53,243 bases of DNA. It comes from Roseibacillus sp. (GTDB taxonomy: Bacteria > Verrucomicrobiota > Verrucomicrobiia > Verrucomicrobiales > Akkermansiaceae). The first letter of the stretch is position 1. Each line of letters starts with the position of its first letter. Location of the stretch: contig CBDEUM010000017.1 of the NCBI GenBank assembly GCA_965242925.1, positions 1 through 53,243 on the forward strand. Direction: 5' to 3'. Shown in pieces: positions 1-53,243 of the stretch. The notes beneath the pieces were generated by a model that did no database searches, had not been told where the DNA came from, and saw only the letters and a list, made by a program, of their open reading frames with translations. The translations under genes were made by a program, and so were the position numbers.

Positions 1-1807
1 GTGGGCTGGGCCTGGCCCAAGACACTGCTCCCACCCCCATTCGTGTCACCGAGGGCCCCATTCTCGGACGCCCCGCCCCCGATTCCATGACTCTCTGGGT
101 TCGCACCGAACGGCAAGGCGAGGTCGTGGTGTTCTACGGGACCGATGCCAACAAGCTCGATCAGCACCGCCACCTTCGCACACACGGGGTCCGGAGCATG
201 ACTACACTGGTCATACTAACTATCGGTAAGCTCTCTCCCGACACCCGCTATCACTACCGCATAGCTGACCACCAGTTAAGTGGATCCTTTCGCACCATGC
301 CTCGGGCAAAGGATTTCAAGAATCCCCAAGGGTAACCCCAAGGGATTGTTTAACTTCCGTTTCGAGTTCGCCTGCGGCAACAATCCCAAGGGCGGCGGCG
401 ACAGCGTTGGACCCACCTTGCCGGTCTTCGATACCTTGAACGCCAAGGTGCGCGACCAGGTGAACTTCGCCATCCTCAACGGCGACTGGCTTTACGAAAC
501 TCGCCGCGACTACCCGCCGCAGGAATGGCTTCACCAAGTAGGCCTCGAGCCGAAGCTCCACCGCATTGTCCGCCACGCCCCCACCGTCGTCGGGGTCTGG
601 CAAAACTACAAGGACCTGTTGCACCGCGGCCGTAACCTCAGCGGAGTGGCACCGTCACATGTGCCCACCTATTTTACCGCCGACGATCATGAACTGATCA
701 ACGATATCTACGGGCCCGGCGAGACCGGTTACGTCAACCGTCGAGCCGTTTTTCGGGACATCGCCACGCAAGCCTGGTTCGACTACCTGGCTTGGGCCAA
801 TCCCACCGAACATGATGTCGCCGGCCCATTTCGGTTCCGCTCATTTTGAAAAAGGATCCGACGTGCTGGAAGACCCCGATGCCGATTTCACCGAGCCTTC
901 CTCTGGCCGACATGGCCAACCTCCACGTCCACTGGGGCACGCCTACGGCAGGGGTACCCGATTCCAAGCTGGACGCCCAGCCGGGCAACCCGAACTCCGC
1001 GGTCTACGAAATCGTGAAGGTGCTGGGACCCAACAAACTGAATGTGAAGCCTGCAGCCAAGGCGACTGGTCGGGCATCGTATTCCATCGGGCGTCGCTGC
1101 TACGGCAAGTTCACCGTCTCCAATTGCGATTTCTTCCTCCTCGACACCCGCACCCACCGCAACCTTCACAACGTCGACCATCCGGACAACCCGAAGGCCA
1201 CCATGATCGGCAAGCAGCAACTGAAGTGGCTCAAGGACGGCATACGCAAGAGCAAGTCCGACTTCATCTTCGTGGTCTCTTCGGTCAACTTTATGGTTCC
1301 CCACGTCGGCAGCGGAGGAGGAGACGACAAGCAGGCCACGATCAAGAAGGATGATGCCTGGACTGTTTTCCTAAAGGAGCGTGAGGAACTCATCGAGTTC
1401 TGGGACGATCTGGACAAGGCGGTCTTTGTCCTGACCGGCGACCTTCACAACAGCTTCGCGATCAAGATCACGGACAACGTGTACGAATTCGCCAGTGGCC
1501 CGCACAACTCGATCAATCACGCTCCCATGAAGGACGAGGGCGGTCGCCCCGCCAATGGCAGGTTCAATTACGGCCCGCGGGCCTGCGACATCCGCTGGTC
1601 AAGCTATGCCATGGAGGACATCCCGCGGGCCAACCGCACCTTTCCCCATTACTGCGTGGTGCAGGTCAACAACGTCTTCAACAACCCGGTCGAGCGCAAC
1701 GGCGAGCGCTGGTTCGCCTTTCCGCACCCCAGGTCATCTTCCAGTTTCACGACGCCATCACCGGGGAGCTCCGTTACTCGGAGACCATCGTGCTGGGCCT
1801 GGACTAG
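1..1807 (+). pseudogene. phoD: Alkaline phosphatase D (PhoD-like metallophosphoesterase), 5'-truncated by the window edge and broken by several frameshifts
   Basis: ORF pieces 87-335, 280-849, 812-~895 and 846-~1730 join into one PhoD-like protein with motifs NGDWLYE, DDHEL, FFLLDTR, MIGKQQLKWLKDG and LTGDLH. After a -1 shift near 1730 the frame reads QVIFQFHDAITGELRYSETIVLGLD to TAG 1805-1807. It may be an intact gene with sequencing indels. Confidence 0.8.
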
Positions 1808-1836
1808 GGAAAACGAAACTCCCCAGGCAAAAAGGG

Positions 1837-2781
1837 CTACTTCGGAGTGGCCTCGCCATGGGGATAGCGGTAGTCGGCCTTGTCATCGGTTGACACCTTT
1901 CTGGTCGATCCATCCGCCAGGGTGTAGAGAAAGAGCTTCCCGCCCGCCTGGTAGACGATGGCGGTCTCGTCCTTGGTCCAGCGCGGGTAGGCAAACCAGA
2001 CCAGCTTGCCCTCCTCATTGGCGAAGGGCTTCGCCTTGATGATGCCGCGCTTGTCGGGATCAAAGTCGGCCACAAAGAGAGTGCGCCCGGGCACCTTGCG
2101 CTTGAATCCCCGCGTGTATTCAAAACAGATCTTCTTCTCCCCCGGGGAAATGCTCACCCGGTCAAGGGTGCCCGACTCGGCGAGGTCACAGGAAACACGC
2201 TCAAAGGTGGGTTTGCCCTTCCGGTCCGGCGTCATGAGGAAGTAGCCCCGCCGGTGGCCCGGGGGATTGCCTCCCACCAGGATCCGGCCGTCGCTGAGAC
2301 AGGTGTAGGCCCAGGTGTGATAGCCCTTCCCGGTGAGGGCATATTCCTCCCCCGGCCTGGCCCCCACCCTGCTCGCCATCACCCGGAAGGCCCCGGTTTG
2401 CAGATTCCGGCGATTCCAGATGGGAGTGTTGGTTCCGTCCCGGGTCCAGGTCTGGTTGAAATCGGTGTGGGTGCCATCGGTGAGCTGGTGGAATCCGCTG
2501 CCGTCCGCCTTGATGATGCAGATCGCGGTCTTCCACTTGACCACGTCCGGATCGTTCCTGAGACGCCGGAAGAAGACCAGCATGTCCCCCGTCTTCGACC
2601 ACGAGGGTTTGAAGTCCCAGTGCCCTTTCGTCAGCGGTTTGCCTTCCCCGCTACCGAGAACATTCACATGAATCTCCCCATCCTTGTAGTAGGACGAGCG
2701 GTGGCCCGTTTCCGCCCGGGCTGGCAGAACCGCGAACAGGAGGGCGACCGCAATGACAAGGCGGGGAAGGGACTTTCTCAT
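1837..2781 (-). CDS. Secreted TolB-like (PD40/WD40-like) beta-propeller protein
   Basis: Signal peptide MRKSLPRLVIAVALLFAVLPARA, plus repeats DFKPSWSKTG, DFNQTWTRDG, SISPGEKKI and YPRWTKDE typical of PD40 blades. Confidence 0.75.
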   Translation of the reverse strand: MRKSLPRLVIAVALLFAVLPARAETGHRSSYYKDGEIHVNVLGSGEGKPLTKGHWDFKPSWSKTGDMLVFFRRLRNDPDVVKWKTAICIIKADGSGFHQLTDGTHTDFNQTWTRDGTNTPIWNRRNLQTGAFRVMASRVGARPGEEYALTGKGYHTWAYTCLSDGRILVGGNPPGHRRGYFLMTPDRKGKPTFERVSCDLAESGTLDRVSISPGEKKICFEYTRGFKRKVPGRTLFVADFDPDKRGIIKAKPFANEEGKLVWFAYPRWTKDETAIVYQAGGKLFLYTLADGSTRKVSTDDKADYRYPHGEATPK

Positions 2782-3041
2782 CGTCTTGATTCAGCAGGTG
2801 ATCTCAGTGAATTAGTGGCGGAGTTCGTCCGGATAATCCGCAAGGTTTTACAGGGGCCCAGGGGGAACCTGCGACAATCATGTCGATTTGAGGAAGAATG
2901 GCACCCTGTCCGCAAAGAATCAGTTCCTTTTCCCTCGACCATGGCCCGCAGTTTTCGACAGGCTTCCTGCCAGAGCGCGGGAGGAAGTTCGGTGAAATCT
3001 GACCCGGACAGCCATGGCTGCGGAGAAGGTGGCTGCTCGAT

Positions 3042-5606
3042 GTGCTCTTTGCTCGGAAGGTGCTGCCGCTCTTCAAGGAGAAATGCATTGCCTGTCATGG
3101 AGGGGATCCAAAAAAACAACCGAAGGGCGGATTGGACATGCGCACCCGCGCAGACCTGCTCAAGGGCGGTGAAAGCGAGGAACCCTCGCTCGTCGCGGGC
3201 AAGCCCCTGCAAAGCCCGCTTTACCTGGCCTCCACGCGCGAGCACGAGGATGACTGGGAGCCGATGCCACCCAAGGAGAATGACAAGCTTAGCGTGGAGC
3301 AGGTGGCCTACATCAGGGATTGGATTGCCGGGGGTGCGCCCTGGCCGGATGCAAAGCGGATCGCTGCGCTGCTGAAGCAGAAGGATCCATGGGCCGGAGA
3401 GGGTGGGGTGCAGGTCCAGACCAGTGGTGGCTTGAGCAAGGAATGGACCAATCGCGAGTACGCTCCAGAGAACCTCTGGGCCTATCAGCCGGTTAAGCGG
3501 CCGAATCTGCCGACGAAGACCGCCAACCCCATCGACGCCTTCATTGGCGAGCAACTGCCCAAGGGGTTGAAACCGGCGCCACTGGCGAACCGCTTGACGC
3601 TCATCCGCCGCGTGACTTTTGACCTCACCGGCCTGCCCCCCACCCCGAAGGAGATTGATAACTTCATTAAGGATCAGAAACCCGGCGCCTACGGACGACT
3701 GCTTGAGCGCCTGTTGGCCTCAACCCATTACGGCGAGCAGATGGGGCGGCATTGGCTGGATGTGGTGCGCTATGCGGACAGCGGCGGTTTTGCCAATGAC
3801 TTTGAACGGCCCAACGCCTGGCGCTATCGCGACTATGTCATTCGCGCCTTTAATTCTGACACGCCCTACGACCAGTTTGTCCGCGAGCAGATTGCGGGCG
3901 ATGAATTGGATGCAAAAAATGTGGAGAACCTCATCGCGGTGGGGTTTCTGCGCATGGGGCCCTGGGAGCAGACGGGCATGGCGGTGGCTCGTGTGACGCG
4001 GCAGTTTTTCCTGGATGATGTGACCGACTCGGTCGGGCAGGTGTTTCTTGGCCACGCCCTGCAGTGCGCCCGTTGTCATGATCACAAGTTTGATCCGCTG
4101 CCGACCCGCGACTATTATTCCATGCAGGCTGTGTTTGCGAATACCCAGTTCGCCGAGGTGAATGCGGCCTTCCAGCCGAGTGAGAATACCGGTAGCTTCG
4201 GGACTCACAAAAAATATCACCAGCTTCGTAATGACGAAAACAAGCGCATGCTGGGTGGCCTGCCAAAGGAGCGGGTGAGCCCCAATGACTTTGGCCGTGA
4301 ACGACTGGGGAGCAAGTGGAGCAAGCTCTTCAGCTGGGGATATGACCGTTACCGACCCATTGCCTTCACTGTTTATAATGGCAAGACGCGCTTTCCCAAG
4401 AACGTTGCTTCCCGCCAGCAAAAGCCGGCCATTAATCCGCGCACCAAAATGGTGCCGGAGAAGACGGCCATCCTGACCGGGGGCGACTTGTTTTCGCCTG
4501 CTGATCCAGTTGAGCCGGGCGCCTTAAGTGTTGTTGGCCTTAAGGCTGATATTCCCGGGGAAGTGAACGGGCGCCGCACCGCCCTGGCGAAGTGGATAAC
4601 GCGTAAGGACAATCCGTTAACAGCCCGGGTGATGGTCAATCGTGTCTGGCAGTATCACTTTGGGCGCGGCCTGGCGGGGACCCCGAACAACTTCGGAGCC
4701 ACCGGGAAGAAACCGACCCATCCGGAATTGCTCGATTGGCTGGCTTCCGAATTCATGGCCCGGGGCTGGTCGGTGAAAGAACTGCATCGGCTCATCATGA
4801 CATCCGAAACATATCGTCGAGCCAGCACGCATCCGGATGTCGACCAGTTGGCCAGATTGGATTCTGAAGGCAACAGCTATGCCGTCTTCCGGCCGCGCCG
4901 CCTGGCTGCTGAGGAATTGCGCGATGCGATGCTGGCGGTGACGGCCGAATTGAACCGAAAACCCGGCGGCATTCCGGCTCGGCCGGATATGAACCTGGAA
5001 GCGGCGCTGCAGCCACGGATGATCATGGGCACCTTCGCCCCGAGCTATGTTCCCGATACCACACCGGAGCAGCGGAATCGTCGGTCGGTTTACGCTCTCA
5101 AGCTACGCGGCCAACGCGATCCCTTCATGACCACCTTCAATCAGCCCGGCCCGGACAAATCCTGTGAATTGCGTGACAGCTCCAATGTGACCCCGCAGGT
5201 GTTCACGCTCTTCAACAGCGAGGAATCCGCCGACCGCGCCCTGGCATTTGCGGCGCGGGTGCTCAAGGAAACCAAGGATGATGGCCAAGCGGTGCGCCGG
5301 GCATTCCGACTTGCCTTCGGCCGCGTGCCGAACAAGGCCGAGGCCAATGATGCCCTGCAACTTTGGAAGGAGACAACCCAGGAGCAGGCCAGGCGCAATC
5401 CCAAACCCCGCACTTATCCGACCGAGGTGATCCGTTCAGCAAACGAGGAGAATACCGGCCAGACATTTACCTTTGTGGAGAAGCTTTTTGAGTATGAGGA
5501 TTACCAGCCAGACCTTCAACCGCATCAGGTCGATGCGCGAACCCGTGGTTTCGCTGACCTGTGCCTGGCTTTGCTCAATGCAAATGAATTTTTGTACGTC
5601 TACTAG
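3042..5606 (+). CDS. Planctomycete cytochrome c (PSCyt1) + DUF1549 + DUF1553 (PSD1) protein; N-terminus uncertain
   Basis: CIACH heme motif, WAYQPVKRP, YGEQMGRHWLDVVRYADS, CARCHDHKFDP, RVMVNRVWQYHFGRG, PTHPELLDWLA and terminal NANEFLYVY. No signal peptide in this frame. Confidence 0.9.
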   Translation: MLFARKVLPLFKEKCIACHGGDPKKQPKGGLDMRTRADLLKGGESEEPSLVAGKPLQSPLYLASTREHEDDWEPMPPKENDKLSVEQVAYIRDWIAGGAPWPDAKRIAALLKQKDPWAGEGGVQVQTSGGLSKEWTNREYAPENLWAYQPVKRPNLPTKTANPIDAFIGEQLPKGLKPAPLANRLTLIRRVTFDLTGLPPTPKEIDNFIKDQKPGAYGRLLERLLASTHYGEQMGRHWLDVVRYADSGGFANDFERPNAWRYRDYVIRAFNSDTPYDQFVREQIAGDELDAKNVENLIAVGFLRMGPWEQTGMAVARVTRQFFLDDVTDSVGQVFLGHALQCARCHDHKFDPLPTRDYYSMQAVFANTQFAEVNAAFQPSENTGSFGTHKKYHQLRNDENKRMLGGLPKERVSPNDFGRERLGSKWSKLFSWGYDRYRPIAFTVYNGKTRFPKNVASRQQKPAINPRTKMVPEKTAILTGGDLFSPADPVEPGALSVVGLKADIPGEVNGRRTALAKWITRKDNPLTARVMVNRVWQYHFGRGLAGTPNNFGATGKKPTHPELLDWLASEFMARGWSVKELHRLIMTSETYRRASTHPDVDQLARLDSEGNSYAVFRPRRLAAEELRDAMLAVTAELNRKPGGIPARPDMNLEAALQPRMIMGTFAPSYVPDTTPEQRNRRSVYALKLRGQRDPFMTTFNQPGPDKSCELRDSSNVTPQVFTLFNSEESADRALAFAARVLKETKDDGQAVRRAFRLAFGRVPNKAEANDALQLWKETTQEQARRNPKPRTYPTEVIRSANEENTGQTFTFVEKLFEYEDYQPDLQPHQVDARTRGFADLCLALLNANEFLYVY

Positions 5607-5610
5607 GCAA

Positions 5611-5811
5611 TTGAAAAGCATCCTCACAGTCTTGTTTTGTCTGAGCGTGTCCCTGACGGGGGCGGAAAAGAAGCCGAACATCGGTCTGGAGAAGCTCACG
5701 CAGTTAACGTCGCTGAATCTCTATAACAACCCCGCCCTCACCAAGGCCCAGATTGATGAACTGAAAGAGGCGTTGCCGAAGTGCAAAATCACTCACAACG
5801 CCAGGAAGTAA
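5611..5811 (+). pseudogene. Short chimeric ORF: signal peptide + sulfatase-like start fused to the C-terminal tail of a leucine-rich-repeat protein
   Basis: TTG 5611 reads LKSILTVLFCLSVSLTGAEKKPNI then GLEKLTQLTSLNLYNNPALTKAQIDELKEALPKCKITHNARK*. Confidence 0.55.
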
Positions 5812-5818
5812 AAGAACC

Positions 5819-7201
5819 ATGAAGCGTCGCGAATTCTTATATGGGATCAATGGAGGGCTGGGCGCTCTGGCTTTTCATTCCATGCTGCAGGCTGAGCAGG
5901 CCAAGGGGCCTTCCGCACCCAGGGTGGCGCATTTTCCCAAGGCCAGGGCCAAGCATTGCATCTTCCTCTACATGGAAGGCGGTCCTTCTCATATCGATAC
6001 CTTTGACCCGAAGGCCAAACTTGAGGAATTGCACCTCAAGGAGTTCAACCGCTCGGGCGAAGAGCAAAGTGCCATGAGTTCGGGCAAGCGCTACTACGTG
6101 AAGAGTCCCTTTGAGTTTCACAAAACCGGGCAGAGCGGGGCGGATATGAACAAGCTCTGGAAAAACCTGGCCGAGGTGGCCGATGACCTGTGTTTTTATC
6201 GTGGGCTGCAGGTGGAGTCGGTGAATCACCCCACCGCAAACTACCACGTGAACACGGGCAACCGTTTCGGTGGTGATCCGGCCATGGGTGCCTGGGTCAA
6301 TTACGGTTTGGGAACTGAAAATGCTGACCTGCCCGGGTTTGTGGTGTTGCCTGAGCTGTCCCATCCACAGGGCGGTCCCTCAAATTGGGCAAACGGATTT
6401 TTGCCGACAAGTTATCAGGCCACCGCACTGCGTCCCAAAGGGTCGCCCCTGCTCGACATCCATCCACCAGCGGGGGTAACACGTACTCAACAACGCCGTA
6501 ATCTCGATTTCCTGGCCAAGCTGAATGACCGACACGCCAAGCGGCATCCGCAACACGAAGAGTTGGCGGCCCGCATGCGCAATTACGAGCTCGCTTTCCG
6601 CATGCAAATGCAGGTGCCGGAAATTGTGAACATCGACAGGGAAACCGAGCAAACCAAGGCGATGTATGGTGTCGGCAAGGAGCCCACCGATAATTTTGCC
6701 CGCCGTTGCCTGCTCGCCCGCAAGCTGGTGGAAAAGGGCGTTCGGTTTGTGCAGCTCTATGCCAGCACCTGGGACAGTCACGATTACATTGCCAAGGCCC
6801 ACGCCTCGCGGATTCACAACGTGGATCAACCCATCGCCGCCCTGATCAAGGACCTCAAGCAACGTGATTTGCTCGATGAAACCTTGGTCGTGTGGATGGG
6901 TGAGTTTGGCCGGACGCCCGACAATGGAATTCGCGGCGGCATCAAATACGGTCGTGACCACAATCCCCACGCCATGAATGTCTGGATGGCCGGCGGTGGC
7001 GTTAAGGCCGGCCATACCATAGGTGCCACCGATGAGATCGGGGCCAAAGCGGTTGAAGTGGTTCACCCGCTGCGCGATTTTCATGTCACCCTGCTGCGGT
7101 TACTTGGCTTGGATGACAACAAGCTCACCTACTTTCACGCCGGTCGCCACAAGCAGCTCAGCCAGTTCGGCGGCAAGGTCATCAAGGAATTGATCGGGTG
7201 A
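5819..7201 (+). CDS. DUF1501 family protein (Tat-exported, sulfatase-like fold)
   Basis: MKRREFL Tat motif, IFLYMEGGPSHIDTFDPK, LLARKLVEKGVRFVQL, WDSH, GEFGRTP, GRDHNP and AGGGVKAG. Confidence 0.92.
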   Translation: MKRREFLYGINGGLGALAFHSMLQAEQAKGPSAPRVAHFPKARAKHCIFLYMEGGPSHIDTFDPKAKLEELHLKEFNRSGEEQSAMSSGKRYYVKSPFEFHKTGQSGADMNKLWKNLAEVADDLCFYRGLQVESVNHPTANYHVNTGNRFGGDPAMGAWVNYGLGTENADLPGFVVLPELSHPQGGPSNWANGFLPTSYQATALRPKGSPLLDIHPPAGVTRTQQRRNLDFLAKLNDRHAKRHPQHEELAARMRNYELAFRMQMQVPEIVNIDRETEQTKAMYGVGKEPTDNFARRCLLARKLVEKGVRFVQLYASTWDSHDYIAKAHASRIHNVDQPIAALIKDLKQRDLLDETLVVWMGEFGRTPDNGIRGGIKYGRDHNPHAMNVWMAGGGVKAGHTIGATDEIGAKAVEVVHPLRDFHVTLLRLLGLDDNKLTYFHAGRHKQLSQFGGKVIKELIG

Positions 7202-7215
7202 GGTTCGTTTGCTTC

Positions 7216-7255
7216 GGATCGCACCCCACCTTCCCCGGAAAAGCCCCCTCCCGGC
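7216..7255. repeat. ~40-bp direct repeat R2, copy 1 (copy 2 at 15425-15463)
   Basis: ggatcgcaccccaccttccccggaaaagccccctcccggc vs ggatcgca-cccaccttccccggaacagcaacctcctggc; 35/40 matches by hand alignment. Confidence 0.7.
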
Positions 7256-7280
7256 AATTCACAGCCCATGACTATCGGCT

Positions 7281-7333
7281 TGATGGGCAGGGAAGGGTTC
7301 GAATCTTCGGAGACGCAAAACGGCAGGATTCAC
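7281..7333 (-). repeat. Degenerate copy of the tRNA-Tyr 3' half (att-like island boundary)
   Basis: 7281-7326 tgatgggcagggaagggttcgaatcttcggagacgcaaaacggcag aligns ungapped to 31864-31909 tggtgggcagggaaggattcgaaccttcgaaggcgtaagccagcag (37/46), same orientation; similarity fades at the anticodon loop. Confidence 0.8.
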
Positions 7334-7354
7334 CTTCCGCGCACTCCCTCGGGA

Positions 7355-8050
7355 TCATTTTCCCCAGAATCGCGCGTAAGCCACCCCGAGCTCGATCCCA
7401 CCGTCCCCGGGTTTCAGATGACCATAGAGAAGCCCCAGCATCCTGCGATCCCAGTCGCTCAGCTTCGGCGCCTTTCCATGATCCTGACCCTTCTCAAATA
7501 ATACGCTCTCCGGAGTCACCGCGGTGTCCCCGAGCGGTCCGAGGGCCTGGGTCATCTCCTCGAGCAGCACGTGCTGAAGCAGATCTCCCTCGATCCTGTC
7601 CACCGCAACCAGGACGGTGGCCCGCTGGATGAATTTCTTCTCCGTATTCCAGATCACCCACACGTAACCGTCCTGGTTCCCGGGCGGATCAAAGGCCCGA
7701 TCCCTGCCGATCGCCCCAAAACGCGATTGCGGCACCATGAACACCTCAATCCGTCGCGCCCTCCTGGACTCCTCCACCGATCGCAGCCGCATCGAGGTTC
7801 CTTCCAAGGCCCCATTCAACTGACCCATCACCCGGTTCAGGACCTTGCGGTGCTCCCCGCTCCCCTCCACCAGCACCACTTCGGGGGATTCGGTCCAGCG
7901 CACGATCCTGCCATCCCCTCCCCCGAACTCCTTCTCCAGCAGGACCTCATTCAGGTAGCGCAGGATCTGTTTTTCTTCGCCCGGAAGAGAGCCGCTCAAC
8001 AGAAACCCGACGAGCACACCCAGGCCACAGCATTTCCAATTCCCGGACAT
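7355..8050 (-). CDS. DUF2927-like secreted protein (putative zincin-like fold)
   Basis: ATG 8050 gives MSGNWKCCGLGVLVGFLLSG..., followed by IVRWTESP, HVLLEEMTQALG, SVLF and LSDWDRRMLGLLY, as in DUF2927. Confidence 0.7.
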   Translation of the reverse strand: MSGNWKCCGLGVLVGFLLSGSLPGEEKQILRYLNEVLLEKEFGGGDGRIVRWTESPEVVLVEGSGEHRKVLNRVMGQLNGALEGTSMRLRSVEESRRARRIEVFMVPQSRFGAIGRDRAFDPPGNQDGYVWVIWNTEKKFIQRATVLVAVDRIEGDLLQHVLLEEMTQALGPLGDTAVTPESVLFEKGQDHGKAPKLSDWDRRMLGLLYGHLKPGDGGIELGVAYARFWGK

Positions 8051-8156
8051 GGGGAAACCATCTGAAAACATCGACCACCGCACAAGTCCCGAGGACGAGT
8101 GGTTTGCGGTGGACCCGCACCGTGCAGAACACCACAACGGCCAGCGCGCCATGGCG
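8013..8156. repeat. 144-bp direct repeat R1, copy 1 (copy 2 at 14630-14773)
   Basis: Ungapped alignment with about 6 mismatches; contains the inverted pair ccaccgca...tgcggtgg. Confidence 0.95.
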
Positions 8157-8282
8157 TCTCCGCTCTCCTCCGATTGGGTTAGGGGGGTAATGGAGGGTGT
8201 TGCCACCGGCCATTCTCGACCTTGCATCTCCCTGAATTTCCCCCACCTTCGGGGGTAGCGCGAACACAGCGCATTTTCCCTT

Positions 8283-11200
8283 ATGCTGCCCCCCACACGG
8301 CACTTTTGGCGGCTTCGCTTCGCGGCCCGACTCCTTTCTTCCTTGCTGATTGCTTCCGCGGGCATGGTGAGTGCAGCCGTTACCACCTTCAACTACACGC
8401 AGGCCGATAGCCTCACCGGCTCCGGAACCATAGCGGCTCCGGCAGAGAGCATCGTGGGCGGGGTGACAATCACCTGGACAGAGACACAGATGCCACAGGC
8501 TTCAGTGCGTGATGCGGCCGGATCGGGAAGCCTGGGAGGAGCGGTTGGCGGATTCAACACGCAAGTCGGCAACAACGGCGGCAATGGTGAGGACGTCGCA
8601 ATCTACTGGAACTCCTCAGCGCTGACCACAAGTGGAGCAAGCACCGCGGAGCCTGTCAGTGTCGACATCCTGGGGAGCGGATCCGATGGCAACTCCTACA
8701 GCGTGGCGGTTCCGCTGGTCTTCTTCGGCGATAATGTCCTTCCGGACGAGAATTTCCCCGGCTGGGGCACCAACGATTACCGCTGGCGCCTTGAGTATGG
8801 AGACATCCTCGGCACCAACCCCGGGGGTTCCCCGCGCACTGCCATGTGGCTCTCGCCGACTTTCGCCCTGACGGTGGGTGGGCGCCAGCAGCGCTACACG
8901 CAGAACACCAATGCGCTCAACGGCGTTCTCACCAACACGGATACCAGTTCAGGTGCCGAGAAGGATGCCTTCGACCAGAACGGCAACACCACGGCAACCG
9001 CGGCAATCGGCCAGCCGCTCGAGTTCGGATTCGGATGGCGGGACAACGGTTCCCTCACCGGTGGGCCGGTGCTGGTTGATAATTTCAACGTTCAGGGACT
9101 GCTCGAGTTTGACGAGGCGGATATCGCCCTCGTCAACCCGGGTGGCCTCGACGGTGACGAACTGCCTGATCCCTGGGAACTTACCTACTTCCCCAACCTC
9201 AACCAGACCGAGGACGACGACGCCGAACCCGACGGCCTCACCAACGGCCAGGAGTTCAACCTCGGCACCAACCCCATACTTGCCGACACCGACGGTGATG
9301 AACTCTCTGATGGTGACGAATTTAACCAGTACGGTACCGACCCGGCACTTGCCGACAGTGACGGCGACGGGCTTGACGACGGTGAGGAAATTAACGGCGA
9401 CCCGGCCACCAACCCTCTCGCCGCCGACAGTGACGGCGACGGGCTTGATGACGGCCCGGAGGTGCTGACTTATGACACCGACCCAACCGATGCGGACAGT
9501 GATGGCGACGGCTACAACGATGGCATGGAGGTGGCGTCCGGTTCCAACCCCAATGACAGCGACAGCACCCCCCCCTTCCCGACACTTGATGCCCTGCTGA
9601 TCAACGAGTTCATGGCCGATAACAGCAGCATCTTAATTGATTCCGATGGTGACAGCCCGGACTGGATCGAGCTGTGGAACCCGGGTTCCTCCCCGGTCAG
9701 CCTTGCCGGCCACTACCTCACCGACAACCCGGCCACACCCGGCAAGTGGGCGCTGCCATCAATCACTCTCCAGCCAAACCAGTTCCTGCTCATCTTCGCC
9801 TCGGGCAAGGACCGCATCGGCCCGGGTGCCGAACTGCACACCGACTTTAAACTCGACAGGTCCACAGGTTCACACCTTGCCCTGACCCGCGAAAACGGTG
9901 ACGGAACATTTCTTGCCGTCTCGGCATTCGCCCTCTACCCGAAGCAGATCGAGGACATCTCCTACGGAACCTATGGCAATGACCCGCCGCTCTCCGTCGG
10001 CTTTTTCACCAATCCCACGCCGGGAGCGGCCAATGACCCCGGTGCTGTCGATGGCTTTGTTGCCGATACCAGCTTCACTGTCGACCGCGGGCTCTACCGC
10101 AATCCCTTTACCACCACGATCACTACCCCGACCCCGGGTGCCACGCTGATCTACACCCTTGATGGCACCCCACCGTCAATTGCCAACGGCACCCGCGTAA
10201 CCGCCCCCGATAATGCCACGCCGCCAAGTGCCGACATTGAGATCACCACCACCACCACGCTGCGGGCCATGGCCGTGAAGGCCGGGTTTCAGTCAACCAA
10301 CATTGATACCCATACCTTCATCTTCCCCGCCGACGTCCTGCAGCAGTCCAATAACTCTGTCCCGGCCCATGCCAACTGGGGTCACAATGGGCCGGATTTT
10401 GCAATGGACCCGGAAATCGTCAACCACAGCAACCCTGAAGTTCGCCCCACAACGGCGGACTTCCTGCGCGTGCCGTCTGTCTCGCTGGTGATGGACTGGA
10501 ACGTGATGTTTGGCAACGGTGGTATCTACATCCGCGGCGAGGGCGTGGACCGCCCGACCTCCATCGAGTACATCAACCCGGAGGGCGACACCAATGATCC
10601 CAATTCCAAGCGCGGGTTCCAGGTCGACGGCACGGTGCGCATCGTCGGTGGCTCAAGCACCAGCCGCTGGAAATCCGACAAGCTGTCCATGCGGTTGAAA
10701 TTCTCGCCCGACCTGCGCTATGAGTTCTTCGGCAAGGAGCGCGCCGACCGCTTCGACACCCTGGTCCTGGATCATCGCCTCAACAACGTCTGGCACTACA
10801 ACAGAAACTCCTCCCAGCCCGACCGTGCCCAGTATACCCACGACCAGTTCCCCGCCGACCTGCACAACCTGATGGGCGGCCTTTCCCCGGAGGGCAGGTA
10901 CTGCCTGCTGTATATCAACGGTATATTATGGGGCATCACGGAGTTGCACGAGCGCCCGGACGACAACTTCGCCGCGGAATACCTCGGCGGCGACAACGGC
11001 GACTACGATGCCATGAAACACCGCACCAGCACGGTGATAGCCGGCAGCAACACCAACTACAACGCCATGCTGGCACTCTCCCGCCAGGACATGACCGACC
11101 AGAACAGCTACGAGGCGGTGGCCGGGGTAGTGCACATCGAGAACTTCATCGCCTACATGATCGCCAACTACTACGTGGGTAATTCCGACTGGGCGCAACA

Positions 11201-13451
11201 GAACTGGTATGCCACCTACAACAGGGTCTCTGATGATGGGAAGTGGTATTATCACAGCTGGGATCCCGAGCACTGCATGGAAAACACCAACTATGATGCA
11301 ACAGGCAAGGACAATTCAGGAGGACCGACCGAGGTGTTCCGCAACCTGATTGCCAACCCGGAGTTCCGCCTTCTCTTTGCCGACCGCGTCCACCAGCACT
11401 TCCACAACGACGGGGTGCTCACCCCGCAAAACGCCGCCGCCGCCTACATGCGGCGCGCCGATGCCGTTGATCCCCTGACCCGGATCGAGTCCGCGCGCTG
11501 GGGCGACAACGCCCGCAGCAATCCCTATACCCGTCTGGACTGGCTGCGCACGCGTGACCAGATGCTCGGCACCGCCAGCGGCGGCAGCCATGGCAACTTT
11601 TTCCCGAACCGCACCGGCATCGTTTTCAACCAGTTCCGTTCAAGGAACTGGTATCCCTCCACCGATGCGCCGGACTTCTCGCAGCACGGCGGAAATGTGC
11701 CTGCCGACTTCAAGCTGACGATAGCCAGTCCCGATGGCGGCACCATCTACTACACCCTTGACGGAAGTGACCCACGAACTGCAGCGCAGGCGGAAACTGT
11801 CACCAGGCATGTGCTCATTGCTGAAAACGCAACCAAGCGGGCAATCATGCCCACTGATTCCTCGCTTGATGCAAGCTGGTTCAGCAAGGATTTTGATGAC
11901 TCCTCATGGCCGAGCGGGACCCTTGGCGCCGGTTACGACAACGCCAGCACTTATGATGCCCTGATCGATCAGGCATTTGATTTCTCAGGCCAGGTGAACA
12001 GCGCCACAATGGAGACGGTATTCATGCGCATCGCATTCGATGTTACTGATTCCGACCTCTATGGCGCGATGACACTGAAGGTGCGCTATGATGACGGCTT
12101 CGTGGCTTACCTCAATGGCACCGAGATCGCCCGCGGCAACGCCGGAGGAAGCCCCGGCCAGCCACTGGCATTCGATGCCCGTTCCTCAGCAAGCCACAGT
12201 GATAATGATGCCGTGATATTCCTGCCCTTTCCGGTATCCCAGCACCTGGACCTGCTCCAGGACGGAAGCAACACCCTGGCAATCCACTGCCTTAATACCA
12301 GCGCCGGATCAAGCGACATGCTGATCAATGCCACCCTTGATGCCAGCGAAGGAATCGGGGGAGCCGCGGGCGGAGTCTCGCCCAGCGCAGCCGCCTACTC
12401 CGCCCCCGTGTCTCTGCCCAACCCTGAAACAACCGTCAGTGCACGCGTGTTCTCAGGCACCCAATGGTCGCCATTGACCCGTAGCACCTTCCTTGTCGAT
12501 ACCGAGCCCGCCGGAACAGGCAACCTTGTGATCTCCAAGATCCACTACCGCCCCTCGGCACCAAGTGAAGCAGAACTTGCCGCGGGGCATAACAACCGCA
12601 ACGACTTCGAATACATCGAATTGATGAACATCGGGACCAAAGCCATCAATTTGCACGGGGTGCGCTTCACGGAGGGATTGGAGTTCGCTTTCAGCCGGGG
12701 AGCAGTGCGCTCCCTCGACCCGGGCGAACGCGTTTTGATGGTCGAAAACGAGTCCGCTTTCGAGTTTCGCTACGGTGTCGGATTACCCGTGGCTGGCGAG
12801 TTCGCCTTCGAGACCGAACTCGATAATGCCGGCGAGCAACTCGTGCTCCAGGCGGCGGACGGATCCGAGATCCGCCACTTCGCCTATGACAATCAGGCTC
12901 CCTGGCCGGAGACGGCGGACGGGGATGGCTTTGCCTTGGTCCTGATCGATCCTGATTCCAATCCCGACCACGGACTGGCTGCCAGTTGGCGGGCGAGTTC
13001 CTCCCTCGAAGGAAACCCGGGCGCCGGTGATGGGATTAGTTTTTCCTCGTGGCAGGCACAGAACTTCACTCCCGCCGAAGCGGCCAATCCCGCCCTTGGC
13101 GGAATGCTGGGAAATCCCGAGGGCGATCTGACCCTCAACCTGGAGGAGTTTCTTTATGGGGGTGATCCGAAAGAAAACGACTCGGCTGAGATTCTTCCCT
13201 TTGTCACGGCGGAGCAGATCGCAAATGAAACTTATGCCGTGGTAAACGTGCGGGTGGATACTGCCTCCGTGGGGGTGGCTTGGGAGATTACCTCCTCCGT
13301 CGATGGGACGGTGTGGTCATCGATGAGCCTCGTCGAATTGCAGGCGGTGGATCTCGGAAATGGAATTCTGCTGAAGCGATTCAGAATGTCTGTTCCGTTG
13401 CCGGACCCAGGCGCCTCGAGGCGTTTGTTCCGTGTCGAACTGGACGGCTGA
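8283..13451 (+). CDS. Giant secreted protein: TSP3-like DxDGDG Ca-binding repeats, lamin-tail domains, FN3/chitobiase C-terminal domain, CotH-like kinase, Verrucomicrobial C-terminal domain
   Basis: Signal peptide; repeated ADSDGDGLDDG; LLINEFMADN...DWIELWN and LVISKIHY...FEYIELMN (LTD); IYTLDGT-P; CotH-like LYINGILWGITELHERPD, GNSDW and WDPE. Confidence 0.85.
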   Translation: MLPPTRHFWRLRFAARLLSSLLIASAGMVSAAVTTFNYTQADSLTGSGTIAAPAESIVGGVTITWTETQMPQASVRDAAGSGSLGGAVGGFNTQVGNNGGNGEDVAIYWNSSALTTSGASTAEPVSVDILGSGSDGNSYSVAVPLVFFGDNVLPDENFPGWGTNDYRWRLEYGDILGTNPGGSPRTAMWLSPTFALTVGGRQQRYTQNTNALNGVLTNTDTSSGAEKDAFDQNGNTTATAAIGQPLEFGFGWRDNGSLTGGPVLVDNFNVQGLLEFDEADIALVNPGGLDGDELPDPWELTYFPNLNQTEDDDAEPDGLTNGQEFNLGTNPILADTDGDELSDGDEFNQYGTDPALADSDGDGLDDGEEINGDPATNPLAADSDGDGLDDGPEVLTYDTDPTDADSDGDGYNDGMEVASGSNPNDSDSTPPFPTLDALLINEFMADNSSILIDSDGDSPDWIELWNPGSSPVSLAGHYLTDNPATPGKWALPSITLQPNQFLLIFASGKDRIGPGAELHTDFKLDRSTGSHLALTRENGDGTFLAVSAFALYPKQIEDISYGTYGNDPPLSVGFFTNPTPGAANDPGAVDGFVADTSFTVDRGLYRNPFTTTITTPTPGATLIYTLDGTPPSIANGTRVTAPDNATPPSADIEITTTTTLRAMAVKAGFQSTNIDTHTFIFPADVLQQSNNSVPAHANWGHNGPDFAMDPEIVNHSNPEVRPTTADFLRVPSVSLVMDWNVMFGNGGIYIRGEGVDRPTSIEYINPEGDTNDPNSKRGFQVDGTVRIVGGSSTSRWKSDKLSMRLKFSPDLRYEFFGKERADRFDTLVLDHRLNNVWHYNRNSSQPDRAQYTHDQFPADLHNLMGGLSPEGRYCLLYINGILWGITELHERPDDNFAAEYLGGDNGDYDAMKHRTSTVIAGSNTNYNAMLALSRQDMTDQNSYEAVAGVVHIENFIAYMIANYYVGNSDWAQQNWYATYNRVSDDGKWYYHSWDPEHCMENTNYDATGKDNSGGPTEVFRNLIANPEFRLLFADRVHQHFHNDGVLTPQNAAAAYMRRADAVDPLTRIESARWGDNARSNPYTRLDWLRTRDQMLGTASGGSHGNFFPNRTGIVFNQFRSRNWYPSTDAPDFSQHGGNVPADFKLTIASPDGGTIYYTLDGSDPRTAAQAETVTRHVLIAENATKRAIMPTDSSLDASWFSKDFDDSSWPSGTLGAGYDNASTYDALIDQAFDFSGQVNSATMETVFMRIAFDVTDSDLYGAMTLKVRYDDGFVAYLNGTEIARGNAGGSPGQPLAFDARSSASHSDNDAVIFLPFPVSQHLDLLQDGSNTLAIHCLNTSAGSSDMLINATLDASEGIGGAAGGVSPSAAAYSAPVSLPNPETTVSARVFSGTQWSPLTRSTFLVDTEPAGTGNLVISKIHYRPSAPSEAELAAGHNNRNDFEYIELMNIGTKAINLHGVRFTEGLEFAFSRGAVRSLDPGERVLMVENESAFEFRYGVGLPVAGEFAFETELDNAGEQLVLQAADGSEIRHFAYDNQAPWPETADGDGFALVLIDPDSNPDHGLAASWRASSSLEGNPGAGDGISFSSWQAQNFTPAEAANPALGGMLGNPEGDLTLNLEEFLYGGDPKENDSAEILPFVTAEQIANETYAVVNVRVDTASVGVAWEITSSVDGTVWSSMSLVELQAVDLGNGILLKRFRMSVPLPDPGASRRLFRVELDG

Positions 13452-13551
13452 CTTGTATCGCAGGAGTTGAAGGAACAGGAAACTATCCCGGGGGATTGCT
13501 TCCCAGAATACAGATCGATACACTAATTGAGAAAAATCCTGTCTTATTAAT

Positions 13552-14631
13552 ATGAACACTTCCATTTCCCGCCGCCGCTTCCTTGCCACTTCCACAACTG
13601 CCGCAGCAGGCATCTCCATGCCGCAATTGCTCCTGGCCCGGAAAGACACCAAATCTCTTGTCATCGGCGAGGGCGAACACCGCTTTGAGGTCCAGCACGA
13701 CTGGGCGAAGTTGCCTGACAAGTTCACCTGGCAGACCACCCACAACGTGGCCGTGGATGCCGATGGACTGCTTTACGTGATCCATGAGGGTCACGCCAGC
13801 AAGAAGGATCACCCCTCCATCTTCGTCTTTGACCAGGAGGGAAAGTTCATCAGGTCCTTCGGCAGCCGTTTCCAGGGTGGCGGCCACGGCATTGAGGTGC
13901 GCACCGAGGGCAAGGAGCAGTTCCTCTATGTCTGTTCCTACCAACAGGTGAAGTCCTTTGCCAAGCTCACCCTCAAGGGTGAGACCGTGTGGGAGAAATA
14001 CGCGCCAATGGAAAGTGGTGTCTACAGGAAAGACGAGGACAAGGTGCGCGTGAAGCGCTGGGGCCGTGACGCCTTCATGCCGACCAATTTTGCCTTCCTT
14101 GACGACGGCGGCTTCCTGCTCGCCGACGGCTACGGGTCTTTCTACATCCACCGCTATGACAAGGATGCCAACTGGGTTTCCAAGTTCGGTGGACCGGGAG
14201 CCGGAGAGGGCAAGTTCAACACCCCCCACGGCATCTGGATTGACCGCCGCCCGGGACGCAAGGAGCAAATCGTGGTCTGCGACCGCGCCCACCACACCCT
14301 GCAGTATTTCACGATGGACGGGAAATACATCGAGACGCTCAAGGGTTACGGGCTGCCTGCCAATATCGACTCATGGAAGAATCTTCTGCTGGTGCCGGAA
14401 CTACATGCGCGGGTAACCCTGCTCAACGAAAAGAATGAGGTCGCCGCCCGCCTCGGGGACGATGTCGATGGCGTGGTGAAAAAGAAAAGTGTCAACCGTG
14501 GTAACGCCAAAACCTGGGTAAACGGAAAGTTCGTGCACCCACATGACGCCTGCTTTGACGCCCATGGCAATATCTTCGTCGCCGAGTGGGTCTCCACCGG
14601 CCGCATCACCCGCCTGCGCAGGTTAAGTTAG
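13552..14631 (+). CDS. Tat-exported NHL-repeat beta-propeller (peptidyl-alpha-hydroxyglycine lyase-like)
   Basis: SRRRFL Tat motif; THNVAVD, GGHGI, PTNFAF, ADGYGS, FNTPHGIWID and HPHDACFD. Confidence 0.85.
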   Translation: MNTSISRRRFLATSTTAAAGISMPQLLLARKDTKSLVIGEGEHRFEVQHDWAKLPDKFTWQTTHNVAVDADGLLYVIHEGHASKKDHPSIFVFDQEGKFIRSFGSRFQGGGHGIEVRTEGKEQFLYVCSYQQVKSFAKLTLKGETVWEKYAPMESGVYRKDEDKVRVKRWGRDAFMPTNFAFLDDGGFLLADGYGSFYIHRYDKDANWVSKFGGPGAGEGKFNTPHGIWIDRRPGRKEQIVVCDRAHHTLQYFTMDGKYIETLKGYGLPANIDSWKNLLLVPELHARVTLLNEKNEVAARLGDDVDGVVKKKSVNRGNAKTWVNGKFVHPHDACFDAHGNIFVAEWVSTGRITRLRRLS

Positions 14632-14773
14632 CACAGCCAGGCCACAGCATCTCCAATTCCCGGACATGGGAAAACCATCTGAAAACATCGATCACCGCAC
14701 AAGTCCCGGGAACGAGTGGTTTGCGGTGGACCCGCACCGTGCAGAACACCACAACGGCCAGCGCGCCATGGCG
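14630..14773. repeat. 144-bp direct repeat R1, copy 2
   Basis: Matches 8013-8156 and starts inside the NHL gene stop codon. Confidence 0.95.
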
Positions 14774-14914
14774 GCACCCCTCCCCTCTCCGGTTCCTCAT
14801 CCTCCTCGGGCCCCGGCCTGGACAAGGTGAATCCCGGCAGCACCCGGACCTTATTCCGGCTCAGGTAGTTCACCTTTGAAATACCTGATGACACCTTTCA
14901 GCTCCTCAGCGTGA

Positions 14915-15256
14915 TCAGGGTGTCTCACGTTTCCCCTGAAAGACGCACACAAAATACATTCCCTCGTCTCCTGCTTCCACCTTATGGAACACCCCATCTT
15001 CAATCAAGACCACCTCGCCGCCTTCAACGGGAAACTCATTTTCATCCAACCACATGGTACCGGAACCTTCCATGAACATATACACCTCTTCCTGGCCATC
15101 ATGCTTATGACCAGTGGTGCTTTTATTCGGGTTTAGTTTTGTCGAACTAACCACGAGATTCTCCAGGGAGGTGTTGTCTCTAACAAGATACCTGTCATCT
15201 TCCTTGACCACCTCACCCTCAATATTGGTGATGCTGACCTTTTCTGGATTTATCAT
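14915..15256 (-). CDS. Cupin domain protein (visibly AT-richer than its neighbours)
   Basis: Cupin motifs GHKHDGQEEVYMFMEGSG and GEVVLIEDGVFHKV; ATG at 15256. Confidence 0.85.
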   Translation of the reverse strand: MINPEKVSITNIEGEVVKEDDRYLVRDNTSLENLVVSSTKLNPNKSTTGHKHDGQEEVYMFMEGSGTMWLDENEFPVEGGEVVLIEDGVFHKVEAGDEGMYFVCVFQGKRETP

Positions 15257-15424
15257 CTCTCTCAATCTGGTTACCTGATTTACCGGAACCCGGAACGTCC
15301 AGGGGAATTGTCCGCCTCAAATCACATTCTCCTTTTTTCCGACTGCGCCCAACCCATAACCTGTCCTGGGTCCGATATCCATAACAATACAGTTGTGACA
15401 TCTGCGCATTCCCTCAAGAGAACT

Positions 15425-15463
15425 GGATCGCACCCACCTTCCCCGGAACAGCAACCTCCTGGC
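15425..15463. repeat. ~40-bp direct repeat R2, copy 2
   Basis: Matches 7216-7255. Confidence 0.7.
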
Positions 15464-15748
15464 GAAATTTCTTTCTCCAGTATTCCGGAATGAGCACGGT
15501 CGGGAGTGCCGCGGATCACTCCCCACTGTGCGGGGGCGATGGCGGAGCCGACCCCGGCCTCAACACCCTGATCCTCTACCCCTGTTCGCAGGCAGCCTTG
15601 GCCGATTGGTTGTGACCGGGAGCATGACACCTCCAGCAGGAGAAATACGCTGATCTTCCTGGCAGTGCGTTCGCACATTTCACCCCCGTTTCGCCGTTTG
15701 AAATTGCATTTTCCCCCGCACATCGCAGACTTCTTCCCCCTGCGCCGT

Positions 15749-18700
15749 ATGAGAATCCCCTCCTCGCTCCTCATTGCCACCTCTGCGTTCTCGTTCGTCG
15801 GAGCGGCCGCAGAAGATGTCCTTGAGAACGGTGATTTCGAGGCAGATGGTGGTTGGTCGGGTGGATTTACTACCTACAGCCTTGCGGACGACCTGTGGTA
15901 CACCGGACCAGCTCCCATGGGCACCGGTCCGACCTACGGTTGGGGTCCATCGCCCAGTTCGCCCCTGACCCAGGATATTGATCTCACCACCCGCTTCGCA
16001 ACCGCCGCCTTGGACTCCGGGGAGCTGGGGTTTGAATTCAGCGCCTGGCTGGCCGGCTATCACGTCGCCAGTGGCACGGATTACTCCCTCCTGACCTTGC
16101 AGTGGAAAGATGGGGAAAACGGTTCCCTCGGGACGGTGAGCTTCGACCCCGCCGACACCTCGGCGGGAGGTCATCCGGCGTGGTGGACCGGGTCTGCCAA
16201 CGACGCGGGAACAGCGGATCCCGCGGTGAGTCACAGCCTCACCAACTGGTCCCACTTTTCCCGCTCGGCCCATGTCCCGGCGGGCAGCCGCAGCGTGCTC
16301 GTAACCTGGCGTGGCGCCTCCTCCGGAGATTCCAACGGCAACGATTCCTACCTCGATGGTGCCACCCTCGACATCGGCACCAGCGGCGGCCCCTCCACTC
16401 TCAACGGCGCTCTCGATCCCCTCGCACGATCAGTCTCCCTTTCCTGGACTGCAGCGGATCCGGACCTGGACGCGACTGGCCTGACCGTTCTGCGGAACGG
16501 GACCCCGATCGCCACTCTCCCACTCACCGCCACTTCCTACCTCGACCATCCGCCCCTGCCTCTCCAAACCGCAACCACGATCGACTACATGGTGCAGGCT
16601 TACGGCGGAACAGAAGGCGAAAGCGCCCCCGCCACCACCACTTCAGTCTTCTGGAATCCGGGCGATCTCCACACCGATCTGGTAGCCTACTACCGCTTCG
16701 AGGGAAACAGCCGGGATCTCTCCAGCTCCCCGAATACGCACGACGGGACGGAGTTCGGCGAACCCAGGTTTCTCGGCGGCGGAATCTATGGACACGCCGT
16801 CACCTTCCGGGACCAGGCCTCGCCCACCCAGCTCATCCAATTCGGCCCCCATCCCGATTTCGATTTCGGCTCCAGCACGGATTTCACGGTGTCGTTCTGG
16901 TTCAGGCGCCTGGGCGAGATGGAGGACAACGAAGCGCTCGGCGGCGGCCCGACCGATGCCGCTCTGCTCACCAACAAGAACTGGAGCCGCGAAAACAATG
17001 CGGGATGGGGAATTTTCAGCACCAGCGACGGCGGGGTAAAATGGAACATTTCCGACGGATCCACCCACAGGAACTCCACCATCCGCAACGGGTTCGGCAC
17101 CGGCGGGGTGGCGGATGGCCGCTGGCACCACCTTGTCATCTCTCACAACCGCAGCGGCTCCGCCAAATTCTACATCGATGGATCCTACACGGGCGCCTCC
17201 TCAATCTCGGGACTGGGATCGATCAATTCCGGACTGCCGCTCACCCTCGGGGCAGACGGACGCAAACAACACCCGTGGGGCGGCGACCTGGACGAACTGG
17301 CCCTCTGGCGCCGCGAACTCGATTCAGAAGAGGTCGCGGTGGTCTTTAAAAGTTCCAGGCTCGGGCTTTCACTCACCGGAACCTCGATCGTGGACTCGGA
17401 CAGGGACGGCCTCGATGACAATTGGGAACTGGCATTCTTCGACAACCTGAGCCAGGGAGCCGACGATGACTTCGAATCGGACGGCCGCAGCAACCTGCTC
17501 GAGTACTCCACGGGAGGAAACCCCACCACGACGGGTGACCTGGCCGAAACCCGCTTCACAACCGAGAACATCGGCGGCGAGGACTACGCCGTCCTTCACT
17601 ACACCCGCCCGCTCCTGAATGGTGCCATCGAATACGTCCCCCAGGCCGCCACCGACCTGACATCGTGGACCGGCGGCGAGGGGAAATTCTTTCCCCATGG
17701 CGCACCGACCGACTTGCCCAACGGCATGCGCGAACATCACCTCCGCTACCACCTTCCCATTTCGCGGGTGGGAGACCACAAGTTCTTCCGCATCCGGATG
17801 AGCGCCCGTTATCAGGCTGCCCATTCCCTGGAGATCGAGCCCACCGTGGAGTTCCGCAGCGGGCAGGCCATCATCCGCTGGATTACCGACGCCCCAACCG
17901 TGACCGTGCTCGACTACGGGACAGACGGCCAGACCCACTCGCGTTACGAGCACTACGAACTCACCACCACACACGAGGTGGTCATCGACGGGGTGGAGCC
18001 CGGAGACATCCTCGCCTACGCGGCAATCCACATCGTTGACGGAGCGGAGTCGCGTTCCAACACGTTCACCACGACGAGGGCGTGGGACTACAGCCCCCCC
18101 GCCATTCCAGCCCACAACCTTGGAGCAACCCCGGCCCCATGGCCCGGTCACGCCAGCTCCATCCTTGCCCTCCCCGCCACACCGAGCCGCGGCTATTGTC
18201 TCGACTATGACTGCGGGAGCGGGGAACTGGCCTACGAATTGGCGGCCCAGAGCGAACTGGTAATCGCCGCAGTCGCAAAAACACAGGCAGACGCCGATGC
18301 CGCTCGAGCCTTCCTGCAGGCGCGCGGGGTCTATGGGTCCCGGGTCACGGTCTTTCTCGAAGAAGACTCCATCCCGTTTAATCCCAACACCTTCAACCTG
18401 ATTGTCTCCGCCGACAATATCGGCGGCGGAGCATCCCTGACAACCCTCCGGCCTGCCCTCGAAAGTCACCTGGTTCCCGCCCGCGGCATTCTGGCTGGCA
18501 GGGTCGAGAACCCCGGCCAGGCCGCCGGATACACCACTCACAGCAAACCGGAGCCACCCGGTTACGGATCGTGGACGCACCAGTATGGAGACCCCGAAGG
18601 GTCCGCTTCGTCTGGCGACACCCTTTCGGGAGCAACCAAAATCAGCGATTTTGGCCTGCAATGGATCGGCCGGCCGGGGCCGGAAATCGTGATCGACCGC

Positions 18701-19888
18701 GCCGTGCGCACCCAGGCTCCCCTCGCCACCAACGGCCGCTTCTACTGCCAGGGAATGGGACGCATTCTCTGTCTCGACTCCCACAATGGATCCGTTCTCT
18801 GGACCCGCGACGTGAGCGATCTCAATCGCCTCAACCTGATCCGCGACTCGGGCAACATGTGCGCCGACGACGACGGGCTCTGGCTGGCGGTGCGCGGCGA
18901 GTGCTGGAAACTGGCCGGCGACCACGGTGAGCGCACCGTTTACAAGGTCGAACCGGGACCCAGTCCCGACTTTGATTACCACTGGGGATACGTCGGCCGG
19001 AGCGGTGACCAACTCCTCGGCTCCGCCACCAAATACGATGCGGCCTACAAGAGTTTCTGGGGACAGGAATACTGGTTCGATGCCCAGAGCGGCACGCAGA
19101 CCCACATGGTGGTGGCCGACAATCTCTTCTCCCTGGACAAGGATACCGGCATCCTGCAATGGCTCTACCAGGAGGGCCTGATCCTGAATTCCACGATCAC
19201 GGTCGCAGACGGGAAGATCTTCTTCCTGGAGTGCCGGGACGCCACCGTGGCCGCCGATGACATCCGCCGACTCCCGGTGAGCTCCTGGAAATCGAACGTC
19301 CACCTCGTTTGCCTCGATCAAGCCACCGGGCAGGTCCTCTGGGATAAAACGCCCTCCTTCACCGGCGGTGAGCCCACCGTCTGGCTGCAGTATGGCAATC
19401 GGCGCCTGATCCTGACCGGCAGCAACCAGAGCAACGACACCGTCAACATTTACGCCCTCGATCCCACCAACGGGGACCCCATCTGGGACAAGTCACACGG
19501 ATGGCGCTCGAGCCACCACGGCGGGAACCACCAGCACCCGGTCATCATGGGTGACCAGTTCTACCTCGAACCGCACCGCTACAGCCTCACGACCGGACGG
19601 ATCACTGGAAACAATATCATGCCGACCCGTAACGGTTGCTCAACCTTTGTAGGGGCGAGAAGCTCACTCTTCTACCGCGGCGTCGCAAACAGCGGCCAAT
19701 ACGCCGGCAGCATCGCGATGTGGAACCCGAGATCCAGAAGCACAACTGCTGTCAGCCGGGTGCGCCCCGCCTGCTGGATTTCGTGGACTCCCTCGCAGGG
19801 TATGATCCTCGTGCAGGAGAAAGGAGCGGGATGTTCCTGCGGCTCCTGGATGGAAACTTCCTTCGGTCTCGCCCCCCTCGCCCCGTGA
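15749..19888 (+). CDS. Secreted multidomain protein: CBM-like N-domain, LamG jelly-roll, internal Verrucomicrobial C-terminal-type domain, class I SAM-methyltransferase-like domain, PQQ-like beta-propeller
   Basis: Signal MRIPSSLLIATSAFSFVGAAA; LamG motifs LVAYYRFEGN, DFTVSFWF, DGRWHHL and GDLDELALW; MTase-like GYCLDYDCGSGELAYELA; propeller WTHQYGD and CLDSHNGSVLW; terminal RPACWIS and GAGCSC. Confidence 0.8.
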   Translation: MRIPSSLLIATSAFSFVGAAAEDVLENGDFEADGGWSGGFTTYSLADDLWYTGPAPMGTGPTYGWGPSPSSPLTQDIDLTTRFATAALDSGELGFEFSAWLAGYHVASGTDYSLLTLQWKDGENGSLGTVSFDPADTSAGGHPAWWTGSANDAGTADPAVSHSLTNWSHFSRSAHVPAGSRSVLVTWRGASSGDSNGNDSYLDGATLDIGTSGGPSTLNGALDPLARSVSLSWTAADPDLDATGLTVLRNGTPIATLPLTATSYLDHPPLPLQTATTIDYMVQAYGGTEGESAPATTTSVFWNPGDLHTDLVAYYRFEGNSRDLSSSPNTHDGTEFGEPRFLGGGIYGHAVTFRDQASPTQLIQFGPHPDFDFGSSTDFTVSFWFRRLGEMEDNEALGGGPTDAALLTNKNWSRENNAGWGIFSTSDGGVKWNISDGSTHRNSTIRNGFGTGGVADGRWHHLVISHNRSGSAKFYIDGSYTGASSISGLGSINSGLPLTLGADGRKQHPWGGDLDELALWRRELDSEEVAVVFKSSRLGLSLTGTSIVDSDRDGLDDNWELAFFDNLSQGADDDFESDGRSNLLEYSTGGNPTTTGDLAETRFTTENIGGEDYAVLHYTRPLLNGAIEYVPQAATDLTSWTGGEGKFFPHGAPTDLPNGMREHHLRYHLPISRVGDHKFFRIRMSARYQAAHSLEIEPTVEFRSGQAIIRWITDAPTVTVLDYGTDGQTHSRYEHYELTTTHEVVIDGVEPGDILAYAAIHIVDGAESRSNTFTTTRAWDYSPPAIPAHNLGATPAPWPGHASSILALPATPSRGYCLDYDCGSGELAYELAAQSELVIAAVAKTQADADAARAFLQARGVYGSRVTVFLEEDSIPFNPNTFNLIVSADNIGGGASLTTLRPALESHLVPARGILAGRVENPGQAAGYTTHSKPEPPGYGSWTHQYGDPEGSASSGDTLSGATKISDFGLQWIGRPGPEIVIDRAVRTQAPLATNGRFYCQGMGRILCLDSHNGSVLWTRDVSDLNRLNLIRDSGNMCADDDGLWLAVRGECWKLAGDHGERTVYKVEPGPSPDFDYHWGYVGRSGDQLLGSATKYDAAYKSFWGQEYWFDAQSGTQTHMVVADNLFSLDKDTGILQWLYQEGLILNSTITVADGKIFFLECRDATVAADDIRRLPVSSWKSNVHLVCLDQATGQVLWDKTPSFTGGEPTVWLQYGNRRLILTGSNQSNDTVNIYALDPTNGDPIWDKSHGWRSSHHGGNHQHPVIMGDQFYLEPHRYSLTTGRITGNNIMPTRNGCSTFVGARSSLFYRGVANSGQYAGSIAMWNPRSRSTTAVSRVRPACWISWTPSQGMILVQEKGAGCSCGSWMETSFGLAPLAP

Positions 19889-21126
19889 CTTCCATGACGA
19901 TTGATCGACCAGCTATGATCCTCGCCATCGCGGCCTCTCTCGGAACCGCGCAGGCGGAGGATTGGCCGACCTGGCGCCACGACAATCATCGCTCGGGAAC
20001 GAGTTCCGAGCAACTTGACGCCGCGAACCTCACGCTCTCGTGGGTCTTCCGCGAATCCACTCCGCCCCAACCAGCCTGGCACGGAACCATGCAGCGTGAC
20101 ACCTGGGGAAACGTTGCCAAACCGAAGGAGGCGCGTGCTTACGACAAGGCCTTCAACCTGATCGCAGCGCAAGGCAAGGTCTTTGTCGCCTCTTCCTCCG
20201 GAAACGCCTGCGTGGCGCTCAACGCCGTGGACGGCAAGGAAACATGGCGTCATCACGTTCAGGGAGCGGTGCGCATCGCCCCGGCCTACGATCGGGGCCG
20301 GATCTACTTCGGCTCCGACGACGGCCAGGCCTACTGCGTGACTTCCGACACCGGAACCAGGGCCTGGAGCTTCCGGGGTTCCAGCGACAAGACCCTCATC
20401 CCAGCCGACCACAAGTTCATCTCGCGCTATCCCTGCCGGACCGGAGTCCTCGTGCAGGGCGGCAACGCCTATTGCGGATTCGGTCTGCTCCCCTGGCAGG
20501 ACAATCACCTCGCCTCCCTCAATGCCCTCACCGGCGCGACCAACTACAACAAGACCGTCGCGGCCGCCCAGTGGTATTCCATGGAGGGTCCAATGCTCGC
20601 CTCCAGCGACCGCCTCTTTGTTCTGCAGGGCCGGGTTTCGCCAATCTCTTTCCAACTTTCCGACGGCGCTTCGCTCGGGCGCCTCCCCGGAGGGGGCGGA
20701 ACCTTTGCGGTCCTGACCCCGGACAGCAAACTCATCCACGGACCCGGCCACGGCAACAACACCTGGGCCAAGAGCCGGACCTTCCACCTTCAGGAGAGCA
20801 ACGCAGTTTCGCGGGCCAACATTGCGCGCCACTCGCGCGCTCACCGCGTCCTGGTGAACGGCTCGACCCGCTACTACGTGATTCGCGAGGCAATCCAGGC
20901 CACGGGCGGCCGTTCCTGGGTGCAAACCATGCGGGAACCGGAAACCCTTATCCTGGGCGGCACTATTCTCTACGTCGGGGGAAGAAATGAAATCCGCTGT
21001 TTCCACGCCTCCAACGGATCCCTCCTGCGAACCCTGCCGGTGGAGGGTGTTGTGCACTGCCTCGCCCTGGCCGACGGCCGTCTCTTCGCCTCCACCCACA
21101 GCGGAAAGATCTACGCCTTTGAGTAG
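19885..21126 (+). CDS. Secreted PQQ-binding-like beta-propeller protein
   Basis: AEDWPTWRHDNHRSG, ALNAVDGKETW, GRIYFGSDDG and LALADGRLFASTHSGKIYAF. The GTG start overlaps the upstream TGA; ATG 19894 is an alternative. Confidence 0.85.
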   Translation: MTSMTIDRPAMILAIAASLGTAQAEDWPTWRHDNHRSGTSSEQLDAANLTLSWVFRESTPPQPAWHGTMQRDTWGNVAKPKEARAYDKAFNLIAAQGKVFVASSSGNACVALNAVDGKETWRHHVQGAVRIAPAYDRGRIYFGSDDGQAYCVTSDTGTRAWSFRGSSDKTLIPADHKFISRYPCRTGVLVQGGNAYCGFGLLPWQDNHLASLNALTGATNYNKTVAAAQWYSMEGPMLASSDRLFVLQGRVSPISFQLSDGASLGRLPGGGGTFAVLTPDSKLIHGPGHGNNTWAKSRTFHLQESNAVSRANIARHSRAHRVLVNGSTRYYVIREAIQATGGRSWVQTMREPETLILGGTILYVGGRNEIRCFHASNGSLLRTLPVEGVVHCLALADGRLFASTHSGKIYAFE

Positions 21127-21166
21127 GCTTTGACAGAGCCCGCGAAACTTCCATCCTCCCTGCGTC

Positions 21167-22723
21167 GTGGCGAAGAGTCGAAAAAAAACGACCCGCGGGC
21201 AGAAGCAGGCCGCCCAGCCGGTTTCGCTGGACTCTCCCGAGCTCCAACGCGCGCGCGAGCGCTGGAGCCGCAACCAGTTTGAGCCGGCCCTCAAACTCTT
21301 CCGACAGGCAGTCCGGCGACAACCCGACAATACCCTCGCGCTGACCGATGCGGCGCGCGCCTTCGGGGCTCGCTTCGAAATCCCCACCGCCGAGAAACTC
21401 CTCGCCCGCCTCATGAAACTGGCGGGCAACAATCAGGATCTCCTCTTTCAGACCGGGCAAACCTACCGCATGATCCGGAGACCGGAGGAGGCCATCGCCT
21501 GTTTCGAGTCCGCCCTGCAGTCCGGCCGCCCACTGCCCGAGGCGCACCTCGAACTGTCCATTCTCTTCGAGCGCCGCCATCGTCTCGAGGACTCGCTGGA
21601 ACACGCCGAGGCCTTTCTCAAGTCACGGCCCAACTCACCCGAGGGCAAATTGGTCCAGGCCCGGGTCCTGCGACGATCCGGCGACACCGCAGGAGCAACC
21701 ACGGTCCTGGAGTCGATCGTGCACGCCACCACGCCGCACCCCTTTATCCGCTCGGAGGCAGCCTCGCTGGTGGCGGCCATCCTCGACCAGGAGGGGCACT
21801 ACGACGAGGCCTTCAAGATGATGGTGGAGTCCAAGTCAATTCTCTCCCCCCTCGCGGAACCGCACCTGAAGAAAGCCGAGCAGGAGATCCAGTTCACCAC
21901 CGCGCTGCGTGACGAGTTCACCTCCGAGGTTCTCTCGAGGTGGACCGCCCGGGAAGACGAGTCGAGGATCGCCCTTCTGACCGGGCCTCCCCGCAGCGGC
22001 ACCACTCTCCTCGAGCGAGTCCTCGATGCTCATCCGGAGATTCTCTGCTCCGATGAACGGGAAGCCTTTCCCAGTTACATCCTGCCCACCGTGCTCTCCA
22101 AGTCTGCAAATCGTCCGCCCGTCTTCGGCGTGGAGACTCTCGACAAGATCACGGACCGCGCTCTCGAGACGCAACGCGACCGCTACCGCAACTACCTCTG
22201 CTGGGCCCTCGGCGAGGATCAGGATGAACGCTGGCTCATCGACAAGAATCCATCCACCGTTCCCCTCCTCCCCGGCTTCCTGCGCACCGTCCCCTCGGGA
22301 AAAATCCTCTATGCGTCCCGTGACCCGCGCGACGTGGTCCTCTCCTGCTTTTTCCGTTATCTCCCCCTCAACTCGGTGAGCGCCCGCTTCCTCGAAATCC
22401 GCACCGCCGCCGAGCGAACGCGCTTCGAGATCGAAACCTGGCACCGCTACCGCGAAGTCCTCGCCGATCAATGGGCGGAGGTCGCCTATGAAGACCTCGT
22501 TTCCGATTTCGCCGGGGCCCTCACCCCCATCCTGAATCTCCTGGGCCTCCCATGGCATGAGGATCTCACCCACTACCGGGACCAGAACGTGCACAAGGCG
22601 GTCAATTCCCCGACCTACGCCGAGGTCACCCAGCCCATTTACGGCGCAGCGGTGGGCCGGTGGAAGAACTACGAATCGCACCTGGGCCCCGCCCTTGAGG
22701 TCCTGGAGGGCCTGGAGACCTGA
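21167..22723 (+). CDS. TPR-repeat sulfotransferase
   Basis: N-terminal TPRs; PAPS motif TGPPRSGTTLLERVLDAHP; IDKNP, RDPRDVVLS, YEDLV and QPIY..AVGRWKNY. Confidence 0.92.
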   Translation: MAKSRKKTTRGQKQAAQPVSLDSPELQRARERWSRNQFEPALKLFRQAVRRQPDNTLALTDAARAFGARFEIPTAEKLLARLMKLAGNNQDLLFQTGQTYRMIRRPEEAIACFESALQSGRPLPEAHLELSILFERRHRLEDSLEHAEAFLKSRPNSPEGKLVQARVLRRSGDTAGATTVLESIVHATTPHPFIRSEAASLVAAILDQEGHYDEAFKMMVESKSILSPLAEPHLKKAEQEIQFTTALRDEFTSEVLSRWTAREDESRIALLTGPPRSGTTLLERVLDAHPEILCSDEREAFPSYILPTVLSKSANRPPVFGVETLDKITDRALETQRDRYRNYLCWALGEDQDERWLIDKNPSTVPLLPGFLRTVPSGKILYASRDPRDVVLSCFFRYLPLNSVSARFLEIRTAAERTRFEIETWHRYREVLADQWAEVAYEDLVSDFAGALTPILNLLGLPWHEDLTHYRDQNVHKAVNSPTYAEVTQPIYGAAVGRWKNYESHLGPALEVLEGLET

Positions 22724-22877
22724 AGGCAGAGCCTGTCTCCGCCCTCCCATCGCCAATTGGCGGGATTTTACCGGAAATAATTGTATTTGGAGGTTTACAG
22801 GCGGGTCAGGCCCCTAAACACGTTAACGGATGGGTCTGATAGGCCTTTCCCGCAATGCCCAAACCCACAGCCGAATC

Positions 22878-23591
22878 GTGAAAGCTTCCACCCGCCTTTC
22901 TGCCACCCTTGGGATCCTCACCGGGTCTCTTATGTTCGCCGGTTCCCTTCCGGCTGCCAACACGATCGTCAATGGGAGCTTCGAGGAGTCCAACGGATTT
23001 AACGGCACCAATGACGGCTTCGGCTGGGTCAGCGCCAACGGCTTCGCCGACGTCTTCGATGTCTACAGCCATACCACGGCGGTCTGGTATGCTCCAGGAT
23101 CCGCTCCGGCCGGTGCAGGGGAGTGGTATTTTCACACCGTCGGCCTGGGAACCATTCCCAGTGGTGGCATTGTAGAGCAATCGATCACCCTCAGTGACTT
23201 TTCGAGTAGCGGGAACATCGATGCCGGGAACGTCACTTTTGATTTTTCGGCCCAGATTGCCGGCTACCAAGCTGGCGGCGACACGGCCATCCTGGAACTC
23301 GTTTTCCTGGACGCCGCCTCCAGCCAGGTCGGGAGCACCGTGACCCTGGATGGAACAACCGGGGGAGCCGACGGCATCACCAACACCTTCGACCTCTTCT
23401 CTTCCGCCGGCACCGTCCCGGCCAATGCCGAAACCGCGAGAGTGCAAATTCTCCAGGCCACCGCAGGGACCTCCAACGGCAACGATAACTACGTCGATCT
23501 CGTGGCCCTCGACATAACGACCATTCCCGAGCCCTCCACCTTCGTGCTCGGGAGCCTCGGTCTCCTCGGCTTCCTCCGCCGCCGTCGCTAG
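22878..23591 (+). CDS. PEP-CTERM sorting-domain surface protein with CBM-like domain
   Basis: C-terminus IPEPSTFVLGSLGLLGFLRRRR; signal peptide from GTG 22878; NGSFE start of the domain. Confidence 0.9.
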   Translation: MKASTRLSATLGILTGSLMFAGSLPAANTIVNGSFEESNGFNGTNDGFGWVSANGFADVFDVYSHTTAVWYAPGSAPAGAGEWYFHTVGLGTIPSGGIVEQSITLSDFSSSGNIDAGNVTFDFSAQIAGYQAGGDTAILELVFLDAASSQVGSTVTLDGTTGGADGITNTFDLFSSAGTVPANAETARVQILQATAGTSNGNDNYVDLVALDITTIPEPSTFVLGSLGLLGFLRRRR

Positions 23592-23825
23592 GAGCCGATT
23601 TGGTTGTAGCCCTGCCCCGGGAGAGTGATGCCTCTCCCCCTGCTACCATTTTCCCGAGTCCCAAGGCCGTCCGCCCGACCTCCAATCGTGCCGCGGAATC
23701 CAGCAAGAAAAAGCTAGTTTATCTGTCATGTGTACAGCATGGATGGAACTGACGATTTTTGAGCGAGCCCCTCATTCGCATCGGAAGCCTGGCTTCAGGC
23801 CAGGCGCGCAACCCATCGTATTCTC

Positions 23826-25253
23826 ATGAAACTAAAAACACCACTCCCCTGGGGACGAGCGTTCACTCCCCACACTGCTCTCGCCATCGTGGCCGGCAGC
23901 CTCGCCTTCGCGGGATCACTTCCCGCAACCGAGATCCTCGAGAACGGAAGTTTCGAAAACAACAACGGTTTCGATGGGCTCAATAGCGGCTTCAGCTGGA
24001 CAAGCCCGAACTTTCCCAACGAAGTCTTTGATGTCTATAATTACACAACGCAGATCTGGTTCACTGGACCCGCCCCCATGGGCGGGGGAGATTGGTACTT
24101 CCACACCGTCGGCCTCGGAACCATTCCGGATGGTGCGATCGTGGAACAGACGCAGGACCTCATTTCCGCCGCCACCGGTCTGACTTCCCGAAACATCGAC
24201 GCGGGTGGTTCGCAATTCACCTTCAGCGCCCAGATCGCCGGATACCCACCACAAACGGATACCGGCCTCCTCGAACTGGAATTCTTCGATGACTCCGATC
24301 TCTCCCTCGGAGTGGCCGCCACCCTGGACGGAATCACCGGAGGCGACGACGGGCTGATCGATACCTGGGATCTGTTTACCGAGAGCGCCTTCATCCCTTC
24401 CGGGGCGCGGAAGGCCACCGTTCGTATCCTGCAAACATCCGAGGGCTCGAACGGAAACGACAACTACGTCGATCTCGTCAGCCTCGACGTCACTGCCGGG
24501 CCAGGCAAGCTCCAGCTGGAGGTGAACCACCTGGCGGACAGCAACGAACTGGAATTCAAGTGGGACAGCGAACCCGGAACACTCTACAACTTGCGGAGCG
24601 AGCTGGATCCCTCCGCCGCGGAGCCCATCAACTGGCCCATCTTCGGGGGAAACGCCAGCATCGCGGCCACCCCGCCAAAGAACACCCTGACCATCCCCAT
24701 GCCCGCTGACCCTACGCAGCTGTTTGTGGTTGGAAGTTTTCCGGCACCTCCCGTGACCCTCTTAGCGGACGACCTTGAGTCGGGTGCCGAGGGCTGGACC
24801 ACCGTTATTAACGATGCAACCGGAAACACCCGGTGGGAACTCGGATCACCGTCCGGTTCCACCGGACCCCTCACCGGCGCCGGTGACTCCGCCACGGCGT
24901 GGTCCACCAATCTCGGCGACTACGGTCCGGACTCCGACATTTCCCTGCGTTCCCCCGCCTTCGACCTGAGCGGTGTGGCCAGCGCGGAATTAACCTTCAA
25001 GGCCTTCCGCGATACCGACGGATTTGGCGACTCCGCGGTGGTGCGCTTCCTGCGTGCGGTCGACTTCCTGCAACTGGGCACGGAAACGGCGATCGACATG
25101 ACGGCATTCGATATCGACTACACGAGCATCAGCATCCCGGTCGTTCCGGAGGCCCTGGGCGAGAATGTGATCATTGAGTGGACTTTCGTGAGCGACGGTA
25201 GCGTAGATGCCTTCAGTGGACTGAGCATTGACGATATCGAGGTGGTCGAATAG
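23826..25253 (+). CDS. Secreted protein; N-domain paralogous to the upstream PEP-CTERM protein, C-terminal MAM-like jelly-roll
   Basis: Shares WYFHTVGLGTIP, FSAQIAGY and SNGNDNYVDLV with 22878-23591; C-domain DDLESGAEGWT...WELGSP...LRSPAFDLS...GLSIDDIEV. Confidence 0.75.
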   Translation: MKLKTPLPWGRAFTPHTALAIVAGSLAFAGSLPATEILENGSFENNNGFDGLNSGFSWTSPNFPNEVFDVYNYTTQIWFTGPAPMGGGDWYFHTVGLGTIPDGAIVEQTQDLISAATGLTSRNIDAGGSQFTFSAQIAGYPPQTDTGLLELEFFDDSDLSLGVAATLDGITGGDDGLIDTWDLFTESAFIPSGARKATVRILQTSEGSNGNDNYVDLVSLDVTAGPGKLQLEVNHLADSNELEFKWDSEPGTLYNLRSELDPSAAEPINWPIFGGNASIAATPPKNTLTIPMPADPTQLFVVGSFPAPPVTLLADDLESGAEGWTTVINDATGNTRWELGSPSGSTGPLTGAGDSATAWSTNLGDYGPDSDISLRSPAFDLSGVASAELTFKAFRDTDGFGDSAVVRFLRAVDFLQLGTETAIDMTAFDIDYTSISIPVVPEALGENVIIEWTFVSDGSVDAFSGLSIDDIEVVE

Positions 25254-25349
25254 CCGGGAGAAATGGCCCCAGCCAGGAAGGAGCACGCTTCCGCTCCATG
25301 GCACAGAACCCCGGGCGGGAGGGATGCCGCCTGCCTGATAAGGGCAACA

Positions 25350-26093
25350 CTAGTAAACTGCCCGTCCACCCGAGAGATCGAAGGTGAATCCGGTGTTGAA
25401 ACTCGCCTCCGGGGAGAGGATCCAGCAGGCTGTCGCGGCCACTTCGTCGAGAGTTCCACAGCGCTTCATCGGGATCTTGTCGGTCATGTACTTCACCTGT
25501 GCTGGTTCCATGTTGTCCACCATGGCGGTGCGGATCACCGCCGGGGCCAGGCCATTCACCGTGATGCCTGTTTCCGCATATTCCTTGCCAACGGATTTCA
25601 CCAGGCCGATCACACCCGCCTTGCTGGTCGAGTAACACGACATGCCGGCGTTACCCTCCTTGCCTGCGATTGAGGCGATGAGCAGCACCCGCCCGTAGTC
25701 TCGCGGCAGCATGTGCCGCACCGCCTCGCGGCAAGTCAGAAACGAACCGCGAACATTCACGGCCTGCACCTGGTCGAATCCTGACACAGGCACCTCATCG
25801 ATTCTCATCCCATTCGGGCCGACGATTCCCGCGCAGTTCACCATCACATCCAGACGCTCTGCCGCAGCGTGAATTCTTTGGAATGCACCGGCGACCGAAG
25901 TCTCGTCGGCCACATCCAGCGGCTCGAATTCGCACCCGATCTTCTTCGCGGCAGCGGTCCCCTTTTCCTGATCGCGGTCCGCGATCCACACTCGCGCACC
26001 CTCATCCGCCAGGCGGGCTGCGATGTGCAGGCCCAGCCCGTCGGCCCCACCCGTAATGATGGCAGTCTGATTCTTGAATCGCTCGTTGGTCAT
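25350..26093 (-). CDS. Short-chain dehydrogenase/reductase (SDR)
   Basis: TGGADGLG, VNCAGI, YSTSK catalytic motif, TG-TFDLSGG. Confidence 0.93.
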   Translation of the reverse strand: MTNERFKNQTAIITGGADGLGLHIAARLADEGARVWIADRDQEKGTAAAKKIGCEFEPLDVADETSVAGAFQRIHAAAERLDVMVNCAGIVGPNGMRIDEVPVSGFDQVQAVNVRGSFLTCREAVRHMLPRDYGRVLLIASIAGKEGNAGMSCYSTSKAGVIGLVKSVGKEYAETGITVNGLAPAVIRTAMVDNMEPAQVKYMTDKIPMKRCGTLDEVAATACWILSPEASFNTGFTFDLSGGRAVY

Positions 26094-26524
26094 GATGGTT
26101 TCCTAACGGATTTGAGGACTATTACAGGAATTTGTTGTCAGAGGGCATGAATCGCCGATGCCGTAGCCAATCATTACCCGCACCCCCTTTGCGGCAAGCC
26201 TCTCGAAGCAATCTATTCGAAAGGCCGCGACCCGGCTGGCATTCGTGTCCATTCGCTGTTCCCTATCCTTCTCCCTGCCAGTCGTGTCGCTCCGCCGCCG
26301 CCGGGGCCTTGAGTGTCGCAACCAGGTATTCGATGGGACTCTTGTATTTCGCGTCCGGAGCTCCCACGAACACGAGATGTCCCTCGACGCCCGACTCGCA
26401 CAGCTCTAGCGTTGCAGGCTCTAGCCCTCAAACGTTCATTTTCCCGAGAGAAAGTCGCACAATTTGGCGATGGATTAGTTCGTGCCTGAGCGTTTAGACT
26501 GCTTTGAATTCTTCCTCAAGTGGG

Positions 26525-29278
26525 ATGCTCCGAAACACCTTCCTCCCTCTCTCTCTCGCCCTTGGGCTTTGTTCGGGAGGGCCTGCAGTTGCCGAGAAGG
26601 AGTGGTGGTCCCTGCAACCCTTGAAGCGGCCCTTGGTGCCGGATGCGGAGGGTCCGGACGCCGGGCGCGTGGAATCCCCGATCGATCTCTTCATCATCGA
26701 GACCCACCGACGGGAAGGCTTGCGACTTTCGCCGGCGGCGGATCGGCGCACGTTGGTCCGGAGACTTTACTACGATGTCATCGGGCTGCCTCCGTCGCCT
26801 GAGGAGGTGGCATCGTTTTTGTTGGATCGCGATCCGCAGGCCTACGCGAAGCTCGTCGATGAACTTCTCGCCAAGCCTGGCTATGGAGAACGTTGGGCGC
26901 GGCACTGGCTCGATGTGGTACACTACGGAGAGAGCCACGGCTACGACAAGGACCAGCCGCGTCCGAATGCCTGGCCCTACCGGGATTATGTCATTCGCGC
27001 CTTCAATGAAGACAAGCCCTACATGCGCTTTGTGAAGGAGCAGCTCGCTGGCGACGTTCTCTGGCCGGCAACAGTTGATGGCATCGTCGCGACCGGATTC
27101 ATTGCCGCTGGCCCGTGGGACTTGATCGGACACGCTGAAGTCCCCGAAGAGAAGATCGATGGCAAGGTAGCGAGACATCTCGATCGGGACGACATGGTGA
27201 TGACGACCATGAATTCGTTTTGTTCGATCACGGTGCAGTGTGCGCAGTGTCACGATCACAAACTCGATCCGGTCACGATGAAGGACTACTACTCCCTGCA
27301 GTCTGTCTTCGCGGCGCTCGATCGAGCGAACAGGCCTTACGACGCGGGTCCGGAGATTGCTGAGAAACGAGCGGCTCTGCAGGCCGAGCAGAGCGAGTTG
27401 AAGAAAGGGATGACGGCCAACAAGCAGGCGATCGAGGCCTTGAAAACGCCGGAGGTCCTTGCGCTTGAGAAAGAGGTCACCGCTCTTGAAGAAAAGTTCA
27501 GCACGAGCAGGTCGGGGAAACGTTCCAATCGCTATGGCTATCACAGCCAAGTGGCGCCGAGTCAGGACACGGTGAAGTGGGTGCAGATAGATTTGGGTAA
27601 GAGCATGCTCATTGATCAGGTTGTGATCGTCGCTGCAGATGAGTTCGGCTTTTCGGATTTTGGATTTCCTCATCGCTTCCGGGTGGAAAGCTCGAACAAG
27701 GCCGACTTTTCGAGATCGCAGGCGCTGAGCGACCAGTCGAAGGGTGATTTTTCCCGCCCCGGTGCGCGGCCGGTTGTGATTGAAGGAAAGGGGAGCGTCG
27801 CCCGCTACCTGCGCGTGACCGCGAACAAGTTGTGGAGTCGCCGTCATAAGGGAAAGCCCCTGACCAAGGACTGGATTTTTGCCCTCGGGGAGATGGCGGT
27901 GATCAGCAAGGGGAAGATGGTGAAGGTCGTGAAGGTCACCGCGCTCGATAGTATCGAAGCGCCGGTTCGTTGGTCGAAGGCGGATCTCGTTGATGGAATT
28001 TACGGGGCGTATTCGCTCGATGCCCTGGTCGAGGGCCAGATACAGCCTGGCGGGGAAGGGGCCATGTTGCTTCGCCTCGCCGGCCCGGACACGAGCGAGG
28101 AGCGCAAGGAACTGGAGGCGAAGATTGCGCAACGCGACAAACAGCTGGCTGCGCTGCGCGATCCCGCTCTTGAGAAGAAGGGGACGGAGATCGCTGCGAG
28201 CCTCGGCAGGATCGAGGGCAAACTGAAGGCTCTCGGCCAGTCGCTGATGGTCTATGCGGGCACAGTGCACAAGGGGAGCGGGACCTTCAAAGGACGGGCG
28301 CATGCCGGCGGCAAGCCGCGCGACATTTTTATATTGAATCGCGGCGATGTTACCCAGCCAGGAGATCCCGTGCAGCCGGCCACCGTTCCGAATATCGTCC
28401 CCGGCCTCTCACCGGTGTTCGACCTGCCCGAAGATCATAAGGAGGGCGATCGGCGAGTGGCGCTGGCGAACTGGATCACTCATCCCGAGAACACCCTGAC
28501 GTGGCGCAGCATGGTCAATCGGATCTGGCAGTACCACTTTGGGCGGGGGATCGTGGAGACTCCCAACGACTTCGGAACAGTGGGGGGCAAGCCTACTCAT
28601 CAGGCCTTGTTGGATTGGTTGGCGGTGGAGTTTCGCGACGGAGGGGGATCGATGAAGAAAATTCATCGCCTCATTCTGAACAGCGCGACCTACAAGCAGA
28701 GCAGCGCTCACGGTGCGGCTTCCGCGAAGATCGACGGTTCAAACCGCTTTCTCTGGCGTCAGAATCGGCGACGGCTCGAAGCGGAAGCATTGCGCGACAC
28801 CGTGCTGCTGGTTTCCGGAAAACTCGATCGCAAGATGGGTGGGCCCTCCTTCAAGGACTTCGTCATCGAGCAACCCCAGCACTCACCGCACTACCAGTAT
28901 CATAAGGCCAACCACGATGATCCCGCCACACAGCGCCGATCGGTTTATCGTTTCCTTGTCCGTTCGCAGCCGCAGCCTTTCATGGACACTCTCGACTGTG
29001 CCGACCCCTCCCAATTGGTGGACAAGCGCGGAGAGACCACGACCGCCCTGCAGGCGTTGGCCTTGCTCAACAACGCCTTCATGGTGCGGATGGCCGAACA
29101 CTTTGCAGGCAGGGTCGCGAAGGAGGCTGATCCGATCGCGTTGGCGGTTGATCTCACCCTTTCCCGGTCGGCAACTCCCGAGGAGCACAGATTGCTCAAG
29201 GGCTTTGCCGACAAACACGGATTGCCGGCGATGTGTCGTCTCCTCTTTAACTTCAGCGAATTCAGCTTTGTCGACTAA
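26525..29278 (+). CDS. DUF1549 + discoidin (F5/8-like) + DUF1553 (PSD1) protein
   Basis: WWSLQPLKRP, YGERWARHWLDVVHY, CAQCHDHK, KWVQIDLG, ARYLRVTA, MVNRIWQYHFGRG and terminal SEFSFVD. Confidence 0.9.
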   Translation: MLRNTFLPLSLALGLCSGGPAVAEKEWWSLQPLKRPLVPDAEGPDAGRVESPIDLFIIETHRREGLRLSPAADRRTLVRRLYYDVIGLPPSPEEVASFLLDRDPQAYAKLVDELLAKPGYGERWARHWLDVVHYGESHGYDKDQPRPNAWPYRDYVIRAFNEDKPYMRFVKEQLAGDVLWPATVDGIVATGFIAAGPWDLIGHAEVPEEKIDGKVARHLDRDDMVMTTMNSFCSITVQCAQCHDHKLDPVTMKDYYSLQSVFAALDRANRPYDAGPEIAEKRAALQAEQSELKKGMTANKQAIEALKTPEVLALEKEVTALEEKFSTSRSGKRSNRYGYHSQVAPSQDTVKWVQIDLGKSMLIDQVVIVAADEFGFSDFGFPHRFRVESSNKADFSRSQALSDQSKGDFSRPGARPVVIEGKGSVARYLRVTANKLWSRRHKGKPLTKDWIFALGEMAVISKGKMVKVVKVTALDSIEAPVRWSKADLVDGIYGAYSLDALVEGQIQPGGEGAMLLRLAGPDTSEERKELEAKIAQRDKQLAALRDPALEKKGTEIAASLGRIEGKLKALGQSLMVYAGTVHKGSGTFKGRAHAGGKPRDIFILNRGDVTQPGDPVQPATVPNIVPGLSPVFDLPEDHKEGDRRVALANWITHPENTLTWRSMVNRIWQYHFGRGIVETPNDFGTVGGKPTHQALLDWLAVEFRDGGGSMKKIHRLILNSATYKQSSAHGAASAKIDGSNRFLWRQNRRRLEAEALRDTVLLVSGKLDRKMGGPSFKDFVIEQPQHSPHYQYHKANHDDPATQRRSVYRFLVRSQPQPFMDTLDCADPSQLVDKRGETTTALQALALLNNAFMVRMAEHFAGRVAKEADPIALAVDLTLSRSATPEEHRLLKGFADKHGLPAMCRLLFNFSEFSFVD

Positions 29279-30730
29279 ATGAACAACCCCTCACGACGCG
29301 ACTTTCTCTGGCAATCAGGCGGCGGCCTGGGTGGCATCGCTCTCGCTTCCATGATGGGCAACGATCTTGCCCAAGGTGCCAGAAGCGGGGTCATCCATCA
29401 TCCGCCCAAAGCGAAGCGGGTCGTGCAACTTTTCATGGCGGGTGCGGCCAGTCACCTCGATCTCTTCGACTACAAACCGGCCCTCATCAAACACCACGGG
29501 GAGAAGTCGGATTTTGGTGAACACGTCGAGGCGTTTCAAAACGGGCTCGGTCCATGGCTCAAACCGTTCTGGGAATTCAAACCCCACGGAGGGAGTGGCA
29601 AGATGCTGGGCGAGACGGTCGCACCGCTCGGGGAGGTGATCGATGACATGGCTTTCATCCACAACCTGATTGGCAAGACCGGCGTACATAGCCAGGCGAC
29701 CTACCTGCAGGCGACTGGTTTCGATCGGCCTGGTTTTCCCGGGATGGGGTGTTGGGTGAGCTACGGTCTCGGGAGCATGAATGACAATCTGCCCACCTTC
29801 GTTGTTCTCCCGGACCATCGCGGCTTCGGATCGAACGGTCCCAAGAATTGGGGTGCGGCTTTTTTGCCGGCGCAGCATCAAGGGACGATCATTCGGCCGG
29901 GGACCGAGAATCCCATTGTCGATCTTCACCCACCTGCCACCGCGAAGTATATCACCGCGGGGGCGGAAAGTGACGGACAGGCCATTCTCTCCCGGATCAA
30001 TCGGGCTCATGCGGCCGAACGCGAAGGGGATTCGCGTCTTGAAGCGCGCATCAAGAGCTACGAGTTGGCTGCACGCATGCAACTTGCGGCCCCGGAAGCT
30101 CTCGATATCACCGGGGAGCCTGCCTACATCCGCAAGATGTACGGGCTCCAGGCCGATGGAAAGAAGTGGCCCAAGGAGATCAATGCGGTCGAGGAAGCGG
30201 ATCACTTCGGCCGCAAGTGCCTGACTGCGCGTCGTCTCTTGGAACGCGGAGTGCGCTTCGTGCAGGTCTGGTCGGGCTGCGACAACGGATTCCCGCGGCG
30301 CAACTGGGACAGCCACGAAGACATTCCGCGCGATCACGGACCGCTCTCGCGCGGCATGGCGATCGGAGCTTCGGCCTTGATCAAGGATCTCAAGCAACGC
30401 GGTATGCTCGACGATACCATCGTTCTCTGGACCACCGAATTCGGGCGCATGCCTTCCACGCAGGGCACGAAGGGACGCGATCATAACCCTTACGTCTTCA
30501 CCAACTGGTTGGCCGGCGGTGGGATCAAAGGGGGAACCACCCATGGGCAAAGTGATCAGTGGGGATACAAGCCACTGGATCGCGCCAATCCAACCCAGGT
30601 CTACGACATCCACGCAACCGTGTTGCATCTGATGGGGATCGAGCACAAGAAGCTGAGCTTCCGCAAAGACAGCATCGATCGGCGGCTTACCGATGTGCAT
30701 GGCCAGGTCATCAAGGAGCTACTTGCCTAG
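29279..30730 (+). CDS. DUF1501 family protein
   Basis: SRRDFL Tat motif, LFMAGAASHLDLFDYKP, ARRLLERGVRFVQ, WDSH, EFGRMP and GRDHNP. Confidence 0.92.
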   Translation: MNNPSRRDFLWQSGGGLGGIALASMMGNDLAQGARSGVIHHPPKAKRVVQLFMAGAASHLDLFDYKPALIKHHGEKSDFGEHVEAFQNGLGPWLKPFWEFKPHGGSGKMLGETVAPLGEVIDDMAFIHNLIGKTGVHSQATYLQATGFDRPGFPGMGCWVSYGLGSMNDNLPTFVVLPDHRGFGSNGPKNWGAAFLPAQHQGTIIRPGTENPIVDLHPPATAKYITAGAESDGQAILSRINRAHAAEREGDSRLEARIKSYELAARMQLAAPEALDITGEPAYIRKMYGLQADGKKWPKEINAVEEADHFGRKCLTARRLLERGVRFVQVWSGCDNGFPRRNWDSHEDIPRDHGPLSRGMAIGASALIKDLKQRGMLDDTIVLWTTEFGRMPSTQGTKGRDHNPYVFTNWLAGGGIKGGTTHGQSDQWGYKPLDRANPTQVYDIHATVLHLMGIEHKKLSFRKDSIDRRLTDVHGQVIKELLA

Positions 30731-31138
30731 GGTGCCTTCGCGAGTCAGCTTCGGGCGCCAACGCGAGAGACTATCGATTCCCAGTAGGCGAGGAGGGGAA
30801 GTGGATACTCATCCCCTACTGAGCCGGAACGACCTGAGAATCGATAAGATCTGCAACCTCTCACCTTCATCTGGCGAAGCGGAACGTGATCTCGCCGGAT
30901 ACTATCAGCTCGAAAAGTCCCGACTGAAATTCGTCTGTCCTGAACGGAGCGATGAGCAGATCGCGACTCCAGAGGTATTGATCGCCGATCAAACAGGGCT
31001 CGCCGCTCCTCCCCTCTCCCAATAGCCTGAAAGTCAGCACATTCCGTTGCAATCCAATTTCTGGACACTACGGGATTTGGCACTTCCCGCCAGAGAGCTC
31101 TTCTGGAAGCCTCCGCTACCTGACAATTTCCGGTCTCC

Positions 31139-31687
31139 ATGAAGCACTCTCCCGCGCGCGTCCTCCCAATTGTACTCGTCACGCTCCTCGCAGGTCTTGC
31201 CCCCGCCGATGAGGAGCCCACCTCAGAAGCGGTGCTCGATTTCTTCAAGAATCAGATCCCCGAGGCCTTCGTCATCCTGAAGCACGTCCAGGAGAATGAG
31301 CCGATCGACATCTACCAAGAACGATTCGATCATTTCTCCGACGTCTTCATCGAGTACCACAACCTGACTAAAGAAAAAGGGAAGAAGCACGCGGATTCGT
31401 ACCTGCAGGAGATCCGGCTCGACTGCGAAATCGAGGCCCTGACCCACAACTGGTACGCGCTTGCGGAAGGAGACCCCAAACGAAACGAGATCAGGCAGAA
31501 GCTCCGGGGCAAACTCCTTCAGCAGGTCGCGGTGGAGATCCGGCGTGGAGCATCGGATATTGCCGAACTGGAGGCCGAAATCGCCGAGATCAAGGAGCGT
31601 ATCCACGACCTCAAGACCCGCCCCCAAGCGGTGATCGACGAGCAGCTGGCCGAGGAGTTTGGGGAGGACAAAACGGAGGAAGACTGA
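31139..31687 (+). CDS. Hypothetical secreted alpha-helical/coiled-coil protein
   Basis: 182-aa ORF with a signal peptide and heptad-like C-terminus (IAELEAEIAEIKERI). Confidence 0.65.
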   Translation: MKHSPARVLPIVLVTLLAGLAPADEEPTSEAVLDFFKNQIPEAFVILKHVQENEPIDIYQERFDHFSDVFIEYHNLTKEKGKKHADSYLQEIRLDCEIEALTHNWYALAEGDPKRNEIRQKLRGKLLQQVAVEIRRGASDIAELEAEIAEIKERIHDLKTRPQAVIDEQLAEEFGEDKTEED

Positions 31688-31841
31688 TCCTCCCTTTTCC
31701 CCCGCAACCCCCATTTCCCCGCCCGCCGGTCCGGCCTCAGGGGCCTCCCTCCAAAAGCAAATTCCTAGCAGCGTGGAAATGTGTGTGGAGAATCTGTCGC
31801 GGTCTCCCTGGCATCCCCGCAAGTCGCTGGGGTTGAATCAA

Positions 31842-31861
31842 TTGCTCCTGTAGGGGAGCAA
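31842..31861 (-). terminator. Hairpin immediately 3' of tRNA-Tyr (possible terminator or processing stem)
   Basis: Inverted repeat ttgctcc-N6-ggagcaa; U-tract is weak. Confidence 0.35.
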
Positions 31862-31863
31862 GA

Positions 31864-31949
31864 TGGTGGGCAGGGAAGGATTCGAACCTTCGAAGGCGTA
31901 AGCCAGCAGATTTACAGTCTGCCCCGTTTGACCACTTCGGTACCTACCC
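31864..31949 (-). tRNA. tRNA-Tyr (GTA)
   Basis: Reverse complement gggtaggtaccgaagtggtcaaacggggcagactGTAaatctgctggcttacgccttcgaaggttcgaatccttccctgcccaCCA: cloverleaf, long variable arm, GTTCGAATC T-loop, encoded CCA. Confidence 0.97.
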
Positions 31950-32069
31950 TTAAAGTGCGGGGGCAGGGCATATGCCGGGGTCTTCTTACGCTCAAGCCTA
32001 AAATATCAGGGTGAATCGAAGCGCTCCGGCCTTGCATGAAGGAACCGGGGCCGTTAAAGCGCATACGTC

Positions 32070-33098
32070 ATGCCTATTGCGAGTCCTGAGCAATACCACC
32101 ACATGTTGGATGCCGCCCAAAAGGGTGGATACGCCTATCCCGCAATCAACATCACTTCCCTGACAACCGCCAACGGGGCCCTCAAGGCCTTCTCCGAGTC
32201 CAATTCGGACGGGATCATCCAACTCTCCTCCGGGGGAGGGCAGTTTGCCTCCGGGCTCGCAGTCAATGATGCGGCCTACGGATCCATCGTGCTGGCGGAG
32301 GCCGTCCACCGTCTCGCCGAGAAGTACGACGTCCTGATCGCCCTCCATACAGATCACTGTCACCCCGGCAAGGTGGACAGCTTCCTCCGGCCCCTTCTGG
32401 AGGAATCCCGGCGCCGGAAGGAAAACGGCCTGGCCCCTCTCTTTCAGTCGCACATGCTCGACGCCTCTGAACTGCCCCTGGACGAGAACATGGCCCTCTC
32501 GGTGGAGATCATGAAGGAGTGCGTGGACCTCGACATCATCCTCGAGGTCGAGGCCGGCGTGGTGGGCGGCGAGGAGGACGGGCACGACACCTCGGGCCTG
32601 CCCGCGGAAAAGCTCTACACCACCCCGGAAGACATGATGACGGTCTACGAGACGCTGAACCCGCTCGGGCGCTTCATGTTCGCCGCCACCTTCGGGAACG
32701 TGCACGGTGCCTACAAGCCCGGCGCGGTAAAACTCAAGCCCACCATCCTCCGGGACGGACAGAAGGCCGTGATGGACAGGCACGGAGAGGGCGCGGAAAT
32801 GGATCTCGTCTTCCACGGTGGGAGCGGATCGACCCTGGAGGAACTCCGGGAAACCCTCGATTACGGTGTGATCAAGATGAACATCGATACCGACACCCAG
32901 TATGCCTTCACCCGCCCGGTGGTGACCCATATCTGCGAGAACATCGAAGGCGTGCTCAAGATCGAGGGCGAGGTCGGCAACAAGAAGGTCTACGACCCCC
33001 GTTCCTATCTCAAGAAGGCCGAGCAGAGCCTCTGCGACCGCCTCAAACGCGCCTGCGATGACCTGCTTTCCACCGGGAACAGCATCTACCAGTCCTGA
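32070..33098 (+). CDS. fbaA: Fructose-bisphosphate aldolase class II
   Basis: AYPAIN, LHTDHC, FQSHMLDAS, GGEEDG, FGNVHGAYK, VFHGGSG, KMNIDTDTQ and YDPRSYL. Confidence 0.97.
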   Translation: MPIASPEQYHHMLDAAQKGGYAYPAINITSLTTANGALKAFSESNSDGIIQLSSGGGQFASGLAVNDAAYGSIVLAEAVHRLAEKYDVLIALHTDHCHPGKVDSFLRPLLEESRRRKENGLAPLFQSHMLDASELPLDENMALSVEIMKECVDLDIILEVEAGVVGGEEDGHDTSGLPAEKLYTTPEDMMTVYETLNPLGRFMFAATFGNVHGAYKPGAVKLKPTILRDGQKAVMDRHGEGAEMDLVFHGGSGSTLEELRETLDYGVIKMNIDTDTQYAFTRPVVTHICENIEGVLKIEGEVGNKKVYDPRSYLKKAEQSLCDRLKRACDDLLSTGNSIYQS

Positions 33099-33176
33099 CC
33101 AGAGGCCGGGGGACCAGGGTTGAAGGTCGCTGGTTGGGCCCTTTGACTTTCGCCTCTCCGACTCGTCCCTTCCCTC

Positions 33177-33980
33177 ATGTCTGAAATCGATGCCAGACCT
33201 CCGCAAGAAAACCCGCTGACCAACATCTTCGTCAACGTCCTGGTGCCCATCCTGGCCCTGACGATGATGAGTGATGACCCGGGGATCCTGGAACAGCTTC
33301 GTGCCGAGGGGGTAGATGCCAAGGAGCCCCGCCCGTGGCACCTCGGCCCGGTCAAGGCCCTGATCATCGCACTGACCCTGCCGGTCTGTTACGGAGTCTG
33401 GTTCTTCTGCAGACACCGGAAGCTCAACTTCTTCTCGGTGATAGGACTGGTCTCCGTGCTCCTGACCGGAGGCCTCACGCTCTACCTCTGGCAGGAGGAC
33501 GGAAGCGTCCGTTCGAATGCTCCCACTCTCTTCGGGATCAAGGAAGGATCCATTCCTCTCATTCTCGGACTCGCCATCTTCGGTTCACACTGGACGAAGA
33601 CTCCGCTCCTCAACACCTTCCTCTACAGCCCCCAGATTTTCGATATCGGAAAGGTCGAGCGCCTGGTGCACGAGAGAAATGCGATGGAGGGCTATTCCAA
33701 GCTCCTCTTCACCTGTACGCTCTTCTTCTCCGCTTCCTTCCTGATCAGCACCTTTGCCAACTTCTTCCTCGCCCAACACTTCCTTGGCGACATCGACTTC
33801 AATGACAAGCTGGAAGCGCGCCGGCAGTACAACAACGGGGTAGGCAAGCTCACCTTCTGGGGGTTCATCGCCATCGGGGTGCCCATCCTGGTGATCCTGA
33901 TGCTCGTGATGTGGCACCTCGTGAAAGGACTCAAGAAACTCACCGGTCTGGACACCGAGGAGATTCTCCTGCCACGCTAG
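33177..33980 (+). CDS. VC0807-like membrane protein (IspZ/YciB-related)
   Basis: ENPLTNIFVNVLVP, NFFSVIGLVSVLLTGG, IKEGSIP; multiple TM helices. Confidence 0.75.
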   Translation: MSEIDARPPQENPLTNIFVNVLVPILALTMMSDDPGILEQLRAEGVDAKEPRPWHLGPVKALIIALTLPVCYGVWFFCRHRKLNFFSVIGLVSVLLTGGLTLYLWQEDGSVRSNAPTLFGIKEGSIPLILGLAIFGSHWTKTPLLNTFLYSPQIFDIGKVERLVHERNAMEGYSKLLFTCTLFFSASFLISTFANFFLAQHFLGDIDFNDKLEARRQYNNGVGKLTFWGFIAIGVPILVILMLVMWHLVKGLKKLTGLDTEEILLPR

Positions 33981-33989
33981 CGACGCTCC

Positions 33990-34280
33990 TCAGCCCACTA
34001 AGTTGTCGATGCGCCGAGCCAGTTCGAAGTCCTTCCCGGTAAGAGCACCCTTGGAATGCGTGGTCAGGCGCAGGGTTACCCGCAGATAGTGGATATTGAT
34101 GTCGGGATGATGCCCGGCGTCCTCGGCAATCCCGGCAACCTCATTGACGAAATCGATCGCCTCGGGAAAGGACTCAAATTCAAAGGTCCGCCCGATCTCT
34201 TTCCCGTCCAGTTCCCAGACAGGGCAACGAGCGAGGCGATCGGCGAGATCTGCAGCGGTGCATTCGTCTGTTGTGTCCAT
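33990..34280 (-). CDS. phhB: Pterin-4-alpha-carbinolamine dehydratase
   Basis: FEFESFPEAIDFVN, AEDAGHHPDI, LTTHSKGALTGKDFELARRID. Confidence 0.93.
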   Translation of the reverse strand: MDTTDECTAADLADRLARCPVWELDGKEIGRTFEFESFPEAIDFVNEVAGIAEDAGHHPDINIHYLRVTLRLTTHSKGALTGKDFELARRIDNLVG

Positions 34281-34398
34281 GGTCGATAATCTGTCACCGG
34301 GCCAGCGCAGCTGGCAAGACGCTTCCGGAGACGAAAAACAGATGCATCGGGAAAAATCGGAGATAGACTTACCTGCAGAAGGAAGACCTCACGGATTC

Positions 34399-34869
34399 AT
34401 GACCACTATTCTCCGGATCCTCGCCCTCCTGGCCACCGCAACCGGTTGTCTCGCCACCGTGAGTTGCACGCTGGGCACCCCGCAGGCTCGCATTAACCGG
34501 AATCCCTCCCTCTACGATTCCCTTCCCGACAGTCACCGGGAACTGGTAAACCAGGGACGCATTGCGAAAGGCATGTCACAATCCGCGGTCCATCTCGCCC
34601 TGGGACCTCCCAACCGGAAGATCCAGGGCTTCCGCGACGATGCCTCCTTTGAGCGCTGGGACTACACCCGCCTGCAACCCCATTTCCATCATTCGTTCCA
34701 CAGCTACCAGGGATTGAGCAGCTATGGCGATCGTTATCACGGCTTCGGTTTCTTCCCTGCGGTCGGGTATCTCCCTTACCGGTCCGCCAGTGTGACCTTC
34801 CGGAAGAAAGTGGTCGATTCCTGGGAGCGCCTCGATCCCGAGCACTTTTCCCATCGCTACAGCCATTGA
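34399..34869 (+). CDS. Putative lipoprotein (SmpA/BamE-like motif)
   Basis: Lipobox-like TVSC; GRIAKGMSQSAVHLALGPP and ERWDY. Confidence 0.7.
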   Translation: MTTILRILALLATATGCLATVSCTLGTPQARINRNPSLYDSLPDSHRELVNQGRIAKGMSQSAVHLALGPPNRKIQGFRDDASFERWDYTRLQPHFHHSFHSYQGLSSYGDRYHGFGFFPAVGYLPYRSASVTFRKKVVDSWERLDPEHFSHRYSH

Positions 34870-34978
34870 GATTGCGACGGCAGGGACCAGCAGCAATGGT
34901 CGCTCCCTTCCCGACACCGAAAGCTTGAATTCTGTCCAATCGAGAGCCTAATGCAGACCGGACGAGCTGATCAATTTC

Positions 34979-35662
34979 ATGCCCCTCATGAAAAAACTAC
35001 TTCTTCTTTCAGTGGCAGGCGCCTGTCTTGCCCTTGTCTCGTGCTCGACATCGTCTGGAGTCCGCGGTGGATCCGGCCGCTACGCAGCCTACGATCTCCC
35101 GGCCGCCAAGGCCTCAAACCCGTCCCGGGTCAGGGTCAAGGTCTCCATCAGAAATCAGGCGGCCTACGTCATGGAGGGCAATCGTCCGCTCCTGGTCATG
35201 CCGATTGCGGTGGGAACCTCCAGCAGTCCTACTCCCCAGGGCAACTTCCGCATCTTCAAGAAGGAGCACAAGCACCGCGCCAACAGCCACGGCTATGCCT
35301 ACAACGGCAACTCGGTGATCCAGACCTGGCTCTCCAAGAAGCCCGCCGGATGGCAATTCAAGGGTACTCCCATGCCCTACTGGTGTGAATTCAAGGCCAA
35401 CTACGGGTTCCACACCGGCTGGATGAAACCCTACCCCTGTACCCACGGCTGCCTGCGCATGCACGAGAACGTGGCCCCCAAGTTCTACAGCCTGGTCCGG
35501 GTAGGCACCCCGGTGAGTGTCAGCACCACCCAGCCGGAGGACGCAACCATCGGTCGCAACATCCCCCGGCCTCCCGATGCCGGACAGCTTCCCGATTATC
35601 CGCATTCCTTCTACCTCGGCACCGGCTACTTCACAAAGCACCGAACCCCCAGCTACCGGTAG
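34979..35662 (+). CDS. L,D-transpeptidase (YkuD family) lipoprotein
   Basis: Lipobox LVSC; PTPQGNFRI, MPYW, YGFHTG and THGCLRM catalytic motif. Confidence 0.9.
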   Translation: MPLMKKLLLLSVAGACLALVSCSTSSGVRGGSGRYAAYDLPAAKASNPSRVRVKVSIRNQAAYVMEGNRPLLVMPIAVGTSSSPTPQGNFRIFKKEHKHRANSHGYAYNGNSVIQTWLSKKPAGWQFKGTPMPYWCEFKANYGFHTGWMKPYPCTHGCLRMHENVAPKFYSLVRVGTPVSVSTTQPEDATIGRNIPRPPDAGQLPDYPHSFYLGTGYFTKHRTPSYR

Positions 35663-35708
35663 AAAGAGCTTCTCTTTCCCGGTCCCACCCTGTCCGGCAG
35701 GTTTCAGC

Positions 35709-36338
35709 TCATGCCGGGGCCTGATTGATGGCGAGGAGGACGGCGAGGGTCAGGAGTCCGGCTCCAAAGGCGGAGTCGAACCAGGGACCGGCCCGCTGGT
35801 AGCCGTTGCGGAAGAGCGGGAACTGGAGCAGCCAGACGTAGAGCCACCAGAGAAAAAAACCCTGCCCGACGATGATGATCCACAAGACGGGAGCCCACCA
35901 GACGGGACGATCCCCGGTGACAAATTCGGTCACTACCGCTGCGAAGATGATTGCCACCTTCGGATTGAGAATATTGCAGAGAAGACCGCGCACGTAGGCG
36001 GATCGTCCCTTCTCACTGCCCCCTTCCCCGTGAGGCCTCCCCTGACGCATCACAACAAAAGCGGTCGGCAACAGGCGAAATCCGAGGTAGGCGAGATAGC
36101 CGACGGCCACCCAGCGAAGAGCCCCGGTGACCCATCCGCCCTGCGCCATGAGGTAAGCCATTCCGAAGACTGCCACGGTGGCATGCACACACAGTCCGGT
36201 GGTGATTCCCGCGGTTGTCCACCATCCGGCAGAGCGCCCCTGTGCCAGGGCCGTGCGAGTGATCAGCAGCATGTCGGGCCCCGGGCTGAATTGCCCGAGC
36301 GCTATCACGCCCGCAAAGGCCAGAAGATCGCTGATCAC
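35709..36338 (-). CDS. LysE/RhtB family amino-acid efflux protein
   Basis: SPGPDMLLI, YLAYLG, GLLCNILNPK; likely GTG start at 36338. Confidence 0.9.
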   Translation of the reverse strand: MISDLLAFAGVIALGQFSPGPDMLLITRTALAQGRSAGWWTTAGITTGLCVHATVAVFGMAYLMAQGGWVTGALRWVAVGYLAYLGFRLLPTAFVVMRQGRPHGEGGSEKGRSAYVRGLLCNILNPKVAIIFAAVVTEFVTGDRPVWWAPVLWIIIVGQGFFLWWLYVWLLQFPLFRNGYQRAGPWFDSAFGAGLLTLAVLLAINQAPA

Positions 36339-36646
36339 GCGGGGAGGAGAGCAGTCGGAGCCTCCTCCTGCAATGTCAACGACGACCCAATAGGGGGCAG
36401 GACGGGAACCTGTTCGCCCGGACCCGCTCAATTTTCCCCATCCACGGCAACCCCCGGGGAAAGGGAATGCGGTGAGCGGATGCTGCCTGCCCCATGCATC
36501 AGCACCTTTCGTTCTTTGACAATTTCCCCGGAATTCCTACCCTGCCGGTCCCCAAGGCAAGGAAGCAGGCAACGGGCGATTGGCAGCTCTCTTCTGACAG
36601 TTCCCTGACCTTCCTCCCCTGGCACCTTCCGTCAATTGATTCTCCC

Positions 36647-39427
36647 ATGGACACCCTCCGCACTTTCCCCACCGGCTCCGGCTCCGAGGGACAATTCTAC
36701 TCTCTCCCCGCCCTTGCCGAGCAGGGATTCCCGGATCTCCCGCGCCTTCCGGTCTCCATCCGGATTGTCCTTGAATCCGTCCTGCGTAATGTCGACGGCA
36801 AAAAAGTCACGGAGGAGGATGTCCGGAACCTGGCCAACTGGAAGGCCGGGGCGCCCGGCAACTATGAAATTCCCTTTACGGTCGCGCGTATCGTGCTGCA
36901 GGACTTCACCGGAGTTCCCCTCCTGGTCGATGTGGCCGCCATGCGTGACGCTGCGGTGAAGCAGGGCGCGGAAGCGGACGCCATCGAACCCCTCGTACCG
37001 GTCGATCTGGTGGTCGATCACTCCGTGCAGGTCGATTTCGCGGGTTCTCCGAAGGCGCTCGACCGCAACATGGAAATCGAGTTTATCCGAAATCGCGAGC
37101 GTTACGAGTTCCTCAAGTGGGGCCAACAGGCCTTCGACACCTTCGCGGTCGTTCCCCCCGGGATCGGGATCGTCCACCAGGTCAACCTGGAGTATCTGGC
37201 CAAGGGGGTCCTTTCCAGGGACAGCGTCTACTATCCCGACACTCTGGTCGGCACCGACTCACACACCACCATGATCAATGGAGCTGGCGCGGTGGGCTGG
37301 GGCGTGGGCGGAATCGAAGCGGAGGCCGGCATGCTCGGCCAACCAGTCACCTTCCTCGTCCCGGAAGTGGTGGGTGTCTGCCTGCACGGTCAGCTGACGG
37401 AGGGAGTCACCGCCACCGACCTGACCCTCCACCTCACGCAGATGCTGCGGGAGCACGGCGTGGTGGGCAAGTTCGTCGAATTCCACGGCCCGGGTGCGCA
37501 GGACCTCCCCCTGCCTGACCGCGCCACCATCGCCAACATGGCGCCGGAATACGGGGCCACCATGGGTTTCTTCCCGGTGGACGAGGAAACGATCAACTAT
37601 CTGGCGGGCACGGGACGCGACCCCGCCCTCTGCGAGACCGTCCGGAACTACTTCCAGGCCCAGGACATGTTCGGCATCCCGGACAAGGGAGCATGCGACT
37701 ACACCGATCTCCTGGAACTGGACCTGGCCTCCATTCGGCCCGCCGTCTCCGGTCCGAAACGTCCCCAGGATCGCATCGAAGTAACCGACCTCCGCGAGCG
37801 TTTCGACGAACTCTTCACTACTTCCGCCACCGAGGGAGGTTTCGGCGAGACCGCTGACAACCGCGACACCCGCATGGCTGTACACCTCGACAGCCCGGCC
37901 GGCGAATTCGACTCTCCCATCCTCGAGAACGAGACCATCACCGCGATCGATACGGACACCTCCATCGGCCACGGATCGATCCTCATCGCCGCCATCACCA
38001 GCTGCACCAACACCTCCAACCCGAGTGTCATGCTGGCCGCCGGGCTCCTGGCGAAAAAAGCGAACGAGAAGGGCCTTGCCATTGCGCCCTATGTGAAAAC
38101 ATCCCTGGCGCCCGGTTCCCGCGTGGTAAGCGACTACCTTGACGCTACCGGCCTGAGTCCGGAGCTCGACAAGCTCGGCTTCCAGACCGTGGGCTACGGA
38201 TGCACAACCTGCATCGGCAACTCGGGTCCACTCCATCCGGCTATCGAGTCCGCGCTCAAGGAGGGAGATCTCGTATGTGCCTCCGTCCTTTCCGGAAACC
38301 GCAACTTTGAGGCCCGGGTCCACGGCGCGGTCCGGGCCAATTTCCTCATGTCCCCTCCCCTGGTGGTGGCCTACGCCCTGGCCGGAAGGGTCGACCTGGA
38401 TCTCACCACCGAACCTCTCTCCAGCGATGAGGACGGTAACCCGGTCTTCCTGAAGGACATCTGGCCCTCGCATGCCGAGGTCAGGGAACAACTGGAGGCG
38501 GCCCTCAACCCCGAGGTCTTCAACAAACTTTACGACGATTTTGATTCCGCCAATCCCAAATGGAGCCAGATCCCGGGCAAGGCAGGCGCCACCTACGAGT
38601 GGGACGAAACCTCTACCTATATCCAGCACCCTCCCTTCTTCGATGGCTTCACCGGGACCCCGGGCGACATCGTCAACATCGTCGATGCCCGCCCGCTGGG
38701 CATTTTTGGTGACTCGGTCACCACCGACCACATTTCTCCCGCCGGCGCCATCACGGAGGATTCCCCGGCCGGAAGTTATCTCCTCGAACAAGGGGTGGAG
38801 AAAGCCCAGTTCAATTCCTTCGGTTCCCGGCGTGGAAACGACCGGGTGATGACCCGCGGCACCTTCGGTAACGTGCGGATCAAGAACCTCATGGTCCCCG
38901 GCTCGGAAGGGGGCTACACCGTCTACCATGGAGCGGGGGAGGTTCCCGACCTTGCCCTGCCGAAAACGACCGACGGAGGAACCGCCACCCATATTCATGA
39001 TGCCTCCCAGGCCTACCAGGCGGATGGCACCTCTCTCGTAGTGATCGGCGGCAGTGACTATGGCATGGGGTCCTCCCGCGACTGGGCCGCCAAGGGCACC
39101 CGTCTCCTTGGCGTGCAGGCGGTGGTCACCAAGTCCTTTGAGCGCATCCACCGATCCAATCTGATCGGCATGGGCGTCCTGCCGTTCAACTTCGTCGATG
39201 AGGCTGACTATGACAAGGTCGCGGACCTTCATGATGCCACCTTCTCGATCACCGGGCTGAGCAACGATATCGCCCCCCGGAGCGAGGTCACCCTTACCGC
39301 CACCAGCGCGGATGGATCCACCATGGAGGTTCCGGTCGTGGTCCGCCTGGATACGCCGGTGGAGATCGACTACTACCGGGCGGGTGGAATTCTGCCCTAC
39401 GTCCTGGCCCAGATTCTCGCAGGTTAA
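36647..39427 (+). CDS. acnA: Aconitate hydratase A
   Basis: [69 protein letters not shown] and [10 protein letters not shown]. Confidence 0.97.
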
Positions 39428-39482
39428 ACGAGCCCGTCTGTTCGACATTGCCTGCCTTCTCCGTTATAGAGAAGGAACCCCC

Positions 39483-42231
39483 ATGAGTTTCCAGATTTCG
39501 AGCTGCTTCCGGCAGAGTGTCATCCTGTTGGCACTGCTGCTCCTTGCCCTCTCGGGGTCCACCTCCCCGGCCACTCCGCTTCGAGTGGCCACCTTGAATG
39601 TAGAACTCGGTCTGGGGGCGCCCGGGAGCGCGGAATTCGAAGCCGTGCTCGATATCCTGGAACGGATCGATGCCGATGTGGTCGCTCTCCAGGAACTCAA
39701 TCGACCCGACCTTGAGGGCGCGCCCACCCCGTTGGAAAGCCTGTCCTCCACGCTTGGTTATCCACACGTGCACATTGCCACCACACAGAGGGTTCTCGAC
39801 TCCGGCATGCGTGCGGGATTCCTCAGTCGCTACCCCATCACCTCTGCCATCAACATCGTCCCCCCTCCGGCCGCCCGGGACATGGTACGCCAGATCCCGG
39901 CCATCGTGGTCGATATTCCGGCTACCGTCGCTGATCCCACCATTCTGACCCTGCACCTGAAGTGCTGTCTTGATCCGGACGATCCCTTTCGGAGGGCGGT
40001 CGAGTTGAAGCGGGCCAGGGACCACCTGGCGAGCCGAGGATTGACGGCACAGGACAATGTCATCGTTCTCGGCGATTTCAACCTGATCGGAAACAATCTG
40101 GTTTTCGAGGCGATTCCAGGTGGCCTGCCCACGACCTTCGATCTGGGTGATGATATCACCTTCCCGGTCAACTACCACATCGACCCGGCAGCCTACTTTC
40201 AATCCTGGTCCATGTCGGCCCTCGAGGCCCGGCAACTCAACGGGTCTTCCAGCACCCAGGGAAGCAGCCGCCTCGACTTCATCCTCGTCACCTCGGCCCT
40301 GACTGACCGGATCCATGCCAGCGAGATCTACAACAGCGCACTCGATGTCAGCAACCGGGACGGTCTTTCCAAGTCGGGTTCGCCACTGCCCGAACGAACA
40401 AGTGGCAATGCTTCAGACCACCTGGCTATTTTTGCTGACTTTGAACTAACCTCCCGGGACTCCCTGGTCCTGCAGGTCTCACCCGCCGAAGTGGCGGAAT
40501 CCGACCCTCCAGGAACAGCGGTCCTCACGATCGAACTTCCCTCCGCCCCCGGCCCGGGGGAGTCGATTGAGGTCCTGCTCAGTTCGTCCGCACCGGAGGA
40601 GGCAATTCCAGCGGAAACGACGGTCACCTTCCAACCCGGAGAGACTTCGCGAAACATCAATGTCGTACCACGGACCGATGGCCGAATCGACGGATCACAG
40701 GAGGTCATCTTTACTGCAATCTCAACGGGTTTCGCCCCCGCCACGACCCGCCTCATGGTGAACGACAGCTCCATTTCACTCTACGAGATCAACCAACTGG
40801 GAGAATCCGCCAGCGAGGATTTCATTGGATTCGACGGATTCTCCGACCCCCTCCGCTGGACGACCTCCCGTGGTCTCTGGCGGGGCACCGATGACGGAAG
40901 CTCGGGAATAACCGGCCTTTACTCTTACGGTAACGACGGGTCACTGGGATTTCTCATCAACATCAATCCGGTCACTGCCACGGCCAGTTTCCGAAATGCC
41001 ACCGGCCACACGATTACGGCCCTGAAGGTTGCCTACGATGCGGAACAATGGCGGGCATTTGAAGGGGGAAGAGCCGATACCATCACGGTGGAAGCCTCCA
41101 TTAACGGCGCGCTCACCCCCCTGCCCGCTCTCACTTTCACTGCGGATCACTCTCCCGGCAGTAACGGCCGCGTTCCAGATGGCCGATCCATCTCGCTCAA
41201 GATGGACCTTCCCGCCCTCTCCATCGCTTCAGGCGAGACCTTCCAGCTCAAGTTCACCGCGAATCCGGGACTCCCTCCCGGTTTCATGGAGCAGTCAGTC
41301 CGCCTCAATGAGATCCACTACGACAACGACGGCCAGGACGCCGACGAGTTCCTCGAGATCCTGGTGGCCCCGGGTTACGAAGGGCTCATCCCGGAGGTGG
41401 AAATCTTCCTCTACAACGGCAATGGGGGCAGGGTTTATGGCCAGCACTCTCTCGCATCCTTCTCCCTCGACCAGACCCTTCCCTCCGGCCATCGGCTGTA
41501 TTCGAAAGCTCATTCCCAGGATCCAGAACGGCCCCGACGGCGTGGCTATCGTGGCCGGGGGTGAGGTGCGGGAGTTTCTCTCCTACGAAGGCACACTCAC
41601 TGCAACCGACGGTCCGGCCATCAGGAGCACCTCGGAGAATATGGGCGTATCCCAGGCCAATCCCGTCCCCCCATCCGGCACGGGCAGCCTGGGACTTGAC
41701 GAACTCTCCGCCTGGTCCCGTTTCTCCACTCCGCACTCCCGCGGGTCGTTGAATCCCGGCCAGTTGCTGATCCCCCATCCCCTGCCGGGAATCGCCATCG
41801 ACAACATCAGGATCGTCGCACTGAACGACGCTGATCTGGACGGACTGCCCGACCCCCTCGAAGAAGAGCTGGGCACCAACCCCAGGCTGGCGGACAGCGA
41901 TGAAGACGGGATCCTGGATGGGGATGAAGATACGGACGGGGATCACCAGAGCAATCTGGCCGAGTTTTCACTCACCCAAACCGACCCCCTCGATCCCAAC
42001 TCCCACTTTCAGATCGTGGTGACCTCCGATCCCGGCGTTTCCCACGGCGCCCTCGTCACCTTCCCCTCCCTGACCAATCGCAACTACACCGTCTTCCGCA
42101 GCCACGATCTGATCACCTGGACACCGCTCCTCTCCCTCTCCGGATCGGGCCGGTTCGAAACCCGCGCCGTCACCGGTGAGCCACTCGCTCCGGCCAACTT
42201 CTTCCGGGTTGAGGTCGTCCGATCCAGATGA
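39483..42231 (+). CDS. Secreted endonuclease/exonuclease/phosphatase (EEP) family protein with Calx-beta-like, lamin-tail-like and Verrucomicrobial C-terminal domains; one +1 frameshift near 41505
   Basis: LRVATLNV, DVVALQE, VIVLGDFN, RLDFI and SDHL. An extra A in 'tcgaaagctc' separates ORF 39312-41564 from its continuation KLIPRIQNGPDG...NFFRVEV (ends 42231). Confidence 0.8.
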
Positions 42232-42252
42232 CCAGAGCCCAACTGCTTACTC

Positions 42253-45033
42253 TTGCTTCCGGACTCATCGCCCCCCACTCTGCCGCCCGTGCAGCAACCT
42301 CTCCCCGGCCAGCGATGGACCAGTGCATCCCAGCCGGAACTCGGCCTCGGTCTTGTCATCGCAACGGAGGGCGACCGGGTCGAAATCTGCTTTCCAGCCG
42401 CAGAGGAAATGCGGCAGTACGTCTTCTCCTCCGCTCCCCTGATCCGCGTCCAATTCAAGGAAGGTGACCGGATCAAGGATCAATCGGCCACCGAGTTCAC
42501 CGTCGAGCGGATTGAGGAACGGGACGGACTCTACATCTACCACTCCGGAAAACATGAGATCCCCGAGGAACATCTCTTCGACTCCCTGAGTTTCATCAAG
42601 CCGGAGGAACGCCTACTGGCCGGCCAGTGCGACGACCTCCGCTCCTTCGACCTTCGGGTCCAGGCCCTGCAGCTCAATGGCCGGATTCGCAGCTCACCCG
42701 ACCGGGGATTTACGGGCGCACGCATCGATCTGATCCCGCACCAGATCGCCATTGCCTCGGAAGCCGTCCAGCGTCTCGCTCCCCGCCTCCTCCTCGCAGA
42801 CGAAGTGGGTCTGGGCAAGACCATTGAAGCCTGTCTCATCCTGCACCGCCTGCATCTCACCGGACGCGCTGACCGGGTTCTCATTCTTGTTCCAGAACCC
42901 CTCGTCCATCAATGGTTCGTGGAACTTCTGCGCCGCTTCAATTTCCTCTTCGCCCTCTTCGACGAAGAGCGTTGTGCCTCCCTTGACGCCAACGAAGAGG
43001 CCGAAAATCCATTCCTGGACAGCCAGCTCATTCTCTGCGCCACCGAATTCCTCACCGGACACCCGCTACGGGCCAAACAGGCGAGGGCCGCCGGCTTCGA
43101 TCTTCTTATCGTGGACGAGGCCCACCACCTCGAATGGCATCCCGAGAATCCCAGCCCGGCCTATTCCCTGGTGGAATCGCTCGCGACGGTCACGGCTTGC
43201 GTCCTGCTCCTCACCGCGACGCCCGAACAACTCGGTCCGGAGGGACACTTCGCCCGGTTGCGACTTCTCGATCCCGACCGCTACGACGACCTCGCCACCT
43301 TCCAGGCGGAAGCGGAAGGTTACGAACCCCTCGCGGATCTGGTGGGGCGACTGACGGAGGGGGAACTCCCGACCGAAGAGGATCTCGCTCTGGTCTCGGG
43401 GCGCTCACAACGCACGGAAACCTTGGCCCGGTCCCTGGCCAGCAACGATGAGTCGGCGCGATCGGAACTGATCGGAGATCTCATCGATTCCTTCGGCACC
43501 GGACGGGTCATGTTTCGCAACACCCGGGACCGCCTGACCGGATTTCCGGAACGCAGACTGGACCTTGTCACCCTTGAAGCCGACCCGGATGAGGACCGCG
43601 ATGGCCTTGAAACACGCATGGACTGGCTGGCGCAGTTCCTTCGCGATTTTCCCGGTCATAAGGTCGTCCTCATTTGCCATTCCATGGAGATGGCCGAGTC
43701 GATTCGCACCCTTCTCCTCACCCGCATTCAGATCGAGGCCGCACTCTTCCATGAGGAACTCACCCTTCTTCAGCGTGACCGCAATGCCGCCTGGTTCGCA
43801 GAACCCGAGGGCGCCCGCATCCTCATCTGTTCTGAAATCGGATCCGAGGGACGCAATTTTCAGTTCGCCCATCATCTCGTTCTCTTCGATCTCCCGGACA
43901 ACCCGGAACTACTTGAGCAACGCATCGGAAGGCTTGATCGCATCGGACAAACAGAAACGATCAACATCCACGTCCCGGTGATCAAGGGAAGCGGAGCGGA
44001 ATTGCTGGCGCGATGGTATGCCGAGGGGCTTGATGCCTTCGAGCACTCCCTGAAGGGAGCGGCCACCCTCTCCGCCACCCTGGGACCGGAACTCAAGGCC
44101 CTGCAGGAATCCGGGGAGACGACCGGCTTCGCGGAGTTTCTCACACACACCAGAACCATGCAGGAGGATGTGGCGCGGAAACTTACCTGCGGTCACGATC
44201 GCCTCCTGGAACTGGGCGCTCCTTCCGCGGAAAAAACGGGGACCTTCATCGAACACATTTCAAATACCGATCACGATCCCGTTTTCGAGCAATTCGTCAT
44301 CCGCCTCTTTGATCATCTGGGACTGAACATCGAGGATCTCTCTCTGCGAAGTTATGTCTTCCAGAGAGGCGAGCGTCTCAGTGAGACCTTCGCGGAGTTT
44401 CCGGAAGAGGGACTTTCGGCCACCTTCGACCGCGACTGCGCCCTCGCCCGGGAAGACATTGCCTTCATGACCCCGGACCACCCCCTCTTCCGGGATGCCA
44501 TCGACGTTCTCCTCGGCCGGGAACAGGGCAACTGCAGCTTTGCTCACTGGAAAACCGCACGGGGGAAGACGATGCTCCTTGAGTGTCACTACGTCCTCGA
44601 GTGCCTCGCGCCCGCCCGGTTGCACGCCGATCGTTTTCTCCCGCCCACTCCCTACCGCACCGTGGTTGACCACAAGGGCAATGATCTCAGCGAAGACGAG
44701 GGATTACCCGCCGCCAACCTCGAACCAGGCAATCCCCGTAAGATCGTCTCCCAGAAAGTCTTCCGGAAGGAAATACTACCCTCCATGCTGACCAGGGCGG
44801 AGGAGATCGCAACCGGACAGGCCCGGTTACAAGTCGACAGGGCGGTGAGCACCGCTGAAAAATCCCTGGCCGGTGAAATTGAACGTCTCCGCAATCTGGC
44901 CCAGATCAACACCCACATCTCTCCCTCCGAAATCGAGTCCCTCGTGCACCATCGCGACGAACTTACCAGACTTCTCGGCCAGTCACGACTTCGCCTGGAT
45001 GCCCTCCGGCTCGTCTGGCGAACCCCAAGCTAG
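42253..45033 (+). CDS. rapA: RNA polymerase-associated SWI2/SNF2 ATPase RapA (HepA)
   Basis: GQRW...ELGLG, LLADEVGLGKTIEA, DEAHHL, LLLTATPEQLG, GTGRVMFRNTR, CSEIGSEGRNFQF, EQRIGRLDRIGQ and RLDALRL. Confidence 0.95.
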   Translation: MLPDSSPPTLPPVQQPLPGQRWTSASQPELGLGLVIATEGDRVEICFPAAEEMRQYVFSSAPLIRVQFKEGDRIKDQSATEFTVERIEERDGLYIYHSGKHEIPEEHLFDSLSFIKPEERLLAGQCDDLRSFDLRVQALQLNGRIRSSPDRGFTGARIDLIPHQIAIASEAVQRLAPRLLLADEVGLGKTIEACLILHRLHLTGRADRVLILVPEPLVHQWFVELLRRFNFLFALFDEERCASLDANEEAENPFLDSQLILCATEFLTGHPLRAKQARAAGFDLLIVDEAHHLEWHPENPSPAYSLVESLATVTACVLLLTATPEQLGPEGHFARLRLLDPDRYDDLATFQAEAEGYEPLADLVGRLTEGELPTEEDLALVSGRSQRTETLARSLASNDESARSELIGDLIDSFGTGRVMFRNTRDRLTGFPERRLDLVTLEADPDEDRDGLETRMDWLAQFLRDFPGHKVVLICHSMEMAESIRTLLLTRIQIEAALFHEELTLLQRDRNAAWFAEPEGARILICSEIGSEGRNFQFAHHLVLFDLPDNPELLEQRIGRLDRIGQTETINIHVPVIKGSGAELLARWYAEGLDAFEHSLKGAATLSATLGPELKALQESGETTGFAEFLTHTRTMQEDVARKLTCGHDRLLELGAPSAEKTGTFIEHISNTDHDPVFEQFVIRLFDHLGLNIEDLSLRSYVFQRGERLSETFAEFPEEGLSATFDRDCALAREDIAFMTPDHPLFRDAIDVLLGREQGNCSFAHWKTARGKTMLLECHYVLECLAPARLHADRFLPPTPYRTVVDHKGNDLSEDEGLPAANLEPGNPRKIVSQKVFRKEILPSMLTRAEEIATGQARLQVDRAVSTAEKSLAGEIERLRNLAQINTHISPSEIESLVHHRDELTRLLGQSRLRLDALRLVWRTPS

Positions 45034-45112
45034 GACAAATGGCCCTGCAGGATATTCAGGGGAAAGGGAGGTTTGCCTTTCCCGGCCAGTCGAGACCCCA
45101 TAACATTCGTGC

Positions 45113-45523
45113 ATGAAAATCATCGCTCTCCTTCTCTCTCCTCTTCTTGTAACCCTCCCGGTGAAGGCGGAACCCGGCCAGACGAAGACCGGGGTGATCG
45201 TCCATGTCACCGCCAGGGAAGCCGCGCAACTTCTCACCGCCAAGGATGAAAAGAAGCGTCCCCTCATCATTGACATCCGGACTTCCTCCGAGTTCGGGGA
45301 GGGGCACCTGAAAGGTGCCAGACAGATCGACTTCCTTGAAGACGACTTCTCTGCCAGAATCCGCAAGCTGGACCGCACCCGGTCCTATCTCATTCACTGC
45401 CGCAGCGGTGGACGCAGTTCACACTCGCTTGCACTCTGGAAAAAACTCGGATTCAAGAAGGTCTACCACCTCGATGGCGGCATCCTGGCTTGGGAAAAAG
45501 CAAATCTGTCCGTGGTCAAGTAG
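45113..45523 (+). CDS. Secreted rhodanese-like domain protein
   Basis: IIDIRTSSEFGEGHLKGA, HCRSGGRS and LDGGILAW. Confidence 0.9.
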   Translation: MKIIALLLSPLLVTLPVKAEPGQTKTGVIVHVTAREAAQLLTAKDEKKRPLIIDIRTSSEFGEGHLKGARQIDFLEDDFSARIRKLDRTRSYLIHCRSGGRSSHSLALWKKLGFKKVYHLDGGILAWEKANLSVVK

Positions 45524-45538
45524 TCGCTCCGGAAAGCA

Positions 45539-45850
45539 ATGCTTAAAACACCCATTGGCAGACTACGCCTGGCCGGGTTGCTGGAAGGCACATCCTACCT
45601 CGTGCTTCTCTATTGCTCGATCGTCCTCAAGCGTATCAAGGGCCATGAGGAGGCCATCCACCTTCCAGGCATCATTCACGGAGGACTCTTCATCCTCCTC
45701 TGTCTCCTTCTCTATCTCGCCCGTAAACCGGCCGGATGGGAAAACAGGACCTGCGCCATGATCTTCGGAGCCGCCCTCCTCCCATTTGGCCCGTTCATGA
45801 TTGAGCCCTGGCTCAAGCGGGAAGATCAGCGGATCAGAAGCAGCCGGTAA
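45539..45850 (+). CDS. DUF3817 membrane protein
   Basis: LLEGTSYLVLL, GIIHGGLF and ALLPFGPF. Confidence 0.85.
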   Translation: MLKTPIGRLRLAGLLEGTSYLVLLYCSIVLKRIKGHEEAIHLPGIIHGGLFILLCLLLYLARKPAGWENRTCAMIFGAALLPFGPFMIEPWLKREDQRIRSSR

Positions 45851-45897
45851 GTTCCTCATCCCATGCCTCCGAAGCAACCCGACCGACTCCACCACCC

Positions 45898-46233
45898 TCA
45901 ACGGGCACAGTCCCCACAAAGGGTGGCCTCGGGCCGCTGCTCAAGACGCACATAGGCGATCCATTCACCGCAACCTTCGCAAAGACCGTAATCTCCCTCG
46001 TCCATCTTGCGCAGGGCCTCCTGCAATTCGTGAATGCGCTGGTTGCGGCGGCGGGTGGCAGCCTTGCGCACCTCTTCCATCTGCATGGAGTCCAGTCTTG
46101 AGAGCCGTCCGATGGCAACGTCCACTGCCACCGCCTGCGGATCGACCTCCTCGCTGCTGGCCTCTTTCCTCAGTCCCTCCAGTTCCCCCCGAGCCTGGAT
46201 TTCCAACTCGATCTGTTCCTCCACACTCAGCAC
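45898..46233 (-). CDS. TraR/DksA C4 zinc-finger protein
   Basis: IGRLSRLDSMQ, ALRKMDEGDYGLCEGCGEWI...RLEQRPEATLCGDC; start (GTG 46233) is approximate. Confidence 0.88.
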   Translation of the reverse strand: MLSVEEQIELEIQARGELEGLRKEASSEEVDPQAVAVDVAIGRLSRLDSMQMEEVRKAATRRRNQRIHELQEALRKMDEGDYGLCEGCGEWIAYVRLEQRPEATLCGDCAR

Positions 46234-46591
46234 TCCGGCAGCATGGCGCTCCGTCTCCCCGGAGGCAAGAATCAGCACAGGAATCGCTCTCCAGTTGAGA
46301 TTCTGCCAGCATGAAGCCCGCCTTCCTGTTTGCCAGTGCCCGGATGAGAAGCGGTCTGAAGGAGCACTCTTCAAAGGTGCGGAGGGACTCGATCGGGCGA
46401 TGGATGACCTAGCCCTGGTCCGCAAGTTGATCGCCGAGGGCAAGTGAAACGGCACGGTCGGAAATTGGACGGTTAACGGGAAAATCGGATGGTGTCCGGC
46501 GAAAAATCGACGGTCCAATTTCCAAATAGATTACAGAGCCCGGTTTCAGGATCCAATCGCTTCACGCATCGTGCGATCGCGAATCATGCCC

Positions 46592-46630
46592 AAATAAAAA
46601 CGCCGCAGTCCACGAGGACTCCGGCGTTTT
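46592..46630 (-). terminator. Rho-independent terminator of the PEP-CTERM gene
   Basis: Minus strand aaaacgccggagtcc-tcgt-ggactgcggcgtttttattt: GC stem plus U-tract, 20 nt after the stop. Confidence 0.8.
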
Positions 46631-46650
46631 GAAATGAGTAATCCAGTCTC

Positions 46651-47400
46651 TTAGCCGCGGTGCCGGCGACGCAGGAAGGACAAGGTGAACACGGATCCGA
46701 GGAAAGCGAGAAGCGGGGCGCTCGGCTCGGGAATTGGGTTTGGGACGGCATTGAGCGCCACGTAGTCATGTCCCATCCAGTTACCGCCACCGCTGTCGTT
46801 GTAATTGATCCCGCGCAATTCGACATAGTTATCGAACCCGGATCCAATCTCGCCATTGACGCTGGCGAGGGTGAATTGCGGGGTGGTGATGACGGTGTTG
46901 AGGTTACCGGGGTTGACAACAACTTCGGACGCCACGAGGACACTGTTGAAATAGACCTCCACGCCGTAACGTTCGGTTCCACCCTGCCCATGCAGGTTGT
47001 TCGCCTCAAAGGAAACCGAGAACAGGTCGGTCGCATCGACGGTTGTCAGGTTGAAGTGAAAGCGAGAGGAATTGTCGACGCCGGCAAAGGCCCGTTCAGC
47101 GCCAAGCTCATCGGTGGCAACGACCCCTACCGGAGTGTAGTTACCTCCGTCGACCACGGTGGTGTAAACGCCTGCAAAGTAATAGTCGTCATCGCTGGTA
47201 CGGGGTGCCAGCCCACTGTCGGGAGCTCCGGGAAGTTCATTCACTGCTGTTTCCTGGACCCAGTCGACGTCAGGTCCGCCACCGATGCCATCTTGAGGCC
47301 AAACCCGTCCGGGGGCACCTGCTTGCCAGACAATGGTAGCGTGAGAAGCCATTGCACTGAGCGCAAAAATGGTAAGTAAGGGCATGCAGGTTTTTGCCAT
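46651..47400 (-). CDS. PEP-CTERM sorting-domain surface protein
   Basis: Signal MAKTCMPLLTIFALSAMASHA; C-terminus IPEPSAPLLAFLGSVFTLSFLRRRHRG. Confidence 0.9.
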   Translation of the reverse strand: MAKTCMPLLTIFALSAMASHATIVWQAGAPGRVWPQDGIGGGPDVDWVQETAVNELPGAPDSGLAPRTSDDDYYFAGVYTTVVDGGNYTPVGVVATDELGAERAFAGVDNSSRFHFNLTTVDATDLFSVSFEANNLHGQGGTERYGVEVYFNSVLVASEVVVNPGNLNTVITTPQFTLASVNGEIGSGFDNYVELRGINYNDSGGGNWMGHDYVALNAVPNPIPEPSAPLLAFLGSVFTLSFLRRRHRG

Positions 47401-47747
47401 GCCTGAAAACTGCCAACTCCCATGGCATGATGCAAACATTCTAGCCACTTATTTTCAGAAAAGTGCGCGCCCACGGTCACATCGCTTTTTTCCATCCACT
47501 CGTGATTTCACATGAATACGAACAATATCCTCGGTCCCCATGTCCGCATGTGGATTTCTTGAGCACGCGCCTTCGGTGAGTTCCCAAATAACGTCGCTCA
47601 GCGCTCTTGATAAATCGGTTCCGCAACACCCGCACCGGATCGGCCTCACTCTGGCGAGAACGGGGTATCCCGGGCAGCCCTGCCTCATCCCACCCGGGAA
47701 CTGCGAGTTGCACATCGTGCAGGCCCTGTTACCAACCTTAACGGCCG

Positions 47748-48953
47748 ATGACCCTGTCCAAGTCCACCCCAGAACGGGGAACCCCACCCCCTCGCCCGGT
47801 CCTGGCCCTGCTCTTACCTCTCTGCGTGCTCTGCTGCGGAGCCAACCTCTTTCTTTCCTGGAGTTGGCTCCCGGCTGCGGCAATTCTGCTCGCGGTCGCG
47901 ACCCTGGTGGTGGGCTGGCGCCGAATAGGCTGGGGCTGGACGGCCCTGATTGTTGTCACGCTGGCGGTGCCGGGCTGGAGACTGACGCAACGCTCCACCC
48001 AAGATTCCATTGTGGACCCCGATGCCGCTCAAATTCGCGAGCTGGTAAGCGTGGAGGAACGGATCCTCGCCCTCACCCCACAGCTCCGCGAGCTCTCGAA
48101 AAGCATGCAGAACCTGCGCCTCCCGGACGGCCCCCGGCTGATCCACTTTGCGTCCGAGGTGACCGTGCGGGCAGCAGGGCAGACTGCGGACACCTCCGCC
48201 CCCGGGGATCTCGACCTGCTGCGCCCCCTCCTCAAGGAGGTGGCCTGGATCGAGCAGGCTTCCTTTTACTTCATCGACGGGAGGTTTCCGGACGAGGAGG
48301 AGGATCTCTTCGAGGGTGAAGTGGGATTTCGTGGACTGGCCAAATTGAAATCCGGCGGATGGCAGGGACTGATCGGCAAGTTTCTCATCAAGTGGACCAG
48401 GGGCACAGGCGAGGAGGGTGCGGAATGGAAGATCAGCGGCTGGGAACAAAAGGAACTAGTGATCATGGCGAGTGCGCTGCGTCTCTTTGGCGATGCGCTG
48501 GGCACCGCCTTGCCCCGCCCGGCCGACCGGGCCCTCGCACATCGCTCTCCCCACCAGGAGGCCGCCATCAAGTTCTACCAAGGGGGCGCGAAGAAACATC
48601 CGCATCCCTACTTCGCTCCGATCTCCGTCAATCAGAAGCCCGGTCTCGCGGTGGTGGACATCGATTCAGATGGCGACGATGACATCTATGTCACGGTCCG
48701 GATCGGGCGCAACCTGCTCTTCGAGAACCAGGGCGATGGCACTTTCGTGGAAGCGGCGGAGAAGTATGGGATCCACTTCACCGGGCACTTCACCTGTGCG
48801 CTCTTCGCGGACTTCGACAACGACGGCGATCCGGACCTCTTCCTGGGCCGTAGCTTGAAATCCAGCCTCTACTACGAGAACCGGGCGGGCCACTTTTATC
48901 ACAGCCCGCACGCCTTGATCAGGCGCTCGATCTGGGATCCGTGGGGATCGTAG
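47748..48953 (+). CDS. FG-GAP/ASPIC-UnbV (CRTAC1-like) protein, segment 1: N-terminal TM helices + first FG-GAP repeats; frameshifted into segment 2 near 48900
   Basis: Hydrophobic N-terminus; VDIDSDGDDDIYV, LLFENQGDGTF and ADFDNDGDPDLF. The next frame is open from about 48900 (QPARLDQALDLGSVG...). Confidence 0.8.
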   Translation: MTLSKSTPERGTPPPRPVLALLLPLCVLCCGANLFLSWSWLPAAAILLAVATLVVGWRRIGWGWTALIVVTLAVPGWRLTQRSTQDSIVDPDAAQIRELVSVEERILALTPQLRELSKSMQNLRLPDGPRLIHFASEVTVRAAGQTADTSAPGDLDLLRPLLKEVAWIEQASFYFIDGRFPDEEEDLFEGEVGFRGLAKLKSGGWQGLIGKFLIKWTRGTGEEGAEWKISGWEQKELVIMASALRLFGDALGTALPRPADRALAHRSPHQEAAIKFYQGGAKKHPHPYFAPISVNQKPGLAVVDIDSDGDDDIYVTVRIGRNLLFENQGDGTFVEAAEKYGIHFTGHFTCALFADFDNDGDPDLFLGRSLKSSLYYENRAGHFYHSPHALIRRSIWDPWGS

Positions 48954-49807
48954 GGCAGCAGAAAGAGTTCCCGATGACGGCGGTCTCGGCTTCCGCGGCA
49001 GACTACAATGGCGACGGCTTGCTCGATTTGTACTTGCTGACCTACCGTCCGTCGACAATCGGCGGCAACTCAAGTCCCTCGGGCGGCTCGGGCGGGGTCG
49101 GAGCGCAAACCGAACACTGGCCTGATCACTTTTATCCGCCCGGGATGGCCGCGGAGTATTACCGCCGCCACAGGGAAGCAAACTCGGGAAACGACCCCCA
49201 GTTCCCGAACCTCCTCAACCAGATCGGACCGCCGAACATTCTCTATGTGAACCGCGGCAAGGGGCGCTTTGAAATTGCGAAGGAGAACACCCAATTGGGG
49301 ATCTGGAGCAACTCCCTGCAGGCCACCTGGGCGGATTATGACGAGGATGGCGACCCGGATGTCTTCATCGCCAACGACTGGGCGCCCGACAACCTCTTCC
49401 GCAACGACGGAGAGTCCGGCTTCACCGACGTCACGAAGGAGGCCGGCCTCACCGAATTCGGGTTCGCGATGGGGGCGACCTGGGGCGACTACGACAACGA
49501 TGGCCTGCAGGACCTCTACGTCTCCAACATGTTCAGCAAGGCGGGAGCCCGCATCACGAACCGCGTCCCGGGAATCGCCGGGATCTACAAGCAGTCCGCG
49601 GCCGGTAATTATCTCTACCGTCAGCGGCCCAATCACACCTTCGAGCTTGTCTCGGGAGACAAGCCCCCTGCCCTCGCGGTCACCAAGGCAGGCTGGTCGT
49701 GGGGTGGCCAGTTCGCCGATTTTGACAACGATGGCTTTCTCGATCTCTACGTGCTGAGCGGATACTTCACCGCGCCCGAGGCCGTCTCATCGGAGCTGGA
49801 CTTGTGA
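48941..49807 (+). CDS. FG-GAP/ASPIC-UnbV protein, segment 2 (FG-GAP repeats) ending at an in-frame TGA (candidate Sec codon)
   Basis: ADYNGDGLLDLY, ADYDEDGDPDVFIANDW, GDYDNDGLQDLYVSNM and GWSWG..FADFDNDGFLDLY; ends ELDL-TGA. Confidence 0.85.
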   Translation: MGIVGQQKEFPMTAVSASAADYNGDGLLDLYLLTYRPSTIGGNSSPSGGSGGVGAQTEHWPDHFYPPGMAAEYYRRHREANSGNDPQFPNLLNQIGPPNILYVNRGKGRFEIAKENTQLGIWSNSLQATWADYDEDGDPDVFIANDWAPDNLFRNDGESGFTDVTKEAGLTEFGFAMGATWGDYDNDGLQDLYVSNMFSKAGARITNRVPGIAGIYKQSAAGNYLYRQRPNHTFELVSGDKPPALAVTKAGWSWGGQFADFDNDGFLDLYVLSGYFTAPEAVSSELDL

Positions 49808-50974
49808 AGTAACCTCTGGCGCACGGTCGTGCGCACCGACAGCAACCTCGCCCGGCGCAGCTTCCGCTTTTCCGAGGAATGGAGGCGCCGCACCGGGGAT
49901 GCCCCGCTCACCCCGCAGATTGACCGACGCCTGCAGGGAGGCCGGGAGGAAGACGGCCGCTATGTCGTCCATTCCCTGAGCGGAATGGAGCGCAACCACT
50001 TCTTCATGAACCGGGACGGAAAAAAATTCTCCGATCTCTCGCTGATTTCCGGGATCGACAATCCGGCGGACAGCCGCGGATTCGTCCTGCTCGATTACGA
50101 TCACGACGGCTGGCAGGACCTCGCCCTGGTGAACGCCAACGAACCGCTCTTCAACATCTACCGGAATCAGACGGGCGAGGCTGAAGGAAAGGCGGACCAC
50201 CATGTCATTGCGATTCGCTTCGAGGGCGGAGCCCGAGGAGAGGCCAGCCCCAACGAGAACTACGCTTGCCGCGACGGATATGGCGCCTTGGTCACCGCCG
50301 ACCTGGGTGACCTGACGATCAAGCGCGAACATCGCTGCGGAGAGGGCTTCAGCGTGCAGAACAGCCGCACCATGGTGATTGGGATCGGCTCACGCGAAAT
50401 GGTTCCCTCCCTCACGGTTCGGTGGCCATCAGGCAAGACAACCACCCGGGAGAACGTGGCAGCCGGCACCCTTCTCATCGCCTACGAAAATCCCACCCAC
50501 TCGGGCGCCAGCACGCAGTTCACGCTGAGCAACTACCACGATGTTGTGCCGCGGAAGCAGGCCCCCGTCCCTCTCACCAGCTTTCCGATCACGGAGCCCG
50601 ACGCCACCGCACCCATTCGGGTCTACACCACGATGGCCACCTGGTGTGTGGCATGTCAGTCGCATCTCCCGCAGCTCCAGGCCCTGAAGAACGGACTGGG
50701 TGAAGGGGCCGCTCTCATCGGCATTCCGATCGACCCGGACGATAACGCCAAGATGCTCACCGAGTACGCCGAGGAGTGGAAGCCTGCCTATCGCATCCGC
50801 GCCGACCTGGAATCCGATGCGCGCGCCGCAGTGACAACATTTCTTGCCAGGCAATCCGGCGAAGAGGCCGCCCTGCCCTCCACCATCATCACGAATGCGG
50901 AAGGCAAAGTCCTCAAGGTGATGTCCGGCGTGCCGGATGTCTCCATGGTTCGCAAACTCGCGGCTGGTCCCTGA
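49808..50974 (+). CDS. FG-GAP/ASPIC-UnbV protein, segment 3 (same frame as segment 2): last FG-GAP repeat, ASPIC/UnbV domain, TlpA-like thioredoxin domain with WCVAC
   Basis: SNLWRTVVRTD, SLSGMERNHFF, DSRGFVLLDYDHDGWQDL, RDGYGALV, GEGFSVQNS, VRWPSG, TMATWCVAC and LPSTII. Confidence 0.85.
   Translation, partial: SNLWRTVVRTDSNLARRSFRFSEEWRRRTGDAPLTPQIDRRLQGGREEDGRYVVHSLSGMERNHFFMNRDGKKFSDLSLISGIDNPADSRGFVLLDYDHDGWQDLALVNANEPLFNIYRNQTGEAEGKADHHVIAIRFEGGARGEASPNENYACRDGYGALVTADLGDLTIKREHRCGEGFSVQNSRTMVIGIGSREMVPSLTVRWPSGKTTTRENVAAGTLLIAYENPTHSGASTQFTLSNYHDVVPRKQAPVPLTSFPITEPDATAPIRVYTTMATWCVACQSHLPQLQALKNGLGEGAALIGIPIDPDDNAKMLTEYAEEWKPAYRIRADLESDARAAVTTFLARQSGEEAALPSTIITNAEGKVLKVMSGVPDVSMVRKLAAGP
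49819..49834 (+). promoter_or_regulatory. Putative bacterial SECIS hairpin
   Basis: gcgcac-GGTC-gtgcgc: 6-bp stem with a G-first tetraloop whose first base is 18 nt after the TGA. Confidence 0.65.
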
Positions 50975-50979
50975 TCAGA

Positions 50980-53243
50980 TCAACGGGCCTGGACGCGCAA
51001 CCGGGAGAAGAAGCGCTCTCCGAGGCCTCCCGCAGGGTTCAGTCGCACCGTCGTGAGCGCCCGGCCATCTCCGAGATTGACCACGCTGACTACCACCGCC
51101 TCCGCTCCGGCAGCCTGCCAGGATTGCAGGTCGTTGGAGTAGTCGATCTCGATGGTCGCCCCGTCCGCGGCGATACTGACGGGATAGCTCAGGGTCGGCA
51201 GGGAGAGTATCTGTCCCTCGATATCGTAGTCCTGCATGGTGAAGGTCGCCTGAAGAGGACCTGCGCCGAGACCATTTCCAAACGCGTAGTCGAGAAGATC
51301 CGTAATCCCATTGCCATCCGCATCGCCCAACGGGTTTACGGGCAGTGGAAGTGCGTCCGTGTCATTCGGATTGCCATCCGGGAGCAGGCTCGCGCGCCAA
51401 CTCGCAGGGTCATCCGGATCCGGGCTGGTCTCGGGCGCGATGAGGACGATGCTGTTTCCGAGCCCGTCCGCTTCCTCGGGCCACGGGGCGAGGTCGTTGT
51501 AGCGAAACTCCGCGATCGTGCCGTTGAGAGCGTCCTCCAGTTTCACAGTGTCGCCGCCGTTGTTGAGAGCGCTCATATTCGCAAACACGCCGGCCACCGG
51601 CAGACCGATGCCGTGCACGCCTTCGAAGGCGGCGAGATTGCGGACCACGAGAACCCTCGCGCCAGGAGGCAGGCTGGTCACCGCACTGCCGGAGAAGTCG
51701 AACTGGATTCCTGCCGTGAAGCGAACATTGGTGAGATCGAGGGTAATCGAATCGCTGATGTTGATGAGTTCAATGAACTCGGTCAGCTCGCTTCCGAGTG
51801 GATGATACATGATCTCGGTGATCCGGAGGTAGAGCTGCGCATCCGAGGGATTGCCTACGTAGGTAGTCGCACTGATCTCGTTGCCGGCGGAATCCGAAAG
51901 GGTGACGGTCTCGCCGAAGCTGGAAAGGTGCCCCTCGTATGCGCCCTGCACGAAGAGGCCCTCGCCGCCCTTGGGACCCTGAGTGCGGGCGCGGAAGGCG
52001 GTGACATCGGGGCTGACGTAAAGCGAACTGCCCGCCGGGATGACGGTCCCGCCCTGGAAGGTAAACTCGATCCCGCCATCCAACTTCCAGTCCGAGATGT
52101 CGACCGCGATGCCGTTCGGATTGGTCAACTCGATGTACTCCTCGTCCTGGTTGCCCGAGGGAGGCGCAAACTCAAGCGCTCCGAAGTTGACGATCGGTTC
52201 GCCGGGAGGTCCCACTAACTGGGTCCCGCCGTAAAGTTCGGGCCTGATGATCATGTCGCTGCTCCCGGTGCCTTGGTTGAGACCATGAATGGCGAGGATA
52301 TTCTGCCCGGTCTTCAGGGCGCCGAGGTGCTGCGTAATGTTGTAGATGTCGAAGCTCCCGGCATTGGCCTCGTGGCTGGCGTTGAGGGCCGCCGAGTTCC
52401 AGGTCACCGTCCCCGGTGCGTTGTCGGCCTGGACCACCGTGCCATTGATGAAGGCCACGAACCCGTCGTCCCACTGCATGCGCAATTCGAGGCTGTCGAA
52501 GGCACTGGGATCCGCCACGTTGAAGGGGATGCGGATGTAGATGCTGTTGTTGCTCCTCATCTGCGTATTGACGTCGGTGCCGATCAGGGATTGGTAACCA
52601 CTGGTGCGCTCGTAGCCGATTCCGGTGGTCCCTGCGATCCAACCGGAGGTGTCGAAGGGCTCGAAGGCCGCGAGTCCGATCCAGGCAAGTCCCAGGCTGT
52701 TGTCGGAGGGGACAAAAGCATGCGAAGGCGCGGGGGCCTCTACCAGGGGAGTAAGCTGGAACGAGGCCGCACCGGTCTGCGGCAGGGGAATCTCCCCACC
52801 GTTGCCGACCGTCTGGTTGTTGTATATCTCGTTGCGCCGCGCCGGAAGGTACTCGTTCTTCCAGCGCAGGACGGCCTCCGCCATCGACTCCACCGCGGGA
52901 TTGGTATTCGTGTGGGAAACCGGCGAACCGCTGCCCTGGAGCCACGATCCCCACTTGACAAAATCGCGCTGGGCATCCGAGGGGACGATCGAGGGCGGAT
53001 CGATGAGGGCCGATTGCTCATCCAGTCGCCGCTCGTACCAGCGTTCGGCGAGAGGGGTGCCCGGCTCCTGGAGATAGCGGTCTGAGAGCGTCCGCATCCT
53101 CCGCAGGATCATGGATCGCATCGCGGAATTGCCGAACATGTGGGAGACCAATCGGATCGAGCTTCCAGTCACCACGAGACCATGGGAGTATAGATTGTTG
53201 TCGAAGTAGGTGTTTTGGGAGTTCCAGACGCGACCGCCGGAGA
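50980..53243 (-). CDS. Large CotH/lamin-tail-domain secreted protein, C-terminal part (5' end outside the window)
   Basis: Frame is open to the window edge; LRRMRTLSD (end of CotH region), WDDGFVAFING, EEYIELTN, LRITEIMYHP and WPEEADG; terminal FFSRLRVQAR. Confidence 0.85.
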   Translation of the reverse strand, partial: SGGRVWNSQNTYFDNNLYSHGLVVTGSSIRLVSHMFGNSAMRSMILRRMRTLSDRYLQEPGTPLAERWYERRLDEQSALIDPPSIVPSDAQRDFVKWGSWLQGSGSPVSHTNTNPAVESMAEAVLRWKNEYLPARRNEIYNNQTVGNGGEIPLPQTGAASFQLTPLVEAPAPSHAFVPSDNSLGLAWIGLAAFEPFDTSGWIAGTTGIGYERTSGYQSLIGTDVNTQMRSNNSIYIRIPFNVADPSAFDSLELRMQWDDGFVAFINGTVVQADNAPGTVTWNSAALNASHEANAGSFDIYNITQHLGALKTGQNILAIHGLNQGTGSSDMIIRPELYGGTQLVGPPGEPIVNFGALEFAPPSGNQDEEYIELTNPNGIAVDISDWKLDGGIEFTFQGGTVIPAGSSLYVSPDVTAFRARTQGPKGGEGLFVQGAYEGHLSSFGETVTLSDSAGNEISATTYVGNPSDAQLYLRITEIMYHPLGSELTEFIELINISDSITLDLTNVRFTAGIQFDFSGSAVTSLPPGARVLVVRNLAAFEGVHGIGLPVAGVFANMSALNNGGDTVKLEDALNGTIAEFRYNDLAPWPEEADGLGNSIVLIAPETSPDPDDPASWRASLLPDGNPNDTDALPLPVNPLGDADGNGITDLLDYAFGNGLGAGPLQATFTMQDYDIEGQILSLPTLSYPVSIAADGATIEIDYSNDLQSWQAAGAEAVVVSVVNLGDGRALTTVRLNPAGGLGERFFSRLRVQAR

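Follow-up and report, generated by a model that had tools for sequence, protein, structure and literature searches.

The gene split by an in-frame TGA

The question raised by this locus is whether the TGA at 49805-49807 ends a gene or specifies selenocysteine (Sec) within a longer one. The codon lies on the forward strand of the window, by which we mean the whole stretch of 53,243 nucleotides of Roseibacillus sp. DNA that was analysed. As had been observed in the initial annotation of this DNA, the open reading frames 48941-49807 and 49829-50974 belong to one frame in which this TGA is the sole separator, and read-through across it gives ..FTAPEAVSSELDL-TGA-SNLWRTVVRTD... The features of the gene are as follows.

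47748..48910, + strand: 5' part of the coding sequence, beginning at ATG 47748, with the N-terminal domain and the first FG-GAP repeats
48911..48957, + strand: frameshifting 47-nt insertion, missing in the paralog on contig C12 and in the congeners G008 and G014
48958..49804, + strand: middle part of the coding sequence, with FG-GAP propeller repeats, ending before the putatively recoded codon
49805..49807, + strand: in-frame UGA, predicted Sec; 71 of the 100 distinct homologous sites have TGA here
49808..50971, + strand: 3' part of the coding sequence, with an FG-GAP-like blade, UnbV_ASPIC and a thioredoxin fold
49819..49834, + strand: SECIS-like hairpin, stem 49819-49824/49829-49834, apical loop GGUC 49825-49828
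50093-50110, + strand: DYDHDG motif of a further FG-GAP-like blade
50276-50473, + strand: UnbV_ASPIC domain
50627-50938, + strand: TlpA/AhpC-TSA-like thioredoxin fold
50642..50656, + strand: CxxC motif (WCVAC) in the fused thioredoxin-like domain
50972..50974, + strand: true terminator, TGA, where homologs end too

The 5' part contains three hydrophobic segments that were judged by eye to form a membrane anchor, matches FG-GAP_3 (Pfam, 3.8e-15) and aligns with the N-terminal 400 residues of homologs of about 1074 residues. In the read-through protein, Pfam matches above cut-off were obtained for FG-GAP_3 (1.7e-30, 105.8 bits) followed by UnbV_ASPIC (1.4e-13, 50.9 bits), an architecture also present in all seven paralogs scanned. 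The C-terminal domain retains WCVAC and scores slightly below the Pfam cut-offs for AhpC-TSA (25.0 bits vs 26) and further below those for Redoxin (18.6 vs 26.6), with a weak match to NCBIfam TlpA under the curated cut-off (5.1e-5, 23 bits); the paralog L125 exceeds both Pfam cut-offs (AhpC-TSA 45.3 bits, Redoxin 34.2 bits). Since this gene ends at its own TGA 50972-50974, a position at which homologs end too, TGA is not generally a sense codon here, in agreement with the earlier statement that UGA has not been globally reassigned. The proposal that Sec sits on a Ca-binding loop found no support: the residue lies about 24 positions past the DFDNDG motif.

Conservation of the TGA codon among homologs

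Cys is the usual stand-in for Sec, and the initial annotation had named conserved TGA or Cys at this position as what to look for in homologs. Of the two, TGA was recovered: over 100 distinct homologous DNA sites, derived from metagenome-assembled genomes of Verrucomicrobiota, Planctomycetota, Gemmatimonadota and Proteobacteria, the column contains TGA in 71 (U-type), Glu in 29 (E-type) and Cys in none. TAA or TAG, which the initial annotation had considered for homologs, was not found at the column in any of these sites, the stop-type codon being TGA in all 71. In a count of 80 named loci, in which 10 loci escaped the search pattern, we detected 43 TGA, 20 GAA, 10 GAG and no Cys codons; the TGA-bearing loci were labelled Verrucomicrobiota, Planctomycetota, Gemmatimonadota, Gammaproteobacteria and Myxococcota. 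The codon is shared with congeners (97-98% identity) as well as with more distant homologs (37-57% identity), and the family has multiple members in this genome, where 13 genes carry TGA at the column and none has C or E. The earlier suggestion to check reads at 49805 was followed with contigs of X1, X3 and X5, which are marine metagenome runs from different studies, and these show no difference at 49805-49807.

Relatives at the protein level are more varied. Among 69 protein sites Cys occurs in two (P0122 and P0203), the others having E, G, N, S, A, D or R; the TPR-bearing branch has Gly, Asn, Ser, Ala or Asp, and all 17 aligned close full-length database homologs have Glu. The residue at this column is thus essential neither to the fold nor to the role of those relatives. 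In the tree, the E-type genes are monophyletic (support 99) and branch from within U-type lineages. When we searched 301 genomes, an even sample of the phylum, with the signature TGAAGYN6TGGCGN3GGTCGTG, a strict pattern that misses divergent members, we obtained matches in just two, this genome (10 sites) and a second (1 site), implying that the trait is patchy in the phylum and not general; the reversed control of the signature gave no match in the same 301 genomes.

Constraint on the downstream hairpin

A hairpin, GCGCAC-GGUC-GUGCGC, starts 11 nt after the TGA (stem +15..20/+25..30, loop GGUC +21..24), and the first G of its loop is the 18th base past the TGA, as the initial annotation had stated. 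Folding of the single sequence gave a minimum free energy of -11 kcal/mol with z = -0.26, and 78 of 200 shuffles were as stable. The hairpin by itself is thus no better than chance for its composition, and its significance has to come from comparison of homologs. A perfect 6-bp stem is present in 54 of 71 U-type vs 11 of 29 E-type sites. Across 53 U-type sequences 92.5% of cells pair, with both-sided changes in four of the six pairs, and none of 500 shuffles matched the observed covariation on any of five measures. In contrast, 467 of 500 shuffles did as well as the 29 E-type sequences, in which 82.8% of cells still pair, the stem being largely encoded by the conserved peptide W-R-T-x-V-R. Pair 18-27, formed by two synonymous third positions, is paired in 50/53 U-type and 14/29 E-type sequences; the loop codons are nearly fixed as ACG GTC in the U-type and read NNN ATG in the E-type. 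Conservation and covariation of the hairpin, on which the earlier reading depended, were thus both observed, with compensatory changes only where TGA is present. An Rfam scan of 49600-50000 (E<=10) returned a chance snoRNA match alone and no matching family.

UGA recoding in E. coli fdhF is SelB- and SECIS-dependent, and the loop and spacing of the hairpin described here presumably resemble those of the fdhF element. A comparison is also available within the same genome, whose selD has an in-frame UGA followed by CGCGCA-GGUC-CUGCGCG. Both genes thus combine an in-frame UGA with a short intragenic stem bearing a GGUC-type loop, although the loop is located at +21..24 in the former and at +36..39 in selD.

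Sec machinery and the most probable reading

Of the Sec machinery named in the initial annotation, selD, selB and tRNA-Sec were recovered from this genome. Both selD (366.6 bits, with one TGA) and selB (287.5 bits) exceed their cut-offs, and a tRNA-Sec was detected (59 bits; called SeC with anticodon tca by ARAGORN). Two models were used to search for selA, and neither recovered it from this assembly, which is 89.87% complete; 18 of 19 other congeneric genomes have the gene. Among 16 genomes sampled from other families of the order, strong TGA-bearing matches occurred only where selA is present (G033, G037, G039 and G040). tRNA-Sec matches above cut-off were obtained in 5/5 Glu-type and 5/5 Sec-type genomes, including scores of 49-53 bits in two of the compared genomes that are near the false-positive range of control genomes; loss of the machinery therefore does not account for the Glu type.

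Conservation of the UGA, UGA-linked constraint on the hairpin and presence of Sec machinery are established here by comparison of sequences. It is highly probable (roughly 85%) that TGA 49805-49807 is a conserved ancestral Sec codon and that the hairpin acts as its SECIS element; the relay part of this reading we infer. The comparative tests support the central proposal of the initial annotation, namely a selenoprotein gene with a SECIS-like hairpin that is cut in two by gene callers. The TGA would then be the ancestral Sec codon of a large extracytoplasmic protein family, whose members appear to be membrane-anchored proteins or lipoproteins that combine an FG-GAP beta-propeller with an UnbV/ASPIC domain, usually with a TlpA/AhpC-like thioredoxin domain bearing CxxC and often with TPR repeats. 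Recoding of the UGA would be directed by the hairpin with the GGUC apical loop, which begins 11 nt after this codon and would be bound by SelB.

Fused CxxC motif and a possible redox relay

The CxxC motif is kept in 50 of 52 U-type genes having the thioredoxin domain, and in only 5/24 E-type loci and 9/113 E-type database proteins. It occurs in none of 53 TPR-type relatives with A, D, E, G or N at the Sec column, and it is retained in relatives with C (1/1), R (1/1) or S (3/6) there. Retention of CxxC together with Sec suggests a Se-S redox relay. The predicted selenol may be the redox-active centre, which the fused CxxC could recycle by selenenylsulfide exchange, and electrons might be supplied by a DsbD/CcdA-type membrane protein, by analogy with other fused periplasmic reductases; the genome contains a gene for a DsbD_TM protein. 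The functional link between Sec and CxxC that had been proposed earlier is upheld as co-occurrence, whereas significance was not reached: the association gave four supported independent contrasts, two in the same direction and practically none in the opposite one, with a median p of 0.5. No thioredoxin-like gene was evident beside two paralogs without the fused domain. It is possible, at somewhat less than even odds in our judgement, that these proteins represent a new extracytoplasmic selenoenzyme class, in which a propeller selenol with almost no Cys equivalent works only together with CxxC and both are lost together.

State of this copy and alternative explanations

The intact gene of about 1075 codons assumed in the initial annotation is not what this copy contains, because the 47-nt insertion at 48911-48957, which occurs once in the genome, places 47748-48953 (the 5' third of the gene) in another frame. 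In silico removal of the 47 nt restores a single frame of 1059 codons with the internal TGA only. Contigs of run X1 enter the insertion from both sides, whereas an X3 contig passes from 48907 directly to 48955, skipping 47 nt, so that an insertion-free form exists in another metagenome. The second copy, on contig C12, bears a different lesion, a 1-nt deletion, along with N-terminal indels, so that the frame is broken 5' of the UGA in both copies of the assembly. No decay is visible 3' of the insertion, where identity to intact congeners is 97-98% and the TGA, hairpin and CxxC are retained. Contigs of the RNA run X15 match 48621-48866, 49157-49307 and 49366-49692 only, leave the UGA outside and are uninformative on transcription.

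Two alternatives concern the status of the gene. A recent nonsense mutation in a plain pseudogene, or a pair of genuinely separate genes, would agree with the frameshift and with Glu at the column in 17/17 aligned close database homologs, and was rejected as hardly credible: TGA is conserved in the DNA of relatives (71 distinct sequences spanning several phyla) and in 13 genes of the genome itself, the hairpin is maintained by compensatory changes, and the Glu type is a derived clade inside the TGA type. In contrast, it is an evenly balanced question whether the Sec codon is ancestral and real while the copy in the window is a dead or variant allele. As its frame is shifted about 300 codons before the UGA, no full-length selenoprotein would be made from this locus, and the insertion could mean that an authentic selenoprotein gene has been disabled in this allele; the uniqueness of the insertion, its absence from the C12 copy, G008 and G014, the X1 contigs and the separate lesions of the C12 copy all point in this direction. 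However, the source assembly comprises 42 contigs and is 89.87% complete with 3.2% contamination, and synteny of C17 31860-53243 with C12 33977-54517 at 82-98.5% identity makes two co-assembled populations or a mis-join possible; moreover, the X3 contig omits exactly these 47 nt, and the downstream part is undecayed.

The other two alternatives accept the codon as functional and differ from the preferred reading in what is inserted or what it does. The UGA might be recoded without Sec, by near-cognate tRNA (Trp, Cys or Arg) read-through or by reinitiation at GTG 49829. Se incorporation here is a prediction, many residues are tolerated at the column in non-Sec relatives, and a GTG does lie inside the hairpin. 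We nevertheless regard this as very improbable, given that UGA-bearing members are confined to selA-positive genomes among the sampled relatives, that the GGUC loop is identical to that behind the selD UGA of this genome, and that the codon is TGA in 71 sites and never TAA or TAG. Furthermore, the domain extends across this position with neither a ribosome-binding region nor a signal peptide, and more frequent drift to sense codons would be expected if read-through were neutral. Alternatively, Sec could be real and serve as a metal ligand of the propeller rather than as a nucleophile recycled by CxxC, Sec and Glu being interchangeable as soft and hard ligands. FG-GAP repeats are known metal-binding modules, and the sister clade has replaced Sec by Glu instead of Cys and gained a Cys 35 residues upstream (WGG-C-F, in 26/29), where the U-type has Q, K or H. 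Nevertheless, maintenance of CxxC with Sec and its decay without Sec fit thiol/selenol exchange better, and the TPR branch has the non-ligands G, N, S or A at the column, which makes the ligand role unlikely, though less so than recoding without Sec.

Relation to known proteins and earlier records

In having an FG-GAP propeller followed by UnbV_ASPIC, the window protein resembles the CRTAC1/ASPIC-UnbV family (PF13517 and PF07593). Of solved structures, sequence comparison retrieved only human cartilage acidic protein 1 (PDB 9etn_A, E 7.8e-7), with an unreliable alignment around the Sec column; unlike the present family, human CRTAC1 has no Sec, thioredoxin domain or TPR. TlpA, ResA and AhpC-TSA-like proteins are periplasmic thiol-disulfide oxidoreductases, and thioredoxin domains fused to reductases are found in proteins such as PilB/MsrAB. 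The window protein shares with the TlpA/ResA/AhpC-TSA-like group a putative C-terminal thioredoxin fold with W-C-x-x-C and a predicted extracytoplasmic location, whereas, unlike in TlpA/ResA or PilB/MsrAB, its thioredoxin domain is fused to a propeller that would carry Sec.

The family has already been listed as candidates, in a 2016 supplementary table, and is widespread but barely documented. Table S9 of that PLoS One paper (PMC4807772) contains four candidates of the same domain family, which are likewise annotated as two genes divided at an in-frame UGA and whose closest non-Sec homolog has Gly, not Cys; a SECIS element was predicted by bSECISearch in three of the four. These are four supplement rows, and the main text does not mention ASPIC or FG-GAP. 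A family-wide analysis, a covariation test and the link to the thioredoxin CxxC are absent from that paper and are provided in the present study, whose gene comes from a marine verrucomicrobial genome with the nearest named records in Akkermansiaceae UBA7890 and Roseibacillus sp. A keyword search of the BSepDB 2026 supplementary file gave no entry for FG-GAP, ASPIC, VCBS, CRTAC1, Verrucomicrobi or propeller, and a literature keyword search yielded nothing relevant joining selenoproteins or selenocysteine to FG-GAP, ASPIC, UnbV, CRTAC1 or VCBS. Similarly, word searches of the deep-Sep paper, a 2026 AEM review and the 2008 GOS paper returned nothing relevant on propeller/repeat, Verrucomicrobi or Planctomycet. 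According to the deep-Sep paper, Cys homologs at the Sec column are the criterion of Sec/Cys-based predictors; the present family lies outside this criterion, which is usual and not defining.

Implications

If the reading as a selenoprotein holds, members of this family are halved by gene callers wherever they are found, and the closest database entry (P0003) indeed starts at the GTG just behind the TGA. The family departs from the rule that Sec has Cys homologs, on which current predictors lean; under the selenoenzyme-class reading, having Glu, Gly or Asn homologs rather than Cys homologs would cause predictors based on Sec/Cys pairs to miss it. The Sec-type and the derived Glu-type sister clade, with their parallel decay of CxxC, offer a natural experiment on the chemistry involved. 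Were the tentative selenoenzyme-class reading true, the selenoproteomes of marine Verrucomicrobia and Planctomycetes would be far larger than catalogued, with a part of them exported, and marine selenium demand would have been underestimated. A Sec residue at this position would also bring selenium chemistry to an extracytoplasmic site, carried by a propeller.

Structure of the window gene

The region at 47748-50974 (+) is a single gene split into three pieces:

47748-48953, + strand: piece 1, in a frame different from that of pieces 2 and 3
48941-49807, + strand: piece 2, in the frame of piece 3
49829-50974, + strand: piece 3, in the frame of piece 2

Reading of the sequence confirmed the initial annotation's two same-frame open reading frames parted by TGA 49805-49807, which is the sole separator of pieces 2 and 3. 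Read through, these pieces give FG-GAP_3 repeats, a UnbV_ASPIC domain and a WCVAC motif, with a weak AhpC-TSA/Redoxin (thioredoxin-fold) match, and the gene terminates at its own TGA at the same place as its homologs. Three hydrophobic segments were judged by eye at the N-terminus. Pieces 1 and 2 are put out of frame by a 47-nt insertion inside the coding sequence (48911-48957), which has no second occurrence in the genome and is absent from a 98%-identical copy on contig C12 of the same assembly and from two congeners (G008 and G014); without it, the gene reads as a single frame of 1059 codons, interrupted internally by the TGA alone. One contig from a marine metagenome run (X3) omits exactly this insertion, and insertion-bearing and insertion-free forms of the gene seem to coexist. 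Metagenome contigs were also seen to end at the insertion borders.

Both copies of the ortholog in the assembly are broken upstream of the UGA, that of the window by the insertion and the C12 copy (L129, G000:C12:49264-52248) by indels, namely a 1-nt deletion (CTACC-AGGGGG) and others in the N-terminal membrane-anchor region; the C12 copy keeps both TGA and hairpin. The window copy may therefore be non-functional. Window positions 31860-53243 are syntenic with G000:C12:33977-54517 across some 21 kb (82-98.5% identity), which could reflect duplication of a large segment or the co-binning of two related populations (estimated assembly contamination, 3.18%). The gene is flanked by an ORF at 46651-47448 (-), encoding a 265-aa protein whose C-terminus, by eye, resembles a PEP-CTERM sorting signal, and by an ORF of >750 aa at 50980-53241 (-) that extends past the window end.

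Conservation of the UGA codon

Protein searches returned thousands of unbroken homologs of ~1074 aa, and Glu occupied the alignment column of the TGA in 17 of the 17 database homologs that span it. Because this was found together with a frameshift, a pseudogene was suspected first, a reading that was overturned by the DNA of relatives. Forty related genomes were searched, and exactly one TGA was present in almost all of the matches listed. Its column is shared by orthologs at 97-98% identity and by homologs as distant as 37% identity, within a common motif D-L-U-S-x-x-W-R-x-V-V. The present genome has 13 TGA-bearing family genes, and in none of them does the column hold Cys or Glu. A pattern search of 80 named MAG loci gave 73 sites in 70 loci and none in the other 10, spanning Verrucomicrobiota, Planctomycetota, Gemmatimonadota, Gamma-, Alpha- and 'Delta'-proteobacteria and Myxococcota; the column codon was TGA in 43, GAA in 20 and GAG in 10. 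Cys, which had been suggested as an alternative to TGA in homologs, was encoded at none of these sites, its place being taken by Glu. In the pooled non-redundant set of 100 distinct sites, 71 are UGA-type and 29 Glu-type, a conservation that supports the proposed selenoprotein interpretation. The TGA itself also withstood comparison with independent data, as contigs of three marine metagenome runs from different studies span 49805-49807 with zero differences.

UGA-bearing members lie side by side in several planctomycete and verrucomicrobial loci (L117, nt 979 and 3593; L118, nt 2536 and 5150; L094, nt 3644 and 6628; and L028), and therefore the family expands in tandem too.

A conserved hairpin downstream of the UGA

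The stem of the window gene (GCGCAC/GUGCGC, loop GGUC) does not exceed shuffled sequence in stability (z = -0.26) and is partly encoded by the conserved peptide W-R-T-V-V-R, so a comparative test was needed. Glu-type sister genes provide a natural control because they encode nearly the same peptide (W-R-T-M-V-R). In the 53 distinct UGA-type sequences, pairing holds in 92.5% of cells and both sides have changed in four of the six pairs (C-G to G-C, U-A or A-U, some involving an amino-acid replacement, for example R..R to S..L), and none of 500 shuffles reached any of five measures, bearing out the proposed covariation of the hairpin. In the 29 Glu-type sequences, 82.8% pair, a value equalled by 467 of 500 shuffles. 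Within these alignments the sharpest contrast between the two types is pair 18-27, formed by two synonymous third positions and paired in 50/53 UGA-type but 14/29 Glu-type sequences. The apical loop is GGUC in UGA-type genes (AGUU in a few) versus NAUG in Glu-type genes. Among copies within this genome, one stem position varies as G-U, A-U, U-G and G-C, and in TPR-bearing paralogs the stem register is offset by one (GCGNCA-GGUCG-UGNCGC), with 6/6 pairs formed at 16 of 18 sites.

Rfam contained no match for the hairpin stretch. In selD of this genome, an established selenoprotein gene, an in-frame UGA is followed by CGCGCA-GGUC-CUGCGCG (G000:C14:573853-574776, L001 nt 1531; Sec context ..SSCAG-U-ASKLG.., loop at +36..39). 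The apical loop of the E. coli fdhF SECIS also contains GGUC, at about the same distance from the UGA.

Sec machinery and distribution of the trait

The Sec machinery sought for this host was largely found: selD (366.6 bits, one TGA), selB (287.5 bits) and tRNA-Sec (59 bits; SeC with anticodon tca by ARAGORN) are present, and only selA was missed, by both PF03841 and TIGR00474, in this 89.87%-complete assembly. Since selA occurs in 18 of the 19 other genomes of the genus, its absence here is probably an assembly gap. The 16 genomes sampled from the order's other families gave strong TGA-bearing matches to the gene family in selA-positive ones only (G033, G037, G039 and G040). When 301 genomes sampled evenly across the phylum were scanned for a strict UGA-plus-hairpin signature, two matched, this genome contributing 10 sites, and a reversed control gave zero matches in the same 301; on this sampling, the trait is lineage-restricted. 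Loss of the Sec trait does not account for the Glu type, given tRNA-Sec matches in five of five Glu-type genomes.

Domain architecture and a possible link between Sec and CxxC

Seven paralogs were scanned, all having lipoprotein-type signals (by eye), an N-terminal domain, a U-bearing FG-GAP propeller and UnbV_ASPIC. Three have a Pfam AhpC-TSA match with CxxC (CAAC, CAMC and CAPC) and two more a CxxC-like motif in translation only (CPHC and a degenerate CPVS); these five extend C-terminally, four with Pfam TPR repeats, and the remaining two stop after UnbV_ASPIC. Human CRTAC1 (9etn, E 7.8e-7) is the only solved relative that sequence comparison found, and its function gives no help for the Sec-bearing family. 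A fused thioredoxin-like domain is lacking in 19 of the 71 UGA-type genes, and no partner gene was evident beside two such genes.

Functionally, the most telling observation is what becomes of the fused thioredoxin CxxC. It is kept in 50 of the 52 UGA-type genes possessing the domain, in 5/24 Glu-type loci and 9/113 Glu-type database proteins, and in none of 53 TPR-type relatives with A, D, E, G or N at the column. It persists in the relatives whose residue there is C (1/1), R (1/1) or S (3/6), and on the tree these fall within the subclade holding the UGA-type TPR-branch genes. Residues at the column of non-Sec TPR-branch relatives are mixed (E 18, G 16, S 10, N 10, A 6, D 6, C 2 and R 1), as read at 69 sites; the pattern matched 68 of 120 proteins and missed the other 52. 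Sec thus does not stand in for a conserved catalytic Cys at this position. In a FastTree phylogeny (155 rows, midpoint root for drawing only), the 28 Glu-type orthologs form a single clade, supported at 99 and embedded within UGA-type lineages, with CxxC retained in a few members and lost in several sublineages. Such a pattern would be expected if selection on CxxC acts only while Sec is present. Phylogenetically independent contrasts yielded four supported pairs only, and the sign test was not significant.

Because CxxC is retained with Sec and lost in Glu-type sublineages, we infer an extracytoplasmic selenol/thiol relay, in which the reactive centre would be the propeller Sec, recycled by the fused TlpA-like CxxC; the genome encodes a DsbD-type electron conduit. 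A role of Sec as a metal ligand is a minor rival to this relay, suggested by the exchange of Sec for Glu and by the presence, in 26 of 29 Glu-type genes, of a Cys at WGG-C-F. The latter residue, 35 positions before the Sec column (window 49709-49711, Q of WGGQF; column checked in L040-L111), is Q, K or H in Sec-type orthologs versus Cys in the Glu-type genes, a correlated swap.

Relation to described selenoproteins

Four candidates of this domain family, likewise split into two called genes at an in-frame UGA, are listed in a supplement by Kim et al. (2016, PLoS One, PMC4807772, Table S9); their closest non-Sec homolog has Gly at the column, and bSECISearch was positive for three of the four. 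The family's domain words are absent from the main text. The BSepDB paper (2026) describes 111 families, and the family was not found by keyword in one supplementary file of that paper. According to the deep-Sep paper, prediction leans on Sec/Cys pairs. Keywords for the family are likewise absent from a 2026 AEM review and the 2008 GOS paper. The genomic comparisons support the view that the window gene is a SelB/SECIS-recoded bacterial selenoprotein, so far listed in a supplement only. It would be unusual for a selenoprotein in having almost no Cys homologs, in its multi-copy expansion and in its coupling to a fused CxxC domain.
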